A stretch of DNA of 64,000 nucleotides. Source: an uncultured Candidatus Saccharibacteria bacterium. GTDB lineage: Bacteria > Patescibacteriota > Minisyncoccia > Phycocordibacterales > UBA918. Positions 1 through 64,000 of the stretch are shown here, in pieces. Made by a program: the position numbers and the translations under genes. The notes under the pieces were generated by a model that was not told where the DNA came from, did no database searches, and saw nothing but the letters and a program-made list of their open reading frames with translations. The stretch is from assembly GCA_964649535.1 (NCBI GenBank), contig CAZYTF010000001.1, forward strand, positions 1,521-65,520. The letters are read 5' to 3'. Numbering within the stretch: the stretch's first letter is position 1; each line of letters starts with the position of its first letter.

Positions 1-352
1 AACACAAGTACTTTCAGCTATAAAGGGATTATCAAAGTCAAAAGTAAGTCAACTGATTATTGCATATGAGCCAATATGGGCGATTAGTAAGGGTGATGGA
101 AAGGGGAAGACGGCAACTCCTGAAGACGCCCATGAGATGAAGTTATTTATTCAAAAAATCCTCGCTGATTTTTTTGGAAGAAAAACAGTAGATAAAATTA
201 GGATTCTATATGGAGGTTCTGTTAATTCGCAAAATGCAGAAGAACTTTTTGCTGTAGGACAAGTGGATGGTTTTCTTGTGGGAGGTGCAAGTCTAAAACC
301 AAAAGAATTTATTTCAATTATAAATACTGTCGAAACGTATGCCAACACATAA
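1..352 (+). CDS. tpiA: Triosephosphate isomerase, C-terminal part (5' end lies outside the window)
   Basis: In-frame translation from position 2 gives ...IAYEPIWAI...ILYGGSVN...GFLVGGASLKP, which is the TIM signature region. The ORF runs to the stop at 350-352. Confidence 0.8.
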   Translation, partial: TQVLSAIKGLSKSKVSQLIIAYEPIWAISKGDGKGKTATPEDAHEMKLFIQKILADFFGRKTVDKIRILYGGSVNSQNAEELFAVGQVDGFLVGGASLKPKEFISIINTVETYANT

Positions 353-1478
353 ATTGCCTGCCGTTACTGAGTGTACAGATTTGAAAGGAAAATATGTGCT
401 ACTTCGCTCTTCACTCAATGTGCCTATTGCCGACAATCAAATAAAAAATCATTTTAGGATTACTCGAGCTATTCCAACGCTAGAGTACTTAGTTAAAGCT
501 GGAGCTCGCGTTATTCTGTGTGCGCATATTGGTAGAGAAAAAGAGAACACTCTTGAACCAATATTTACATATCTTCAAGATACATTCACCATTCACTTTT
601 CCGATGAGGTTGTTGGGCCACATACAAAAGAAATGCAGGAAGGCCTTAAAGATGGAGAGATTCTCATGCTCGAAAATCTTAGGCGTGACCCGCGTGAGCA
701 AAAAAATGATGCAGATTTTGCACGTTCACTCGCAGACTTGGCAGAGTTGTATGTAAACGATGCATTTGCAGCTTCACACAGAGAACACGCTTCACTTATT
801 GGCGTACCTGCATTTCTGCCTACGTATTTTGGAATCAATTTCCTACTTGAGTATGAAGAGCTACAAAAAGCAGAAAAGCCAGAGAGTCCTTCTTTGTTTA
901 TTCTAGGTGGTGCTAAGTTTGAAACAAAAATGCCACTAGTAGAAAAATTTTTGGATTTGTATGACCATGTATTTGTTGGGGGTGCACTTGCTAATGACTT
1001 TTTTAAAGCTAAAGGTATTGAAATTGGAAAGTCATTGATATCGGATGTAGATCTTACAGGGAGCCCTCTTTTGTCAAACGAAAAAATACTTCTACCGAAA
1101 GATCTCGTTGTTCGAGATGATTCTGGAGCTACTAGAGTTGTCATTGTTGAGGATGTACGACCAGATGAGACCATTGTAGACTCGGGGCCAGCAACAATTC
1201 AGATGCTGGAGTTGTTCATCAGAAATGCAAAAATTATTTTGTGGAATGGACCGCTTGGAAATTACGAAGCTGGTTTCAATACTGAAACACTAGCGCTGGC
1301 TACTTTGCTCGCCAATGCCCCAGGGCGTTCAATGGTGGGTGGTGGAGATACCGTCGCTGCGATTGAGTCACTTGGCTTCCAAGATAAATACACCTATCTT
1401 TCAGGTGCGGGTGGGGCAATGCTTACTTTCTTGGAAAAAGGTTCCTTGCCAGCAATTGATGTTGTTGTAAAAAAGTAA
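339..1478 (+). CDS. pgk: Phosphoglycerate kinase
   Basis: 379 aa. Contains PGK N-terminal motifs (KGKYVLLRSSLNVP, ARVILCAHIGRE), and PGK-like GGA..F. and GGGDT(V)AA motifs towards the C-terminus. The start overlaps the tpiA stop by 14 nt. Confidence 0.9.
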   Translation: MPTHKLPAVTECTDLKGKYVLLRSSLNVPIADNQIKNHFRITRAIPTLEYLVKAGARVILCAHIGREKENTLEPIFTYLQDTFTIHFSDEVVGPHTKEMQEGLKDGEILMLENLRRDPREQKNDADFARSLADLAELYVNDAFAASHREHASLIGVPAFLPTYFGINFLLEYEELQKAEKPESPSLFILGGAKFETKMPLVEKFLDLYDHVFVGGALANDFFKAKGIEIGKSLISDVDLTGSPLLSNEKILLPKDLVVRDDSGATRVVIVEDVRPDETIVDSGPATIQMLELFIRNAKIILWNGPLGNYEAGFNTETLALATLLANAPGRSMVGGGDTVAAIESLGFQDKYTYLSGAGGAMLTFLEKGSLPAIDVVVKK

Positions 1479-1487
1479 GTACCAAAT

Positions 1488-1520
1488 ACAAAAGGAGGTT
1501 TAAAAACCTCCTTTTGTTGT
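1488..1520. terminator. Bidirectional intrinsic terminator between convergent pgk and the HIT gene
   Basis: Hairpin aaaaggaggttt-aaaa-acctcctttt flanked by A/T runs on both strands. Confidence 0.5.
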
Positions 1521-1526
1521 AGTTAC

Positions 1527-1952
1527 TTAATCTAAATCACTTTCATCCGTGCCTTCCATTGCCGCCTGAATTTGAGTTGCGACGACAGCGAGTTCTTCGT
1601 CAGTAGCTTCCATGCCTTCAGACATTATCATACTTAGTGCCTTTTCAGTGTTTTGCATCGGGTAAATTTTTATATGCACGTGAGGAACCTCAAACCCTTC
1701 AACAACCAAGCATGTCCTTTCTGCATTCAGTGCTTTGTCAGAAGCTTTCCCAACCTTTTTGGCGACTTGAAAAAGGTGCAGATACGTATCATCGTCAAGA
1801 TCAAAGGCATAGTCAACATCTTTTTTTGGGATAATAACTGATTGACCTTTAACTGCAGGATTTTTGTCTAAAATGGCAATACAAAGATCGTCTTCATAAA
1901 TAAAATGAGCAGGAACCTCGCGCTTTATGATTTTTGTGAAAATAGAAGACAT
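1527..1952 (-). CDS. HIT-family (histidine triad) nucleotide hydrolase
   Basis: 141 aa with a histidine-triad motif VPHVHIKIYP and a HIT-like N-terminus (FTKIIKREVPAHFIYEDD). Confidence 0.85.
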   Translation of the reverse strand: MSSIFTKIIKREVPAHFIYEDDLCIAILDKNPAVKGQSVIIPKKDVDYAFDLDDDTYLHLFQVAKKVGKASDKALNAERTCLVVEGFEVPHVHIKIYPMQNTEKALSMIMSEGMEATDEELAVVATQIQAAMEGTDESDLD

Positions 1953-1963
1953 GACTGGATATT

Positions 1964-3724
1964 ATGAGATTATTGGAACATGGTACCATAGCTTTCATGG
2001 TTAACTACAGAGTGGCAGATGCTGCCCCCAAAGAGGTCAAAGAAATTCTGTTTGAGTATAGTCCTTTGGTGCAACAATTGCTCTATTCTCGGGGTATTGT
2101 AACGGTCAATGAGGCTCAATCTTTTTTAAATCCCTCATATGAAACTGATTTGCATGACCCGTTCCTTTTGCATGATATGGATATAGCAGTCACGCGAATT
2201 CTTGATGCAATGAAGAAAGATCAGAAGGTAGTTATTTATAGTGATTACGACTGTGATGGAATTCCGGGAGCTGTCATTCTCCATGATTTTTTTAAAATGG
2301 TTGGCTTTGGTAACTTCACTAACTATATCCCCCATAGACACTATGAAGGATTTGGCTTCAGTACCTACGCAGTGGGGAAGCTGTCTGAGGATGCTGTAGA
2401 GCTCATCATTACTATTGACTGTGGGACAACTGACGTTGAAGCTGCGGCACTTGCTAAAGAGAAGGGAATTGATGTCATTATTACTGACCATCATGAACCT
2501 AAACAATCTGAAAAAAAAGAACTAATGTTTCCTCAGGCGCATGCTATTGTGAATCCAAAGATTGGCGATACGTATCCGTTTGGAGGCTTGTGTGGAGCTG
2601 GCGTTGTTTTTAAGCTGGCTCAAGCGCTCATTGCTAAAGGTGTTCAAGAGCACATGTTTGAAATAAAACCAGGCTTGGAAAAGTGGTGGCTCGATATGGT
2701 GGGTATTGCAACTATCGCAGATATGGTGCCACTTACAGGTGAAAATCGTGCACTTGCGTATTATGGACTTCAGGTGCTGAGGAAGTCCCGACGTCCAGGG
2801 CTGCAGCAGCTTCTTCGCAAACAAGGGGTTCAACAAAGGTCACTGACCGAAGACGATATTGGATTTACTATTGGCCCTCGCATTAATGCGGCCTCAAGAA
2901 TGGATAATCCTGAAGATGCGTTTTGTCTGCTCACAACAACCGATGAAGGAGATGCAGGAGCCAGGGCAGCGCATTTGGAAAAATTGAATAATGAACGGCG
3001 AGGTCTCGTTGCTGCAATGACTAAAGAAGCGCATAAGCGACTTAAAGATATTGTTGAGGTACCTGATGTGCTGGTGATGGGAAATCCTGATTGGCGCCCT
3101 GCGTTGGTTGGACTTGTTGCGAATAAGCTGGCGGAAGAATATAAACGCCCGGCGTTCTTGTGGGGACGAGATGGAAATGGGGTAATAAAAGGTTCGTGTC
3201 GCTCAGACGGGCGGGTGAGCGTTGTGCGTCTTATGGAGGGTGTCACAGATCATTTTGATGAGCACGGTGGACACCATCAATCTGGTGGATTTAGTGTAGT
3301 AGAAGGTTCCATACATACCTTCTCGAAAGCACTTAATGACGCCTATGTTGCTTTGGGCGAAGGAGCTCTGATAGATGAAGAGTTACTCGTGGATCTTTCA
3401 TTGGAACTTCACGACATAGATACTGCCTTTTTGCGTGAACAAGTGAGTCTTTCGCCATTTGGTGTACATAACCCAAAGCCATTGTATGAGTTTAAAGATA
3501 TCGAGCCAACTTCGGTAGATATTTTCGGGAAAACAAAAGAACATACAAAACTTTTGTTCGAAACAGCAGGAATCGCTCGTGAAGCAATTGCCTTTTTTCG
3601 TTTGCCAGGACAGTTCTGTGCGGAACCAAAAGTGGGCCAAAAGCTAACGCTTTTGGCCCACTTAGAGCAGTCTTTTTTCATGGGGCGCCAACAAACTCGC
3701 TTACGCATCATAGATATTGTATAG
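1964..3724 (+). CDS. recJ: Single-stranded-DNA-specific exonuclease RecJ (DHH/DHHA1)
   Basis: 586 aa with DHH motifs (VVIYSDYDCDGIPG, ITDHHEP), GGH and a DHHA1-like C-terminus. The exact start is uncertain; the gene is divergent from the HIT gene with an 11-nt gap. Confidence 0.85.
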   Translation: MRLLEHGTIAFMVNYRVADAAPKEVKEILFEYSPLVQQLLYSRGIVTVNEAQSFLNPSYETDLHDPFLLHDMDIAVTRILDAMKKDQKVVIYSDYDCDGIPGAVILHDFFKMVGFGNFTNYIPHRHYEGFGFSTYAVGKLSEDAVELIITIDCGTTDVEAAALAKEKGIDVIITDHHEPKQSEKKELMFPQAHAIVNPKIGDTYPFGGLCGAGVVFKLAQALIAKGVQEHMFEIKPGLEKWWLDMVGIATIADMVPLTGENRALAYYGLQVLRKSRRPGLQQLLRKQGVQQRSLTEDDIGFTIGPRINAASRMDNPEDAFCLLTTTDEGDAGARAAHLEKLNNERRGLVAAMTKEAHKRLKDIVEVPDVLVMGNPDWRPALVGLVANKLAEEYKRPAFLWGRDGNGVIKGSCRSDGRVSVVRLMEGVTDHFDEHGGHHQSGGFSVVEGSIHTFSKALNDAYVALGEGALIDEELLVDLSLELHDIDTAFLREQVSLSPFGVHNPKPLYEFKDIEPTSVDIFGKTKEHTKLLFETAGIAREAIAFFRLPGQFCAEPKVGQKLTLLAHLEQSFFMGRQQTRLRIIDIV

Positions 3725-3731
3725 TCAGGAG

Positions 3732-4154
3732 ATGGAAAAAGTAATTGCGTATACAGATGGGGAAGCCCGAGGCAATCCAGGGCCTGCAGGAATCGGTGTG
3801 TACATACAGAATGAACAAGGAATGCTGTTGAAAGAAATGTCCGATTTTATTGGGAACAGTACTGATGATTTTGCTCAATATCAGGGCGTCATGACTGCAC
3901 TTCAAGCACTTGAAGATATGTACGGAAAGAAGTTGAAAGAAATGGAGTTTGAGATACGGATGGGTAGTGAACTCGTAAAGAAACAGCTAAATCATGAATG
4001 TCAGATAAAGGAACCAGGGATTGTCCCGATGTTTATTGAAATCCACAACATGCGCGTTTCAAGTTTTCCAAATCTTATCATCACACATGTTTCGAGCAAT
4101 AAAAATGCAGAAGCTAACCGTTTAGCTAACGAAGCAATAGAGACTAAAGGATAA
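3732..4154 (+). CDS. rnhA: Ribonuclease H (RNase HI-like)
   Basis: N-terminus IAYTDGEARGNPGPAGIGV is typical of the RNase H fold. The ATG at 3732 lies 8 nt after the recJ stop, which suggests translational coupling; the ORF track starts at a TTG at 3717. Confidence 0.7.
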   Translation: MEKVIAYTDGEARGNPGPAGIGVYIQNEQGMLLKEMSDFIGNSTDDFAQYQGVMTALQALEDMYGKKLKEMEFEIRMGSELVKKQLNHECQIKEPGIVPMFIEIHNMRVSSFPNLIITHVSSNKNAEANRLANEAIETKG

Positions 4155-4240
4155 TCTTCCTTGACCATGGTTTGATTCCATAGTATTTTCCTATTCACCA
4201 CTATTCAATTTCAGAAGTAGTGCGTTCTTTGGAGGAATGA

Positions 4241-4459
4241 ATGACTATTACAACAACAGTCACTAAAAATTCTGGTTTGTCAGCACGCTTGGAATCTTTG
4301 CGTGAAAAACATGAAAAACTTGATACAAAAATTTTGGCAGCTCAAAATTGTGTTTGTCCGGATTCACTCGAAATCACAGAGGATAAGCGCAGGAAGCTTA
4401 AATGCAAAGAAGAGATTTTGCGGATTGAAGAAAAGATTTCGAAGCTCCAGGAAGGGTGA
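4241..4459 (+). CDS. Small coiled-coil protein, DUF465/YdcH-like
   Basis: 72 aa. KRRKLKCKEEILRIEEKISKL resembles the conserved LKKrKLxLKDEI segment of the YdcH family. GGAGG ribosome-binding site 6 nt upstream. Confidence 0.4.
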   Translation: MTITTTVTKNSGLSARLESLREKHEKLDTKILAAQNCVCPDSLEITEDKRRKLKCKEEILRIEEKISKLQEG

Positions 4460-4554
4460 GTTAGTGTCGTTGTTATATTAGGTCGGTGCAGATTACATCG
4501 ACCTCATATGCGATTGTCGTAATAAGGTATATTGATATTTGATACACTACGTAT

Positions 4555-6162
4555 ATGCGTGGTGTATTTTTTTATGTTGCTGTCATAGGATTAGTGTTGG
4601 GTATTTTTGCACGTTCTCTGTATGAGTTTGGGGTAGAGAGTATTGCCTGGATATTGTTTCTAAGTTTCACTGCGGTAGTTATTTGGAAAAGAAGTACCTT
4701 AGTTGCCAGGGAGGAAATTAGTTTTGAAAACAAGTCTTCATGGAATCAGCACTCTTCATTGTCGTTCGTTTTGTTGTGTAGCATCTTCATGCTTTGCATG
4801 TCACTTGGGGCGTTGCGGATGGAAGTAGCCAATTGGAAAGATGGTCAGAGTCAGTTTCTGTCTTCAGTTGGAAAAGAAGTTGCTTTTAGAGGGGTTGTAC
4901 AAAGAGAGCCAGATATTAGGGAAAATGCGACACATCTCTATGTGCGTGTAGATACAGAAATTGTATTGGTGACTACGGACAGGTTTGCAAATATACGTTA
5001 TGGTGATGAGCTTTTTGTGACGGGGAAGCTCATGGAGCCCTCCTCATTTGAAACAGACTTAGGCCGCACTTTTAATTACCCAGGATATTTGAGGGCACGA
5101 GGTGTTGCGTACATGATGCAGTATGCAGACATCGAAAAAGTTTCTTCCGGAAAGGGAAATCGTGTTGTCTCGGCACTTTTGTCTTTTAAGATGCGTTTCA
5201 TGGAGAATATTGAAACGGTGCTACAGGAACCACATGCGGGGCTTTCAGAAGGATTGCTTCTCGGAGTGAAACGTGCACTTGGAGAAGATCTTGAAACTGT
5301 CTTTAGGAAAACTGGCATAATCCATATTGTTGTACTCTCTGGCTATAACATCATGCTTGTTGTAGCGTTTGTCATGTATGTGCTCGCATTTCTTTTGCCA
5401 ATGCGCGCACGTCTTGTGTTTGGAATTGTCGCAGTGTCTGCTTTTGCGCTTATGGTTGGACTGAGTGCAACGGTCGTTCGCGCCAGTATTATGGCGGCAC
5501 TCGTTTTGGTTGCACGTTCGTTTGGTCGAACCTATACCGTTATGCGTGCACTTATGCTTGCTGGCCTTGTGATGCTTTTCATTAATCCCTACTTACCTGT
5601 GTATGATACGGGTTTTCAGCTTTCATTTGTCGCGACGCTTGGACTGATACTGGTTGCTCCGGTTATAGAGGCACGACTTCATCTCGTGCCAACAGTAATT
5701 GGTCTACGTGAATTCCTTACCGCGACACTAGCTACACAACTTTTTGTGATGCCAATATTGCTATACCAAATCGGTGAGTTTTCTGTGGTCTCAGTGGTGG
5801 TGAATGTACTTGTCCTCCCAATGGTTCCTGTTGCGATGCTTTTAACTTTTGCAGCTGGCATGCTTGTGTTTGTTTCTCATACACTTGCATTGCCGATAGC
5901 GTTTGTGGCATACGGGTCACTGACATACATAATTTCTGTAGCAACATTCTTTGCTGCACTCCCGTTCGCATCATTTGTTGTTCCCACATTCCCTTTTGTG
6001 GGTGTGCTTGTTGCGTATGGTGTCCTTGGTTACGGACTTTATTATTTTTCTCATGTTAAAAAAGATACTAAAGATACTCAGACGTTCTCGGAGTGGACGA
6101 TAGAGGAGGCTGCAGATGTAGAAAGAGAAAAAGAAAAGCCTCTGCCTGTGTTCTTTCGGTAG
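4555..6162 (+). CDS. comEC: ComEC/Rec2 competence channel protein (DUF4131 plus Competence domain; no MBL domain)
   Basis: 535 aa polytopic membrane protein. Has an N-terminal OB-like region and the competence-domain motif (IIHIVVLSGYNIM, many TM helices). It ends before any beta-lactamase-fold domain. Confidence 0.75.
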   Translation: MRGVFFYVAVIGLVLGIFARSLYEFGVESIAWILFLSFTAVVIWKRSTLVAREEISFENKSSWNQHSSLSFVLLCSIFMLCMSLGALRMEVANWKDGQSQFLSSVGKEVAFRGVVQREPDIRENATHLYVRVDTEIVLVTTDRFANIRYGDELFVTGKLMEPSSFETDLGRTFNYPGYLRARGVAYMMQYADIEKVSSGKGNRVVSALLSFKMRFMENIETVLQEPHAGLSEGLLLGVKRALGEDLETVFRKTGIIHIVVLSGYNIMLVVAFVMYVLAFLLPMRARLVFGIVAVSAFALMVGLSATVVRASIMAALVLVARSFGRTYTVMRALMLAGLVMLFINPYLPVYDTGFQLSFVATLGLILVAPVIEARLHLVPTVIGLREFLTATLATQLFVMPILLYQIGEFSVVSVVVNVLVLPMVPVAMLLTFAAGMLVFVSHTLALPIAFVAYGSLTYIISVATFFAALPFASFVVPTFPFVGVLVAYGVLGYGLYYFSHVKKDTKDTQTFSEWTIEEAADVEREKEKPLPVFFR

Positions 6163-6253
6163 TCTTCACAAGATAGTATTGTGTTGCATATTAATAATTT
6201 CTTCTCAAAATGGGTATACTAAATTTATATACATCGAGATACAGGAGGTTGTT

Positions 6254-6340
6254 ATGATAATTTTTCATTATCCAGTAAGTTTCCTCATTGTGTGTGTTGT
6301 ACTTCTTTTTCTTAGCGCATTAGTTTTGGGACTTATTTAG
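6254..6340 (+). CDS. 28-aa hydrophobic small ORF (MIIFHYPVSFLIVCVVLLFLSALVLGLI)
   Basis: ACAGGAGG ribosome-binding site 5 nt upstream of the ATG, a single predicted TM helix, and a hairpin plus T-run immediately downstream. It is below the 60-aa cutoff of the ORF track. Confidence 0.3.
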   Translation: MIIFHYPVSFLIVCVVLLFLSALVLGLI

Positions 6341-6352
6341 TATAAGTTGATT

Positions 6353-6389
6353 CGCCTGACTAGGCATGCAGCCTGGTCAGGTGCTTTTT
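6353..6389 (+). terminator. Hairpin plus U-run after the small ORF
   Basis: cctgac...gtcagg stem followed by cttttta. Confidence 0.4.
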
Positions 6390-6437
6390 AATAAAATATA
6401 TTTACCAACGCTTCATTCTCCCTTATACTAAGAAGAT

Positions 6438-7043
6438 ATGAAAAAAGTTAACATTCGCGAATCCCTTGGAGTAGGATGGTCACAATTTAAAAAACGGCCA
6501 TGGTACCTCCTCGGGCTCACGCTTGCAGTTGCGGGATTATTTGTAGTAGCTGGCGTTAATGAAGTGGGGGTTACAGCACTTGCCTATATTGTGTACGGTG
6601 GTTTTATAGCGATACTCCTTAAACATTACGCGGGTCAGGTTGTGGAATTCGATGATTTATTTGATATCGATAAACGGTGGGTTTACTTTGCATTCCTTGG
6701 AATAATCAAAACTTTGTTGATAATGCTTGGTTTTCTCTGCTTCGTAATTCCAGGAATCTACCTTTCTGTACGATGGATGTTTGCTGAACTCTTTGTTATT
6801 GACCAAGGAATGCGACCTGTAGAGGCACTCAGAGCGAGCAGCAAGATTGTCGAAGGACACTGGTGGAAGTTATTTTTGTTCAGCATTGCGGGAGTGTTAT
6901 TGGTAGTAGTGAGTCTCTTTGCGTTTATTGTTGGTGCTGTCATTGCGTGGATTGTCATGCATTTTGCAGTAATCAAAATATATAAAAATTTACAACTCAC
7001 TGAAGTATTGGTTGAAACAGAGGCTCCGTATATTGAAAATTAG
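6438..7043 (+). CDS. Integral membrane protein (DUF975-like topology), function unknown
   Basis: 201 aa with 4-5 predicted TM helices and no catalytic motif recognised. Confidence 0.5.
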   Translation: MKKVNIRESLGVGWSQFKKRPWYLLGLTLAVAGLFVVAGVNEVGVTALAYIVYGGFIAILLKHYAGQVVEFDDLFDIDKRWVYFAFLGIIKTLLIMLGFLCFVIPGIYLSVRWMFAELFVIDQGMRPVEALRASSKIVEGHWWKLFLFSIAGVLLVVVSLFAFIVGAVIAWIVMHFAVIKIYKNLQLTEVLVETEAPYIEN

Positions 7044-7046
7044 AAA

Positions 7047-7091
7047 GCACATAAAAAAGCGGCACCTTTGGGCGCCGCTTTTTTATGTGCT
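7047..7091. terminator. Bidirectional intrinsic terminator (17-bp inverted repeat)
   Basis: gcacataaaaaagcggc ... gccgcttttttatgtgc, lying between convergent genes. Confidence 0.6.
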
Positions 7092-7664
7092 TTACACTCG
7101 ACCTGCGACAACTTCCCAGTTGAGGTTTTCAAAGAAAGCATCGATATACTTTTTCTTTTCACTTGGCGGGTAGTCAAGCATGTATGAATGTTCCCACATG
7201 TCGAGTCCGAATACGATGTGCACATCAGCAAGTTGTCCAATGTGTTGCTCGTCCACCCATGTGCAGACAAGTTTGTGTACTGAAGCATCGAAATATACGA
7301 GCACCCAGCCTACTCCTCTCGTCATTGCGGTGCCAGAAACATGGGCAACGAATCCCTCCCAAGAACCATACTGCTCTTCAGCAAGAGTTTTGAAAGTTCC
7401 TTCAGGGACTTCTTTTGCTCCACCTTCAAACTGCTCAAAATAGTATTCGTGGTTTTTCATCCCTCCGAACTCAAATCCAAGACGACGGTTCACTTCAGCG
7501 AGTGCATACGCATTTTTTTCTGAATCTTGCTTTAGTTCAGCAATTTTTTCATGGATAAGATTCACATGTTTTACGTATCCTGCGTAAAGGCCTAAGTGTT
7601 CTTTAATGGTATTCTCTGAAATTCCTTTAAGTTTGGGAATAGTAAATGTTTTTATTTCGTACAT
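7092..7664 (-). CDS. sodA: Fe/Mn superoxide dismutase
   Basis: 190 aa from MYEIKTFTIPKL. The C-terminus DMWEHSYMLDY and the NHxxYF motifs are diagnostic for Fe/Mn SOD. The annotated 302-aa ORF carries a non-coding 5' extension. Confidence 0.9.
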   Translation of the reverse strand: MYEIKTFTIPKLKGISENTIKEHLGLYAGYVKHVNLIHEKIAELKQDSEKNAYALAEVNRRLGFEFGGMKNHEYYFEQFEGGAKEVPEGTFKTLAEEQYGSWEGFVAHVSGTAMTRGVGWVLVYFDASVHKLVCTWVDEQHIGQLADVHIVFGLDMWEHSYMLDYPPSEKKKYIDAFFENLNWEVVAGRV

Positions 7665-7713
7665 AGTGGTGATTTTACAGACCGGTAATGGTGACCAGTG
7701 TATCATATTCATA

Positions 7714-8577
7714 ATGACAGACACTCTTGCGCGTATGCGTCTCATGATTTTAATTATGCTGCTTCTATCTATGGCAGGGGTGTGGATATTGCCGAAGATG
7801 GAGGAAGAAGAACGGAATCCTGAACTTTTTGTATCCTTCCTTAACATCGGGCAAGGGGACGCTGTGTTTATCGAAACTGCATCAGGGGTACAGATACTTA
7901 TAGACGGCGGTCCAACCTCAGCGATACTTCGCGAACTTGCAGAGGTAATGGATATATTCGATACACACATTGATATTGTCGTCGGGACACATCCTGACAA
8001 AGATCATATTGGGGGACTTGTCGATGTTCTGAATCGATATAACGTTGATACTATTATTACTACTGAGAATGAGTCTGAAAGTGCAGTTTTCCAAGCATTT
8101 AAAGATGCAGTCGCTGCTGAAGAAGCGGATGTTATTCTGGCGCGAAGAGGGCAGATTGTTACGCTCGATGCCAGCACAACTCTTGAGATTTTGTTTCCAG
8201 AAAATAATCCAAAAGACATGGAAAGTAATGCTTCATCGATTGTGCTTAGGCTGACGTACGGAGAAAGTTCTTTTTTATTTACAGGAGATTCACCAAAACG
8301 AATTGAGGAGTACTTAGTGTTGGCAGAAGGGGAGTATCTCAAAAGTGATGTACTTAAGATTGGGCATCATGGTTCACGTACCTCAACATCCGAGATTTTT
8401 CTTGATGAAGTGCACCCTACCTATGCAGTTATTTCAGCAGGCAGAGATAATAGTTATGGACATCCACATGTTGAAGTCACTGACACGCTTTTCAACGCAG
8501 GCGTTCGAATCCTCAATACAGCAGAGGTTGGAAGAATTACTTTTGTATCTGACGGGGAAGGTATACAAGTTAAATAA
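7714..8577 (+). CDS. MBL-fold metallo-hydrolase, ComEC C-terminal (Lactamase_B) domain-like, stand-alone
   Basis: Motifs FLNIGQGDAVFIE, VVGTHPDKDHIGG and KIGHHGSRTSTS match the ComEC-type beta-lactamase domain. The N-terminus has a signal/TM segment. The start at ATG 7714 avoids overlap with sodA. Confidence 0.75.
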   Translation: MTDTLARMRLMILIMLLLSMAGVWILPKMEEEERNPELFVSFLNIGQGDAVFIETASGVQILIDGGPTSAILRELAEVMDIFDTHIDIVVGTHPDKDHIGGLVDVLNRYNVDTIITTENESESAVFQAFKDAVAAEEADVILARRGQIVTLDASTTLEILFPENNPKDMESNASSIVLRLTYGESSFLFTGDSPKRIEEYLVLAEGEYLKSDVLKIGHHGSRTSTSEIFLDEVHPTYAVISAGRDNSYGHPHVEVTDTLFNAGVRILNTAEVGRITFVSDGEGIQVK

Positions 8578-8600
8578 AAAAAGCGGCATGCCCGCTTTTG
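8577..8600. terminator. Intrinsic terminator (aagcgg-catgcc-cgctt)
   Basis: Hairpin with flanking A/T runs between convergent genes. Confidence 0.5.
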
Positions 8601-8602
8601 GT

Positions 8603-9001
8603 CTACTCACTGACAGGCATTCGAGTCAATAACTTTTGGTAATCGGACTCGACGTGCGCTATCGTTCGTTGCGTATGTGCTAGAGCAAGAAGGTATGCAA
8701 TTTCTCTTTGCATACTCTCACTTTCGATTCTTGACTCTGGTGTTGTAAAAATGGTGCTGTAGTACAGTTCGTAACTTGTCAGAATCATGCCCAACACTTT
8801 GCTGACTTCATTCAATCCAAAGTGTTTTGACAGCAACCCAAGTATTTGTCGTTCAGTCCTGACTTGCGTGTGTGAACGAACTGCAAGTTCGGAATTGAAG
8901 TAAAGTTCTTGGCATGCTTTTATCAGCAGTTGCCATCGCTCTGGACTGAGTTTCGTTATACGACGTCGTGAAGATATGTGAATAATGTTTGATTTTCCCA
9001 T
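8603..9001 (-). CDS. Hypothetical protein (possible HTH-containing)
   Basis: 132 aa. AGGAGAAG ribosome-binding site and a TATACT -10 upstream. No confident family. Confidence 0.4.
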   Translation of the reverse strand: MGKSNIIHISSRRRITKLSPERWQLLIKACQELYFNSELAVRSHTQVRTERQILGLLSKHFGLNEVSKVLGMILTSYELYYSTIFTTPESRIESESMQREIAYLLALAHTQRTIAHVESDYQKLLTRMPVSE

Positions 9002-9069
9002 GTTCTTCTCCTAATGTTCTGTGTTCCTGTGCGAGTATAGCAAAAATATGTGCATTAGACAGAGAATAA

Positions 9070-9102
9070 GAAAAAGCCGAACGCTTTGCGTTCGGCTTTT
9101 TC
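9070..9102 (-). terminator. Intrinsic terminator downstream of rpmB
   Basis: aagccgaacgc-tttg-cgttcggctt followed by a T-run. Confidence 0.55.
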
Positions 9103-9118
9103 TTGTATCTTCACAAAT

Positions 9119-9361
9119 CTAAATAAGTTTTGCTTCCTTAAGTGTTTTGTATGCACCGTTCTTTGCGATAGTTCGAAGTGCTTTAGTAGAAACATTTATT
9201 GTTACGTACTTATCAATCTCTGCAACAAATATTCGCTTCTTTTGAAGGTTTGGAGCTCGTTTCGTTTTGCCGCTAGGGTTAAACTGCGTCGCACGAGTAC
9301 GGTTGCTGTATTTTCCTCCGATTTGGGTTTTCTTCCCTGTGATGTCGCATTGCTTTGCCAT
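9119..9361 (-). CDS. rpmB: 50S ribosomal protein L28
   Basis: 80 aa. MAKQCDITGKKTQIGGKYSNRTRATQFNP is a typical bL28 N-terminus. Confidence 0.85.
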   Translation of the reverse strand: MAKQCDITGKKTQIGGKYSNRTRATQFNPSGKTKRAPNLQKKRIFVAEIDKYVTINVSTKALRTIAKNGAYKTLKEAKLI

Positions 9362-9441
9362 ATAATTGGTTTCTTTAGTGGCGCTATCGTACCATAGTCC
9401 TTTGATTCTGCAAGCCTTTTGCAGTAGTATAGTGCTTACTT

Positions 9442-10080
9442 ATGGAAGAACAAATCGCAATCATCATCGCACTTATAATATCAATCGTGCTTCATGAAAT
9501 GGCACACGGCTATGCAGCCAATGCGCTAGGTGACCCAACTGCCCGACTGCAGGGCCGACTTTCACCTAATCCGCTTGTACACATTGATCCCCTTGGTTCA
9601 GTTATTATTCCTGGATTTCTTATACTTGCGGGATCAGGAATTTTGTTTGGTTGGGCAAAACCAGTTCCGTATAATCCGTATAACTTACGAAATAGGAAAT
9701 GGGGTGAAGCGCTTGTTGCAGCGGCAGGTCCAGCCACAAACTTCCTCCTCGCCTTTATTTTTGCAATGATTATTCGTTCTGCAGATATGCTAGGACTTTC
9801 GGCATCGTTTGTTGAGCTTGCAAAATATATCGTGTACATCAACATTCTTCTCGCTTGTTTTAACCTTATTCCATTTCCTCCACTTGATGGGTCAAAGATT
9901 TTTCCAGCTTTGTTACCCTTTAGTGCTCAAATGCAATACCAGCGCTTCGTGAAGACTATCGAGGGATATGGATTTCTAGTTACTTTTATATTTATATTTA
10001 TATTTATAAACCTACTTTGGGGACCATTTTCTTTAATCCTGGGGAATATTTTCGAACTATTCACAGGGATGCGATTTTAA
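9442..10080 (+). CDS. Peptidase M50 family (site-2 protease-like) membrane zinc metalloprotease
   Basis: HEMAHG (HExxH) inside a TM helix and a polytopic topology. A second zinc-ligand aspartate LDGS lies in the predicted last TM helix. Confidence 0.8.
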   Translation: MEEQIAIIIALIISIVLHEMAHGYAANALGDPTARLQGRLSPNPLVHIDPLGSVIIPGFLILAGSGILFGWAKPVPYNPYNLRNRKWGEALVAAAGPATNFLLAFIFAMIIRSADMLGLSASFVELAKYIVYINILLACFNLIPFPPLDGSKIFPALLPFSAQMQYQRFVKTIEGYGFLVTFIFIFIFINLLWGPFSLILGNIFELFTGMRF

Positions 10081-10279
10081 TTAGTTAAAAACGCTGCTGC
10101 AACGTATGTAATTCGGTCATATAAAATTAAGGCATCTTGCGTATCACTCGCAGAGGGTGTGCAGGCCCCTCCTTGTTTGGAGTCGCTTCTGGGCTACATG
10201 CCTATCTGTGATGCACGCCGGTCAACACTGGCTTTTTTTCTTGCAAAAATAACTATATATAGTATTGTAGGCGAGCTTT

Positions 10280-10690
10280 ATGGCAACAATAAATCAATTA
10301 ACAAAACGAAGTCGAAAAGACAAATCAACTAAGTCAAAGGTTGGTGCGCTTCAAGCGGGTTTTAACTCAATTAAAAACCGTACAAACGAATACAACTCTC
10401 CGTTCAAACGAGGAGTGTGTACTCGAGTGACTACAAAGACTCCACGTAAGCCGAACTCTGCGATTCGAAAGATTGCACGTGTTCGACTTTCAAACGGTCA
10501 GGAAATCACAGCGTACATCCCAGGTATCGGCCATACTCTACAGGAACACTCTGTTGTGCTTGTGCGAGGAGGACGCGTGAAGGACATTGGTGTGAACTAT
10601 ACTGTTGTACGCGGTAAATACGATGCGACTGGTGTTGATGCTCGACGACAGGGGCGCTCACGTTACGGCGCGAAAATGCCAAAGGAGTAA
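10280..10690 (+). CDS. rpsL: 30S ribosomal protein S12
   Basis: ATINQL...RGVCTRV...[17 protein letters not shown]...IPGIGH...VRGGRVKD. Confidence 0.95.
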
Positions 10691-11001
10691 TCCTTTAGAA
10701 AGCAGACCGCTTTCAAACAACATTACAAATAGTTTATATTCGCTACAGATAGTAGACGCGACTCAAGCTCCGGCTTCGGAGTCAAACTATGCGAAGAATG
10801 AAAATATGATTTTGTCATACTTCTCATTTCAATCGCTACTAGCTAGCAATTACAGCAGGGTGCAGCGACAGTCAAAGTTTGAGATTTTTTAATCTCTTAC
10901 AGAGACTGTATACCTTGTCGACATTTTTTAAAAAATATCAGGCAAGGTCTTGCGAAAGTCCCATGGACTTTCTCACGCTCCGCTTTTAACAAAAATAAGT
11001 C

Positions 11002-11475
11002 ATGCGACGACCAATTAAAAAACGAAACGTTGTACAGCCTGACATCAAGTTCGGTTCAGTAGACGTTGAACGACTCATCAACTACGTGATGCTTCGCGGA
11101 CAAAAGGAAACTGCACGAAAGATTGTGTATTCTGCGTTTGAAGAAATTAAAAATGCAAAGGAAGGCGGCGGCGACCCACTTGAAATCTTTGAGACAGCAC
11201 TTAAAAATGCTGGACCACAGATGGAGGTACGTTCACGACGTGTTGGTGGTGCAAACTACCAGGTTCCTCGTGAAGTTCGCCCAGAGCGACGTCATGCACT
11301 AGCGCTTCGATGGATTATCGCAGCAGCTCGTGGACACAAGGGAATCCCAATGCACAAAGCGCTTTCCAACGAACTTATGCTTGCAGCTAAGGAAGAAGGA
11401 AATGCAGTGAAGAAGAAGGAGGATACGCACAAGATGGCTGAAGCCAACCGTGCGTTCGCACACTTTGCCTGGTAA
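11002..11475 (+). CDS. rpsG: 30S ribosomal protein S7
   Basis: 157 aa. [15 protein letters not shown]...[14 protein letters not shown]. Confidence 0.95.
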
Positions 11476-11713
11476 CAGACATTTTCTTTGCGATACTGCG
11501 TTAAATGGCCCGAAAATTTGTTCACCGTACGTTACGTACGGCTCACAAATTTTCGGGCTTTTTGACTTGTGACCTAATTTTCAAAGAGCAAAGCGTTTAT
11601 GAAAATAGAAATGCCCTTGTGGTGCTGCCTTTGAAAAACTCAGTTACCATGTTTGCAATTTTTGCTTAAATTAGGCATGCTAGCAATAGTTTGGCATAAG
11701 GGAGAAGAGTATA

Positions 11714-12529
11714 ATGGATGATACCGAAGTCTTCAGATTATCTTTCTTGTTTCCTCATGAAACCAGAGAACAGTTCCCCACAATTACACTTACCTTCAAG
11801 GAGTCACTTTTAAAACCCTTGTTGGAATGGTTTGAAAAAAGAAACACGCATTCTGAATTTTTAGCAGCAACTAAAAAATACCTGGCTGATGATGCCGAAT
11901 TCCAAGAATTGGAAGCAGATTTGTTTGGCAATTCATCGTTTGGATATGGTCGTACTGTTTCTGTCATGATAAGTGGTGATCAGATCACTCTAGGAATCAT
12001 GATAATGAGTAGTAAATACAGTCAGCATTCGGGTCTCATGCTGCATTATATTCTGAACTTTCTCCAAGGCAACCATGAGCCAGCAATGTTTTTGAGTAAT
12101 AGAAAGCAACGCATAAGTCTCTACACCGCAGCTTCGCTAGGGGAAGTTCGGAAAGCTCATGCAGTCGCAGGTTTTATAGGTAAAGAGGTAATCAAGTGGC
12201 TTAGCACTTACACTGAGTCTAGTCCAGATGGAATGCCGTTGCCTGCAGTTGTACGAGATGCGATGCAGAATTCGTGGCACTTCTGTTCCATGAGCCATGA
12301 AGGTCAAGCTATGCCTGATGAATGTCGAGCTTTAGTGACTGGAGATGGACGGTTCTTTTTTGGTTGTTTTGGAGACGCTACGGACTTGGCTATCTATCCA
12401 GATTTAGATTACCAAAAAGGACGCGAGTTCGCAGAGTTTAGTTGTCATAATTTGGATGCCGCTGAACAACAATTGGCGCTCGTGTCTGGCTTAGCTATGT
12501 TGTATAGATTGGTAGAAGAAGATGCTTGA
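11714..12529 (+). CDS. Hypothetical protein
   Basis: 271 aa with no recognisable motif. It is the first gene of the block that separates rpsG from fusA. Confidence 0.45.
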   Translation: MDDTEVFRLSFLFPHETREQFPTITLTFKESLLKPLLEWFEKRNTHSEFLAATKKYLADDAEFQELEADLFGNSSFGYGRTVSVMISGDQITLGIMIMSSKYSQHSGLMLHYILNFLQGNHEPAMFLSNRKQRISLYTAASLGEVRKAHAVAGFIGKEVIKWLSTYTESSPDGMPLPAVVRDAMQNSWHFCSMSHEGQAMPDECRALVTGDGRFFFGCFGDATDLAIYPDLDYQKGREFAEFSCHNLDAAEQQLALVSGLAMLYRLVEEDA

Positions 12530-12585
12530 AGGCAGTCTCTCAAGACTGCCTTTTCTTTTTGCATTAATATCGTACTATTCAACCC

Positions 12586-13020
12586 ATGAACATCACTTTT
12601 ATCGGCATGAGTGGAGCAGGGAAGAGCTATACAGGGAAACGCTATGCGCGGGAGCATGAGATGGATTTTATTGATATCGACAAGGAGATGGAACAAGAGT
12701 ACGGGAAGCCACTGCAGGACATTCTCGATGAACTCGGCGATAAAGTTTTTTTACAAAAGCAGGAGGAACAAGTGCTCGCACTTGAAGGTCTCGATAACAC
12801 TGTCATCTCTCCCGGCGGAAGCGTCGTCTACACAGAACGAGCGATGGAGTTCCTGAAAGCAAACTCAAAAATCATCTACCTCGACGTACCACTTACCGTC
12901 ATCAAAAGTCGCATCAACACAACTAGTCGAGGAATTGTAGGGATTCAAGATAAGACGTTCAACGAACTTTACAAAGAACGTATAAAACTCTACAAAAAAT
13001 GGGCAGATGAGACAGGGTAG
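12586..13020 (+). CDS. aroK: Shikimate kinase-like P-loop kinase
   Basis: Walker A GMSGAGKS, DID, ISPGGSVV (matches ISTGGG of AroK) and a lid region. Confidence 0.65.
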   Translation: MNITFIGMSGAGKSYTGKRYAREHEMDFIDIDKEMEQEYGKPLQDILDELGDKVFLQKQEEQVLALEGLDNTVISPGGSVVYTERAMEFLKANSKIIYLDVPLTVIKSRINTTSRGIVGIQDKTFNELYKERIKLYKKWADETG

Positions 13021-13292
13021 AATTATTTTACTAAACAAAAGTCTACACGTGATATGCAGTACCACATTACTTTTTCCAGTACTACGAGCAGTTCGTTTGA
13101 ACTTCATGCAATAGTATTGCTCAGAAAGCAGCAGATTGAGAAGGGTGAAGGAACATATACGTAATCACTGAAATTATATTCTCGAATGACAAAATTTTTT
13201 CTAACTAAACGAAGGAATTTTGTACTCTGGCAACTACCGAGAATTCTTTAGAGGCTAGCCGAAGAAAATGATTAGTATTGTAAGATATAAAT

Positions 13293-13601
13293 ATGAAAAA
13301 AATTTCAATGCACCTACACGAAATACCATTTCGAGCTATCGAACGTGGTGAGAAAAAAATTGAAGTTCGGTTGTTTGATGAAAAACGGCAGGCTATTTCT
13401 GTAGGTGATGTTATTGAGTTTTTGTTGCGACCAGACAATACTAAGAAAATAGAAAAAAAGATTGTCGCACTACATCGATTCCCTACATTTGCTGATTTTT
13501 ATAATGTATACCCAGCAGAGTTAAGTATCTCAGATGCTCGCGATTACTATTCATCAGAAGATGAACAAAGGTATGGTGTGCTTGCTGTTGAACTTGGATA
13601 A
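13293..13601 (+). CDS. ASCH (PUA-like) domain protein
   Basis: 102 aa. IEVRLFDEKRQAISVGDVIEF fits the ASCH beta-barrel pattern. Confidence 0.5.
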   Translation: MKKISMHLHEIPFRAIERGEKKIEVRLFDEKRQAISVGDVIEFLLRPDNTKKIEKKIVALHRFPTFADFYNVYPAELSISDARDYYSSEDEQRYGVLAVELG

Positions 13602-13699
13602 AAAAACCTCGTTTGTGTAGCTGACAGGGGAGTCATTACTGGACAATAAAATTTGCTTGATTTAGTTTGAACTTTCAAAACATAAACATAAAAAGTTGG

Positions 13700-14737
13700 T
13701 TACTGGTATGTTGTGTTGAGTGATTCAATTCCTTTTACGAGTCCTAAAAATATTTGTTCTTTTGTTTCTTCTGACCATAAGTTGTCAGGTCCTCTTGGGT
13801 CGAGTTTGCGAGAATGTAGTCTTGTTCCGTCCGCTTCGTAGCGCCACCGCTCAAAGGCAGGTCTAATGTCGTTTATAGGCATAGTGATAAGTACCAATTC
13901 ATCAACGTGTGCTTCATGGAGTGCTGTGCTCCGGACACGGTTAAGCTGTCGTTCCTTACGTTCTGTTGCTCCGGTGTTCATTGTAAACTGGATGCCGATA
14001 TGACTTTGTTGTTTTGGCTCGTCAACCTTTACGCCACGTCGTGTATTTGCAACAGTAATAATGAAATCAATTTTGTGCTCGACATCTTCATATACATCGA
14101 CCTCCGCCACTGAAAAAGGCAGGTCCGCATCGAACATTTTCTTTGTTAAAAATGAAAGAAGCATTTTTTCAGCAAGTATGCCTGTTGGCATAGTTTCTAG
14201 ATTAAAATTTACTTCCTCGATGCGCTCATATGTATCACGCTTTCGGTCGTCTGACAGCCTGTTCACTTTTCCGAGCTGCACAAGTTGATTGTCATACTGT
14301 GCTGCCACTATTTTACGTACTTGATTTGACATAATTTTCTTTTGGAACTCTGCGGGGACGGATTGGTCAAATTTCCACCAAAAACCCCACGTATGAGCAG
14401 CTAGTATTTCTCCAATGCTAAGCGTGATTTTGTCACCACCCTTAGTGTGGGTGACAAAGGTGTTGTCGTCACGATATTGTAATTCCCATGCTCCAGGCTG
14501 CTCTTCAAATGCACGCTCTCGTTGGTCGCTTACAGCCTTTACCTCTTTTGACCAAAACTTTTTTCGCCATCTTTTAAGGTTTTTAACAAAATCTAGCTTC
14601 TGTACCTGTAATTCAAGAATGAGGTCGCGAGTGTCTTTATCTACAGTGCGTTCAATAAGTTCAAAAGCTTCTTGATCTCCTATAGTGCCTGCTGATTCCT
14701 GATCTTTCTTAAGATAAGTTTCAAACTTTTCTTTCAT
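13700..14737 (-). CDS. Hypothetical 345-aa protein with a possible PD-(D/E)xK-like segment
   Basis: No family recognised. The segment AEVDVYEDVEHKIDFIITV has a D..ExK arrangement followed by a hydrophobic strand. Confidence 0.45.
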   Translation of the reverse strand: MKEKFETYLKKDQESAGTIGDQEAFELIERTVDKDTRDLILELQVQKLDFVKNLKRWRKKFWSKEVKAVSDQRERAFEEQPGAWELQYRDDNTFVTHTKGGDKITLSIGEILAAHTWGFWWKFDQSVPAEFQKKIMSNQVRKIVAAQYDNQLVQLGKVNRLSDDRKRDTYERIEEVNFNLETMPTGILAEKMLLSFLTKKMFDADLPFSVAEVDVYEDVEHKIDFIITVANTRRGVKVDEPKQQSHIGIQFTMNTGATERKERQLNRVRSTALHEAHVDELVLITMPINDIRPAFERWRYEADGTRLHSRKLDPRGPDNLWSEETKEQIFLGLVKGIESLNTTYQ

Positions 14738-14935
14738 ATGAATAGTATACGTTATGGTGGAACGTCTTGATGTAAAAGGATTATTTGTGTTTACACTATA
14801 GTAAAATAAGCCCCATAAAAATAGTTGGGACTCTACTACTTTTGTCTGTTGTCGTGCAAAGAAGTTGCTATGTTCCAGACACGAGCTCTTGTATTGCCAA
14901 CTGGTTTTGCAAGTGTTGATTCGAGTACACTTGCT

Positions 14936-15118
14936 TTACGCAGTTTTTTTCAAAATCTGATTGAGGTTACTCGGGTGGATATCTTTATTGAAATATCCAA
15001 GCAACCAACTGCGTATTTGCAGTTCTCGCAGATTCGGTTGCCGATACAGGACAGTAATTATCATTGAGGTATTCTGCTTGTCATTTAAACCCAGTGCGTC
15101 AAATACAAGGTTGAGCAT
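14936..15118 (-). CDS. Small protein (60 aa), unknown function
   Basis: Very strong ribosome-binding site (TTAAGGAGGAGATATG). Confidence 0.4.
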   Translation of the reverse strand: MLNLVFDALGLNDKQNTSMIITVLYRQPNLRELQIRSWLLGYFNKDIHPSNLNQILKKTA

Positions 15119-15186
15119 ATCTCCTCCTTAAAGAGCTTTGGCATTTTCGTTCATAATACCTTTCTTGTCACTATAGCGAAAAATAC

Positions 15187-15762
15187 TTAAAGTGCAATTT
15201 TCTTAAGCATATTTTCTAAAAGTACTTTTGTTTCCTCAATGTTGTATGTATCAGTATCTATACAGACACCGTTGGTTTGTGAATATTTTCTTAAGACATC
15301 AACTTCGTCTTCTGCGGGATTTTGTTCGAGGACTGTGAACGCCTCGCGAGTGATTGGCGTCTTCCCTTGTCGTTCGAGGCGCCCGTTGTAACGAATGAAA
15401 CGTGTGTCGGGGGATGCGTCGATAAAAATAAACATGAGTTTTTCTCCTCGTGCATTAGCAACGTCAGTAAGTGTCTTGAGGTCTACTTTGCGACGATTTC
15501 CCTCGATGACGAGGTGTGGCGCAGCAAGAGCCTTGGCTCTTGCTGCGATTTCTTTTGCAAGCCAATCTTCGCCACGTTCTTCTCTGAGTGTTACAAAGAG
15601 ATTTTGCAGGGTTGTTTTATCAGTTGCGTCTAGTCTGTGTTTTGTAGCGATGTCTGCAAGTATCTCTGAATAGCGCATGTACGCTGCGCCGTATTCACCT
15701 GTAAGTACTTCGGTTACTGTTGTTTTGCCGCTGGCAGTCGGTCCAGCAATTCCAAATAACAT
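15187..15762 (-). CDS. P-loop nucleotide/nucleoside kinase-like protein
   Basis: Walker A GIAGPTASGKTT at the N-terminus and a Walker B-like IFIDAS. Size and layout are those of a small-molecule kinase. Confidence 0.55.
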   Translation of the reverse strand: MLFGIAGPTASGKTTVTEVLTGEYGAAYMRYSEILADIATKHRLDATDKTTLQNLFVTLREERGEDWLAKEIAARAKALAAPHLVIEGNRRKVDLKTLTDVANARGEKLMFIFIDASPDTRFIRYNGRLERQGKTPITREAFTVLEQNPAEDEVDVLRKYSQTNGVCIDTDTYNIEETKVLLENMLKKIAL

Positions 15763-15858
15763 AGTATATATATCATAATATAAAAAAATGTCAGAGACGA
15801 CTTTGAAAATATCTCCAAATTTTTATACTTAACACAATTTCTTTTACACTCCTTCTTT

Positions 15859-16869
15859 CTATGAGGGTCGCTTCCCAAACTTTCGTGCAAGTTTGTAGAG
15901 TGCAAAAAGGATTCCAAAAAGAATGGTGAGTTGCACAAAAATAGCATGACCTAAATAGAAAGATACGCTCGCAAGTGTTGCGGTACATAGTGCACTCCAA
16001 ATATTCTTACTTACTAAAATTATTGAATTAAGAAAACTTCCTTCCTTTATTTCCGGCATATCGGGAGTTTCAATTGCAATGCCGTTATTTGTAGTTCTTG
16101 TGATTTGTCCGAACCCATCTTCGTTAACAAAAATTTCTGGGGGAGTGGTTTTTTCGGTCTCTGCTTCCTGACGAACTTCGCGGTAGGTATCTATATTTTG
16201 TTTGGTGGTATTCAAGATGTCCGTAAAGTTTGAAAGTGCAGTATATGCGGGGCTTGGCGTAAGGTATTGTTCAAATCCACGATTTTCTTTAGTTCTGGTT
16301 GCATCGGCGATGCCACCATCGTCGGTGACGTCAGTGTTTGCTTGATTTATGTTGTCTTGTTTTTCATTAAATACGAGTGGATTTGTATTATTTTCTTCTT
16401 CAACAGTGTCACTTATGCCGTCCCCATCATCGTCAATGTCATCTACGTTCCCAACACCATCTTTGTCAGTATCGTAGTCGACAAAAATTATGTCTTCTGC
16501 CAGAGCAGACGTAACTTCCACAGCTTTTGTTGAGGAGCCAACTTTTGAAAGTTCTGTGCGGGAAAGTGAAGCGGAAAGTGTGTGTTCACCATGGTCTGGT
16601 ATCCAATCAGTCCAACTCTCGACAATTCTTCCGTCAAGCGCTGACACTTCCGCCCGCCCTATAACCTTATTATTGTCGTAGAATTCGACACGTCCTGTCA
16701 GGTCCTCTCCTGTGTTGTTGCGAATGGCAACATAAATACGCACTGGTTCATTTGTAAAGATTTTTTCCTGAGAATACCAAAGCCCGTTAATAAGTCCCGC
16801 ATTAAATTCTTGCGCGAACGTACATGGTGTCAGTAGTGTAATGAGTAAAAATAAAAGCACCCACTTCAT
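15859..16869 (-). CDS. Secreted/anchored protein with thrombospondin type-3-like Ca-binding repeats
   Basis: Signal peptide MKWVLLFLLITLLTPCTFA, D-rich repeats DTDKDGVGNVDDIDDDGDGISD, and a C-terminal TM helix plus basic tail. Confidence 0.55.
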   Translation of the reverse strand: MKWVLLFLLITLLTPCTFAQEFNAGLINGLWYSQEKIFTNEPVRIYVAIRNNTGEDLTGRVEFYDNNKVIGRAEVSALDGRIVESWTDWIPDHGEHTLSASLSRTELSKVGSSTKAVEVTSALAEDIIFVDYDTDKDGVGNVDDIDDDGDGISDTVEEENNTNPLVFNEKQDNINQANTDVTDDGGIADATRTKENRGFEQYLTPSPAYTALSNFTDILNTTKQNIDTYREVRQEAETEKTTPPEIFVNEDGFGQITRTTNNGIAIETPDMPEIKEGSFLNSIILVSKNIWSALCTATLASVSFYLGHAIFVQLTILFGILFALYKLARKFGKRPS

Positions 16870-16943
16870 AGATGCATTATATCTTATTGTATATATAAAG
16901 TTTGGTCCGGCGCACTATTCGCGCCGGACCGTGTCGGCCGATC

Positions 16944-17330
16944 CTAAACCAGATTAAGGATTCTTTGACTGGCCATGAGGGGACTGATGAATTCCCCGTG
17001 GCAGTCACACCCAATCTCGTGTGCCACATTCTTGGCTTCTTGCGATCCTCTCACATATCCGAGTGCCTCCATGACACCTCCGACAGTGCCGTCAGTGTAG
17101 ATCCCCATGATTTCGAGCTGTTGTGCCATTATCTCGAAAACTGTTTCCGCAACTGGGAGGTCGGCTACTTTTTCTTTTGTCCAGCCTTCAATTCTTTGGA
17201 TTCCTCCAAGATTCTTCATATGAAGTCGTCCGACCACATCGGCTAAATATCTGATCATATCATCCCGGCTTATGCCGGGTATTCCGCTTTCGGCCGCTAA
17301 TGATCCCGTTGGCATCATGTTCATCGACAT
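16944..17330 (-). CDS. Hypothetical protein
   Basis: 128 aa with a CDCHGE cluster. GC-rich 10-bp hairpin downstream (16903-16932). Confidence 0.4.
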   Translation of the reverse strand: MSMNMMPTGSLAAESGIPGISRDDMIRYLADVVGRLHMKNLGGIQRIEGWTKEKVADLPVAETVFEIMAQQLEIMGIYTDGTVGGVMEALGYVRGSQEAKNVAHEIGCDCHGEFISPLMASQRILNLV

Positions 17331-17489
17331 CTCCTCTTTCTAGGGCATCTGGCTTCCTCCAATGGGGCCAGTCCCAAGGAGGATAGTAGTGCTAGTTTGA
17401 TAAGCTGTCAAATAAATCTGACAAGCTTTTCACTACACAAGGAATGGCAGTTTGATTGCATCGCTCACGTAGTGTAAGCTACGAACCTT

Positions 17490-18968
17490 ATGTCTCAACA
17501 AGGACTTATCTCATTTCATGGTGTTTCGTATGAACACGATGCGACCAAGCCGATTCTCATCGATGCTAATTTTTCTATACGGCGTGGAGCAAAGTTTACA
17601 CTTATGGGCCAAAATGGTGCCGGCAAATCTACACTCTTCGCACTTATCACTGGCACATTAAAGCCAGATGAGGGAGATATTAATATTGCGCCACGCACGA
17701 GTATCGCGGTATCTCGACAAGTCATTCCACGCGATGAGCTCGAACTCACCATGCGAGCTTTTTTTGAAAAGTGTTTCACAGAGAAGATATACGACATTGA
17801 TCCTCGTATTGAGGCGGTGCTTAAGGTGGTAAACCTCTCGCCTGCTAATGCTGAAGTAGCTGCTACATTTAAAGACAGAATCATTGGAAGTTTTTCAGGC
17901 GGCCAACAAGCTCGTCTTTTGTTGGCAAGTGCACTCATTCAGAATCCTGACGTATTACTGCTTGATGAGCCGACAAATAACCTCGACACTGCAGGGATTG
18001 CCCACCTTACAGAATTTTTGAAAGAATATAGAAAGACAGTAATTGTTATTTCCCATGATGCGGATTTTCTCAATGCTTTTACTCATGGTGTGTTGTATCT
18101 CAATGTGCAGAACAGAATCGTAGAACAATATGAGGGTAACTATCACAGCGTATTGAAGGAAATTAAATTGCGTGTAGAAAAGGAGCAGCGAAAAAATGCT
18201 CAGCTTGAGAAGGAAATTCAAGCAAATAAAGATAAATCAAACTTTTTTGCAAATAAGGGAGGTAATATGCGACTCGTCGCTAAACGCATGCGTGAGAAAG
18301 TGGATGAGTATGAAGACAATAAAGTCGATGTGCGTAAGGAGGACAGAACTATTCGTCCCTTTACAATTCCTGTACAAAAAGGCACTCCGCTCAATGTCCT
18401 TCAGCTCAATTCATACAAAGTCATTCGCAATCATAGTCCAAAAGATGTGCCTTGTGATATTACGCTAAAACGCGGACAGCATATGCGAATCATTGGTCCT
18501 AATGGCATTGGGAAGACAACACTTTTAGAATCACTTGCGTCTGGACATGCTGATGGTGAGAAAGTTGCTGACGGGGTTGTGATTGGCTACTATCGACAAG
18601 ATTTTTCAAACCTTGATTTTAATCAAACTGTAGCAGAGTGCCTCATGTCAGTAATGGATAAAAAAATTGAACAAGATATGCGTTCAGCTGCGGCGGGGTT
18701 CCTAATAAATAGCGACATTATTAAAACAAAAATTGGTCTTCTTTCTGAAGGTCAGAAAGGGCTTGTTGCATTTGCGCGATTGGTACTTTTGAAGCCGGGT
18801 CTTTTAATTCTTGATGAGCCGACTAACCACATCAATTTCAGGCATATCCCAGTGATTGCTGAAGCACTCCATACGTTTGAAGGAACGATGATGCTCGTAA
18901 GTCATGTTCCAGAATTTGTCGAACAGGTCAGAATCGATGAGACACTTGATTTAGATAAAAAGAAATAA
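17490..18968 (+). CDS. ABC-F family ATPase (tandem ABC domains, no TM domain)
   Basis: Two Walker A (GQNGAGKST, GPNGIGKTT), two signature (LSGGQQ, LSEGQK) and two Walker B (LLLDEPTN, LILDEPTN) motifs, separated by a charged linker. Confidence 0.85.
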   Translation: MSQQGLISFHGVSYEHDATKPILIDANFSIRRGAKFTLMGQNGAGKSTLFALITGTLKPDEGDINIAPRTSIAVSRQVIPRDELELTMRAFFEKCFTEKIYDIDPRIEAVLKVVNLSPANAEVAATFKDRIIGSFSGGQQARLLLASALIQNPDVLLLDEPTNNLDTAGIAHLTEFLKEYRKTVIVISHDADFLNAFTHGVLYLNVQNRIVEQYEGNYHSVLKEIKLRVEKEQRKNAQLEKEIQANKDKSNFFANKGGNMRLVAKRMREKVDEYEDNKVDVRKEDRTIRPFTIPVQKGTPLNVLQLNSYKVIRNHSPKDVPCDITLKRGQHMRIIGPNGIGKTTLLESLASGHADGEKVADGVVIGYYRQDFSNLDFNQTVAECLMSVMDKKIEQDMRSAAAGFLINSDIIKTKIGLLSEGQKGLVAFARLVLLKPGLLILDEPTNHINFRHIPVIAEALHTFEGTMMLVSHVPEFVEQVRIDETLDLDKKK

Positions 18969-18976
18969 ATAAAAAT

Positions 18977-19008
18977 GCCTCGCCCAAAATTGGGCGAGGT
19001 CTTTTTTT
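18977..19008 (+). terminator. Intrinsic terminator
   Basis: cctcgccc-aaaatt-gggcgagg followed by a T-run. Confidence 0.6.
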
Positions 19009-19015
19009 GAATTGG

Positions 19016-19873
19016 TTACACGCGAGTAATGCTTTCGTAAAACGCACGTTTCGCAGTTTCGTCCCACTCCAACTTAAGAAGTGGATTGCGGGTGTTGTCT
19101 GCACCCATGAATGGGATACAAGAACCGGAGAATCGTACGAAGGTTCTGAAACAGTCCTTAGTTGCAAAGCCGGGTTCATGCGGACAAAATGCATTGAGCA
19201 AATGAAATCTATAGGGTTGTGGTTCGTGTCGTTCTAAACCTATACTCTGCTCATTCAGAGCTTTGAATAAACCCTTCTTGTCTGCAGGTAAAGCTTCGAC
19301 ATCAAACGAATGGCATACAAATCGCGTTGGTATGGCATTTGTGATAGCCAGCTGGTGTTGCGCAACTTGAGGAAAGATTGATGATTTTTGGAATCCGTCC
19401 AAATGAATTCCAGTCTTCCGCTGTGATGTATCTTTTTTAACGTATGACTGCTGAATGGTTAGGTACAAATATTGTCCTTGCAAGTATGGGTTAAATTTTT
19501 CTTCAATACTCAAAATTGAGTCAATGATGTTAGAAAAACAATTCAAGACAACATCTGGAATGTGCACAATTCCATGAGGTACTTTGATGGGCATATCTTC
19601 AATATAGAGACCAGTCTCACTAAAGTGTTTTCTGACAAACGTTTCAGTAGCTGGCCCTGCCCACACCTGACTGCTACTCTCTCTCTTGTGTGAAAAAAGC
19701 GGCAGCTGTGACTTCGGGCGAGCTGGGCTGGCGAGCGAGTTTTGAATTTCTGTATTCACACTTGGAAAAATGTAAGGAAGGTGGGGGATAGCAAGCTTTC
19801 GCTGATCCCAGATGACTCCTTTTTTAAAATCACTAAGTGTATGCTTCCGATATTTATCCATCTGTTTCTCCAT
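19016..19873 (-). CDS. Hypothetical protein
   Basis: 285 aa. Scattered His/Asp motifs (TGIHLDGF, HIPDV) but no confident family. Confidence 0.45.
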   Translation of the reverse strand: MEKQMDKYRKHTLSDFKKGVIWDQRKLAIPHLPYIFPSVNTEIQNSLASPARPKSQLPLFSHKRESSSQVWAGPATETFVRKHFSETGLYIEDMPIKVPHGIVHIPDVVLNCFSNIIDSILSIEEKFNPYLQGQYLYLTIQQSYVKKDTSQRKTGIHLDGFQKSSIFPQVAQHQLAITNAIPTRFVCHSFDVEALPADKKGLFKALNEQSIGLERHEPQPYRFHLLNAFCPHEPGFATKDCFRTFVRFSGSCIPFMGADNTRNPLLKLEWDETAKRAFYESITRV

Positions 19874-20225
19874 CTTTGTAAAAGATCTTTGTAGTGGATT
19901 ATGCAGGAATACGTATATTTATCAAGCTTTTTGAATATGGTCACTCATTTTGGAGGTTTTGTTGCTAACTATAATTTTACCTACTGGAAAGTTTTTTTGT
20001 ATATAGCTATTTGTTATGTACATAGGTATTGTATAATTAAAGGACTTATACATCTAAGTACATACCAATGCGAATTTAATTTTTTGGAGAAATATTTAGT
20101 AGCGTAATCCACAATGTATGGCTGAGCGAATTGCCCACAAAAAAGAAAAGAAGAAACCAAAGAAGGACAAGACAGTGAAGAAATAAATATAAAGGCAGCA
20201 CTTCGGTGCTGCTTTTATATTTACA

Positions 20226-21521
20226 ATGTGCTGTACATCTGCGACTATGTTCTCTATGTCTACAAAAAAACTATGTGTGGGTTTGATTATTTACATCCTT
20301 GTTTTTCCTGGGAATGTTGCGTTGGCAAAAAATGATTCAGATACATTAGAATTACTCACGCATCAAATCACGGCACTTGAGAAATATATTGCACGCACGA
20401 ACCTTCGCATGGGGCTTTCTGAAGCCGTAGCTCTTCCTCGTGAAGACATGCGAGATGTAATAAAAAATGGAGTTGCTTGGCTTGTGGAAGCACAAGAGGG
20501 GACTGGTCATTTTGCATATGAATATTTGCCGTACAGTGATGAGTATAAGTATGGCGACAATATCGTGCGGCAGGCAGGTGCGCTGTACGCACTTACCGAA
20601 GTTGCTCGACGAGATGCTGTGGGAGATATGCATCGGTCTGCTGCTATCGAGGAAGCAGTAGTTTTTTTTGAAAATGCATCACTTGCACACACTTATGAAG
20701 GGAAGGAGGTTCGATGTCTTGCGAGAAACAAGGACAGTAAAACGTGCATCCTTGGCGCAACTGCTCTTGCGCTTGCGGGAGTACTTGGCTATGTTGAATC
20801 TGACCCAGCAAAAGCTAGTACGTACGAACATCTGATAGAAGGGTACATTTCATTTATCATGGCTTCCAAAAAAGAAGCCGCCGGTTTCCGTGATCAGTAT
20901 CGCATAGGGACGGGTTTTGTAGGTGATAAGGAGTCTTCGTTCTCAAACGGCGAAGCCTTGTTGGCTCTTGTTCGTTACTATCAGTATAGTCCGGACCAAG
21001 AAGTAAAAAGAATTATTGATGAAACTTTCTCTTATCTTGAAGTAATACCGTTTGATACCCCGCTGTACCTTTGGGCAATGGCAGCATTGAAAGACATGCA
21101 TGCACTTTGGCCAAGTGAAAAGTACACAACATATGGTGAGAAATTCACCGCTTGGCGCATGGGGTCGCTTTATAGAAGTCATGGCACCACTAGAAATTAT
21201 TGTGCCTCAACGGAAGGTTTGGCAAGCGCCTATACCCTTATTGAAGACTCTGCTTCAAAGGAGGTTCTAGAGCGTCTGCGAACAGAAATTGATTTTTGGA
21301 ATTTAAAAAATGTTGACTTACAAATTACATCAAATGATCTATACCGATTGGCTACACGCGAAGACGGAACGATCTTTTTGGAATTTGTGCAAAATCTGAA
21401 CAAAAGTAGGGGAGGCTTCTTAACAGCTGAAAACGAACTGACACAAAGAATCGATTTTACGCAACATTGTGTCAGTACCTATGTGCAAACGCTGGTTGAT
21501 ATTGATGGGCAGTTATTATAG
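20226..21521 (+). CDS. Secreted protein, possible alpha/alpha-toroid (prenyltransferase/terpene-cyclase-like repeats)
   Basis: Signal peptide. KNGVAWLVEAQEGTGHF resembles the QW-type repeat motif. Family assignment is low confidence. Confidence 0.45.
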   Translation: MCCTSATMFSMSTKKLCVGLIIYILVFPGNVALAKNDSDTLELLTHQITALEKYIARTNLRMGLSEAVALPREDMRDVIKNGVAWLVEAQEGTGHFAYEYLPYSDEYKYGDNIVRQAGALYALTEVARRDAVGDMHRSAAIEEAVVFFENASLAHTYEGKEVRCLARNKDSKTCILGATALALAGVLGYVESDPAKASTYEHLIEGYISFIMASKKEAAGFRDQYRIGTGFVGDKESSFSNGEALLALVRYYQYSPDQEVKRIIDETFSYLEVIPFDTPLYLWAMAALKDMHALWPSEKYTTYGEKFTAWRMGSLYRSHGTTRNYCASTEGLASAYTLIEDSASKEVLERLRTEIDFWNLKNVDLQITSNDLYRLATREDGTIFLEFVQNLNKSRGGFLTAENELTQRIDFTQHCVSTYVQTLVDIDGQLL

Positions 21522-21676
21522 GGACTTACGTTTATAAAAAATTGTAGCTAAAGAATGTTGCCCATTTGTTATATAAATTATGGCAGGGTGTAGGTTTCAA
21601 GCATGCAAATGGCCTAAACAAAACTAGCAAAATCAAGTACCTTGCATTGCATAGTACCTTGTGATAATATTTTGCT

Positions 21677-22087
21677 ATGGCAGATTCGTCACAAGATAGG
21701 AATCCTGGCAGCAATAACGAGCCAGTAATAAAAGACGTTTTGAAATACAATGTCGAAAATGCGCAGTCACAAATGCGAAAGGGTTTTTTGGAATTCCCTG
21801 TTCTTTTGATAATCGGTGCAAAGCCGACATATGCTCCAGATATTCTGAAGCAGCTTAAAAAGGCAAATTTATTAGTAGTAGAGGGTACATTATATCCTCT
21901 CTTATCGAGACTTAAGCGGCATGGCCTTGTTGGGTATGAATGGGAAGAGAGTAAAAGTGGCCCACCACGAAAAATGTACACCGTAACAGTCGAAGGAAAA
22001 GAAGTATTGCAGCAACTAGATGCGTCATGGAAAACTCTAGACACATCAGTAAATACACTAATCAAGCATTATGAAAAAGGTAATTAA
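21677..22087 (+). CDS. PadR-family transcriptional regulator
   Basis: GTLYPLLSRLKRHGLV...PRKMYTVT matches the PadR winged-helix signature. Confidence 0.8.
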   Translation: MADSSQDRNPGSNNEPVIKDVLKYNVENAQSQMRKGFLEFPVLLIIGAKPTYAPDILKQLKKANLLVVEGTLYPLLSRLKRHGLVGYEWEESKSGPPRKMYTVTVEGKEVLQQLDASWKTLDTSVNTLIKHYEKGN

Positions 22088-23306
22088 CATAACACTCGGA
22101 GGAATAGTTTTTGCTATAGAGCAAGATGCGTACGATACACTCGCTTCCTACCTTGAAGATATTAAAAAGAATCTTACTCTGACTGATGACGCCCAGGAAA
22201 TTGTGGGGGACATTGAAAGTGCAATTGCTGAGAAGTTTTCTGTACGCAAGCGTAATGAAAGGGTGGCAGTTACTGATGGGGATGTTGCGGCTGTGGTTTC
22301 TGAAATGGGCAGCCCTGCTGACTTTCGTGAAAGCGAAGATGCTGACACCACAAGTTCAGTGCATGCACAGGTTTCGTCAGACGCGACTGTTAAAAAGCGA
22401 CTGTATCGTGATACTGACGACGCTATCGTTGCTGGTGTTGCTTCGGGGCTCGCCAAGTATTTCGACATCGACCCTGTAATTGTGAGACTTGCTTTTGTTA
22501 TCTCAATTTTCTTCAATGGACTGGGCATCCTTGCATACAGTATCTTGTGGTTAGTTATTCCGAAGGCAGAAACCACTGCACAAAAATACGCTATGCGAGG
22601 TGAGAAGGTGACACTTAAAGAAATCACTGAACAAGTAAAAAAAAATTTGAAAGGTCTTGATGAAGTGGATATGAGTAGTGCAAAAAGTGCATGGACTCCA
22701 ATTCGAAATTTTCTCAACAAAGTATTTATTGTGCTCGGAATTATTGTGCTGGCCTTTGTAAGGATGCTTCGATATCTGGGAGGCTTCTTGGTTCTGATGG
22801 TCGGTGCTTTTTCACTCGCAGCACTAGTCTCTGTATATAGTGTTGTGTTGTTATCTGATCAAATATTTATACCTACTGAAGCTCAGACTGCTGTTAGCAT
22901 TATGGTCAGCAGCGTTTCAGGTATTCTAGCCATCGCCTCTTCTTTTGTTGTTTCTGCTATTCCGTTACTCTTTTTGATTTTGATTGGTGGAAGTTTGCTT
23001 GTAAAACGAAACTTATGTACTGCTTCGAAAACTATTACACTTGTAGTGGTATGGATTATCGCTATCGTACTTGCGGTTACAGCTTCAGCTCTGCAGGTGG
23101 AAAAGGTTATGCATGCTTTGAGTACTGATAGTTTTAAACATGACGAGTACCAAGTCTACATTAATCTAGGAGAAAGTGATGAAAATGAAGACTCAGTTGA
23201 GTTGCGGTGGGGGGATGAAGAAATGTCTATTGTATCTACAGAGTCACAAGATTTGCCTGATGCTCTAGCTTCAGAAGAAAGTTCAATTGAGTTCGATGCG
23301 CAATAA
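22071..23306 (+). CDS. PspC-domain membrane protein (DUF1700-like N-terminus)
   Basis: LYRDTDDAIVAGVASGLAKYFDIDPVIVRLAFV is the PspC domain. Followed by multiple TM helices and an acidic C-terminus. Overlaps PadR, an operon-like layout. Confidence 0.7.
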   Translation: MKKVINITLGGIVFAIEQDAYDTLASYLEDIKKNLTLTDDAQEIVGDIESAIAEKFSVRKRNERVAVTDGDVAAVVSEMGSPADFRESEDADTTSSVHAQVSSDATVKKRLYRDTDDAIVAGVASGLAKYFDIDPVIVRLAFVISIFFNGLGILAYSILWLVIPKAETTAQKYAMRGEKVTLKEITEQVKKNLKGLDEVDMSSAKSAWTPIRNFLNKVFIVLGIIVLAFVRMLRYLGGFLVLMVGAFSLAALVSVYSVVLLSDQIFIPTEAQTAVSIMVSSVSGILAIASSFVVSAIPLLFLILIGGSLLVKRNLCTASKTITLVVVWIIAIVLAVTASALQVEKVMHALSTDSFKHDEYQVYINLGESDENEDSVELRWGDEEMSIVSTESQDLPDALASEESSIEFDAQ

Positions 23307-23391
23307 AATTACAGGATAAAAATGTGTAGATTAAATCTACACATTGACTTATTTAGGTTGCAATTTGGCCATAAAGGGGGATAATTTAGAC

Positions 23392-23871
23392 ATGAGGTTA
23401 TTATCAAACATTTTGTTTGTCGTGAGTGCTATATTTATTTTGGCTTGCGTTGGGTTGTATTTATTTAGTACTGCCCAAATTGCAGAAGCTCCAGTGATGG
23501 ATGTAGGTAGTGTAGACACAGCTGAGTCAGTAGTCATGGTTTCAGTCAATTCTTTTGAAGAGTGTGCAGCAGTTGGTAATCCTGTAATGATGTCTAGTCC
23601 AGCGCAGTGTCGCCACAATGGTGTGCTTTATACTGAGGAAGCTGTAGTTTCAGCTGAGCCGCAAGAAGGTGAAACTGTTTGTTCTCCTGAATCGAAGTTA
23701 GCCGAAGTTTGCACAATGGAATATGCGCCAGTGTGTGGTTTGGTGCAGGTACAGTGCGTGACTACACCGTGTAACCATGTTCCGGAAACTTTTTCAAACG
23801 ACTGCATGGCGTGTGCACAAGAAAATGTTATTTCGTATAAAGAAGGTGAGTGTTCACTAGAAGTTCAATAA
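23392..23871 (+). CDS. Secreted Cys-rich protein with a Kazal-like domain
   Basis: Signal/TM anchor. CTMEYAPVCG...TFSNDCMAC matches the Kazal Cys spacing and the Y-x-PVCG and N-x-C motifs. AAAGGGGG ribosome-binding site. Confidence 0.55.
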   Translation: MRLLSNILFVVSAIFILACVGLYLFSTAQIAEAPVMDVGSVDTAESVVMVSVNSFEECAAVGNPVMMSSPAQCRHNGVLYTEEAVVSAEPQEGETVCSPESKLAEVCTMEYAPVCGLVQVQCVTTPCNHVPETFSNDCMACAQENVISYKEGECSLEVQ

Positions 23872-24197
23872 TTATGTTTGCAATAATAAAAGGTTATATA
23901 GCGTATATAAAAGATAATCCTGAGGGCTTTTGGTTTAAACGAAAAGCATACGGCTATGGTTGGACGCCAGCAACAATAGAAGGTTGGCTTGTGACACTCG
24001 GTTCTTTTCTCTTTATACTCGGCATTGTGTTGCGAGCTGACCGTCTGGAAATTAAAGAAAGTGAAGCGCTTATACAAGTAGTTATCCCGATGTTTACGGT
24101 GATAGGGTTTCTTATTTTGATTTGTTTAAAGACAGGAGAGTCTCCAAAGTGGCAGTGGAAATTGCCAAAAAAATATTTCGAAGACACTAAAGATTAG
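23850..24197 (+). CDS. Small membrane protein, unknown function
   Basis: Two predicted TM helices. The start codon is ambiguous. Confidence 0.35.
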   Translation: MFTRSSIIMFAIIKGYIAYIKDNPEGFWFKRKAYGYGWTPATIEGWLVTLGSFLFILGIVLRADRLEIKESEALIQVVIPMFTVIGFLILICLKTGESPKWQWKLPKKYFEDTKD

Positions 24198-26275
24198 ACT
24201 GCTTGCCATTTTTTTAAAAATTTTGATAGTACAAGTGAGGCAACAAAGATGACTACCGAAAGACCAAGATATTTTGGGTCGAGGGTATTAAATGATATTC
24301 CATCCATTTTGAATGATTCAATATCAAGTGATGCGCCGATTGAAACAAAAGTTGCGGTGCCCAAAAGAATCCCCACAAAAGTCGCTGCAATAAATGGAAC
24401 AAATGCAGTCTTTAGTATCCCCGCAATATAACTCACACCATCAAATGGCAGGAAGATAAGTCGCATGGTTAGTATTGAAATGAATGTATTTTTTTGGAGA
24501 GAGGTAACCCAATTCCCAATGATTGAATCTTCTGGAGATAATCCCTTTCCAAAAAAACGCCCAACGGCATACGCAACACCTGAAGATAAAGTTGCTGCGA
24601 GTATGGTAAGTACAGTACCGCCCCAGAAGCCAAAAAATATACCCGAAAGTATCGTGAGTGCTGTGGCAGGGAAGAAGGTAAGTGGTCGTAGCGCATATAC
24701 CAGCACATAAAGCAGTGGTCCCCAGATGGTCATGGTGATGAAGTCAAAAATCATCAGCGCTGTTTCTGTCGTACCCATTCCATGTGCAGTTTTATAAATA
24801 TAAAGCTGCAAAAGACCCATAAGCCATAGAGCTCCTACAAGAATTTTAGGAGTGTGTTTTTTGAGTAGATATAAAATGTCTGATTTTAAATTTGAAATTT
24901 GCTGGGCAAAGAAATGATCACCTGCTTTCTTGACGACAAGTGAGTACGTTGGATATGCATACATAATGTTGCGCAAACTCCACATGGAAATCTTTTTATC
25001 TAGAGCAAGTGTAAAAATTGATATGAGTTCACCTGCGGATGGTCCGATTATGTTCGCTCCAAGCACGGCCCCATTAAGCCTCTTTGCATACACGACGAGA
25101 AGCCCATCTGTGTCGCTATCTGTTTGAGCTCTATCGTTTTCTAGGAAAGGAACCTCAATGCGCATGACTTCTTTTTCCGTATATTTTTGAAGTGCGTCTT
25201 GGTATGACATGCCGACTTGTGCGATTTCTGGTTCAGTATAGGTTACTTTTGGAACTGCTTTTTTATTGTCTGCACGTAGGAATCCCTTTGAGACAACATG
25301 TGTAACAACTTGCCGTGCGCTATCGTTTGCCGTGTGCGTAAATTTTAAACGTTGTGCAATATCACCAACAGCGTATACATGTTTATTTGAGGTGCGGTGC
25401 TGTTTGTCGACTTGGATGCCGTATGTATCTGCTGCAATTCCTGCGGTGTCTAATCCTTTTGGGAAATTGGGCAAACGACCAACTGCATAGAGGATTTTGT
25501 CATACGCGACACGTACTTCAGTGAGTGTCGATTCGTTACCGTTTTCCTTGATCTCAAATAGGGCTTGTTTGTTTTCGACTTCTTTTATAAACGCATTGAG
25601 GTGTATGGTTATTCCTAAATTGGTGAAAACTTTTTGGATAATAGGCGATACTGCTTCGTCTTCGAGTCGCGCAAAACGGTCGTTTACATCGGCAATGGTT
25701 ACGTTACTCCCAAGCATTGCAAACGCTTGTCCCATCTCCATGCCAATCGGTCCTGCACCTACGATGAGTAATCGTTCGGGAACGGTTTCTAAATCAAAGA
25801 TATTTTGATTTGTGAGAATGTCGTTCTGGCTAATTCCAGGGACGTTAATCATTCGTGGGCTTGAGCCGGTCGCAATGACGGCATGTTTGTAACCAAACTC
25901 TGATTCTTCAATTTTGATAGTGCATGGTGCAACAAATTCCGCTTCTCCAAATTCAACGTCAATACCTTGAGCACGAAACGCCTCAGGAGTTTCGTGCTCC
26001 AAAATACCTTCAACCTTACTTCGTACATATACAAAAGCATTCGTGCGGTATGCTTCATTTTTTTTGTTTTTACCAGAGATAGTGAGTGCACTATGGAATG
26101 ATTTTGCATGATGTAGTAATGCTTTAGACGGTATACACCCGGAGTTGGTGCATTCTCCTCCCATATGTTCTTGTTCTACAAGCAATGTTTTTCTTCCAAT
26201 TTTAGCGAAACCGGTAGCGGCAGTAAGTCCGCCTGAGCCTGCACCAATCACCACAACATCGTAGTCTTTTTTCAT
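24194..26275 (-). CDS. Fusion protein: N-terminal FAD/NAD(P) pyridine-nucleotide-disulfide oxidoreductase (lipoamide/mercuric-reductase-like) plus C-terminal DedA/TVP38 (SNARE-associated) membrane domain
   Basis: DYDVVVIGAGSGG and the redox-active GGECTNSGCIPSK disulfide motif at the N-terminus. The C-terminal roughly 230 aa are polytopic with the DedA-like segment FPATALTILSGIFFG. Confidence 0.8.
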   Translation of the reverse strand: MKKDYDVVVIGAGSGGLTAATGFAKIGRKTLLVEQEHMGGECTNSGCIPSKALLHHAKSFHSALTISGKNKKNEAYRTNAFVYVRSKVEGILEHETPEAFRAQGIDVEFGEAEFVAPCTIKIEESEFGYKHAVIATGSSPRMINVPGISQNDILTNQNIFDLETVPERLLIVGAGPIGMEMGQAFAMLGSNVTIADVNDRFARLEDEAVSPIIQKVFTNLGITIHLNAFIKEVENKQALFEIKENGNESTLTEVRVAYDKILYAVGRLPNFPKGLDTAGIAADTYGIQVDKQHRTSNKHVYAVGDIAQRLKFTHTANDSARQVVTHVVSKGFLRADNKKAVPKVTYTEPEIAQVGMSYQDALQKYTEKEVMRIEVPFLENDRAQTDSDTDGLLVVYAKRLNGAVLGANIIGPSAGELISIFTLALDKKISMWSLRNIMYAYPTYSLVVKKAGDHFFAQQISNLKSDILYLLKKHTPKILVGALWLMGLLQLYIYKTAHGMGTTETALMIFDFITMTIWGPLLYVLVYALRPLTFFPATALTILSGIFFGFWGGTVLTILAATLSSGVAYAVGRFFGKGLSPEDSIIGNWVTSLQKNTFISILTMRLIFLPFDGVSYIAGILKTAFVPFIAATFVGILLGTATFVSIGASLDIESFKMDGISFNTLDPKYLGLSVVIFVASLVLSKFLKKWQAV

Positions 26276-26291
26276 GCATATAGTATATCGT

Positions 26292-26370
26292 ACGTGCTTT
26301 ACTTTTGTTTTTTTAAAAAAGAAAATACCTCATGTGTATTCTCTTTGAGAAATGTACATGAGGTATTGGA
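26292..26370 (-). terminator. 12-bp inverted repeat plus U-run downstream of the gene at 26404..26871
   Basis: aatacctcatgt ... acatgaggtatt, with an A/T run beyond it on the minus strand. Confidence 0.4.
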
Positions 26371-26403
26371 CTGAAAGGCGTCCCCTGAAAGCCTCTCAAA
26401 TTT

Positions 26404-26871
26404 TCAACTACCCTCTGGTGATTTCACCAGCGTTCGGGGCGATGTCATTAACCCTGCTCTCAGGGTTTTATTGAAAGCATCTTGATCCGCTGCTCGACGC
26501 AAGCCATAATTAATGTAGAGTAGGTACTCTGTTTTTTCGGCAATATTTACGCTATTGAGGGTCAGTTTTCCCTCTTTCGCAACAAACGAGAACTCACAAA
26601 GTTTTTTTGGGCAAATCCCGGCAAAGTCAAACTGGACATCTTCGAAGAGGATGAATGGCAATTCAGCATCGTCTCCGATTGTTGCAATTGTTTGCATTTC
26701 GATTCGTTCGTCAGCCAAGGAGGTATTCCCTTGCGGGACTTGTTCTGCAAGGCTGATGTCAACAATTTTCCTGCTATCACCTCCCACGCTTCCTTGGTCA
26801 GCAAGGACCGGAGACAGATTTGCGAAAAAAATGACAGCAGCGAGGGCAGGTGTGATGAACTTACTACGCAT
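26404..26871 (-). CDS. Secreted hypothetical protein
   Basis: Signal peptide MRSKFITPALAAVIFFANLSPVLA. No family recognised. Confidence 0.45.
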   Translation of the reverse strand: MRSKFITPALAAVIFFANLSPVLADQGSVGGDSRKIVDISLAEQVPQGNTSLADERIEMQTIATIGDDAELPFILFEDVQFDFAGICPKKLCEFSFVAKEGKLTLNSVNIAEKTEYLLYINYGLRRAADQDAFNKTLRAGLMTSPRTLVKSPEGS

Positions 26872-27144
26872 TGGATTTTTCTCCGTGTAGCGCTGAGGGG
26901 GTTCGTAGGTACCCCTCAATATACCTGTAGCCCACCATAACATGTTTTATTTGAAAGTCATTAAATGTCCAAAATCACTAGATTTTGAGCTAAAGGCTGT
27001 TGCTAAAGGGTGTGTAATACCGTATAGTACTGGCCAACAAGCCTTACGGCTGTTTTCTATTTGCGTGAGTGGACAGCCTTGGCGTCAGCATTTGCACCAA
27101 TAGGGAGGTTATACATATATATTAGCTAAATATTATAAAAAATT

Positions 27145-29331
27145 ATGGCACGAGCATTTCCACTCGAAAAACTACGCAACTTCGGTATTGTTGCGCACGT
27201 TGACGCAGGTAAGACAACTACATCTGAACGAATTCTGTTCTACACAGGTATGAGTCACAAAATTGGTGAAGTGCACGATGGTGCAACGGTTACTGACTGG
27301 ATGGATCAAGAGCGAGAGCGGGGTATTACTATTACTGCGGCTGCAATTTCTTGTAACTGGTCTAAAACGCTTGAAGAAGATCGAAAGGACAAAAGCAAAA
27401 TGTTCACGTTTAACATTATTGATACTCCAGGTCACATCGACTTTACTGCGGAAGTAAAGCGTTCGATGCGTGTGCTTGACGGTGCTGTTGTTGTATTTGA
27501 CGGTGCCGCAGGTGTTGAGCCGCAAACAGAAACAAACTGGGGATACGCTGACGAAGCTGCAGTGCCTCGAATCTGTTTTGTAAACAAAATGGACAAACTC
27601 GGCGCTGACTTTGACGCTTCAGTAAAGTCTATTGAAGAACGACTTTCAAAGAAAGCATGCCGAATCCAGATTCCTATGGGAGCTGAAGACAACATGCGAG
27701 GCGTGGTTGATCTTATCGCGATGAAGTCATACACATTTGCTGGTGAAATGGGAATGGAAGTTACCGAAGCTGAAATTCCTGAAGAATTCCTTGCGGAAGC
27801 TACTGCTCGACGAGCTGAGCTTATTGAACGTGTTGTGGAACATGATGATGTGCTTATGGAAGCGTTTCTTGAAGGAAACGAGCCAACAAATGAAGATCTC
27901 AAAAAAACACTTCGGAAAGCAGTGCTCGCAAATGAGATTTTTCCAGTCATGACCGGAACGGCTCTAAAAAATATCGGTGTACAGCTCGTGCTCGATGCAG
28001 TGGTGGATTACCTCCCGTCACCACTAGACCTGCCTCCGACTCACGGAACAGATCCAAAAGACGAGGAAGTTGTTGTTGAACGCAACCCTTCTGACGAAGA
28101 GCCATTCTCTGCGCTTGTGTTTAAGCTCCAGGATGACAAATTCGTTGGACAGCTTGCATTCTTTCGTGTGTATTCTGGTGCTGTAAAAGCAGGAAGTTAC
28201 ATCCTCAACTCTTCAACAGGGGACAAAGAGCGAGTAGGACGAATCGTTCGACTTATGGCTGATAAACGAGAAGAAGTCGATGAAGTGTACGCAGGAGAAA
28301 TTGCTGCAGCAGTAGGTATCAAAGAAGTTAAGACTTCGCATACACTTTGTGACGTAAATGCTCCAATTCTTCTTGAAACAATCACGTTTCCAGAGCCAGT
28401 AGTTGCGGTGCGTGTTGAACCTAAGACAAAGCAAGACCAGGAAAAGATGGGTGTTGCACTTAAGCGTCTTTCAGACGAAGACCCAACATTCAAGGTTTCA
28501 ACAGACGATGAAACAATGGAAACGATTATTGCAGGTATGGGTGAACTCCACCTCGACATTATTGTCGACCGTATGAAGCGAGAATTTGGTGTTGAAGCAA
28601 ATATCGGCCAGCCACAAGTTGCGTACCGAGAAACAATTCAGCGCGAAGCTGAGGCAGAGCACAAATACATCAAACAGTCAGGTGGTCGTGGACAGTACGG
28701 TCACGTTAAGATTCGTATCAAGCCACTTGAGCCACTTGCTAAAGATGCAGACGGTGAAGACGAAAAAGTTGCCAAGAATGTGACCCGTGAAGATCACTTT
28801 GAATTTATCAACAGTATTAAGGGAGGTGTTATTCCGCAGGAATACATTTCTCCTGTTATGAAGGGATGTAAGGAAGCAATGGCGCGAGGTGCAGTTGCTG
28901 GATACAAGATGGAAGATGTGTCAGTAGAGCTCTACGATGGTTCATTCCATGACGTGGACTCGTCTGAAATTGCCTTTAAACTTGCCGGCATTAATGCCTT
29001 CAAGGAGGCTGCGCGAAGAGCTAACGCTGTTATTCTTGAGCCGATTATGAAGGTTGAGGTGCGTACTCCAGAAGAATATCTTGGAGATATCAATGGGAAT
29101 ATCTCTTCAAAGCGTGGACAAGTCGAAGCGTCTGAAGAACTTGGAGGTAAAACTATTGTGCACGCAAAAGTCCCTCTTTCAGAAATGTTTGGGTATACAA
29201 ACTCATTGCGTTCGATGACACAAGGACGTGCGTCCATGACAATGGAGTTTGATCACTACGAAGTGGTGCCTCCAAATGTTGCGGAAGAAATTAAGAAAGC
29301 CCGCGGAGTGAAGACTGAAGAGGAGGTGTAA
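27145..29331 (+). CDS. fusA: Elongation factor G
   Basis: 728 aa with the G domain AHVDAGKTT, DTPGHIDF, NKMD, and conserved domains II-V. Confidence 0.95.
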   Translation: MARAFPLEKLRNFGIVAHVDAGKTTTSERILFYTGMSHKIGEVHDGATVTDWMDQERERGITITAAAISCNWSKTLEEDRKDKSKMFTFNIIDTPGHIDFTAEVKRSMRVLDGAVVVFDGAAGVEPQTETNWGYADEAAVPRICFVNKMDKLGADFDASVKSIEERLSKKACRIQIPMGAEDNMRGVVDLIAMKSYTFAGEMGMEVTEAEIPEEFLAEATARRAELIERVVEHDDVLMEAFLEGNEPTNEDLKKTLRKAVLANEIFPVMTGTALKNIGVQLVLDAVVDYLPSPLDLPPTHGTDPKDEEVVVERNPSDEEPFSALVFKLQDDKFVGQLAFFRVYSGAVKAGSYILNSSTGDKERVGRIVRLMADKREEVDEVYAGEIAAAVGIKEVKTSHTLCDVNAPILLETITFPEPVVAVRVEPKTKQDQEKMGVALKRLSDEDPTFKVSTDDETMETIIAGMGELHLDIIVDRMKREFGVEANIGQPQVAYRETIQREAEAEHKYIKQSGGRGQYGHVKIRIKPLEPLAKDADGEDEKVAKNVTREDHFEFINSIKGGVIPQEYISPVMKGCKEAMARGAVAGYKMEDVSVELYDGSFHDVDSSEIAFKLAGINAFKEAARRANAVILEPIMKVEVRTPEEYLGDINGNISSKRGQVEASEELGGKTIVHAKVPLSEMFGYTNSLRSMTQGRASMTMEFDHYEVVPPNVAEEIKKARGVKTEEEV

Positions 29332-29350
29332 GGGTTGAAATATATAATGC

Positions 29351-29381
29351 AAAAAGTGCGAGGGCTAAGCCCTTGCACTTT
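29351..29381 (+). terminator. Intrinsic terminator after fusA
   Basis: 11-bp stem agtgcgagggc/gcccttgcact followed by a T-run. Confidence 0.6.
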
Positions 29382-29388
29382 TTACATA

Positions 29389-29428
29389 TAAAACCCGGTA
29401 GCTCACAAGCTTCCGGGTTGGGTGATTT
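29389..29428 (+). terminator. Second hairpin after fusA
   Basis: aacccgg-(14 nt)-ccgggtt. Confidence 0.4.
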
Positions 29429-29433
29429 TAGTT

Positions 29434-29619
29434 TCAACGCACCTGCTCAATGGTTGCAGATGCAAACTCAGTTTCAGAGTTGCGATATGAAACAATAGGT
29501 CTGCTTTTCTCGATGTGCATCGTGCTGGCAAGCCATATTAGGCATAGCGCAGGCAAGCCCATAACACAAAGTGCTGGCAAGCAGATGTAAAGAGTTCTCA
29601 AGAAACTTCTTTTCATCAT
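29434..29619 (-). CDS. Small membrane protein (61 aa)
   Basis: GGGAG ribosome-binding site and one TM helix. Confidence 0.35.
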   Translation of the reverse strand: MMKRSFLRTLYICLPALCVMGLPALCLIWLASTMHIEKSRPIVSYRNSETEFASATIEQVR

Positions 29620-29703
29620 TACTCCACTCCCTTTGTTGTAAGTACAGGATACTATTGTTCCTCACATTTGCCTAGTATATGATGCAAAAAATACTAAAAA
29701 ACC

Positions 29704-29731
29704 CTTGCAAAAACGCATTGCTCATGTACAA
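29704..29731 (+). promoter_or_regulatory. Sigma70-like promoter for tuf
   Basis: TTGCAA, a 16-nt spacer, then TACAAT, about 190 nt upstream of tuf. Confidence 0.4.
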
Positions 29732-29920
29732 TACCGCCACCGCTTCGGCTTTTTGCTGGAAGTGGAGTAATCATATGATGCTCCTTTACACTCTTGCTGA
29801 GTGAGCAGACGTAGTGCGATGTTCTCGCGGAACTACTTCTGAATGCTCAGACAAAGCTTTTTATTTTATTAAAAGCAGCCGTGTGCGGTAATTTATTAAA
29901 GGTAATTAATCTTACTATTT

Positions 29921-31114
29921 ATGGCAGATTTTGATCGGTCAAAAGCACACGTAAACGTTGGTACTATTGGTCACGTTGACCACGGAAAAACTACGCTTAC
30001 AGCTGCAATTTTGAACGTGCTACACGCACATGAGTCAGAAGGGTATTCAGCTAACCTTAAAGCTGTTGAAGATATTGACAAGGCACCTGAGGAAAAGGCT
30101 CGAGGAATTACTATTTCTCTTTCTCACTCAGAGTACGAAACTCCAACTCGACACTACGCACACATTGATGCGCCAGGTCACGCGGACTACATTAAGAACA
30201 TGATTACTGGTGCTGCTCAGATGGATGGTGCTGTGCTCGTTGTTGCTGCAACAGATGGGGCTATGCCACAAACACGTGAGCACGTTCTTCTCGCAAAGCA
30301 AGTTGGTGTACCAAACATTATCGTTTTCTTGAACAAGTGCGATATGGTTGATGATGAAGAAATGATTGAACTCGTTGAAGAAGAACTTCGTGAACTTTTG
30401 ACAAAGAATGGTTTTGACGGAGCGAATGCTCCAATCATCAAAGGTTCTGGTCTTAAAGCTCTTGAAGAACCAACAGGCGAATGGGGAGATAAGGTGCTTG
30501 AACTTGCGAAAGCGATGGATGAGTACTTCCCGCTTCCAGAACGTGAGCTTGATAAGCCATTTCTTATGCCAGTTGAAGACATTTTCTCAATCGAAGGACG
30601 CGGTACTGTAGTTACAGGACGTGTTGAGCGAGGAGCTGTAAAGGTGGGTGAAGAAATTGAAATCGTTGGTATCAAGGATACTGCTCTTACAACTGTTACA
30701 GGTGTTGAGATGTTCAACAAGCAATTGGATCGAGCTCAAGCTGGAGACAATGCTGGTATTCTTCTCCGAGGTATTAAAAAGGAAGACATTCACCGAGGAC
30801 AGGTACTTTCTGCTAAAGGTTCAGTAACTCCACATACAGAGTTTGAAGCTGAAGTATACGTACTTTCTAAGGAGGAAGGTGGTCGACACACGCCATTCTT
30901 TACAGGTTACAAACCACAGTTCTACATCCGTACAACAGACGTAACGGGAGACGTTACGCTTGCTGAAGGTACAGAAATGGTTATGCCAGGAGATACTGCA
31001 ACTTTCAAAGTGAAGCTTGTAGCTCCAGTAGCTCTTGAAGATCAGCAGAACTTTGCGATTCGAGAGGGTGGCAAGACCGTTGGTGCTGGTGTGGTAACTA
31101 AGATTGTTGCGTAA
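29921..31114 (+). CDS. tuf: Elongation factor Tu
   Basis: [21 protein letters not shown]. 397 aa. Confidence 0.97.
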
Positions 31115-31142
31115 TCAGTATTCGACTTAATCTACAAGAACT

Positions 31143-31496
31143 ATGGCAACATCAGAAAAAAAAGAATCAAAGAAAACAGCAGCATCTGAAATTCAGAAAC
31201 TGCGAATTCGAGTACGTGCATATGAGCACAAGATTCTTGATACAAGTGTAAAGCAGATTATAGATACTGCATTGCGTTTTGACGCAAAAGTTGTAGGTCC
31301 AATTCCGCTTCCGACTGAAATCAAGAAGTACACTGTGAACCGATCATCATTCGTGCACAAAGATGCGCGAGAACAATTCGAAATGCGAACTCATAAACGT
31401 GTTATCGATATCATGAATCCGAGTGCAAAGGTTGTTGAGGCGCTCACTAATCTTTCGCTTCCGTCTGGTGTCAACATCGACGTGAAGATGATGTAG
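31143..31496 (+). CDS. rpsJ: 30S ribosomal protein S10
   Basis: [12 protein letters not shown]...GPIPLPT...RTHKRVIDI. Confidence 0.95.
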
Positions 31497-31644
31497 TAAT
31501 TTCGCCAGAAATAGCGAGTTGCTGCGTTGAACATCGGTAATCAAACGCTCGCCGTACAATACGTACGTCTCGTGTTTGATTCCTCGTTCACCTTGCAGCC
31601 CATCAATTTCTGACAAAATTGTGATAGTTGCTATAGCCAAAAAC

Positions 31645-31679
31645 AAAAAAGTGCGGACCTATGGTCCGCGCTTTTTTGT
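31645..31679 (+). terminator. Intrinsic terminator after rpsJ
   Basis: gcggacc-tat-ggtccgc followed by TTTTTT. A second hairpin lies at about 31700-31735. Confidence 0.6.
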
Positions 31680-32433
31680 GTATACGCATGCAAAAGAAAA
31701 ATCAGCACTTGGGGCCGCTGATTTTTCAAAAAACACATTTCCTCGGCCTGTGGACTTCAGATAATGTATTTGATCGTGTGTGGTGGGAGACCTCTCACTC
31801 TTGCGATTATACCTCCAGCAAGAAGTCAGTGCCTTCCTACGATGCGCTCATAACACCTTTTACAGAGGCGGTAGACTTTAGCAATATTTTTTCAAAATAT
31901 CAGTTAAAGTTTTACAAAGTGCCACCCAGGCACTTTTCACACATCTTACCTTTTATGATGTGTAAAAAGTGCTTTTCTTTCAATAAAAAAGCTCGATGTT
32001 ACATTTTGTGAATGTATAAGCACCGAGCTTCGATTTTTCAGGGTATTGCATTTGGTAGCAAGCACTTTGCTTAACTTTCACCTTGTCAATCCGCCCTGAC
32101 GGGGTCGTGATGGATAGCTTCGTAGGCTACCCATCGGGATCACGGGTGGCGAGGTAATACTCGAAGAGAGAAAGTTCTCCTTTGAAGATGTTTACCACTG
32201 TCGCACGCATAGCCGTACCCCTTTTTTGCAGACAATCGGCACTCTAAAAAATAGAGTTTGGAATCGTGTCTACTATTACAAATTCCGTTACTTACGATAC
32301 TCCTATTCTTTTTGAGACGCAAGTTGTAATATGTAAGTAACCTATTGCAAATAATTGACATTATTCATATATATACTGTATTCTGCATTCTAGAAGTGTA
32401 TCGATTCGTACACAAGCATTGGAGGTATAGGAC

Positions 32434-33549
32434 ATGAAGACACGCTTAATTGAGTTTGGAGTGTTTGTTATTGCAATTGTGCTCATTTGGCATTGGTATG
32501 TTGGTTTGTTTTGGCAACCTTTGTTTTTTGCTGTGCTTCTGGCGGTAACCTTTCATGATTTTTTTGAACGGTTGTGTCGTCAAGTATGGATCAGTGATTC
32601 TATTGCTGCACTGATGGTTGCTATGATTGCGTTGCTGATCCCGGTCATTCCGGCAGTCTTCGCAGTCTACTATTCTATTGGTGTTGCTGATCGTCTGATT
32701 AGTGCACTACGCATACCGACATCGGATGAATATTTGTGGTTGTCAGAAATCGTAACAGAACTTAATGAAAGAGTTCCATTTCTGGCTGAATATCTCCAAC
32801 TTGATGGAGGAGGTATTGATTCGTTTACGAAACTGTTGACGAGTAACTGGAATGGAGTTGCGTCTGTCAGCCGATCAATTATTGGCACTGTATATACAAG
32901 CTTTGCGGGTATAATGTTTGGCATTGTTGTCGCACTCTTGGCTCTCTACTACTTTCTGAAAGATGGGAAGAAGTTGCTTGCTTTCGTAAAAAAGGCAGCG
33001 CCAGTGCGTGTCGAGTTCGTGACTCGCGCATTCGATGAGTTTGTGCAGATGACGCGTGCAATGGTTAAAGTGACCATCATCGTTGGGTTTGTGCAGGGTG
33101 CTATTGGTGGGGCAGCCCTTTGGTTTGTCGGCACGCCGTCTGCACTCATGTGGACATTTGCCATGATGCTGCTTTCCATGATGCCCATACTGGGTGCTGG
33201 TATAGTGCTTGTTCCGACATCAATCATCTACTTCTTCACAGGAGACATGGTGAGTGGCTCGGTTGTGTTGGGGACATTTGCGTTTGTGTCGGTGGTGGAT
33301 AATATCCTGAAGCCGAAAATCATTGGCGGTGATATGTCACTGAATGAAGGTTTGATTTTGCTTTCGGTTGTTGCTGGCTTGGCAACATTTGGAGCTATCG
33401 GCATGTTTGCTGGACCAATTTTGTTTGCATTGCTTACTGCAATGATTGATGTCTATCTGCGCATGGCTAGTAGTACGTTTGAATCTAAGCCGTGGCAGCC
33501 GTATACGCCACCGCCACCTGTTTTTCGTACACACAAACATCGTGTGTGA
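32434..33549 (+). CDS. AI-2E family transporter (PerM/YdiK-like) membrane protein
   Basis: 371 aa with about 8 TM helices and the length and Gly-rich helices typical of UPF0118/AI-2E. Family call from topology and composition. Confidence 0.55.
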   Translation: MKTRLIEFGVFVIAIVLIWHWYVGLFWQPLFFAVLLAVTFHDFFERLCRQVWISDSIAALMVAMIALLIPVIPAVFAVYYSIGVADRLISALRIPTSDEYLWLSEIVTELNERVPFLAEYLQLDGGGIDSFTKLLTSNWNGVASVSRSIIGTVYTSFAGIMFGIVVALLALYYFLKDGKKLLAFVKKAAPVRVEFVTRAFDEFVQMTRAMVKVTIIVGFVQGAIGGAALWFVGTPSALMWTFAMMLLSMMPILGAGIVLVPTSIIYFFTGDMVSGSVVLGTFAFVSVVDNILKPKIIGGDMSLNEGLILLSVVAGLATFGAIGMFAGPILFALLTAMIDVYLRMASSTFESKPWQPYTPPPPVFRTHKHRV

Positions 33550-33793
33550 AATGCAAAGCGTCTGGGATTTATCTCAGGCGCTTTTTACTTGCATATACTT
33601 TGAATATCAGTATACTAACGACCAGCTTTAGAAGACCTATGTTCGGTGATATGTGGCTTGCCACATTGAGAACCAATGGGCACAAAACCGCGTTTTTTTG
33701 CGGGACTTGTGTCCCGCCTAAAACGCGGTTTTGTTTATCCTCTCGAGGGTATCGGGTCTAATAAGGCAACTTTATTAGATAGTTCAAAAATAA

Positions 33794-34414
33794 ATGAAGT
33801 TTATTTTAGGGACAAAGGAAGGAATGACACAGGTGTTTGACGCAAACGGTGTCTGTCACCCTGCAACGATTCTTCGTGTTTCTCCAGCAACTATTACGCA
33901 AGTAAAAACTGCTGAGAAAGATGGATACACTGCAGTGCAGGTTGCATCAGGAGCACAAAAAGAACATCGTGTGAACAAAGCGCAGAAAGGACACCTTGGT
34001 GGCTCTTTTCAACACGTTAAAGAATTCCGACCTCGTACAAATTATGAAGAATCAGTTGATGGTCTTGAAAAAGGTCAAGTGATTGATGCTTCTGTATTTG
34101 AAGCTGGTGATACAGTGGTTGTCGCAGCGATTTCAAAAGGTAAAGGGTTTCAGGGTGTGGTGAAGCGATATAACTTCAAAGGAGGTCCTGCTTCACACGG
34201 CCAGAAGCACTCACATCGAGAACCAGGTTCTATTGGGGCTACAGGTCCAGCTCGTGTATTTAAAGGTATCCGAATGGCAGGACGCATGGGTACTGATAGA
34301 ATTACAGTAAAAAACTTGCAGGTATTGCAGGTTAATAAAGATGAAAATGTATTGCTCATTCGTGGCGCAGTACCTGGTCGAAAAGGAACATTAGTAGAGG
34401 TACGTAACGTGTAA
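33794..34414 (+). CDS. rplC: 50S ribosomal protein L3
   Basis: ILGTKEGMTQVFD...FKGIRMAGRMG. Confidence 0.95.
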   Translation: MKFILGTKEGMTQVFDANGVCHPATILRVSPATITQVKTAEKDGYTAVQVASGAQKEHRVNKAQKGHLGGSFQHVKEFRPRTNYEESVDGLEKGQVIDASVFEAGDTVVVAAISKGKGFQGVVKRYNFKGGPASHGQKHSHREPGSIGATGPARVFKGIRMAGRMGTDRITVKNLQVLQVNKDENVLLIRGAVPGRKGTLVEVRNV

Positions 34415-34418
34415 GTAT

Positions 34419-35111
34419 ATGCATATGGAAACAAAAGTATTCACACAAGAAGGAAAAGAGAGCGGAAAAGTCACACTCCCAGACGCTGTGTTTGGAGTTG
34501 CATGGAACGCTGACCTTATCCACGAGGTGGTTGTCTCTATGCAGAGCAATGCACGGCAAAGTACTGCACACACAAAAGATCGAAGTGAAGTCGCCGGTGG
34601 CGGTAGAAAGCCATGGAAGCAAAAGGGGACTGGTCGCGCGCGACATGGTTCACGACGTTCACCGATGTGGGCTGGTGGTGGTATAGCACACGGACCTCGA
34701 AACGAAAAAGATTACTCCAAGAAGATCAATAAGAAGGTAAAAGCTAAAGCACTTGCCGTAACGCTTTCAAAGAAGTTTACTGACGGAGAAGTTATCTTCG
34801 TAGATGCACTGAGCTTTGAAGCGCCAAAGGCTGCTGATGCAAAAAAGGTTGTTGCAGCACTCGCGAAAGGTTCAGGCAATGAAATGCTTGTATCAAAGCG
34901 AACAAATGCAGCGCTCATTGTGCTTTCAGATCGGGATGAAAACGCTGAGAAGAGTTTTCGTAACTTTGGGAACATGGAAGTCATGCAAGCAAAGGATATA
35001 AATCCAGTCGACCTTCTTACCTATAAGTATGTTGTTGTAGCAAATCCAGCAAAGGCTCTTGAGATGCTTGAGTCACGTATTGGTTCTACACAATTAAGTA
35101 AGTCAAATTAA
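34419..35111 (+). CDS. rplD: 50S ribosomal protein L4
   Basis: [15 protein letters not shown]. Confidence 0.9.
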
Positions 35112-35112
35112 T

Positions 35113-35496
35113 ATGGCACTCTTTAGTCGAAACAAAGAAAAAAACACTGGAGAGAAAAACGCGGCAGCGAACGTGACGAAGAAGCCTGTGGCTTCGAGTG
35201 CACTTCCAACAGATCGCAACCTTTCTGCGGTAATTATTAAGCCTCGTATTACTGAAAAAGCAGCAACGCAAGGCGAACGCAATGTATATACGTTCATCGT
35301 CCGTCGAGATGCAACAAAGTACGATGTGCGGGATGCAGTAAAGGAACTCTTTAATGTGACGCCGGTAAAAGTGAATATCGTCAATAAATCACACAGACAA
35401 TTTATGTCACGAAGTAAGAGTCGAAAAATAACAGAAAAAGGAATGAAAAAGGCATATGTGTACCTTAAGCAAGGTGACCATATTGACCTCGCATAA
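35113..35496 (+). CDS. rplW: 50S ribosomal protein L23 (with N-terminal extension)
   Basis: [10 protein letters not shown]...YTFIV...A.K.DV..AVKELF.V. Confidence 0.9.
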
Positions 35497-35513
35497 CCTG
35501 TAAGAATTATATT

Positions 35514-36365
35514 ATGATAAAAAAATATAAACCAACATCTGCAGGTCGTCGTGACGGTTCTGTTATTGACTATAAAAAAATACTTACGACGACAAGAAGT
35601 AAGCCACTTAAGTCGCTTACAAAAGGGAAGCGCTCAACTGGTGGACGCAATAGTCAGGGACGTACCACAACATGGTACCGTGGGGCTGGAAATAAGCGAA
35701 AGTATCGAGCTGTTGACTTCAAGTTTGAAAAGAAAGATATTGAAGCAAAGATTGAGACAATCGAGTATGATCCATACCGATCAGGATTCATCGCACTTGT
35801 CTTGTACAAGGATGGTGAACGACGATATGTACTTGTGCCACAAGGCATGAAGGCTGGAGACACATTTATTGTGTCAGAAACAGCAAAGGCAAAAACTGGA
35901 AATCGTTTGCCGCTTGCAAACATTCCTGTAGGTACTTACGTGTACAGCATTGAGATGAAGCCGGAAGCTGGTGCTCGTATCGCACGTTCAGCAGGTAACT
36001 ATGCAGAAGTAGTTGCTCATGATGCGGGATACACACAGTTGAAGATGCCGTCTACTGAAATTCGAAAGATTCTTTCTACATGTTGGGCTTCTATCGGTGA
36101 GGTTTCAAACGAAGAACATCGTTTAGTATCTATTGGTAAGGCTGGTCGTGCACGACACATGGGACTTCGACCAAAGACTCGTGGTACTGCAAAAAACGCT
36201 GTGGACCACCCACATGGAGGTGGTGAAGGTAAGTCTCCTCGAGGTCATAAACGATCTCGTACAAAACAAGGTCGTCCAACCGGAAAAGGACAAAAGACAC
36301 GTTCACCGAAGAAACATTCAAACAAACTTATTGTTTCACGACGTAAAGTTGGGAAGCGGCGATAA
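35514..36365 (+). CDS. rplB: 50S ribosomal protein L2
   Basis: IKKYKPTSAGRR...GGEGKSP. Confidence 0.95.
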   Translation: MIKKYKPTSAGRRDGSVIDYKKILTTTRSKPLKSLTKGKRSTGGRNSQGRTTTWYRGAGNKRKYRAVDFKFEKKDIEAKIETIEYDPYRSGFIALVLYKDGERRYVLVPQGMKAGDTFIVSETAKAKTGNRLPLANIPVGTYVYSIEMKPEAGARIARSAGNYAEVVAHDAGYTQLKMPSTEIRKILSTCWASIGEVSNEEHRLVSIGKAGRARHMGLRPKTRGTAKNAVDHPHGGGEGKSPRGHKRSRTKQGRPTGKGQKTRSPKKHSNKLIVSRRKVGKRR

Positions 36366-36383
36366 GAGTAGTGTGTTACACAA

Positions 36384-36411
36384 AAAGCCGGCGCTTTGCG
36401 CCGGCTTTTTG
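36384..36411 (+). terminator. Intrinsic terminator immediately after rplB
   Basis: aagccggcgc-tttg-cgccggctt followed by TTTTT. Confidence 0.6.
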
Positions 36412-36499
36412 TGTATAAAGTGTTGCTACTTTTTTACTAGTTTGACGCAGGATTTTTTCTATATATATTAAAAATACTTGGCAATTGTTCTGCCAAGTA

Positions 36500-36754
36500 T
36501 CACTTCTTCTCCTTCACGCAGAGGAGGGGGCCTTTATGAGCTCTGAGGTATTTTTTATTTTCTGAACACTTTGCCCATGCGCGCATTGATCGCCTTCCGC
36601 GCAGCCAAGCTTCTTTTTCGCTTAGTGCGTTAGTGACGAGGACAACTTCATTGCTCTTGTCGCTGTCAGGAACACGGTCGCCGCTCAAAAGGTCCTGTTT
36701 TATGACCACGGCAACAAAACGTTTTGGTTGTTTGAACGCAATAACATTTTTCAT
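36500..36754 (-). CDS. Small protein (84 aa), possibly toxin-like (weak BrnT-like C-terminal pattern)
   Basis: AGGAG ribosome-binding site. EVVLVTNALSEKEAWL loosely resembles the RIISAR-AT..E..Y motif of DUF497. Confidence 0.35.
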   Translation of the reverse strand: MKNVIAFKQPKRFVAVVIKQDLLSGDRVPDSDKSNEVVLVTNALSEKEAWLRGRRSMRAWAKCSENKKYLRAHKGPLLCVKEKK

Positions 36755-36842
36755 GAGGTTCTCCTAAGAACTTTTTAAATATTCAAACACGTCTATCTAA
36801 ATTTGACAATAGCTGTTGCAAAGTATAAGAGAATCTTCTTCC

Positions 36843-37160
36843 CTATACCCCTGGCTTCCGTTCTCTTTCCTTGAAACTGAAGTTCTGCAGTTTCTTGCTG
36901 TTTTGAAGCGCATGAAACACTTCCCTTGGTTTGTCTGCGTGTACCGCAATTTTTTGGACACTCTGACCTGTGATGATGAGTTCTATGCCGGCTGTTGTGT
37001 ACGCAGCTGTTACAAAGCGAGAGCTTGATCCTTTTCGACTTTGTGTTTTTATCATGCCAGGAGCAATCATTTTGACGCCATTAAGCCGTTTTAGTACAGA
37101 TACAACTAACGCAGCGGTTTCAGTCAGTGTTGTATGTTCTTTTCCACGGGGTTTTGCCAT
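36843..37160 (-). CDS. Hypothetical small protein (105 aa)
   Basis: Basic N-terminus MAKPRGKEH. No Shine-Dalgarno sequence. Weak HU/IHF-like pattern only. Confidence 0.3.
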   Translation of the reverse strand: MAKPRGKEHTTLTETAALVVSVLKRLNGVKMIAPGMIKTQSRKGSSSRFVTAAYTTAGIELIITGQSVQKIAVHADKPREVFHALQNSKKLQNFSFKERERKPGV

Positions 37161-37186
37161 AGGGGGAGCATAGCATAAAAAATGTA

Positions 37187-37222
37187 AAAAAAGCCGCGAA
37201 TTTTCGCGGCTTCACTCTTTTT
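37187..37222 (-). terminator. Terminator downstream of the membrane-protein gene
   Basis: aagccgcgaa-tttt-cgcggctt followed by a U-run on the minus strand. Confidence 0.5.
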
Positions 37223-37227
37223 GTGCA

Positions 37228-37557
37228 TTATCGTTTAAATGCCGGCCACTTTGTGAACAGCGCTTTGAAACTTGTTGAAAAAGCGGTTTCAGATTCGTCT
37301 GATAGTTTCCTCTTATGAAACCATATAATCCAAGCTATTATGGCAAAAATAGAAGATATGAACCAGTATGAAACAAAAACCAAAAATAGTCCTCCGTAAA
37401 GCAGTACGGTACTCGGCCTACGTAACACTTCATTTGTATTTATGTCGTGTAACACTTGGGTAGTCATTGACGCTGCTAACACTAGCAAAAACACCCAGTT
37501 TATAATCAGCCTGACCACATGGTTTTGAGGCATTGCGGAACTTTTTCTCGGTTTCAT
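37228..37557 (-). CDS. Small membrane protein (109 aa)
   Basis: Three predicted TM helices. Confidence 0.4.
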   Translation of the reverse strand: MKPRKSSAMPQNHVVRLIINWVFLLVLAASMTTQVLHDINTNEVLRRPSTVLLYGGLFLVFVSYWFISSIFAIIAWIIWFHKRKLSDESETAFSTSFKALFTKWPAFKR

Positions 37558-37628
37558 GTAAGAACTCCTTTCAATAGTTAGTTAACTCTTTTTCCAGTAT
37601 CGAGTCAAGCCTCTTGTGCTTCAATTTT

Positions 37629-37657
37629 ATTGACTTTTGCCCTTATTTCCCGTACTA
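37629..37657 (+). promoter_or_regulatory. Sigma70-like promoter for rpsS and downstream genes
   Basis: TTGACT, a 17-nt spacer, then TACTAT. About 160-nt leader before rpsS. Confidence 0.4.
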
Positions 37658-37816
37658 TAGCGCACGTTCTAACCTCGTTTTGGATTCGCTCCTGGTAGGG
37701 CAATCCCTAACAAAAACCGTTACACTTTGAGCGTTTTACGCTCGAGGGCAGAATAAAATTATTAGTTTGTGGCTACTGTAAGACCACTGGTTTTTATGTA
37801 GTCGTATTTCATTCTT

Positions 37817-38146
37817 ATGTCACGATCTCTTTATAAAGGGCCGTATGTTGAAGAGAAGCTCCTAAAGAAAATTGCAGGCAAAAAGCCTAGCGATACAGGA
37901 TCTATCAAGACATGGGCCCGTGATTCGGTGATTGCTCCGGAAATGGTTGGCTTCACATTTGGAGTTCATAACGGAAAAGACCATATTGACGTACTTGTTA
38001 CGGAAGATATGGTGGGTCATCGTCTCGGTGAATTTTCACCAACGAAGAAATTTTATCGCCATGGCGGTAAAATGCAGAAAGAGCTTGATATCAAGAAGAA
38101 GGAGTCTGAAATTGCTGCTGCTAAAGCAGCAAAAGCAGCCTCATAA
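37817..38146 (+). CDS. rpsS: 30S ribosomal protein S19
   Basis: [10 protein letters not shown]...HNGKDHI...[10 protein letters not shown]. Confidence 0.95.
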
Positions 38147-38160
38147 CCTAACCTGGATAT

Positions 38161-38484
38161 ATGAAAGCAGTTTTGAAAAACTACCGACAGTCTCCACGTA
38201 AGGTTCGCCTTCTTGCAGATCTCGTTCGAGGAAAAAAAGTAAAGGAAGCTCTTGCATTACTACAGTTTGCTGATAAAAAAGCAGCTGAGCCCTTTGCAAA
38301 AGTTGTACGTTCAGCAGAAGCAAATGCCACTCAGGCTGGAGCAGACGTGAGCAAGTTGATTATCAGCAAAGTGACTGTCGACAAGGGTACGATCATTAAG
38401 CGTTTTATGCCACGAGCACGTGGAAGCGCTTCACGTATCAACAAACGAAACAGTCACATTACCGTTGAACTCGGTACTAAGTAA
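38161..38484 (+). CDS. rplV: 50S ribosomal protein L22
   Basis: YRQSPRKVRLLADLVRGK. Confidence 0.95.
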   Translation: MKAVLKNYRQSPRKVRLLADLVRGKKVKEALALLQFADKKAAEPFAKVVRSAEANATQAGADVSKLIISKVTVDKGTIIKRFMPRARGSASRINKRNSHITVELGTK

Positions 38485-38496
38485 TAAGGAAATTCT

Positions 38497-39216
38497 ATGA
38501 CACACATAGCACATCCGTACGTACAACGACTGGGTATCAACCGTGACTGGAAAAGTCGTTGGTTTACAGCTGACCCAAAGAAGTACCGCGAATATATCCG
38601 CACAGACGCTGCTATCCGAAAGCTCCTTGCAAAGAAGCTCAAGGGTATGTCGATTGATGTGGTAGAAATCGAGCGTGACGAAAAGACACTCCGTGTCCTC
38701 ATTAAAACTGCACGACCAGGACTTGTCATTGGCCGCAGTGGTGAAGGAGCTATTAAGCTTAAAAAGGACGTTGATATGCTTTTGCGTACGCTCAAGCTTT
38801 CAGAAAAACCGGATATTAAAATTGATATTGAAGAAGTTCGTTCTATTGAAACGAGCTCTGCGATTGTTGCCCAAATGATTGTTGAAGGACTTGAGAAACG
38901 AATGCCGTTTCGTCGTGTTTTGAAGCAAACAGTTGAGAAGGCAATGGCAAACCGTGATGTTCAAGGTGTTCGTATTATTGTTGCAGGTCGCCTCGGTGGC
39001 GCTGACATGGCACGACGCGAAGAACTTAAAAAAGGTCGAATCCCCCTACAAACCCTTCGTGCTGACATCGACTTTGCTCGAGAGCGCGCTAATCTTCCGT
39101 ATGGTGTGATTGGTGTGAAGGTTTGGATTTATCGAGGTGATGTGTTTGGCGATCGAAAAGCAGGTCAACAAGAAGAGAAGCGACCAGCTCCACGTCGACA
39201 ACCGCGCAACGTGTAA
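38497..39216 (+). CDS. rpsC: 30S ribosomal protein S3
   Basis: KH domain plus S3 C-terminus (GVRIIVAGRLGGADMARRE). Confidence 0.95.
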   Translation: MTHIAHPYVQRLGINRDWKSRWFTADPKKYREYIRTDAAIRKLLAKKLKGMSIDVVEIERDEKTLRVLIKTARPGLVIGRSGEGAIKLKKDVDMLLRTLKLSEKPDIKIDIEEVRSIETSSAIVAQMIVEGLEKRMPFRRVLKQTVEKAMANRDVQGVRIIVAGRLGGADMARREELKKGRIPLQTLRADIDFARERANLPYGVIGVKVWIYRGDVFGDRKAGQQEEKRPAPRRQPRNV

Positions 39217-39226
39217 CTAACTACGT

Positions 39227-39661
39227 ATGTTATTTCCTAAAAAAGTGAAACACCGAAAGTGGCAAGTGATGCGACAGAGTGAAGAAAAGCGAAACTCGCC
39301 AGAAACACGCGGTGTAACTGTAGCTTTTGGATCATATGGTCTCAAGGCAACTACAGCATCGAGAGTGAAATCAAATCAAATTGAAGCAGCTCGTCGTGTT
39401 ATCTCACGAACACTCGGTAAAACAGGTAAGATTTGGATTCGAATTTTTCCAGACCGCCCGGCAACAAAAAAAGCTGCTGAAGTAGGTATGGGTAAGGGTA
39501 AGGGTGATCCAGAATACTTCATGTTTGAAGTAAGCCCAGGTCGTATTTTATTCGAAGTAGACGGTGTCTCTGAAGACATTGCGAAAGAAGCAATGCGAAA
39601 GGCGGCTGCAAAGCTCCCGCTGAAAGCAAAGTTTGTACATCGTAATGAGACACGTGTGTAA
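39227..39661 (+). CDS. rplP: 50S ribosomal protein L16
   Basis: LFPKKVKHRKWQ...GMGKGKG. Confidence 0.95.
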   Translation: MLFPKKVKHRKWQVMRQSEEKRNSPETRGVTVAFGSYGLKATTASRVKSNQIEAARRVISRTLGKTGKIWIRIFPDRPATKKAAEVGMGKGKGDPEYFMFEVSPGRILFEVDGVSEDIAKEAMRKAAAKLPLKAKFVHRNETRV

Positions 39662-39670
39662 AGTAAACAT

Positions 39671-39889
39671 ATGAGTAACTACAAAGAAATCCAAAAGAAG
39701 AGCGACAAGGACTTGGTAGCACATGTTGCTGAAAAGCGTGAAGAGGCACGAAAGTTCCGGTTTAATGTTGCGGGAGCAGGTACACGAAATGTGCGTGCAG
39801 TCCGAAATGCTAAGAAGGAAATTGCTCGTTCTCTTACAGAACTGAACACACGTTCAAAAAAGACTGAGTCTAACGAGAACTCTAAATAA
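39671..39889 (+). CDS. rpmC: 50S ribosomal protein L29
   Basis: 72 aa helical protein with an L29 pattern. Confidence 0.9.
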   Translation: MSNYKEIQKKSDKDLVAHVAEKREEARKFRFNVAGAGTRNVRAVRNAKKEIARSLTELNTRSKKTESNENSK

Positions 39890-40164
39890 TGCGTATGAGT
39901 AACACAGAACAAGGAGAGGCAACAACTCCAAAAGGTCGCGTATTTCGCGGCACAGTTGTCAAATCTGCGATGCAAGATACTTGCACAGTGGCTGTTGAAC
40001 GATATGTAAAACATCCAAAGTACAAGAAGTATCAGCGACGCACACAGAAATTCCTCGTACATGATGCGGGTAATACTGCAGCAGTAGGGCAAAAGGTCGA
40101 AATTAGAGAGACACGTCCTGTTTCGAAGCGAAAAAGTTTTGAGCTAGTTCAAAACTCCAAATAG
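39889..40164 (+). CDS. rpsQ: 30S ribosomal protein S17
   Basis: RVFRGTVVKSAMQDTCTVAVERYVKHPKYKKY. Confidence 0.9.
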   Translation: MRMSNTEQGEATTPKGRVFRGTVVKSAMQDTCTVAVERYVKHPKYKKYQRRTQKFLVHDAGNTAAVGQKVEIRETRPVSKRKSFELVQNSK

Positions 40165-40167
40165 CCT

Positions 40168-40539
40168 ATGATTCAACCACAATCACTAGTAAAAATCACC
40201 GACAACTCTGGCGGTAAGATTGGCCGAGTATTCAAAGTACTTGGAGGCTCAAAGAAACGATATGCCGAACTCGGTGAGTTGGTAATTCTTTCTGTACAAA
40301 CAGCAGAACCACGAAAGCAAACCAAGAAGAAGGATATCGTGTGTGGCGTTGTTGTACGGCAGAAGAAGCCGTTTCGACGAAAAGATGGTTCATATGTTTC
40401 ATTTGACGATAATGCTGTAGTGCTTATCGACAAAGAGAAAAAAGAACCAAAAGCAAACCGTGTGTTTGGTCCTATTCCTCGAGAACTTTCTGAGGCAGGT
40501 TTTCAAAAAATTGTTTCATTAGCACCTGAAGTTGTTTAG
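40168..40539 (+). CDS. rplN: 50S ribosomal protein L14
   Basis: MIQPQSLVKITDNSGGK. Confidence 0.95.
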   Translation: MIQPQSLVKITDNSGGKIGRVFKVLGGSKKRYAELGELVILSVQTAEPRKQTKKKDIVCGVVVRQKKPFRRKDGSYVSFDDNAVVLIDKEKKEPKANRVFGPIPRELSEAGFQKIVSLAPEVV

Positions 40540-40694
40540 CAAAATAATAATTATAAAATAATTATATATTTTGCTTATGCAGACGTTCAGTAGTTTCGAC
40601 CTTCATAGGGAGAAAATACGTTTACGTCTTGCGTAGCAGTCCAACTTTTAAGAGAAAATGAGATTGTTAAGCAAAATAAGGATATAAAACTATT

Positions 40695-41006
40695 ATGAAA
40701 ATAAAAAAAGGAGACAGCGTAATTGTCATCGCCGGCAAGGATAAAGGTAAGAAGGGGAAAGTACTTCTGACACTTCCTAAAACTGAACAGGTTGTTATTG
40801 AGGGAATCAATGTAGCAACAAAGCACTTGAAAAACCGACGGGTACGCTCACAAGGACAGATTATCGAAAAAAGTATGCCACTGCATGTTTCAAACGTCGC
40901 ACTTGCGATTGATGGAAAAGGCGTGCGTGTGGGGTACACGGTCGAACAAGATGGTGACAAGTCTAAGAAGGTCCGTGTTGCACGTCCTTCAGGTAAGAAA
41001 ATATAA
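40695..41006 (+). CDS. rplX: 50S ribosomal protein L24
   Basis: KIKKGDSVIVIAGKDKGKKGKV. Confidence 0.9.
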   Translation: MKIKKGDSVIVIAGKDKGKKGKVLLTLPKTEQVVIEGINVATKHLKNRRVRSQGQIIEKSMPLHVSNVALAIDGKGVRVGYTVEQDGDKSKKVRVARPSGKKI

Positions 41007-41008
41007 GT

Positions 41009-41563
41009 ATGACTACAACTACAACAGCGACAATGAAAGCCAAGTTGGCAGATACATTTGAGTCACTCAAGAGTGTATTTGGGTACAAGAATGTCATGGA
41101 GGCACCAAAGATTGAGAAAGTAGTTATTTCAACTGGTGTTGGAAAGATTGATGATAAGCACAAACTTGCGCTTATTGAAGATAGGCTTGCAAAAATTACT
41201 GGTCAGAAACCATCGCCACGACCAGCAAAACAATCTATTGCATCGTTTAAGCTTCGTGAGGGAGATATTATTGGGTACCAAGTAACACTACGGGGTGCGC
41301 AAATGAATAGTTTCCTCGACAAGCTTATCCATGTTGCATTGCCACAAACACGCGATTTTCGCGGACTTAACGCATCTGCAATTGATGAAATGGGAAATAT
41401 GACACTCGGTATCAAGGAACATACAATCTTCCCTGAGACTACAAATGACGAACTAAAAGACGTCTTTGGACTTGCGATCACTATCGTAACGACAACAAAT
41501 GATATAAAAGAATCCGAAGCACTCCTTCGATACATCGGCTTACCGCTGAAAAAAGCTGAATAG
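41009..41563 (+). CDS. rplE: 50S ribosomal protein L5
   Basis: NVMEAPKIEKVVIS...REGDIIGYQVTLRG. A Thr-rich N-terminus; an alternative start lies at 41033. Confidence 0.9.
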   Translation: MTTTTTATMKAKLADTFESLKSVFGYKNVMEAPKIEKVVISTGVGKIDDKHKLALIEDRLAKITGQKPSPRPAKQSIASFKLREGDIIGYQVTLRGAQMNSFLDKLIHVALPQTRDFRGLNASAIDEMGNMTLGIKEHTIFPETTNDELKDVFGLAITIVTTTNDIKESEALLRYIGLPLKKAE

Positions 41564-41570
41564 CTTTTTA

Positions 41571-41592
41571 GAAAGCAAACTGCTTTGCTTTC
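41571..41592 (+). terminator. Hairpin after rplE
   Basis: gaaagcaaa-ctg-ctttgctttc. Confidence 0.45.
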
Positions 41593-41798
41593 GACAGGGG
41601 TAAGAGTCAAAGGCATGTTTCCTTCTCCTTGCGTAGAGAAGAAAACAGTCGAGACCGGGGAGGAAGTTCTTATGAGCGTAAGCGAATTAGAAACTTGACC
41701 CTTCCTTTGAAAAAAGAAGAAGTTGAGGAGGCTGCGTAAACACTTTTCACGCAGCACAAACGTAACGGTTTGGGTTAATTCTCAAAGTATAGAATAAC

Positions 41799-41830
41799 AA
41801 AAAGGCAGCACCCAGGTGCTGCCTTTTTGT
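41799..41830 (+). terminator. Intrinsic terminator
   Basis: ggcagcacc-cag-gtgctgcc followed by TTTTT. Confidence 0.55.
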
Positions 41831-41836
41831 GTGATA

Positions 41837-41864
41837 TTGACAAAAAAGCTTTATTATGTATAAT
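41837..41864 (+). promoter_or_regulatory. Consensus sigma70 promoter for hflK
   Basis: TTGACA, a 16-nt spacer, then TATAAT. Confidence 0.5.
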
Positions 41865-41928
41865 AATGACAGAATTCTGTGCAATAGTGGCGCAGTTTTT
41901 TGTTTTTTAGAACAGAAAGGGTACTACC

Positions 41929-42933
41929 ATGACATTTCGTGATAATCACACTAAGCCAGATGAAGGTTTTGAGGGGATTGAACAAAAAATTCTTTCCGAA
42001 TGGCCAAAATATCTTCTGCGTGCAGTACTCGCACTCGGCTTGATTTTTGCAGTTCTCAACAGCTGGTATACCGTCGATAAGGACGAGGAAGCGACAGTCC
42101 GCCGTTTCGGCGCACACATCGCAACCACTGGTCCTGGTCTGCACTTCATGATTCCCTTCGTGGATAAGGTGCAAAACACATCAGTGACAACTGTGCACCG
42201 GATTGAGATTGGTTTCCGCACAACGTCTGTTGAGGACAACACCCCTCAGTATGCAGCGTCTTCTGAAGAAGCTGAGATGCTGACTGCCGACGACAACATT
42301 GCGAACATTGATTTTGTCGTTCAGTACCGCAGCAGCGATGCTGCCAAGTGGCAGTTCAGTGTCATGGATCCAGAAAAGACACTGAATCTCATGGCTCAGG
42401 CTGCAATGCGATTGATTATTGGCCGGTCTGACTTTGACCGGGCAGCAACAATCGGTAAAGCTGAAATTCAAGACGAAGTCCGTGATGTGCTGCAAGCCTA
42501 TTCCGACTCTGTTGAAACGGGCGCGCAGATTGTTTCGGTTCAGCTTCAAGATGTGCAGCCGCCGGCACCTGTTATTGAAGCATTTAAGGACGTGGTGACC
42601 GCTCGTGAAGAGCGTGAGACTCTCGTCCAGGTCGCGAATCGACATGCAAACAGGGTATTGCCGCAGGCACGTGGTGAAGCTGCGCAGATTACAAACTCTG
42701 CAAATGCATACTCAAGCGAGCGTGTTGCAGAAGCTATGGGTGATGTTGCTCGGTTCAATGAAGTTTTGGTTAAGTACCAGGCTTCGCCGGAAGTTACTGC
42801 TCAACGACTGATTTTTGAAACGCAGGAAAAGGTCCTGCGTGGTCAGACAATCGTGGTGGACCCCAGTGAAGGTGGTCTTCTGAAATTCTTCAACATTGAT
42901 GGTTCGGGCATTCCGACCGCAACACAGAAGTAA
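41929..42933 (+). CDS. hflK: SPFH/band-7 protein HflK
   Basis: N-terminal TM helix and an SPFH core (VRRFGAHIATTGPGLHFMIPFVD...). About 52% GC, against about 42% in the flanks. Confidence 0.8.
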   Translation: MTFRDNHTKPDEGFEGIEQKILSEWPKYLLRAVLALGLIFAVLNSWYTVDKDEEATVRRFGAHIATTGPGLHFMIPFVDKVQNTSVTTVHRIEIGFRTTSVEDNTPQYAASSEEAEMLTADDNIANIDFVVQYRSSDAAKWQFSVMDPEKTLNLMAQAAMRLIIGRSDFDRAATIGKAEIQDEVRDVLQAYSDSVETGAQIVSVQLQDVQPPAPVIEAFKDVVTAREERETLVQVANRHANRVLPQARGEAAQITNSANAYSSERVAEAMGDVARFNEVLVKYQASPEVTAQRLIFETQEKVLRGQTIVVDPSEGGLLKFFNIDGSGIPTATQK

Positions 42934-42943
42934 GGGAAACGTT

Positions 42944-43690
42944 ATGACTCATGCTGATACAGCTACTCCTCGACCGCGCCGCCGGATGCGGAACAGAATC
43001 CTTTTGGGGATTCTCCTCGTCGCCATGGTTGGGCTGAAGACTAACCTGACTGTTGTCGATGAGACAGAACGGGCCGCCGTCTTCTTCTTCGGTGACCCTG
43101 TCCGTAATCTTGACGAGCCAGGTGTATACCTGACTCCGTTTTGGCAAACGGTCACCGTCATGGACAACCGCTATCGGTTGTACGATAGCAATCCAAGTGA
43201 AATCATCACTGCAGACAAAAAGACTGTGGTGACTGATGACTTCACGCTCTGGCGTATTGGGGACCCAACTAAGTTTATCCAAGCTGTTGGAACTCCAGCC
43301 TCGGCGCTGAAGCGCATCGATGACGACGTGTTCTCGCAACTCCGTCGCTCTTTTGGGGCACGGAACTATGAAGACATCGTGGTTAACGACCGAGAAGCTA
43401 TCATTGCGACAGTAACTGATCGTGCAGGCCGTACGTTGGCGACAATCTCGATTGATGTCGCCATGGTGCTCACAAACCGTGTTGAGCTGCCGCCTGAAAA
43501 CAAGCAGGCAGTCTACACACGGATGAGTGCTGAACGCCTGCAACAGGCGCAACAGTACCGTTCTGAAGGGGAAGCGGCTCGCTGCACAGAAAGCAGCGTA
43601 ACGTTCTTTAACGCAATACCCGGCGGGAATTTATTCCGCCGGTTTTTTTATACAAAACCATTGACTTTAGGCGTATTTTTGGTACTCTAG
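42944..43690 (+). CDS. hflC: SPFH protein HflC, apparently truncated at the C-terminus (possible pseudogene)
   Basis: TM plus SPFH core (ERAAVFFFGDPVRNLDEPGVYLTPFWQTV). The HflC-like sequence stops near 43590 (..QQYRSEGEAAR); the remaining reading frame runs through an intrinsic terminator hairpin. Confidence 0.6.
   Translation: MTHADTATPRPRRRMRNRILLGILLVAMVGLKTNLTVVDETERAAVFFFGDPVRNLDEPGVYLTPFWQTVTVMDNRYRLYDSNPSEIITADKKTVVTDDFTLWRIGDPTKFIQAVGTPASALKRIDDDVFSQLRRSFGARNYEDIVVNDREAIIATVTDRAGRTLATISIDVAMVLTNRVELPPENKQAVYTRMSAERLQQAQQYRSEGEAARCTESSVTFFNAIPGGNLFRRFFYTKPLTLGVFLVL
43619..43649 (+). terminator. Intrinsic terminator at the island's right edge
   Basis: cccggcgggaat-tt-attccgccgg followed by TTTTTTT. 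Confidence 0.6.
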
Positions 43691-43928
43691 TCCTCGACAT
43701 GAGATGTTGCTTCCTTCAGGAAAATACAGCTCGTGAAGGCGAGTTTTATTTGAAAACGAGCCGGATTATTAGGGAGTAAGTTGTGACATCTTCACAATAC
43801 TGCTCTAAAACTAAGTACGAGAAGTGGAGTAACTTCGAGTTCCGACGTCCAGCAATTTGCTCTAGGAAAGGAGCAAATTGGGACGTAAATTCAACATAGT
43901 CGCTTCGCTCCTTGTTTCATTTAATTTA

Positions 43929-44114
43929 ATGGCACGAAAGTCAATCATTATTCGGTCCCTACGGGTTCCGAAATTCAAGTCTCGTGTTGTCCGACGTTGC
44001 AACCAGTGTGGTCGTAAACGAGGATACATGCGCGATTTTGACCTTTGTCGTATTTGCTTTAGAGAGCAAGCGAACGAAGGACATATACCAGGTATAAAGA
44101 AATCATCATGGTAA
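43929..44114 (+). CDS. rpsN: 30S ribosomal protein S14, type Z (61 aa, zinc-binding)
   Basis: MARKSIIIRSL...CNQCGRKRGYMRDFDLCRICFRE. Confidence 0.9.
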   Translation: MARKSIIIRSLRVPKFKSRVVRRCNQCGRKRGYMRDFDLCRICFREQANEGHIPGIKKSSW

Positions 44115-44503
44115 GCGATACAGTAGGGGATTTCATCATTCAGCTTAAGAACGCTGGTATGGTAGGAAAAGAAAATGTATCACTTCCATACTCGAAGCTT
44201 AAGCATTCAATTGCAACTAAGCTTGCAGAAAAGGGGTACATTGCATCTGCAGGTATGCAGGGCAAAGCAGTTACGAAAACACTCGAAGTTGCACTCAAAT
44301 ACGACGCATCAGGTAATCATCAGATTCGTGGAGTGAAACGCGTTAGTAAACCAGGTCGACGGCTCTACGCAAAAGCAACTGAAATTTATCCAGTTAAGTT
44401 CGGGAAGGGCAATATGTTCATCTCAACACCTGCAGGTATCCTCACCGATGACGAGGCTCGCAAGCAGAATGTTGGTGGAGAGCAGCTCTTCATGATTTGG
44501 TAA
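44108..44503 (+). CDS. rpsH: 30S ribosomal protein S8
   Basis: DTVGDFIIQLKNAG...ISTPAGILTDDEAR. Confidence 0.95.
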   Translation: MVSDTVGDFIIQLKNAGMVGKENVSLPYSKLKHSIATKLAEKGYIASAGMQGKAVTKTLEVALKYDASGNHQIRGVKRVSKPGRRLYAKATEIYPVKFGKGNMFISTPAGILTDDEARKQNVGGEQLFMIW

Positions 44504-45042
44504 TTATGAGTCGTCTAGGAAAATTACCACTTGAGCTACCAACAGGTGTCACTGTGACACTCGTTGACCATGTAGTAACAGTGAAGGGCCCAAAAGGTGA
44601 ACTCACCTTGCCAGTTAAAGATGATGTTGTTGAAATTAAGATTGAAAACAACGTTGTAACAATGTTGCCAGGCGTAGATAAGCCAGAAGCGAAAGCGCTC
44701 TGGGGAACGTACGCTTCAATCGTGCGAAGTATGGTCGCTGGTGTTACAGAAGGTTTCGAGAAGAAGCTTGAAATTGAAGGGGTAGGATACCGTGCTGAAG
44801 CACAAGGACAAAAACTTACAGTGAGCGTTGGATTTTCACATCCTGTGATCATTGAAGTTCCTGAAGGCATTACAGCAATTGTAGAGAAAAACGTTATCAC
44901 TATTAGTGGTATTGATAAGCATGCTGTTGGACAGTTTGCAGCTAACGTTCGAAGAGTAAAGGAGCCTGAGCCGTACAAAGGTAAGGGAATTCGGTACCAA
45001 GGTGAATACATTATTCGTAAGCAAGGTAAGAAGGCTGTTTAG
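44497..45042 (+). CDS. rplF: 50S ribosomal protein L6
   Basis: SRLGKLPLELPTGV...KGKGIRYQGE. Confidence 0.95.
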   Translation: MVIMSRLGKLPLELPTGVTVTLVDHVVTVKGPKGELTLPVKDDVVEIKIENNVVTMLPGVDKPEAKALWGTYASIVRSMVAGVTEGFEKKLEIEGVGYRAEAQGQKLTVSVGFSHPVIIEVPEGITAIVEKNVITISGIDKHAVGQFAANVRRVKEPEPYKGKGIRYQGEYIIRKQGKKAV

Positions 45043-45055
45043 TCTCATAGAGCGT

Positions 45056-45406
45056 ATGAATAAATCAACTAAGAAAATTCAAAATCGGACTCGTCGACAT
45101 GCACGAATTCGGTCACGTGTATCTGGGACAGCAACAAAGCCACGTCTTGCCGTTTTCCGGAGTAATCGCTTTGTGTACGCACAATTGATTAACGATGAAG
45201 AAGCAAAGACACTTGCGTCGGCTGATTCACGAAAAGAAAAGGGTGCAAATATGACTGAGAAAGCTACAGCTGTCGGACAGTCAATTGCAACACAGGCTAA
45301 AAAAGCAGGAATTGAAAAGGTAGTCTTTGACCGAGGAGGGTTCCAGTACTTAGGTGTCGTTGCGGCACTTGCAGATGGAGCACGAGCAGGTGGACTCCAG
45401 TTTTAA
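45056..45406 (+). CDS. rplR: 50S ribosomal protein L18
   Basis: PRLAVFRSNRFVYAQLIND...VVFDRGGFQYLGVVAALADGAR. Confidence 0.9.
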   Translation: MNKSTKKIQNRTRRHARIRSRVSGTATKPRLAVFRSNRFVYAQLINDEEAKTLASADSRKEKGANMTEKATAVGQSIATQAKKAGIEKVVFDRGGFQYLGVVAALADGARAGGLQF

Positions 45407-45426
45407 CTAATTAACACATTTATAAA

Positions 45427-46104
45427 ATGAGCGAAGAAAAAAAGCAGGAAGCTACAACGCCGGAAGTCGCAGTCGCGACACCAGCACCAGAAGCCACAAA
45501 GGCTTCTACCGATGCACCCGCTACTGTTTCTTCTGCAACGCCAGCAACTGGTGAAGCAGGACAGCCAGCAACAGGGAATCGACCAGCTCGAGGACCACGA
45601 GGTGCGCGAGGAGGTGATAGAGCGCGTAATCCACGTCGACCACGACGTGGTGGACGACGAGACGACCGCGCACGTCAGGAGTATGAGCAAAAAATCATCA
45701 GTATCCGTCGAGTTACTCGTGTGATGGCTGGAGGACGACGATTCTCATTCTCAGTTGCAATGGTTATAGGTGATAAAAAAGGCAAGGTTGGTGTAGGAAT
45801 CGGCAAGGCTGGTGATACGCAGCTTGCAATTGAGAAAGCGATGCGAGATGCAAAGAAATGTCTCATTACTGTCCCCATGAACAAGGACGGACACCTTCCA
45901 CATGACGTGCATACTAAGTATGCATCAAGTGAAGTAATGATTATGCCAGCACCAGGTCGAGGACTTGTTGCCGGTTCATCAGTACGAACCGTACTTGAAC
46001 TTGCGGGAGTAAAAGATGTGACCGCAAAGATTTTCTCACGAAGCAAGAACAAACTAAATAATGCTCGAGCAGCTATTGAGGCACTTAAGCAGTTGAAAGC
46101 CTAA
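45427..46104 (+). CDS. rpsE: 30S ribosomal protein S5 with a roughly 60-aa low-complexity A/T/P/R-rich N-terminal extension
   Basis: IRRVTRVMAGGRRFSF...GIGKAGD core. N-terminal MSEEKKQEATTPEVAVATPAPEA...RGARGGDRARNPRRPRRGG. Confidence 0.9.
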   Translation: MSEEKKQEATTPEVAVATPAPEATKASTDAPATVSSATPATGEAGQPATGNRPARGPRGARGGDRARNPRRPRRGGRRDDRARQEYEQKIISIRRVTRVMAGGRRFSFSVAMVIGDKKGKVGVGIGKAGDTQLAIEKAMRDAKKCLITVPMNKDGHLPHDVHTKYASSEVMIMPAPGRGLVAGSSVRTVLELAGVKDVTAKIFSRSKNKLNNARAAIEALKQLKA

Positions 46105-46115
46105 ATTATACGAAT

Positions 46116-46565
46116 ATGCAATTACACGAACTAAAACCAACAACTCCTCGAAAGACTGAAAAGCGAATCGGTCGTGGGGGAAAGCGTGGTAAAACTTCAG
46201 GAAAGGGTCATAAAGGTCAAAAGGCACGAGCAGGAAATAGTACTCGACCTGAGATGCGGGAAATCATCAAGAAGATTCCAAAACTTCGTGGTCACGGTGT
46301 AAACCGCGCGAAGACTGTAAATAATGAACGGATACTTCCTACTATTGTGAATGTTGCTGCACTAGAAACAGCTTTCGAGGCTGGAGCAGCAGTAAACCCA
46401 AATGCACTTGTTGCAGCTGGTGTTATCGGAAATCGTCGAAAGAAAGCCCCAACGGTAAAGATTCTTGGAAATGGTGAGCTTACTAAGAAATTAACAGTAA
46501 CTGGATGTATTGTTTCTGCTTCAGCTAAAGAAAAGATTGAAAAAGCTGGAGGGAGCATCGCATAA
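46116..46565 (+). CDS. rplO: 50S ribosomal protein L15
   Basis: RIGRGGKRGKTSGKGHKGQKAR. Follows rpsE directly, so there is no L30 gene. Confidence 0.9.
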   Translation: MQLHELKPTTPRKTEKRIGRGGKRGKTSGKGHKGQKARAGNSTRPEMREIIKKIPKLRGHGVNRAKTVNNERILPTIVNVAALETAFEAGAAVNPNALVAAGVIGNRRKKAPTVKILGNGELTKKLTVTGCIVSASAKEKIEKAGGSIA

Positions 46566-46580
46566 GGTATACTGAATTCT

Positions 46581-47855
46581 ATGGAAAAATTCATACAAAA
46601 GCTCAAGATTATGGTGACCGACAAGTCAATTCGGAATCGGATTCTTTTTGTACTCGGTGCACTTGCAGTCTTTCGAGCACTTGCAACAATCCCCGTGCCC
46701 GGTGTTGATCACACTGTGTTGGAGCAGTTTTTCTCAAACAACCAGTTCCTGGGCCTTCTAAATATTTTCTCAGGAGGGGGCCTTGCTAATCTCTCGATCG
46801 TTATGCTCGGTGTAGGTCCGTATATTACGGCTTCTATTATCATGCAACTTATGACCGTGATGTCTCCAAAAATGAAGGCAATGCAGTCTGAAGACGGAGA
46901 GGCGGGGAGAGCTAAGTTTATGCAGTACAGTCGTATGCTCACTCTTCCACTGGCGATCCTGCAAGCATTTGGTTTCTTGACTCTTTTGCAAAGTCAGGGA
47001 GTTATTGCAGGCCTTTCACCATTTGGATTTGTGGTGAACGTTGTATTGGTGGTTGCTGGCTCGATACTCCTTATGTGGGTTGGTGAGTTGGTGACTGAGT
47101 TTGGTATTGGGAACGGTGTTTCCATCATCATTTTTGCTGGTATTGTTGCGGGTATCCCGCAAACAGTGAGCCAGCTTGGGTATGCATTTGCTGATCCATC
47201 TCAACTCCCGCTCTATGTTGGCTTTATCTTCATTGCACTCGCAATCATTTATGCAGTTGTGGTGATGACAGAAGCAGAGCGACCCGTGCCGATAACTTAT
47301 GCAAAGCAAAGTCGAGGGACAAAGACATATGGTGGCTCAAGTTCGTACCTGCCACTTCGTCTTAATCAGGCTGGAGTAATTCCAATTATCTTCGCACTTT
47401 CGATTATGCTATTTCCGCAGATGATCTTGAACATTCTTTCTGCGTTTAGTCTTCCGTGGGTGCCCGGTGCGATTGATACTATGAATCGACTGTTGAGTAA
47501 TCAGATTCTTTATGGAGTAGTTTACTTTGCGCTCGTCTTCCTCTTCACCTTCTTCTACACTGCGGTGACGTTTGATCCTGATTCAATTGCAAAGAACTTG
47601 CAGCGAAATGGAGCGTTCATTCCGGGCATTCGGCCAGGCGGACATACTTCAGAGTATTTAGGAAACCTCATTACGCGACTTACGCTCGTTGGTGCTGGAT
47701 TCCTTGGATTTGTAGCTGTTTTTCCAGTTGGTATGCAGGTAGTTACCGGAGTAACTTCTCTTGCGATTGGAGGTACCGCACTTCTTATTGTGGTTTCAGT
47801 GGTCCTTGACTTGATTCGTCGGGTTGACGCACAAGTCAGTCTTAGAGAGTACTAA
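46581..47855 (+). CDS. secY: Preprotein translocase SecY
   Basis: 424 aa with 10 TM helices and SecY motifs (GVGPYITASIIMQL). Confidence 0.95.
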   Translation: MEKFIQKLKIMVTDKSIRNRILFVLGALAVFRALATIPVPGVDHTVLEQFFSNNQFLGLLNIFSGGGLANLSIVMLGVGPYITASIIMQLMTVMSPKMKAMQSEDGEAGRAKFMQYSRMLTLPLAILQAFGFLTLLQSQGVIAGLSPFGFVVNVVLVVAGSILLMWVGELVTEFGIGNGVSIIIFAGIVAGIPQTVSQLGYAFADPSQLPLYVGFIFIALAIIYAVVVMTEAERPVPITYAKQSRGTKTYGGSSSYLPLRLNQAGVIPIIFALSIMLFPQMILNILSAFSLPWVPGAIDTMNRLLSNQILYGVVYFALVFLFTFFYTAVTFDPDSIAKNLQRNGAFIPGIRPGGHTSEYLGNLITRLTLVGAGFLGFVAVFPVGMQVVTGVTSLAIGGTALLIVVSVVLDLIRRVDAQVSLREY

Positions 47856-47869
47856 AAATTTTACAATTA

Positions 47870-47905
47870 AAAAGTGCCGCACCTGAAAGGTGCGGCACTT
47901 TTTAA
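47870..47905. terminator. Bidirectional intrinsic terminator
   Basis: agtgccgcacc-tgaaa-ggtgcggcact, flanked by A/T runs. Confidence 0.6.
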
Positions 47906-47960
47906 TATTTTTGTTTAGCAATCACGGTTATCCTAGAGGATAGCTGTGTACTCGCATAGT

Positions 47961-48530
47961 TTAATTAGTAAGCCACGCATTGTATGCATTGATAATTGCT
48001 TCCTTTGCTTCCTCTGGAGTGTTTGTCTTTGTGTCAATAACTAAATCGTAATTCTGGATATCATAGGGGTTGGCATGATATAGGCTTGCATAGCGCTTTA
48101 TTTCGCTAGTGAGACGTTTTTCGAGAACGGTCGCATATTCAGTTGGGTTATGCGGGATGTCTTCAGCCTGCATCCGTTCCTCACTCATATTTGTAAGTAT
48201 TCGAGTAGCTGCTACAGATAGCTCAAGGTCTAGATATACTTTAAATGAATATGGCATCCAATGCCAAGCCATCCGTGAGTCAATAACTAACTCATCATTT
48301 TTTCTGCCCATATCTTGCAGTTTTTTATCAACAAGATGATCAATCTTTTTCTCAGTTTCAGCCAGGACATTTACTTCATATATGTCTATCCCTCGTTCTT
48401 TTGCAATAGTGCGGAAAAGATCTCCTGAAGAAAAATGAGTATATCCAAGTTCAGATGCGATTAGTTTTGATGTTGTTGATTTGCCACTCCCCGGTTTGCC
48501 TGCCAGTGTGATAATGTGTTTCTTTTCCAT
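47961..48530 (-). CDS. Cytidylate kinase-like (CMP kinase family 2 / AAA) nucleotide kinase
   Basis: LAGKPGSGKSTTSKLIASELGYTHFSSGDLFR. Confidence 0.6.
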   Translation of the reverse strand: MEKKHIITLAGKPGSGKSTTSKLIASELGYTHFSSGDLFRTIAKERGIDIYEVNVLAETEKKIDHLVDKKLQDMGRKNDELVIDSRMAWHWMPYSFKVYLDLELSVAATRILTNMSEERMQAEDIPHNPTEYATVLEKRLTSEIKRYASLYHANPYDIQNYDLVIDTKTNTPEEAKEAIINAYNAWLTN

Positions 48531-48590
48531 AATCGCATTACCATACCATCATCTTGTAATTTTGTGTAACTCACGTAAACTGCTTTAGTT

Positions 48591-49190
48591 ATGGATACAA
48601 AAACAGTTATTTTTATAGGTCCACAAGGAAGTGGAAAGGGTACGCAAATTGCCAAATTAGATGCGGTGTTGCGAGTAGTCGATCCAACACAACGTATCGT
48701 TGACATTCAAACAGGTCGTCGTTTTCGTGCACTTGCTGCAAAAAGTGAAGGGTATACTGAAACACACGTTTCAGAGACACTTAATAGTGGGGTGCTACAG
48801 CCTCTTTTTCTGTCTATTAATCTATGGGGTGACGCTATGCGTGAACATGTGGATGACACATGTCATCTATTGATCGATGGTTTTCCGAGGATTGTTGATG
48901 AAGCTCGTGTGCTTGAAAGTGCGCTAGCATTCTATAAGCGAAATGATATAGATATCATCAATCTCGATACTCCTGAAGATGTAGTTCGTGCACGCATGGA
49001 GGGACGCGGACGTACTGATGATACTGCAGATTCGATTGAAGCTCGGCTACGTTGGTATCGTGAAGAAGTGGTGAGTGTGATTGCATATTACAAAACGCGT
49101 GAAGGTGCGACGGTGCACAACATTGATGGGACACTTTCTATTGATGGAGTTCATGAAGCAATTGTTTCAGCGCTTGGCGTCAAAAAATAG
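48591..49190 (+). CDS. adk: Adenylate kinase
   Basis: IGPQGSGKGTQ and an AK fold. Short LID without a Cys4 zinc site. Confidence 0.9.
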   Translation: MDTKTVIFIGPQGSGKGTQIAKLDAVLRVVDPTQRIVDIQTGRRFRALAAKSEGYTETHVSETLNSGVLQPLFLSINLWGDAMREHVDDTCHLLIDGFPRIVDEARVLESALAFYKRNDIDIINLDTPEDVVRARMEGRGRTDDTADSIEARLRWYREEVVSVIAYYKTREGATVHNIDGTLSIDGVHEAIVSALGVKK

Positions 49191-49205
49191 CACTGTTACC
49201 TATAT

Positions 49206-49982
49206 ATGGCAATAACAATCAAAACAGCTGAAGATATCGAGTTAATGCGCACGGGAGGAAAAATCCTTGCGACTATTCTTGATGAACTTGAGAAAGAGGC
49301 GAAAATTGGAAATACAACACTTGATATAGACGATCGCGCAATGGAGCTTATGGAGCAGTACGATGTTGAGCCGATGACGCTTGGGTATCATGCACATTTT
49401 GCACCACGGCCATATCCAGCTGCGACGTGTATCTCAATTAATGATGTGTTGGTTCACGGCATTCCAAATGAGAGTCCTGTCGAAATTTTAGATGGTGACG
49501 TTGTCAGTATAGATGTCGTTATTGCATATAAAGGTATGGTTGTTGATTCTGCTCGAACGGTTGGTGTGGGAGCGATATCTGAGGAAGCACGTCAGTTAAT
49601 TCATATTACTCAAAAGGCACTCGATGCCGGCATTGCGGCTGCTAAAGCTGGTGGCAAGGTAAGTGATATTGGTGCAGCAATTGAAAAAATTGTTCCGAAA
49701 CAGTTTGGTCTCGTCGATGCATTTTGTGGTCACGGTGTTGGGTATAGTCTTCATGAAGAGCCTGAGGTGCCAAACTTTAAAACCTATGGTGACAGTCCAG
49801 TACTTAAGCCAGGTATGGTACTCGCTATTGAGCCGATGATTACACTCGGAAGTAAGGATGTCGAGATCCTTGAGGACGGCTACACTGCAGTCACCGTTGA
49901 TGGCTCTCTTTCTGCCCACATGGAACACACGGTGCTGATTACAGAAGCTGGCCCTGAGAAATTAACGAAAAGTAGTAAGTAA
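49206..49982 (+). CDS. map: Methionine aminopeptidase type I
   Basis: Pita-bread fold with metal-ligand residues (D, D, H, E, E) in conserved positions: HGIPNE, VDSARTV, FCGHGVG. Confidence 0.95.
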   Translation: MAITIKTAEDIELMRTGGKILATILDELEKEAKIGNTTLDIDDRAMELMEQYDVEPMTLGYHAHFAPRPYPAATCISINDVLVHGIPNESPVEILDGDVVSIDVVIAYKGMVVDSARTVGVGAISEEARQLIHITQKALDAGIAAAKAGGKVSDIGAAIEKIVPKQFGLVDAFCGHGVGYSLHEEPEVPNFKTYGDSPVLKPGMVLAIEPMITLGSKDVEILEDGYTAVTVDGSLSAHMEHTVLITEAGPEKLTKSSK

Positions 49983-50073
49983 AAATTGGGAGAGGTACCT
50001 CGCTTGCTCTTGAAAAACATCCAAATTACTGTATACTGCTGCGGTAATTTAAACCTTATTTTTAAACATATTT

Positions 50074-50679
50074 ATGTCACGAAAACCACATCAAGAACGA
50101 TCGCTGATCATTCTTAAGCCAGATGCAGTACAGCGATCACTTATGGGTGAGATTATTGGTCGTTTTGAGCGAAAAGGACTTAAGTTCGTTGCATTTAAAT
50201 TTGTCACTCCTGATGCAGATCATCTTTTTGCACATTATAATAAAGATGACGCGTGGTTTGAAAAGAAGGGTGCAAATATGATTCAAAACCTTAAGGATCA
50301 AGGGAAAAAAGAGGAAAAAAGTGCACTTGAGTACGGTAAGGATATTATCCGAGCAGTAATTAAAGAAATGCAACAATCACCAGTTCTTGCTATCGTGGTT
50401 GAGGGAAATGGTGCGATTGATCAGGTTACAAAACTAGTAGGGACAACAGAGCCTGCAACTGCTGACATTGGAACTATCCGTGGTGACTTCACTATTGATA
50501 CCTACTCACATTCAACCTATGAAGATCGCTCAATTCGAAATCTTATCCACTGCTCAGACGTACCCGAAGAGGCAGAGCGTGAGATTGCACTCTGGTTCGA
50601 TGAGTCAGAAATTATGGACTACACGACTGCACAGGAGCGTATTATGTACAATACACATTTTGATGGAGAGAAGGCATAA
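50074..50679 (+). CDS. ndk: Nucleoside diphosphate kinase with a roughly 40-aa insertion
   Basis: LIILKPDAVQR, GTIRGDF and an NxxH..D active site. Insert NKDDAWFEKKGANMIQNL...EMQ between the Kpn loop-like regions. Confidence 0.85.
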   Translation: MSRKPHQERSLIILKPDAVQRSLMGEIIGRFERKGLKFVAFKFVTPDADHLFAHYNKDDAWFEKKGANMIQNLKDQGKKEEKSALEYGKDIIRAVIKEMQQSPVLAIVVEGNGAIDQVTKLVGTTEPATADIGTIRGDFTIDTYSHSTYEDRSIRNLIHCSDVPEEAEREIALWFDESEIMDYTTAQERIMYNTHFDGEKA

Positions 50680-50685
50680 AGTCTA

Positions 50686-50722
50686 AAAACGCTGTGGTCT
50701 TTAGACCACAGCGTTTTTTTTT
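50686..50722 (+). terminator. Intrinsic terminator after ndk
   Basis: aaaaacgctgtggtc-ttta-gaccacagcgttttttttt. Confidence 0.65.
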
Positions 50723-50961
50723 GTTTTTCTTTGAGTCTCAAAACACTCAATGATATACTATACATGGGACCACTTTACGTATGTTCCGATTAAATATTTT
50801 TGCAGGGCTGCCTGAACTCGCGGGAAATAATGAGAACCGTGCAGTATATGTACAGATTTCAGACATGACTCGGATAGGGTGCCCACCTGGAATTCCCAGG
50901 AGCATACGTCGTGGTTCCCACGATAAAACCCCACAGCGTGGGGTTTTATCGTGTTAATATA

Positions 50962-51351
50962 ATGACACAGTTTATGTTGCAACTTACTACCATCTTTTTT
51001 CTCATTTCATTTTCCATGCTTGCGGGTATTCACTATATTGCAGGGCATCTCTTTTTATATTGGAGGTTGCCGTGGTTTGATATTCCGATGCATCTTTTTG
51101 GAGGGATGGTTGTAGCGCTGGGTTTTTTCGCACTTCGAGATTTGCGTTTGTTCCGAGATTCGTTTCTTCGACCGGTAGTGGTTGTAGCGTTGGTGCTCGG
51201 GGTAGCTCTGATCTGGGAATTATTTGAAGTAGTTATAGGGATGCCAATTGACGCAGGTTATGTACTCGATACAGGAACTGATATTTGCATGGGTCTCCTG
51301 GGAGGATATTTGGGATATTTTGTTGGAAATAGTTTAAGAAGTTTACATTGA
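50962..51351 (+). CDS. Small membrane protein
   Basis: Four predicted TM helices. The 5' part of the listed ORF overlaps a palindromic terminator, so the start is set at ATG 50962. Confidence 0.4.
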   Translation: MTQFMLQLTTIFFLISFSMLAGIHYIAGHLFLYWRLPWFDIPMHLFGGMVVALGFFALRDLRLFRDSFLRPVVVVALVLGVALIWELFEVVIGMPIDAGYVLDTGTDICMGLLGGYLGYFVGNSLRSLH

Positions 51352-51352
51352 T

Positions 51353-52714
51353 ATGTCTTCAGTTTTAGGTTTTTATGGAGGAGTTGGAAGCGTCACTGGG
51401 GCTAATTTTATGCTCGATACTGGGGATGTTTCACTTTTGGTTGATTGTGGACTTGTACAAGGTGATCGCTTTGCTCAACAAGTGAATGCTGATCCTTTCG
51501 TATATAATCCAGCAGATATTGATGTGTTGCTTGTGACACACGCGCATGCCGACCATATAGGACGCATTCCAAAGCTTGTGAAAGATGGTTTTAAAGGCAT
51601 TATTTATTCTACTGAACCAACTCGCGATTTTTCAAGTATTATGTTGCGCGATGCACTTAAGGTTATGCAATACGAAAAAGAGCGGTATGGAAATGAGGTG
51701 CTGTACGGTGGAAGTGACATAGATGCCGCACTATCGCTATGGAAATCCGTTCCTTATAATGAAGCTATTCAGCTTGGAGAAGGGCTCACCGCCTACTACA
51801 CAGACGTTGGTCATATTCTTGGTTCAGGTCTTGTACATATTGAGCGTAATGGGAAGAAGATAATTTTCACAGGAGACATCGGCAATAAACCGCAACCGCT
51901 CCTTGCTCCTCCAGTTATACCAAAAGATTACGACTATATCGTGATGGAAAGTGTCTATGGGGACCGTCAGCATGAACAAGTTGAGGAGCGCACTGAGCTT
52001 TTAAAGGGATATATCGAGGAGGCTCGTCGCAAGAAGGGCACGCTAATCATTCCCGCATTCTCACTTGAGCGGACGCAAGGAATGCTACTTGAGATAAACA
52101 ATCTTGTCGAAAGTGGGGAGATAGAGCCCTTGCCAGTTTTTCTTGATTCGCCATTGGCGATTTCAGTTACTGAAATGTATCGCAAATATCCTCAGTATTT
52201 AAAGCCTGAAGTGCAGGAGCAAATTAAAAATGGAGATGACATTTTTGATTTTGAAGGGCTCTCGTTCACACGAACAGTTAAGGATTCACAAGACATTGGA
52301 AAAGAGAAAGGAGCAAAAATTATTATTGCGGGGAGTGGCATGAGTCATGGAGGTCGTATCCGTGGGCACGAGAAGCGTTATCTTGATGATCCGAGCACGA
52401 TATTGTTGCTTGTGGGGTATCAGTCAGTCGGAAGTCTCGGTCGCCTGCTCCAGGATGGTGCACAAAAAGTGCGTATTGATGAAGATTTCGTGAAAGTAAA
52501 AGCTCGCGTTGCACAAATTCGTGGGTATTCAGGACATGCTGATCGAGATCAATTACTTGAGTTTATTGCCGAAGGTGGTGAAAAGGCTAAGCAAGTGTTC
52601 GTCACAATGGGAGAGGAACATGCCTCATTATTTTTAGTACAACGACTCCGTGATTATCTAGGACTGAATGCTACAGCTCCATCATTAAATGATGAAGTTG
52701 AAATTGATTTTTAA
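51353..52714 (+). CDS. Beta-CASP family MBL-fold ribonuclease (CPSF/RNase J-like)
   Basis: MBL motifs (HAHADHIG, D, H) followed by beta-CASP and an RNA-specificity C-terminal region. 453 aa. Confidence 0.7.
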   Translation: MSSVLGFYGGVGSVTGANFMLDTGDVSLLVDCGLVQGDRFAQQVNADPFVYNPADIDVLLVTHAHADHIGRIPKLVKDGFKGIIYSTEPTRDFSSIMLRDALKVMQYEKERYGNEVLYGGSDIDAALSLWKSVPYNEAIQLGEGLTAYYTDVGHILGSGLVHIERNGKKIIFTGDIGNKPQPLLAPPVIPKDYDYIVMESVYGDRQHEQVEERTELLKGYIEEARRKKGTLIIPAFSLERTQGMLLEINNLVESGEIEPLPVFLDSPLAISVTEMYRKYPQYLKPEVQEQIKNGDDIFDFEGLSFTRTVKDSQDIGKEKGAKIIIAGSGMSHGGRIRGHEKRYLDDPSTILLLVGYQSVGSLGRLLQDGAQKVRIDEDFVKVKARVAQIRGYSGHADRDQLLEFIAEGGEKAKQVFVTMGEEHASLFLVQRLRDYLGLNATAPSLNDEVEIDF

Positions 52715-52849
52715 AAATGAACAAAGGAGTGTGACTATTATTGTAAATTTTGTTCCGAACTCGCCGCTGCCGTAGGGCAAATTCCTGGAGTACTCAAATT
52801 TACTTATTTTTTAAAATATTCTTTTATGTAAAGTATTGGTCATGCAACA

Positions 52850-52883
52850 AAAAGAGCGGCGCCTTTGGCGCCGCTCTTTTTGT
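52850..52883. terminator. Bidirectional terminator between the beta-CASP gene and rplT
   Basis: agagcggcgcc-tttg-gcgccgctct, flanked by A/T runs. Confidence 0.6.
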
Positions 52884-52890
52884 ATCTCTG

Positions 52891-53235
52891 CTACTTAGTC
52901 TGTTCAATAACTCGTGCAAATGATTCAGGGTTTTCTTTTGCGAGAGTCGCAAGTACCTTTCGGTTCAGTCCAATTTCTTTGTCAGAAAGTGCCTTGATAA
53001 AGCGACTGTACTTCATGTCATAATTTTGAAGTGCAGCATTGATTCGCGTTGTCCAAAGACGACGGAAGTCACCTTTCTTATCTTTACGGTGATCAAAGGC
53101 GTGAAGTTGTGCATGGTATATCGCCTCACGTGCCTCACGTTTCTTGGTGCTGCGACCAAATCTGTAGCCTTTAACTTGTTCGAGAATATTTCGACGACGC
53201 TTTTGCGCCATGATTCCTCCTTTTACTCGTGACAT
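52891..53235 (-). CDS. rplT: 50S ribosomal protein L20
   Basis: RVKGG..AQKRRRNILEQVKGYRF...RRLWTTRINAA. Confidence 0.95.
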   Translation of the reverse strand: MSRVKGGIMAQKRRRNILEQVKGYRFGRSTKKREAREAIYHAQLHAFDHRKDKKGDFRRLWTTRINAALQNYDMKYSRFIKALSDKEIGLNRKVLATLAKENPESFARVIEQTK

Positions 53236-53261
53236 AATTGTGTAATTAGCTAATAAAATAC

Positions 53262-53453
53262 TTACGCACCTGTACCTGGCAGAAAACGACGTGTAATCCG
53301 CTTTGAAAGTGTCAGTAATTGTGTACGCTTTCGACGTAATCGTTGCTGACCTGTTTGTCGAGCATTAAAGTGATTTTGGCCTGGCTTTCGAGCAACAAGC
53401 TTCCCATTTTTGGTCACTTTAATCCGTTTTGTGTATGACTTGTTTGTTTTCAT
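53262..53453 (-). CDS. rpmI: 50S ribosomal protein L35
   Basis: 63-aa basic protein, KTNKSYTKRIKVTKNGKL. Confidence 0.9.
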   Translation of the reverse strand: MKTNKSYTKRIKVTKNGKLVARKPGQNHFNARQTGQQRLRRKRTQLLTLSKRITRRFLPGTGA

Positions 53454-53572
53454 AATATTCGCTTTATAGGCAAAAAGTGGTGCAAATATAACCTATTTTG
53501 GTTTGTTTGTCCACTCTTTTTAGATTCCAAAAGAGTAATTATTGGAATTGATATATGCAAGGGTCGAAATGA

Positions 53573-54244
53573 TTAGACCATTCCGTCCTCAAGAAGTTCG
53601 TCGAGAGACTTTTTCTTTGACTTCGTGCCCCCTGAAGCTTCATTTACTTTCTCAACATCTTTCGGCTTTTCGTCATCTTTAATAATCTTAGGTCCTTTTA
53701 CGCTTTTCCCTAGTCGCTCAAGTGTGCACGTAAATCCTTTAGGGCTTTTTTTAATCTCGTCTGCAAGTTTATATTCTGCTGGAATAATCTTAAGAAACCG
53801 TTCGAGTCGTTCTTTGAGGAACGCTGGCTCCATGTATTTGTATCTGCCCCAGAGGAATAGGTCTACTTTTACGCGGTGACCATCGTTCAGCCATTCGGAA
53901 GCGCGCTTTGCTTTGAGTGCCTGGTCGTGCTCTCCAGTTCCTATCTTCACTTGCACGCTCTTTGTTTCAGTGACATGAGACTTTGCTTTCACCTCACTTG
54001 CTTTACGCTTTGTTTCGTACCGGTATTGGCCGAAATCCATTATCTTTGCTACTGGAGGATTTGCTTTTGGGGAAATTTCAATAAGATCAAGGTTTGCTTC
54101 GTCAGCTGCTTTGAGCGCTTCTTCACGTGTGATAACGCCAAGATTTTCGCCAGACCCACCAATAACACGCATTTCTTTTGCGCGAATAGCGTCATTAATA
54201 CGTGTCCTGTTATCTGGTCTGAATGGTCTCTGTGGTTTGCTCAA
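53573..54244 (-). CDS. infC: Translation initiation factor IF-3 with a Lys-rich C-terminal extension
   Basis: RINDAIRAKEMRVIG...EEALKAADEANLDLIEISP. Non-ATG (TTG) start, as is common for infC. Confidence 0.9.
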   Translation of the reverse strand: MSKPQRPFRPDNRTRINDAIRAKEMRVIGGSGENLGVITREEALKAADEANLDLIEISPKANPPVAKIMDFGQYRYETKRKASEVKAKSHVTETKSVQVKIGTGEHDQALKAKRASEWLNDGHRVKVDLFLWGRYKYMEPAFLKERLERFLKIIPAEYKLADEIKKSPKGFTCTLERLGKSVKGPKIIKDDEKPKDVEKVNEASGGTKSKKKSLDELLEDGMV

Positions 54245-54385
54245 GTTTGTTTGATCTTATGTAGTAAATTGCAGTGGGGACTGCGTATGCAAAAAACGGC
54301 CCTAACCGCTTTTCCCAATACACTAACTATTGGTGCATGAAATGTACCACATATATGTATAAAAATGAAGGTGGGGACGATTTAA

Positions 54386-54820
54386 TTAGCCTAAAAATTT
54401 TGCTGCTGTGTAGGCACCTATCCAGCCTGTTGTCGAAATAATTCCGCTCACAATAAGAATTAGTTTTTCGTTTTTTGACAGAGATGAAAATGGTTGTTCT
54501 TGTGCCAAACGCATATGCTTCCCAATAAAAATAGCATTAACCACCAGCATCACAATAAAGAGTATTTTTAATCTAAAAGCAGTGAGAGACAGGAGATACG
54601 CTGGATATGTCGAGAACATTAAAGCTCCAGCTATGATTGTAATAATTAATCCAATCCATATAGCTGTGTGTAGATAGGACATGCGCTTTTGGGGAAGTGT
54701 GTGCATTTTTCCAAAAAGCCACAACGCACCATGTGCATCAGCAATGATGACTAGTAAAAGGGTGAGTGTTACAGAGAACACGTGGATAGGGAGAAGTGGT
54801 AGTGAAAATATAAAATCCAT
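54386..54820 (-). CDS. Membrane protein, unknown function
   Basis: 144 aa with four TM helices. Confidence 0.45.
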   Translation of the reverse strand: MDFIFSLPLLPIHVFSVTLTLLLVIIADAHGALWLFGKMHTLPQKRMSYLHTAIWIGLIITIIAGALMFSTYPAYLLSLTAFRLKILFIVMLVVNAIFIGKHMRLAQEQPFSSLSKNEKLILIVSGIISTTGWIGAYTAAKFLG

Positions 54821-54919
54821 TCCGTATAGTATATCGTATAGTTTTATGTACGCTAATTAATCAATGTACTTGTGAGAGAAAGTGGAAAGCATGTGCATCT
54901 TAGGTGTGGTTAATGGAGT

Positions 54920-55363
54920 TTAAGATAATTTCTTTTGATGACAGGTGGTACATTTACAACCCCCAGGACCAATAATGTCTCTCATGTAGTCTTTCCCGTA
55001 ATTGTAAGTAAACTCCTCCCCAGCTTTAATATTTTTGCAAGCCCGAATATAAATTCGGTCGTCATCTTCATCATGCTCGGCTTCGCAATTTGGCTTGCAT
55101 GCATGATTTATATAGCGTGCTGTGTTTTTTCTGTTTTTGCCATCAATTACGAGCGTGTCAGTAACTTCGAAAAGATATCTCCCCCCTCGTCGGTTTGCTT
55201 CATCTTCACTAATTCTGTCCCCTGTATACTCAATAATGAGTTGTTCTTTTTGTATAGCTTCCCCGGCAAAAAGACCCAAGCCAGCACTCGATCGTTTTAC
55301 GCTAACCTTCGGTCGGTATAAATCGTCAAACATAATGCGGTTGAGTATAGCAAACAAAAACAT
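54920..55363 (-). CDS. SET-domain protein (putative lysine methyltransferase) with a post-SET Cys cluster
   Basis: GLGLFAGEAIQKEQLIIEYTG, RYINHACKPNC and EEFTYNYG are the SET signatures. C-terminus CKCTTC. Confidence 0.75.
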   Translation of the reverse strand: MFLFAILNRIMFDDLYRPKVSVKRSSAGLGLFAGEAIQKEQLIIEYTGDRISEDEANRRGGRYLFEVTDTLVIDGKNRKNTARYINHACKPNCEAEHDEDDDRIYIRACKNIKAGEEFTYNYGKDYMRDIIGPGGCKCTTCHQKKLS

Positions 55364-55374
55364 CTCTCACAGGG

Positions 55375-55402
55375 TTGACTGTAAAATTGTGTATTGTACA
55401 CT
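55375..55402 (+). promoter_or_regulatory. Sigma70-like promoter for the NrtR-like gene (near-leaderless)
   Basis: TTGACT, a 16-nt spacer, then TACACT, with the ATG 8 nt downstream. Confidence 0.35.
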
Positions 55403-55409
55403 AAGATAC

Positions 55410-56081
55410 ATGCATAAAGCCCCAGAAGAATTCAGATTTGCTGCAATAGCGGTAGATATTGTTGTTTTTGGTATTAAAGATAATACGCTTTGTTTGTTGC
55501 TTGACGAAGTCAACAGACCTCCTCATTATCAAAATATAGACGCTTTTATTGGTGGTCTTATTGGTGTTGATGAAACTGCAGACGATGCAGTTGTTCGTCA
55601 TTTGCGCGACAAGGCTGGTATTAAAAATGTGTATACAGAACAGCTCTATACATTTAGTAACATTAACCGTGACAAACGGAACCGAGTTATTTCAGTGAGC
55701 TATATGGCAATTGTCCGGCCAGATGTTGTTGAGCGTTATGTGCACTCGAGTGCTCACTGGACTCCTGTAGCTCCTTTATTAAAACTTGCGTATGACCATG
55801 ATGAAATGCTGAAAGTCGGCTTAGCTCGTTTGCAAGGTAAGTTGGGGTACACAACAATCGTGCAGTATCTTTTGCCTACAGAGTTTACGCTTACAGAAAT
55901 GCAACAAGTATACGAGCTTGTTACTAAAAAAGAATTTGATAAACGGAACTTCAGAAAGAAAGTGCTGGCACTAGACATTATTAAAGAGACAGGGAATGTG
56001 CAAGAGGGAGTTAAAAATAGACCTGCAGCACTCTATGTTTTCAGAAATAAAAACGTTCAAGAACTTCAATTATTTGTATAA
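55410..56081 (+). CDS. Nudix-related transcriptional regulator (NrtR-like: Nudix domain plus C-terminal winged helix)
   Basis: N-terminal Nudix fold with a degenerate box (IGGLIGVDETADDAVVRHLRDKAGI). The C-terminal roughly 90 aa resemble the NrtR wHTH. NAD-salvage genes lie nearby. Confidence 0.6.
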   Translation: MHKAPEEFRFAAIAVDIVVFGIKDNTLCLLLDEVNRPPHYQNIDAFIGGLIGVDETADDAVVRHLRDKAGIKNVYTEQLYTFSNINRDKRNRVISVSYMAIVRPDVVERYVHSSAHWTPVAPLLKLAYDHDEMLKVGLARLQGKLGYTTIVQYLLPTEFTLTEMQQVYELVTKKEFDKRNFRKKVLALDIIKETGNVQEGVKNRPAALYVFRNKNVQELQLFV

Positions 56082-56083
56082 AA

Positions 56084-56120
56084 AGAGTGCCGTCACCCAT
56101 TTATGGGTAACGGCACTTTT
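56084..56120. terminator. Bidirectional terminator
   Basis: agtgccgtcaccca-ttta-tgggtaacggcact. Confidence 0.55.
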
Positions 56121-56123
56121 GTT

Positions 56124-57113
56124 TCATGCTGCTTTAGAAGCTTTTCTAAGTACATATTTGTCAAGTACCTTTCGAGCATCAAATACAAATTGATCGGGAG
56201 GTATTTTCTCCCAGTCAGCAGCGGATGCTGTACAAGGTTCAGTTTTTCCTGGCTCGCCACTGTTCATCGTTCCAAATACTCTGGAGCGATAGAGAAGGGA
56301 GACTTTGTCACCCCGAGGGTCACGTCCGTCATTGCAAAGTGTCGTGATGAACTCGGATTCGTGTATAGACAAGCCTGTCTCTTCAAGTTGTTCCCACATC
56401 ACTGTGTTTTGAGCTGACACATGAGGGTCGATATGTCCGCCAGTGAAGGCGAAGCCGGGAGGGTTGTTCAGTCGCTTGACCATAACAAATTCACCCGACT
56501 CTGTTTCTGCAATGTTGTCTACGCAGTATGAGACATCAGCGCGCAGTGTGTTGCCGATTGTTGACAGCACACTGTACACAGGATAGTTGCCGAGCTTTGC
56601 TCCTCGTCCATTCAGGAAGGGGAGTTCGATGACGGTCATAAACGCTGCGACAGTGCCACCGAGCTTTTCAATCAAACGACATCCGGCTTCTGCAGTGCCA
56701 CCGGTCGCCAGTAAGTCATCAATGAGGACGACAGCTTTTCCGGCAAGATCCATCTCATTGAGATAAAGCTCATCGAGACCGTACTCTTTTTGATACGTGA
56801 CGAACACAGTGGGTGGTGGCAACTTCCCCTTCTTCCGAAGCTGCAAGAAGCCAATACCGAGACGTTCTGCAACTGCAGCGCCGAAGATAAAGCCACGAGC
56901 GTCAAAACCTCCGATGTAATCAATCGTACGACCGTGTTTCTTTGACCAGCTTGCGCACCGTTCTGCGAAGAGATCGGTGACAAGTGTCAAAGCACCTGGA
57001 ACTCCCGTCAGGTCTTGTGAATTCCAATAGAGTATCCCTGGCTTTGGAAAGTCGGGAATTGGAGTAAACAAATGTGGCAAGTCTTGCACAGTGAGTTTTG
57101 TCATGTTCTTCAT
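56124..57113 (-). CDS. apt: Fusion: adenine phosphoribosyltransferase (N-terminal) plus Nudix hydrolase (C-terminal)
   Basis: APRT motifs DFPKPGILYWN, ARGFIFGAAVA, VVLIDDLLATGGT. The C-terminal roughly 150 aa carry a Nudix box-like GGHIDPHVSAQNTVMWEQLEETGL. Confidence 0.75.
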   Translation of the reverse strand: MKNMTKLTVQDLPHLFTPIPDFPKPGILYWNSQDLTGVPGALTLVTDLFAERCASWSKKHGRTIDYIGGFDARGFIFGAAVAERLGIGFLQLRKKGKLPPPTVFVTYQKEYGLDELYLNEMDLAGKAVVLIDDLLATGGTAEAGCRLIEKLGGTVAAFMTVIELPFLNGRGAKLGNYPVYSVLSTIGNTLRADVSYCVDNIAETESGEFVMVKRLNNPPGFAFTGGHIDPHVSAQNTVMWEQLEETGLSIHESEFITTLCNDGRDPRGDKVSLLYRSRVFGTMNSGEPGKTEPCTASAADWEKIPPDQFVFDARKVLDKYVLRKASKAA

Positions 57114-57209
57114 CCTTTCAATGAACCATTCCGTAGCTACTGTACCTTAAGTTTTTAAAAGATAAAGCAATAGAGTACAAATCGTAACAAAAAAGATACA
57201 CTACATGAA

Positions 57210-57240
57210 ATAAAAAAAGCGGCACTGTATGTGCCGCTAC
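57210..57240 (-). terminator. Intrinsic terminator downstream of prs
   Basis: agcggcac-tgtat-gtgccgct followed by a U-run on the minus strand. Confidence 0.55.
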
Positions 57241-57271
57241 AGGCCTTCTTCTGTAAGCGTTTGAGTCTTTA

Positions 57272-58354
57272 TCAGTCAGTTGCTGCCCACTCGTCTTTAA
57301 CTCCTCCGATGCTCCCATCAACAGTGATTAGTTTTAGAACCAACTCTGCCATGAATTTTGCATAGGTGACTCGCACAATGAGTGGGTTATCCTTGTAGTA
57401 TTTTTTTTCACGCGGCAAGGTGTCCAGCGTAAAGATTTTAAATTTTGCTGCTGCTATCTTTGCTTCAGCAGAAGTCAATTTCCCCTTTTTGTCACCATCA
57501 ACGCGTTTCGGACTCATGACATTGTGTGCAACAGCACCGTAGCCTTTCTTTGCTCCCATTTTTAAGGCAAGCATGAGTGAATCTAGTAACGTTCCCATCG
57601 TACCGCCAATATCATCGTAGCCAATCATCGTGTGACTTGTATCACCTACAATTTTGATTGCCTTGCTTCCGCTTTTGTCACGACGCTTGTCAACAATGGC
57701 GATATCGAGACCGGGGTCTGTTTTTTCTGCACAATCACGTCCACGCTTTGACCCTCCAACATCCGTAGCGAGTATGCGCAAAATTCCTTCCTGAATCTCT
57801 TTTGCGAAATACTTCCTGAAAAATGGAGCAAAAATGACATGTGCAGGAATATTAAGTACTTCAATTGTGTCATAGAAGCCCGCAATTTGTGGTGCGTGCA
57901 AGTCAAAGGTGACGAGGTATTTTATGATCCCAAACCCTTCGAGTTTGCGTGCCAAGTCTTTTGCAGTAAGTGGCTGACGGTACATCGGGCGTTCTTGGCG
58001 TGAGTAGGGGAGATAGGGCGCGACGAGAAAAACCCTACCAACCCCCGATGCTTTCAGTGCCCCAAGAGCTATCTCAAGTTCTTGAATGCGGACGTTGATG
58101 TCGCCAGTAAAGTTCCTCGGAGTAAAGTCCCAAAAAAGAATTATTAGCTTGTTGCGAACATTTGGTTTGATGGTTGTGCAGAGTTCCCCGTCACTAAAGA
58201 CGTCAATGTCAATAACGCAGTCACGCGTGTATTCAATCGGGACACCTCTGTGTTGGAGCTGCCGAGCAATTTTTTTTGTGACAGGGTCCATGTTTCTGGA
58301 CGTCATTATCACAATGCCGTCTTTGCACCAGGAAAGTAGTTGGGGGATAGCCAT
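57272..58354 (-). CDS. prs: Ribose-phosphate pyrophosphokinase (PRPP synthetase) with a C-terminal extension
   Basis: VIMTSRNMDPVTKKIA, DGE, a PRPP-binding loop DKRR..SG, and DDIGGTMGT. Start at ATG 58354 with a GGAG ribosome-binding site. Confidence 0.85.
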   Translation of the reverse strand: MAIPQLLSWCKDGIVIMTSRNMDPVTKKIARQLQHRGVPIEYTRDCVIDIDVFSDGELCTTIKPNVRNKLIILFWDFTPRNFTGDINVRIQELEIALGALKASGVGRVFLVAPYLPYSRQERPMYRQPLTAKDLARKLEGFGIIKYLVTFDLHAPQIAGFYDTIEVLNIPAHVIFAPFFRKYFAKEIQEGILRILATDVGGSKRGRDCAEKTDPGLDIAIVDKRRDKSGSKAIKIVGDTSHTMIGYDDIGGTMGTLLDSLMLALKMGAKKGYGAVAHNVMSPKRVDGDKKGKLTSAEAKIAAAKFKIFTLDTLPREKKYYKDNPLIVRVTYAKFMAELVLKLITVDGSIGGVKDEWAATD

Positions 58355-58459
58355 ATCATTCTCCTTTTCAATGAACTCGTTTCTCCAATACTCTACACAA
58401 CCATGCCTAAAAGTACAGGAGTGATTGATAATTTGTAACAAAAAGAATACACTTGAATA

Positions 58460-59194
58460 ATGCAATTAAAAGACATATTTAAACGACTTGGGTACCCTAA
58501 ACATTCCGACACAATCTACGAGGTCCTTACACAAAGCAAGGAGACACTTTCGGTGTCTGCACTTGCAGAACAGTGTGGTGTTTCTCGAGTCGTTGTATAT
58601 CGCTGTGTTGAAAAACTTGAAGAGGATGATTTGATAGTGAGAGACATAGTCGGCCGCCGAACGTACTATAAAACTTCAAGTCCTCATAAACTTACGGAGG
58701 CAATGCGGTGTGTAGAAGATGAGTCAGCACAAGTGGTGAAACAACATATACAAACACGCGAAAAAGATGTGCCACACAATGTGCGATTCCTTCATGGTGC
58801 TCGTGGCATTCGCGAAGCATTTGATGATGTCATTACGCATACTAGGAAAGGGGATACATTCTTCCGATATACGTCTGAGCGAGATCTTGAAAAGGTTAAT
58901 GCCTACCTATCGAAGGAATATCGACTACAACGTGACCAGAAGAAGTTAGAGCGACTGGTAATCAGTAATCCAGTTTCTGGTACACAAAAGAAATCGAGAC
59001 TTGAACGTTTTATTAAATATATTCCTACCGACGCAGATCAGTTTGAGCACAATATTGTTGAACTAATTTACGGCAGTCGCGTCTGTATCATTGACCTCAA
59101 CCTTGAAGAAGTGATGATTATTGATAATCAGCAACTAGCAGACTTTCAAAAGGTGATATTCAAACTACTCTACAAACGCCTCTCAAACGAGTAG
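58460..59194 (+). CDS. TrmB-family transcriptional regulator
   Basis: N-terminal HTH (LSVSALAEQCGVSRVVVYRCVEKLEEDDLI) plus a TrmB-like C-terminal domain. Confidence 0.55.
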   Translation: MQLKDIFKRLGYPKHSDTIYEVLTQSKETLSVSALAEQCGVSRVVVYRCVEKLEEDDLIVRDIVGRRTYYKTSSPHKLTEAMRCVEDESAQVVKQHIQTREKDVPHNVRFLHGARGIREAFDDVITHTRKGDTFFRYTSERDLEKVNAYLSKEYRLQRDQKKLERLVISNPVSGTQKKSRLERFIKYIPTDADQFEHNIVELIYGSRVCIIDLNLEEVMIIDNQQLADFQKVIFKLLYKRLSNE

Positions 59195-59264
59195 ATATTG
59201 ACAGAAAACAAAATAATGGTATTTTACAAACAAAGAGTTTTTTGAAATTAGAAGGGAAAACACC

Positions 59265-60653
59265 ATGGAAAACGTTGTTACGCTGCCAGTATTAAAAGGG
59301 CAAGGGTTTATCCTGCGCCATTTTGAATCAAACGACGCTGCTTCGCTGCAGCATCACCTCAACGATGAACGAGTGGCTCGCAAAGTGAGTCATATACCGT
59401 TTCCGTATACCATCGACCATGCACGAGATTGGATTTCTCGTACTGAAAGTTCAGTGTGCCTTAATTCCAATCGTATCGATTTTGTAATCGACATTGGCGG
59501 CGAAGCCGTGGGCTCAGTTGCCTTCATCAATATCGAAGGACATAAAGCTCAGTTGAGTTACTGGCTTAGTCCTGACTACTGGGGCAAGGGTATTGTCTCT
59601 GAGGCAGTGAAATTACTGCTCAGCTTTGGCTTTGTGATGCTGCCGCTTGAACGTGCCTATGGGTACGTATATAGCGAAAATACTGCTTCCGCCCGTGTGC
59701 TCCAAAAGTGTGGCTTTCGTTTTGAAGGTACACATAATCGAGAGTGGCGTAAGGTGATTGACGAAGAAGTGAAATTCTTCGATTCAAACTTTTATGCCGT
59801 ACTCCGGTCTGACGTGTTTCGGGAAGTTCGTGATGTGGTTGTATTCAAGTCTGACACTGAGGAGTCCGATCTCGCAAGTAAGGGGTTGGCACGTCAGCTC
59901 AGTGAGGTTGGTGTTAAGGTTCAGATAGCACATCGTGCCGATGAACTCACCGCTCCATTCAGTCTTGCCATTTCTGTGGGTGGTGATGGACAAATGATGA
60001 GAACTGTCCACACCATGTCGCCACTTTCTGTGCCAACTCTGGGCCTTAACGCCGGTAATGTTGGGTTTTTGACGAGTGCGAGAGTTAATCCCCTTGGGGT
60101 GAACCAGTCAGTGTTTCAGCGGATAGTTCAGGGAAACTTTCAGGTCGAACAGCGTCTGGGCATTCAATTTGAATTTGAAGGGCAGTCCTATGGCCCATTT
60201 TCTAATGAGGTTTTACTCAAAGTACCCAAGGGTATGGCGAGTTATGTCCTTAGCGTAAACCAAGAACAAGTATATGCGGACATGGCAGCTGACGGTATTC
60301 TTTTGGCAACAGCAACTGGTTCAACTGGATATAACACCGCTGCTGGAGGACCGATTATTTGGCCTGATTCTCGCAGTGTGGTTGCAACCGCTCTGAATCC
60401 GACAACGTTCAATGTGCGTCCGATTGTGTTTGGTCAACTTGCACAAGGAGGGGAAATATCACTTGGCGTAGCGAAACTGCACCATGATATTGAACCAGTT
60501 GTGTCCGCAGATGGAAAAGATCAGCTTGAAGGAAAAGGGTTGCGCTCGGGCGATGGGGTGGTGATACGTAGGTACCCTCGTCCAATGCTCTTTGCAACGT
60601 TTGGAAGTAGTTCATACCTCCATGCATTAAAAGAAAAAAAGGGATTTATGTAA
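59265..60653 (+). CDS. nadK: Fusion: GNAT (RimL-like) N-acetyltransferase plus NAD kinase
   Basis: GNAT motif A (GYWLSPDYWGKGIVSEA) at the N-terminus. NAD kinase motifs GGDGQMM, NAGNVGFL and ATATGSTGYNTAAGGPI at the C-terminus. Confidence 0.75.
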   Translation: MENVVTLPVLKGQGFILRHFESNDAASLQHHLNDERVARKVSHIPFPYTIDHARDWISRTESSVCLNSNRIDFVIDIGGEAVGSVAFINIEGHKAQLSYWLSPDYWGKGIVSEAVKLLLSFGFVMLPLERAYGYVYSENTASARVLQKCGFRFEGTHNREWRKVIDEEVKFFDSNFYAVLRSDVFREVRDVVVFKSDTEESDLASKGLARQLSEVGVKVQIAHRADELTAPFSLAISVGGDGQMMRTVHTMSPLSVPTLGLNAGNVGFLTSARVNPLGVNQSVFQRIVQGNFQVEQRLGIQFEFEGQSYGPFSNEVLLKVPKGMASYVLSVNQEQVYADMAADGILLATATGSTGYNTAAGGPIIWPDSRSVVATALNPTTFNVRPIVFGQLAQGGEISLGVAKLHHDIEPVVSADGKDQLEGKGLRSGDGVVIRRYPRPMLFATFGSSSYLHALKEKKGFM

Positions 60654-60665
60654 ACTTAAGAAGAT

Positions 60666-60693
60666 GGGCGGCGAGTAACACACGCCGCCCTTT
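60666..60693 (+). terminator. Intrinsic terminator
   Basis: gggcggcg-(10 nt)-cgccgccc followed by TTTT. Confidence 0.5.
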
Positions 60694-60877
60694 TATATAC
60701 ACCATACATAGTGTCGGCTTGAAATTAAGAATTAATAGTATAAGATAGTGTCAGATATACACAAAGTAACGTATGGTAGTTCATTGAAACCTGAGCGGGA
60801 ACATAGACAAAACGCCATTTTAATGGTACTTTTCGACGAAATTGTACATCGCTCTTATAGAAAAACAGGAGAAAGAC

Positions 60878-61501
60878 ATGGCTAAAGTTAACAACTCATT
60901 GAACCACCAAATGTTCAAGCTTGCAGCTCCCGGCGCAGGTGCGATGGTCTTCCAGGAGTTGGATTCGAATACGTTTCGCGTTCTCCTCGCTATGAGGACA
61001 GCGCTTGTCGGACTGGGGCTTGGTATTACAGGCGGTGGGTTCATCGAATGTGGCGCTATCGACGCTCTGCAAGTGGACACCATCATTCAGACAGCTGATG
61101 AGGCCTATCGTGAGTTGTGTCAAGAGAATCTCGGCTTTGAAAATGTTGTTGATATTGATACATTCCTGCTTCACGCGCAGCCTATTGCACTCGTACATGC
61201 TCGTACAAATGACGTTAACCGCGTCCATTCTGTCAACATGTATGGCTTTCGTGCAAACGATAGCCAGTGGAACAGGATTGCTGCGCTTGAACCGGGTCTC
61301 GACAAAGAACGTACCGGACCGCTGCTTGAACACATTGTGCGATGGAAAGGGAAAATCGACCGTCGCGAGCCAGAGCGGTTTGTAACGATTGAGGATGCGC
61401 GTGGCAGATTCCTTGAACGCCATGACTTTCACCACAAGCATGAAATGCACACTGTTGCCTCAATTGCGTGGCATGCTCAAAATGGACGGCTGTTGCCCTA
61501 G
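60878..61501 (+). CDS. Hypothetical protein inside the NAD-salvage cluster
   Basis: GGAG ribosome-binding site 6 nt upstream of ATG 60878. 207 aa with no family recognised. A long antisense ORF is rejected. Confidence 0.45.
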   Translation: MAKVNNSLNHQMFKLAAPGAGAMVFQELDSNTFRVLLAMRTALVGLGLGITGGGFIECGAIDALQVDTIIQTADEAYRELCQENLGFENVVDIDTFLLHAQPIALVHARTNDVNRVHSVNMYGFRANDSQWNRIAALEPGLDKERTGPLLEHIVRWKGKIDRREPERFVTIEDARGRFLERHDFHHKHEMHTVASIAWHAQNGRLLP

Positions 61502-61510
61502 GAGTAAACC

Positions 61511-62170
61511 ATGTTGAAAAAAAGAGTAGGGATTCTCGGAACCTCCGCGAATCCCTTGCATGAGGGTCATGTCGCCCTCGCGCTTGAAGCACTTGCTGTT
61601 GCGCAGCTTGATGAAGTCCTTTTTATGGTCAACCAAAATCCATTTAAGGAGGTCAACGGCTTTGCACCAGTTGCGCATCGTTTGCACCTTGCTCATCTTG
61701 GGGTGCGCGCAAGTGGTCATCTCGGTAATGGTTTGAAAGTAAGTGAGTTCGAAGTGGTACTTCGTCAACTGGGCACTGAGAATGCAACAGCAGTAATGCT
61801 CGCACATTTTTCAAAGGCATATCCTGAACTCCAGCCAGTCTGGATGATGGGCACTGATAACTTTGTGTCTCTGCATACGTGGGGCGGTTGGCGCGACATC
61901 ATGGAGAAATACCCCGTTGTTGTGTTTGGACGCGATCAGAGCAGAGACGTTGCTCAGTATTCGATTGCTGCTACACAGTATCAGACACATGAGCGTGACG
62001 TCGTAAATTTTGATTGCGAACCTGGCACCTGGTGTTTTGTCGATGGAGTTTCTCACCTCGCATCGTCGACCTTGATTCGGGAGGCGTTGCTTCGGAAGGA
62101 GAAGCCCGAGTTCATTTGTGATGAGGCTGTTGCGTATATTCGAAAGTATCAACTATTCGGATGTGTGTGA
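61511..62170 (+). CDS. nadD: Nicotinate-nucleotide adenylyltransferase (NadD-like cytidylyltransferase fold)
   Basis: GILGTSANPLHEGH, a (H/T)xGH motif variant. About 220 aa. Confidence 0.7.
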   Translation: MLKKRVGILGTSANPLHEGHVALALEALAVAQLDEVLFMVNQNPFKEVNGFAPVAHRLHLAHLGVRASGHLGNGLKVSEFEVVLRQLGTENATAVMLAHFSKAYPELQPVWMMGTDNFVSLHTWGGWRDIMEKYPVVVFGRDQSRDVAQYSIAATQYQTHERDVVNFDCEPGTWCFVDGVSHLASSTLIREALLRKEKPEFICDEAVAYIRKYQLFGCV

Positions 62171-62176
62171 TGAGAT

Positions 62177-62267
62177 TCAGAAATTCTCATACCTGTCCGA
62201 CGACGCGAACCTCGCGCCGTCGGACACTATTGAGAGTTCCAGAGTTGGAATTCGTGGACGTTCTTTA
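62177..62267 (+). repeat. Copy 1 of a 91-nt structured element (GC-rich hairpin core gtccgacgacgcgaacctcgcgccgtcggac)
   Basis: Identical at 90 of 91 positions to 63139..63229. Starts right after the nadD stop and ends about 25 nt before the pncA-like start. Confidence 0.5.
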
Positions 62268-62292
62268 CAAGAGAAAAAAGGAGTAAGTCAAA

Positions 62293-63123
62293 ATGATACG
62301 TCGTCTTGCATTTATTATAGACCCACAAAATATGTTCATGACGTTGCCAGGAATGCCGTTGCCGGTGTTTGGTGCTGACCAGGACATGCTGCGTGTTGCA
62401 GTACGTCTGTTGCTCTATCCATTCTATTATGACGAAATCGTGGTTACGCTCGATACACACACTGAAGATCATATCGGGCACCCCGGACGGTGGTTGAATG
62501 ACCAGGGTCAGCAACCTCTGCCATTTACCGTTATTACTTCGGCTGAATACGAGGCAGGGAAGTGGTGTGCGGCCGATCCAGCGGACCAGGTATGGCAAGG
62601 TGACTACCTGCGACTGCTTGAAGCAACTGGTCGTGTGCATACTGTCTGGCCAGTGCATGGTCGGAAAGGTCATTTCGAACATAAGGTGTACAAGCCTCTG
62701 AAAGCCGCACTCGATACGTGGGAGCGCATTACTGGCAAGAAGGTGCGGTACATCGAAAAAGGTATGCATCGTGACACTGAGCAGTTTGGCGTGTTTGGTG
62801 CAAATGTCCCAATCACTGGAGCATCTGAGACAGAAATCAACATGGAACTGCTTGGCGAAGTAAACAGCTTCGATGCAACCCACTACTTTGGTGAAGCTTC
62901 CAGTCATTGTGCAAAGGACTCTGTTACACAGAACCTTGCGCATATACCTGAAGTTGATTTCTCCAAGTACACAGTCTTCCGTGACTGTATGTCGCCTGTT
63001 GCTGCAGTGGTTGATGAAAAAACTGGTGACGTGATTGTTGACTTTCCTGCACAAGCTGAAGCATGGTTTCATGAGCTGCAGGCAAAAGGAGTCAATGTCG
63101 TTAAGGCCGAAGATTACTTTTGA
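62293..63123 (+). CDS. pncA: Isochorismatase-family nicotinamidase-like protein
   Basis: LAFIIDPQNMF (compare IVDVQNDF), TLDTHTEDH, VWPVH, and catalytic-Cys context GEASSHCAKDSV (compare ATDHCV). Confidence 0.6.
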   Translation: MIRRLAFIIDPQNMFMTLPGMPLPVFGADQDMLRVAVRLLLYPFYYDEIVVTLDTHTEDHIGHPGRWLNDQGQQPLPFTVITSAEYEAGKWCAADPADQVWQGDYLRLLEATGRVHTVWPVHGRKGHFEHKVYKPLKAALDTWERITGKKVRYIEKGMHRDTEQFGVFGANVPITGASETEINMELLGEVNSFDATHYFGEASSHCAKDSVTQNLAHIPEVDFSKYTVFRDCMSPVAAVVDEKTGDVIVDFPAQAEAWFHELQAKGVNVVKAEDYF

Positions 63124-63138
63124 CACCTGAGCAATTTC

Positions 63139-63229
63139 TCAGAAATTCTCATGCCTGTCCGACGACGCGAACCTCGCGCCGTCGGACACTATTGAGAGTT
63201 CCAGAGTTGGAATTCGTGGACGTTCTTTA
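63139..63229 (+). repeat. Copy 2 of the 91-nt structured element
   Basis: Same sequence as copy 1. Starts 15 nt after the pncA-like stop and ends about 32 nt before the pncB start. Confidence 0.5.
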
Positions 63230-63261
63230 ACAATTGAATAGAGAGAAACAGGAGTGAAACG

Positions 63262-64000
63262 ATGATTAAGAATCTGCTCTGGAATCCTGACGTGCCGATT
63301 GTCCGCCGTGCGGATGAAAACGACGTATACAAGATTCTGATGATGTATCTCATTTGGAAGTACTATCCGAATCTTCGTGTGAAGTTTGGTTTCAAAAATC
63401 GCACAAAGACAGTTGTATTGTCAGAGTATGTTGATCTGCTTGAACTGCAGGAACAGCTTCGCGAAACTGCAAAACTTCAGTTCACTGAAGAGATTATCGC
63501 AGTGTATCGTACCTGGGATATGTTCCCTGAAGATTTTCTTCAGGCACTTGCAGACATCAAGCTTTCTGCACCAACGGTGTACAAGGAAGATGGACAGCTG
63601 AAGATTGATATCGAAGGTCTTTGGTTTGAAGTGACCCTCTGGGAGATTTATATTCTATGTACGGTTTCTGAGTTGTATGGTCGAGCACGTGCGCGTGCCG
63701 AAAGTATAACTGAGGCAGCACTGTGGAAACAGGGCAATATCCTGCTGAGTGAAAAGATTAAGCTTTTCAAGGCAAATCCTGATTTGCGTATTGCGCAGTT
63801 TGGTCTGCGCCGTCGCTTCAGTGTGCTTTGGGAAGACCACATTACTGAGCGTCTATTGACCGAATGTCCTGGTGTCATCACTGGGGTATCCAACATGTAT
63901 ATTGCGGACAAGTTCGGAATGCCTGCACAGGGTACCAATGCTCACGAATTGCCTATGGCTCTTACGGCGCTTGCGCGTCATGAAGGTCCAGAAGCAATGC
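63262..64000 (+). CDS. pncB: Nicotinate phosphoribosyltransferase (N-terminal part; runs off the window)
   Basis: DVYKILMMY... and GTNAHE near the window end. Open reading frame to position 64000. Confidence 0.8.
   Translation, partial: MIKNLLWNPDVPIVRRADENDVYKILMMYLIWKYYPNLRVKFGFKNRTKTVVLSEYVDLLELQEQLRETAKLQFTEEIIAVYRTWDMFPEDFLQALADIKLSAPTVYKEDGQLKIDIEGLWFEVTLWEIYILCTVSELYGRARARAESITEAALWKQGNILLSEKIKLFKANPDLRIAQFGLRRRFSVLWEDHITERLLTECPGVITGVSNMYIADKFGMPAQGTNAHELPMALTALARHEGPEAM

Follow-up and report, generated by a model that had tools for sequence, protein, structure and literature searches.

A structured RNA family with two alternative folds precedes nicotinamidase-type and pncB-type genes in Patescibacteria

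Introduction

Patescibacteria have minimal genomes, appear to depend on salvaged cofactors, and their gene regulation is almost unstudied. The window, a 64,000-nt stretch of DNA from an uncultured Candidatus Saccharibacteria bacterium, contains a NAD operon in which a 91-nt segment occurs twice, each time in the gap before a salvage gene. Is this segment a mobile repeat, a DNA operator or part of the message, and if it acts as RNA, what could it do between cistrons? The sequence, its relatives and its predicted folds were analyzed to answer these questions.

Results

The operon, its control region and the two copies of the element have the following features.

55410..56081, + strand: NrtR-like regulator gene (Pfam NrtR_WHD 1.6e-22, NUDIX)
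60719-60746, + strand: operon promoter TTGAAA-16-TAAGAT (promoter scan)
About 60745-60765, + strand: palindrome AGTGTcAGAtaTACAC, likely NrtR operator, directly after the promoter and conserved in 12 loci
61511..62170, + strand: nadD-like gene, 219 aa (ORF list; Pfam CTP_transf_like 3.3e-12)
62168-62170, + strand: TGA stop of nadD, 6 nt 5' of copy 1
62177..62189, + strand: copy 1, 5' strand of helix P1ext, UCAGAAAUUCUCA (alignment columns 6-18, pairing with 64-76)
62184-62189, + strand: copy 1, hexamer a, part of the P1ext 5' strand
62190-94 and 62226-30, + strand: copy 1, internal-loop strands J1 and J2, which flank P1a and are not conserved in sequence
62195..62225, + strand: copy 1, variable GC-rich hairpin P1a (11 of 11 pairs changed on both sides)
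62231..62243, + strand: copy 1, shared strand b, UGAGAGUUCCAGA, the 3' strand of P1ext
62234-62240, + strand: copy 1, part of b that is the 5' strand of P2
62234..62253, + strand: copy 1, alternative hairpin P2, GAGUUCC / loop AGAGUU / GGAAUUC (MFE fold, covariation)
62260..62271, + strand: copy 1, conserved single-stranded tract d, GUUCUUUACAAG
62280-62283 and 62293, + strand: SD GGAG and ATG downstream of copy 1
62293..63123, + strand: nicotinamidase-like (pncA-like) gene, 276 aa (homologues, invariant residues, profile)
63121-63123, + strand: TGA stop of the pncA-like gene, 15 nt 5' of copy 2
63139..63151, + strand: copy 2, 5' strand of P1ext (same alignment columns as copy 1)
63157..63187, + strand: copy 2, hairpin P1a
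63193..63205, + strand: copy 2, shared strand b (P1 is formed in the MFE fold of copy 2)
63196..63215, + strand: copy 2, alternative hairpin P2
63222..63233, + strand: copy 2, tract d, GUUCUUUAACAA
63250-63254 and 63262, + strand: SD AGGAG and ATG downstream of copy 2
63262..64000, + strand: pncB (nicotinate phosphoribosyltransferase), cut by the window end (Pfam NAPRTase_N and NAPRTase)

On the full contig, nadE lies 3' of pncB (gene table of this locus, L001). Homologues of the 276-aa gene are annotated as nicotinamidase-related amidases, residues D10, K156 and C206 are invariant, and the family profile matches the PDB nicotinamidases 2h0r, 2wt9, 1ilw and 3pl1. A scan of species-representative contigs with the nicotinamidase-family alignment returned one locus, already represented, and the family is rare there. 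No promoters were found by scan inside the intergenic gaps. Between 60500 and 63400 there are no terminator-like sites; P1a is followed by CUAUUGAGAG, and P2 is AU-rich. Gaps free of promoters and terminators speak for co-transcription.

Segments 62177-62267 and 63139-63229 are equal at 90 of 91 positions (99% identity), as a sequence-only reading had stated, and are the sole direct-repeat family of 91 nt recovered by a repeat search. They are spaced 962 nt apart and differ by a single A/G (62191 vs 63153). Copy 1 lies between nadD and the nicotinamidase-like gene and copy 2 between that gene and pncB, and the repeats end 25 and 32 nt 5' of the respective start codons, also in agreement with that reading. 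The GC-rich hairpin and second hairpin that it described are real (folding z-scores -3.9 and -5.7); its third small hairpin, cgtggacg at 62253-60, falls in a linker that is conserved in no relative. The whole element is short, at about 110 nt. Its 33-nt core palindrome occurs exactly twice in the window (0 expected from shuffles), and a covariance model run with filters off detected no further copies in the 64 kb, the next matches having E>2. The palindrome AGAATTC-N6-GAATTCT shows no excess over shuffles elsewhere in the window.

Related elements were aligned at 32 sites, with 2 further divergent sites; these come from the window and some 16 independent loci, about 17 in all, in Patescibacteria. 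Loci carry two copies at the same two gene junctions. Proteins of these loci are only 25-65% identical, and the junction positions are conserved nonetheless. Every site lies directly 5' of a nicotinamidase-type or NAPRTase (pncB) gene, non-orthologous ones included. A metagenome pattern scan run without a context requirement gave 58 loci, of which the covariance model confirmed 10; all 10 adjoin NAPRTase and/or isochorismatase-type genes. These contexts include a non-orthologous 225-aa PF00857 PncA and pncB genes that are only 25-30% identical. In 265 kb of related loci, no element match was found beyond the NAD-salvage junction sites. The proposal that copies would occur only beside NAD genes is thus borne out in the related loci, the metagenome scan and the window.

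The near-identity of the two window copies is the one observation that favors a REP/MITE-like selfish repeat or a chance duplication. It is peculiar to this genome, however: in the other 13 genomes compared, the two copies share only 41-75% identity and have diverged by compensatory change. The 64 kb holds two copies only, even with filters off, as does each related locus; unrelated contexts gave zero matches; and the junctions are kept in about 17 loci despite the divergence of their proteins. A mobile or accidental repeat is scarcely credible.

The consensus starts with a 5' strand, UCAGWAR-UUCUSA, which begins at or up to 29 nt from the upstream stop codon. It is followed in order by P1a, strand b (USAGARUUYC), a loop, strand c (GRAAYUCU) and tract d (GUUCUUUAMCAA), with the RBS 15-40 nt 3' of d. 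Strand b has two possible partners: with the 5' strand it can form the clamp helix P1ext, of 12-13 positions and stacked under P1a, and with c the local hairpin P2, of 7-8 bp. P1ext and P2 are mutually exclusive. The lower stem, the internal loop (4-7 nt on each side) and the upper stem together make a duplex of about 24-28 bp.

Compensatory stem changes, which the sequence-only reading had proposed to look for, are abundant across the aligned instances. P1a has them at 11 of 11 pairs, with 97.4% of cells paired (32 instances). In P1ext, 91% of cells are paired and 5 pairs show compensatory change (alignments A4 and A5), with 37 G.U against 2 A.C when one fixed mismatch is left out; a C-G/G-C swap in P1 tracks perfectly in 22 of 22 instances. 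With P2 placed in register by hand in 32 instances, 97.6% of it is paired, G.U occurs 19 times and A.C never, and its compensatory changes are C-G/U-A and A-U/G-C. Over the whole structure, 16 of 23 pairs are changed on both sides and 94% of cells are paired, vs 75% in shuffles (0 of 500 reach the observed value) and 32-51% for slid partners. Where b pairs in both helices, its positions either never vary or vary only as far as wobble pairing allows, and variation at column 69 of b suits both partners. On comparative grounds, this pattern shows both helices, P1ext and P2, to be maintained by evolution.

Not all of the structure is constrained alike. The primary sequence of a, b, c and d is conserved far more strongly than that of P1a. 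P1ext contains non-canonical positions: columns 10 and 72 never pair, and columns 8 and 74 are A.G in 12 instances. J1, J2 and the hairpin loops are not conserved in sequence, except for the NGA that starts the P2 loop. Insertion in P1a reaches about 110 nt, and some loops of P2 measure 15-19 nt. By eye, small hairpins look possible within these longest P2 loops.

Since G.U is tolerated and A.C is not, the element acts as RNA, on the + strand. Both copies are structured segments that the polycistronic mRNA of the NAD operon carries in cis, and the view that conserved structured RNA stands 5' of the RBSs of two enzymes of one pathway is strongly supported.

A DNA operator of unusual length, bound by NrtR as the sequence-only reading had suggested or by some other transcription factor, is an alternative. 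The NrtR-like gene assigned to 55410-56081 is confirmed by its NrtR_WHD match, every sufficiently long locus has an NrtR gene, and P2 with a 4-5-nt loop amounts to a 20-21-bp DNA palindrome. A 21-bp palindrome built on a GT-N7-AC core characterizes NrtR sites (PMC2330246). The element, however, contains no 21-mer with this core; the spacing of its "half-sites" varies (from 3 to 19 nt in P2, by >100 nt in P1a); one genome (L014) holds two different P2 sequences; the gaps have no promoter; and tolerance of G.U without A.C only makes sense for RNA. A separate GT-N7-AC palindrome immediately follows the -10 box at the operon promoter and half-sites occur 5' of nrtR; by its sequence and position, the promoter palindrome is a likely candidate for the NrtR operator. 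It resembles the element in its regulon, its palindromic form and its length of about 21 bp, but differs in sequence and place, whereas the element lacks GT-N7-AC and behaves as RNA. Because this candidate was found at the promoter, the reading of the element as an NrtR operator was dropped, and an operator function of any kind is highly improbable.

Searches of Rfam 15 with cmscan (E<=10; 4 kb and the 151-nt element) returned noise only (E>=1, far below gathering score), and the window and 4 loci gave nothing at gathering score. The NAD+-I (nadA motif) family is presumably present in Rfam. Neither an Rfam family nor either of the two NAD+ riboswitch classes matches the element, and the earlier statement that no known class fits it holds. 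A literature search for a pncA/pncB or Patescibacteria NAD RNA motif found none. The RNA family is previously undescribed and is found only before nicotinamidase-type and pncB-type genes in Patescibacteria.

Because P2 competes with the longer clamp helix, the element has two alternative folds, a competition that the sequence-only reading missed. RNAalifold picks P1ext, which is present in the unconstrained MFE of 18 of 32 instances, and blocking the 5' strand costs 3-12 kcal/mol. Two alternative shapes indicate that the element is probably a gene-expression switch, and we infer both its trigger and its output.

Several further pairings were considered and rejected. A trp-like 1:2/3:4 topology with a fourth upstream strand appears in the fold of window copy 1; no such upstream competitor is conserved across instances (mean z = -0.18). 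Pairing of b with d is at most 5 bp, and the one informative substitution, in L046, gives no support. An H-type pseudoknot joining d to the P2 loop is sterically unlikely where the linker is 0-4 nt, by reasoning rather than computation. Pseudoknots of the SD region with J1, the P1a loop, the P2 loop, the 5' flank or d were no better for cognate than for non-cognate partners; pairing of the SD region with J2 gave p = 0.05, uncorrected over six tests. Sequestration of the SD by d (mean pairing 0.19) or c (0.07) is predicted in some instances only, equally in both states. The SD is unpaired with a mean probability of 0.51 when P1ext is enforced vs 0.52 when the 5' strand is blocked, and the sign of the difference varies between instances.

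Discussion

The reading that leads, held tentatively and at less than even confidence, is a translation-linked two-state switch set by the ribosome that finishes the upstream gene. P1ext would be the ground state and P2 would form only while the 5' strand is unavailable. A ribosome terminating on the upstream cistron would be the one event that regularly covers this strand, which is the reason for proposing a translation-linked switch. While the upstream gene is translated, b would snap onto c; when it is not, the clamp would close and leave the pyrimidine-rich c-d tract free beside the RBS. In this way the pncA and pncB messages would have their translation initiation or their stability adjusted independently of nadD and nadE. 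A NAD-related effector that acts on the conserved strands is conceivable.

Stop codon positions agree with this model in part. The upstream stop lies at -29 to +6 of strand a in all 33 instances, at exactly -3 in 13. It is within about 16 nt of a in 20 instances and 18-29 nt away in the other 13. In L018, which has no upstream copy, pncA overlaps the stop codon of the preceding gene. A ribosome trigger also accords with the finding of no conserved competitor strand upstream. A terminating ribosome covers roughly 12 nt, however, and stops 21-29 nt away exceed this reach; they lie that far 5' of a in 11 of 33 instances, mostly in copies before pncB. Predicted SD accessibility, equal on average in both states, likewise gives the output step no support. 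A plain coupling device needs neither primary-sequence conservation where proteins are only 45-60% identical nor restriction to NAD-salvage genes, and tract d is explained by none of the intramolecular pairings tested.

Ribosome-mediated unfolding is known to couple cistrons, as between rpmI and rplT in the IF3 operon and at the coat-replicase junction of phage MS2. The element is likewise intercistronic, the 5' strand of its main helix lies under or beside the upstream stop, and an alternative fold is expected as the ribosome passes. In classical coupling the helix occludes the downstream RBS, whereas here the RBS lies 50-90 nt past b and no occlusion of it is predicted. The element also differs in having a dedicated, conserved alternative hairpin and in being family-wide and pathway-specific. 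In trp-type leader-peptide attenuators, exclusive helices are chosen by ribosome position, and in the element too the choice between mutually exclusive helices could hinge on where a ribosome stops. The element, however, lacks a leader peptide (its upstream ORF encodes a full enzyme), has no terminator and has only three competing strands, with no conserved fourth strand upstream.

Tract d points beyond a ribosome-set switch. Its GTTCT is invariant in alignment A2, and d starts 24-36 nt before the AUG in "up" copies and 37-51 nt before it in "dn" copies. The motif GTTC[TA]T[TAC], at up to 60 nt 5' of a start codon, precedes 7 of 12 prs-like and PRT-Nudix genes, compared with 12 of 170 other genes (several of these inside NAD clusters) and 2 of the 77 remaining NAD genes. 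A GUUCUUU tract near the RBS occurs in other NAD-cluster leaders, and primary leaders of the regulon read, in order, hairpin (the operator palindrome), GUUCUUU and SD. TACAAT in tract d was considered as a -10 box; the scan was negative, and no consistent -35 box was found by hand. Recurrence of d in prs-like and PRT-Nudix leaders that lack the switch points to a trans-acting factor.

Such a factor, a regulon-specific RNA-binding protein or small RNA, would bind the RUUCU cores of a, c and d, which the a/b/c switch would expose or hide close to the RBS. This would fit the RUUCU core common to strands a and c and tract d, the enrichment of d-like motifs before prs-like and PRT-Nudix genes, the stronger conservation of a, b, c and d relative to P1a, and the spacing of d in "up" copies, which is about the reach of the 30S footprint. 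The double pairing constraint alone can account for conservation of a, b and c, however, and no small RNA with complementarity was found. Nor is there a candidate RNA-binding protein among the cluster proteins, which are enzymes, NrtR and a TrmB-like HTH protein. The 196-aa protein encoded before nadD was discarded as a binder; as read, it resembles a degenerate Nudix protein, and it is missing from several element loci. A trans-acting factor is plausible, though on balance rather unlikely.

A riboswitch, as first proposed for this locus, would place the trigger in a metabolite: NAD+, NaMN, NMN, nicotinamide, nicotinate, ADP-ribose or PRPP. The ligand would likely bind the P1ext/P1a hairpin and its conserved mismatches, onto which d may dock, and would shift the competition between b:a and b:c to control pncA and pncB. 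Part of the proposal stands, namely the structure and the pathway context; the label itself is not established, given variable loops, overlap with stop codons and the lack of a terminator or consistent SD sequestration. The strict link to one pathway across non-orthologous gene replacements, the alternative partner of the P1 3' strand (a classical riboswitch layout), the conserved non-canonical P1ext positions (columns 10/72 and 8/74) and the conserved single-stranded tract d all argue for a ligand. Yet J1/J2 and all hairpin loops vary in sequence, and three-strand pairing explains nearly all conserved bases. At least 15 instances have a 5' strand that overlaps the stop codon or coding sequence of the upstream gene, so translating ribosomes would disrupt an aptamer. 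The SD region also shows no cognate-specific pairing with J1, loops or d, and that with J2 is marginal.

Known NAD+ riboswitches bear on this reading in both directions. The validated NAD+-II riboswitch (pnuC motif; PMC7749635, PMC10085692) is comparably simple, with P1, a P1a of variable loop and a 3' pseudoknot (PMC7749635). Like the element, it is a short cis-regulatory RNA before a NAD-salvage gene, has the order P1/internal loop/P1a, and has a functionally important 3' segment near the RBS. Its covariance model gave no match in the element, the window or 4 loci. The NAD+-II internal loop is highly conserved and its pseudoknot contains the RBS, whereas the loop of the element is variable and RBS pairing is unsupported; NAD+-II is confined to the 5' UTR of Streptococcus pnuC, whereas the element lies between cistrons of Patescibacteria, at pncA and pncB. 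The NAD+-I riboswitch (nadA motif; PMC6859854, PMC7297122) shares the NAD-pathway link, bulged stem-loops and the presence of two similar units. It consists, however, of two tandem domains in one leader, each with a ACANCCCC bulge, 5' of nadA in Acidobacteria, whereas the element has two separate copies before two genes and no such bulge. Its covariance model found no match, and ACANCCCC is absent from the sequence. That the element is the aptamer and expression platform of a third NAD-pathway riboswitch class, structurally unrelated to these and confined to Patescibacteria (CPR bacteria), is plausible, though less favored than the ribosome-set switch. Such a class would sense a salvage intermediate or NAD+ and would tune PncA and PncB between cistrons, independently of the NrtR-controlled promoter.

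The length of the main duplex suggests a further reading, an intercistronic processing or stability module. The P1ext-loop-P1a duplex would be cut, for example by RNase III, P1a would stay as a 3' stabilizer of the upstream message, and the freed b would fold with c into P2 as a protective 5' hairpin on the pncA or pncB message. Stem/internal-loop/stem structures of about 24-28 bp resemble the RNase III sites of phage T7. Processing would explain why both helices are kept, and it fits both the GC-rich hairpin without a U-tract found after pncB and before nadE in all loci and the hairpin, GUUCUUU and SD order of the primary leaders. It leaves the primary-sequence conservation and the restriction to pncA and pncB unexplained, however, and at the nadE junction a plain hairpin suffices. 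A processing module is improbable.

The element defines a well-supported new cis-regulatory RNA family in Patescibacteria, with strong covariation and two maintained alternative folds. It precedes exactly the two enzymes that convert scavenged nicotinamide to NaMN. Placed on top of a recognizable NrtR-controlled promoter, it implies that a very small genome controls NAD at two levels. With a metabolite as the trigger, the family would be a new riboswitch class of the NAD pathway; with the upstream ribosome as the trigger, it would be a clean natural case of a dedicated three-strand device for regulated translational coupling.

The repeat and its operon

A repeat search of the window returned a single 91-nt direct repeat, whose two copies agree at 90 of 91 positions (A at 62191, G at 63153), as the sequence-only reading had claimed. 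Shuffled sequences are expected to contain no match to the 33-nt palindromic core, which the window contains twice; the two copies fold with z-scores of -3.9 and -5.7 relative to shuffles. No third copy was detected in the 64-kb window by covariance-model search with filters off (next-best E>2). The copies and their neighbours are as follows.

61511-62170: nadD-like gene, upstream neighbour of copy 1
62177-62267: copy 1 of the element
62293-63123: gene for a 276-aa nicotinamidase-like protein, between the copies
63139-63229: copy 2 of the element
63262 onward: pncB, downstream neighbour of copy 2

The next operon gene on the full contig is nadE. Genes for a GNAT-NAD-kinase fusion, a TrmB-like HTH protein, a prs-like protein, a PRT-Nudix protein and an NrtR-like protein lie 5′ of the operon. 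The 276-aa protein has no Pfam match; its homologues are labelled nicotinamidase-related amidase, and a PDB search with the family profile matched solved nicotinamidases only. Asp, Lys and Cys residues are invariant in the family; we take them to be the nicotinamidase catalytic triad.

Two upstream genes vary among relatives. The 462-aa ORF at 59265-60653 fuses a GNAT acetyltransferase domain with NAD kinase; these are separate overlapping genes in several relatives (loci L004, L006, L011 and L013). A 196-207-aa unannotated protein without a Pfam match precedes nadD (60878/60911-61501), and its stretch GGGFIECG...YRELCQENLG resembles a degenerate Nudix box. A single NadM-Nudix-type gene replaces this protein and nadD in other loci.

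Architecture and distribution of the element

The relatives compared are loci encoding homologues of the nicotinamidase-like protein (47-64% identical). Synteny with the window is kept in every fetched relative locus, and the element has the same architecture in both gaps while its sequences diverge. From 5′ to 3′ it consists of the following parts.

5′ strand: UCAGWAR, then strand a, UUCUSA
J1: internal-loop strand, 4-7 nt, unconserved
P1a: GC-rich hairpin of 9-15 bp, different in sequence in every genome
J2: internal-loop strand, about 5 nt, pyrimidine-rich, unconserved
Strand b: USAGARUUYC
Loop between b and c: 3-19 nt, beginning NGA
Strand c: GRAAYUCU
Linker between c and d: 0-24 nt
Tract d: GUUCUUUAMCAA, the most invariant stretch
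After d: A/C-rich spacer, Shine-Dalgarno (SD) sequence and AUG, with 24-51 nt from the start of d to the AUG

A covariance model built on 18 instances, run on 265 kb of loci, returned the expected pair of copies at each locus; apart from these, it gave only weaker reverse-strand matches to the palindromic hairpins. A context-free scan of a metagenome collection, limited to hairpin P2 (b with c) plus d, gave 58 loci, of which the model confirmed 10. The unconfirmed loci are chance matches, in about the number estimated beforehand. All 10 confirmed loci lie in NAD-salvage context. Their flanking genes include a non-orthologous, classical 225-aa isochorismatase-family PncA, NAPRTases that share only 25-30% identity with the window pncB and, at some loci, NadM-Nudix in place of nadD. 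The element follows gene function, not gene ancestry. Copies occur only next to NAD genes, the test that the sequence-only reading had proposed, and a REP/MITE repeat is therefore refuted.

Two relatives carry unusual copies. At L004 (6873-7041), the copy before pncB has a branched insertion of ~110 nt inside P1a, where further hairpins look possible by eye, a behaviour typical of variable regions in structured RNAs. At L018 (3073-5058), no element precedes pncA; the start codon of this gene overlaps the stop of a Nudix gene just before it. The copy in front of pncB at that locus is rearranged, with a score of only 42.6 bits.

Evidence for a plus-strand RNA

Compensatory changes in the stems were sought in an alignment of 32 instances (A5). 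All 11 pairs of P1a change on both sides, and 97.4% of P1a is paired. For the tested structure as a whole the figure is 94%; column shuffles give 75% (0/500 reach 94%), and sliding the partner lowers pairing to 32-51%. The fifth position of strand a (C/G) and its partner in strand b (G/C) swap together in 22 of 22 instances by eye; counted on A5, CG occurs 23 times and GC 8 times, with one exception. G.U pairs outnumber A.C, their opposite-strand equivalent, by 19 to 0 in P2 and by 37 to 2 in the clamp helix P1ext (one fixed mismatch column left out). From these sequence comparisons, we conclude that the element is an RNA on the + strand. Small hairpins also look possible by eye in P2 loops of 15-19 nt.

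No Rfam family matched the element in the window and four relatives, in keeping with the earlier statement that it fits no known NAD riboswitch class. Across both strands of the 64-kb window no Rfam family, tRNAs and ribosomal-protein leaders included, reached its gathering score. A literature search found no published description of such a motif.

Two mutually exclusive helices

RNAalifold selects the longer clamp helix P1ext, formed by UCAGWAR-UUCUSA (columns 6-18) and USAGARUUYC-NGA (columns 64-76). P1ext takes up the entire 5′ arm of P2 and the first part of the P2 loop. In A5 it is 91% paired, and five of its pairs show compensatory changes. P2, the second hairpin of the sequence-only reading, is supported as a pairing, at 97.6% in a manual register (0/2000 shuffles as high), but is not the fold that RNAalifold prefers. 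Its substitutions are C-G/U-A and A-U/G-C/G.U. Strand b positions that pair in each of the two helices either do not vary or show only A-to-G changes opposite U; b0, paired only in P1, swaps freely with strand a, and b7, paired only in P2, swaps freely with strand c. Column 69 fits both partners in every instance. Strand b thus varies as double duty predicts, which is good evidence that both folds are used and that the element is a conformational switch.

Near-identity of the window copies

Identity between the two copies is 98-99% in the window; in 13 other genomes it is 41-75%, and the differences there are compensatory changes. Near-identity is therefore not a general property of the family, and points to recent homogenisation in this lineage, by gene conversion or re-duplication. 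Copy identities of 74-75% at L014 and L046 represent partial homogenisation.

Probable NrtR operator and operon promoters

Published NrtR sites (PMC2330246) are palindromic, 21 bp long and have a GT-N7-AC core. At 12 loci a palindrome with this core, AGTGTcAGAtaTACAC, directly follows the -10 box of a conserved sigma70-type operon promoter (TTGACA-17-TAtAAGAT; TTGACA-like, ~17-nt spacer).

60719-60766: operon promoter and palindrome, AGTGTcAGAtaTACAC-AAAGTA (palindrome ~60745-60765)
~55385-55405: half-sites GTACACTAAG, just 5′ of nrtR

Homologous promoter-palindrome gaps are found in L004, L006, L008, L010, L011, L013, L014 and L016-L019. The actual NrtR operator of this cluster is probably the promoter palindrome. 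The suggestion that the element itself is an unusually long NrtR operator was rejected, and a DNA operator of any kind is incompatible with the excess of G.U over A.C, the ~110-nt P1a insertion and the long P2 loops.

Long operon leaders carry GTTCATTGAAAC 3′ of the operator (window ~60780-60840; L004, L006, L008, L010, L011, L014, L019). An apparent second promoter comes next (cATTGACA and TAYTTT spaced by 16-17 nt, in many cases with a TG extension), so the operon may have tandem promoters. This block is missing in the short-leader loci L013, L016 and L017. Another operator-like inverted repeat, TGTATC-N5-6-TGTTAC(A), is conserved and differs from the NrtR-type palindrome; in the prs-like and PRT-Nudix promoters it overlaps the -35 region (window 58435-58452 and 57184-57200, both minus strand; prs|HTH divergent regions of L004, L006, L010, L011 and L013). 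The TrmB-like HTH protein encoded next to it (58460-59194) may bind there.

What may set the switch

In 18/32 instances the minimum-energy fold computed without constraints includes P1ext, and blocking the 5′ strand carries a predicted penalty of 3-12 kcal/mol. Transcription produces the 5′ strand first, so P2 would be expected only while that strand is otherwise occupied. Measured from first base to first base, the upstream stop codon lies at -29 to +6 relative to strand a in 33/33 instances; it is at precisely -3 in 13, and all three stop codons are represented. For stops at -3, the purines at the second and third codon positions pair with U70 and U71. There is no conserved competitor strand upstream. 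Based on these observations and the L018 arrangement, a translation-linked switch is preferred, tentatively and at somewhat less than even confidence. A ribosome completing the upstream cistron would hold the 5′ strand, and b would then pair with c; with no terminating ribosome the clamp would close, leaving c-d single-stranded beside the ribosome-binding site. However, the stop lies 21-29 nt 5′ of strand a in 11/33 instances, beyond ribosome reach, predicted SD accessibility is equal in both states (0.51 vs 0.52), and a generic coupling device needs neither such sequence conservation nor pathway specificity.

Pathway specificity agrees with a metabolite riboswitch, as do competition for the P1 3′ strand and the fixed mismatches within P1ext, and the pnuC motif is a simple precedent. 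The earlier riboswitch or attenuator proposal stands as far as a structured, pathway-specific cis-regulatory RNA with covarying stems is concerned. Against the riboswitch label itself, the internal and hairpin loops are unconserved and no expression platform is recognisable; the element also overlaps the upstream stop codon. We consider a metabolite riboswitch rather unlikely.

Tract d is not explained by any internal pairing, as might be expected if a protein or small RNA acts on the element in trans. A d-like motif, GTTC[TA]T[TAC], is located no more than 60 nt from the start codon in 7/12 prs-like and PRT-Nudix genes and in 12/170 other genes, several of these inside NAD clusters. No candidate binder emerged, and we regard a trans-acting factor as unlikely. 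GTTC(A/T)TTGAAA directly precedes the SD of prs-like and PRT-Nudix genes (window 58365-58376 and 57115-57126, both minus strand; also L010, L011, L074, L016 and L046). ACGAAAC often precedes the d-like motif and is also the linker in several copies upstream of the nicotinamidase-type gene. The d-like motif is also found before some unknown cluster genes and an AAA_28 (NadR-kinase-like) gene in L011.

A strong hairpin follows shortly after the stop codon at all three operon junctions. The pncB-nadE gap has a differing GC-rich hairpin without a U-tract in every junction (L001, the window's own locus, at 12218-12254, just past the window end; L004, L006, L010, L011, L013, L016, L017, L019), followed in many loci by a CCUCC-like tract and the nadE SD. 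A processing and stability module fits these plain hairpins and would explain retention of both helices, and is judged improbable.

Neither in sequence nor in structure is the element related to NAD+-I riboswitches, NAD+-II riboswitches or NrtR operators. The sequence-only interpretation is partly supported: the element is a new pathway-specific, two-state cis-regulatory RNA and belongs to the known kind of structured cis-regulatory mRNA elements.
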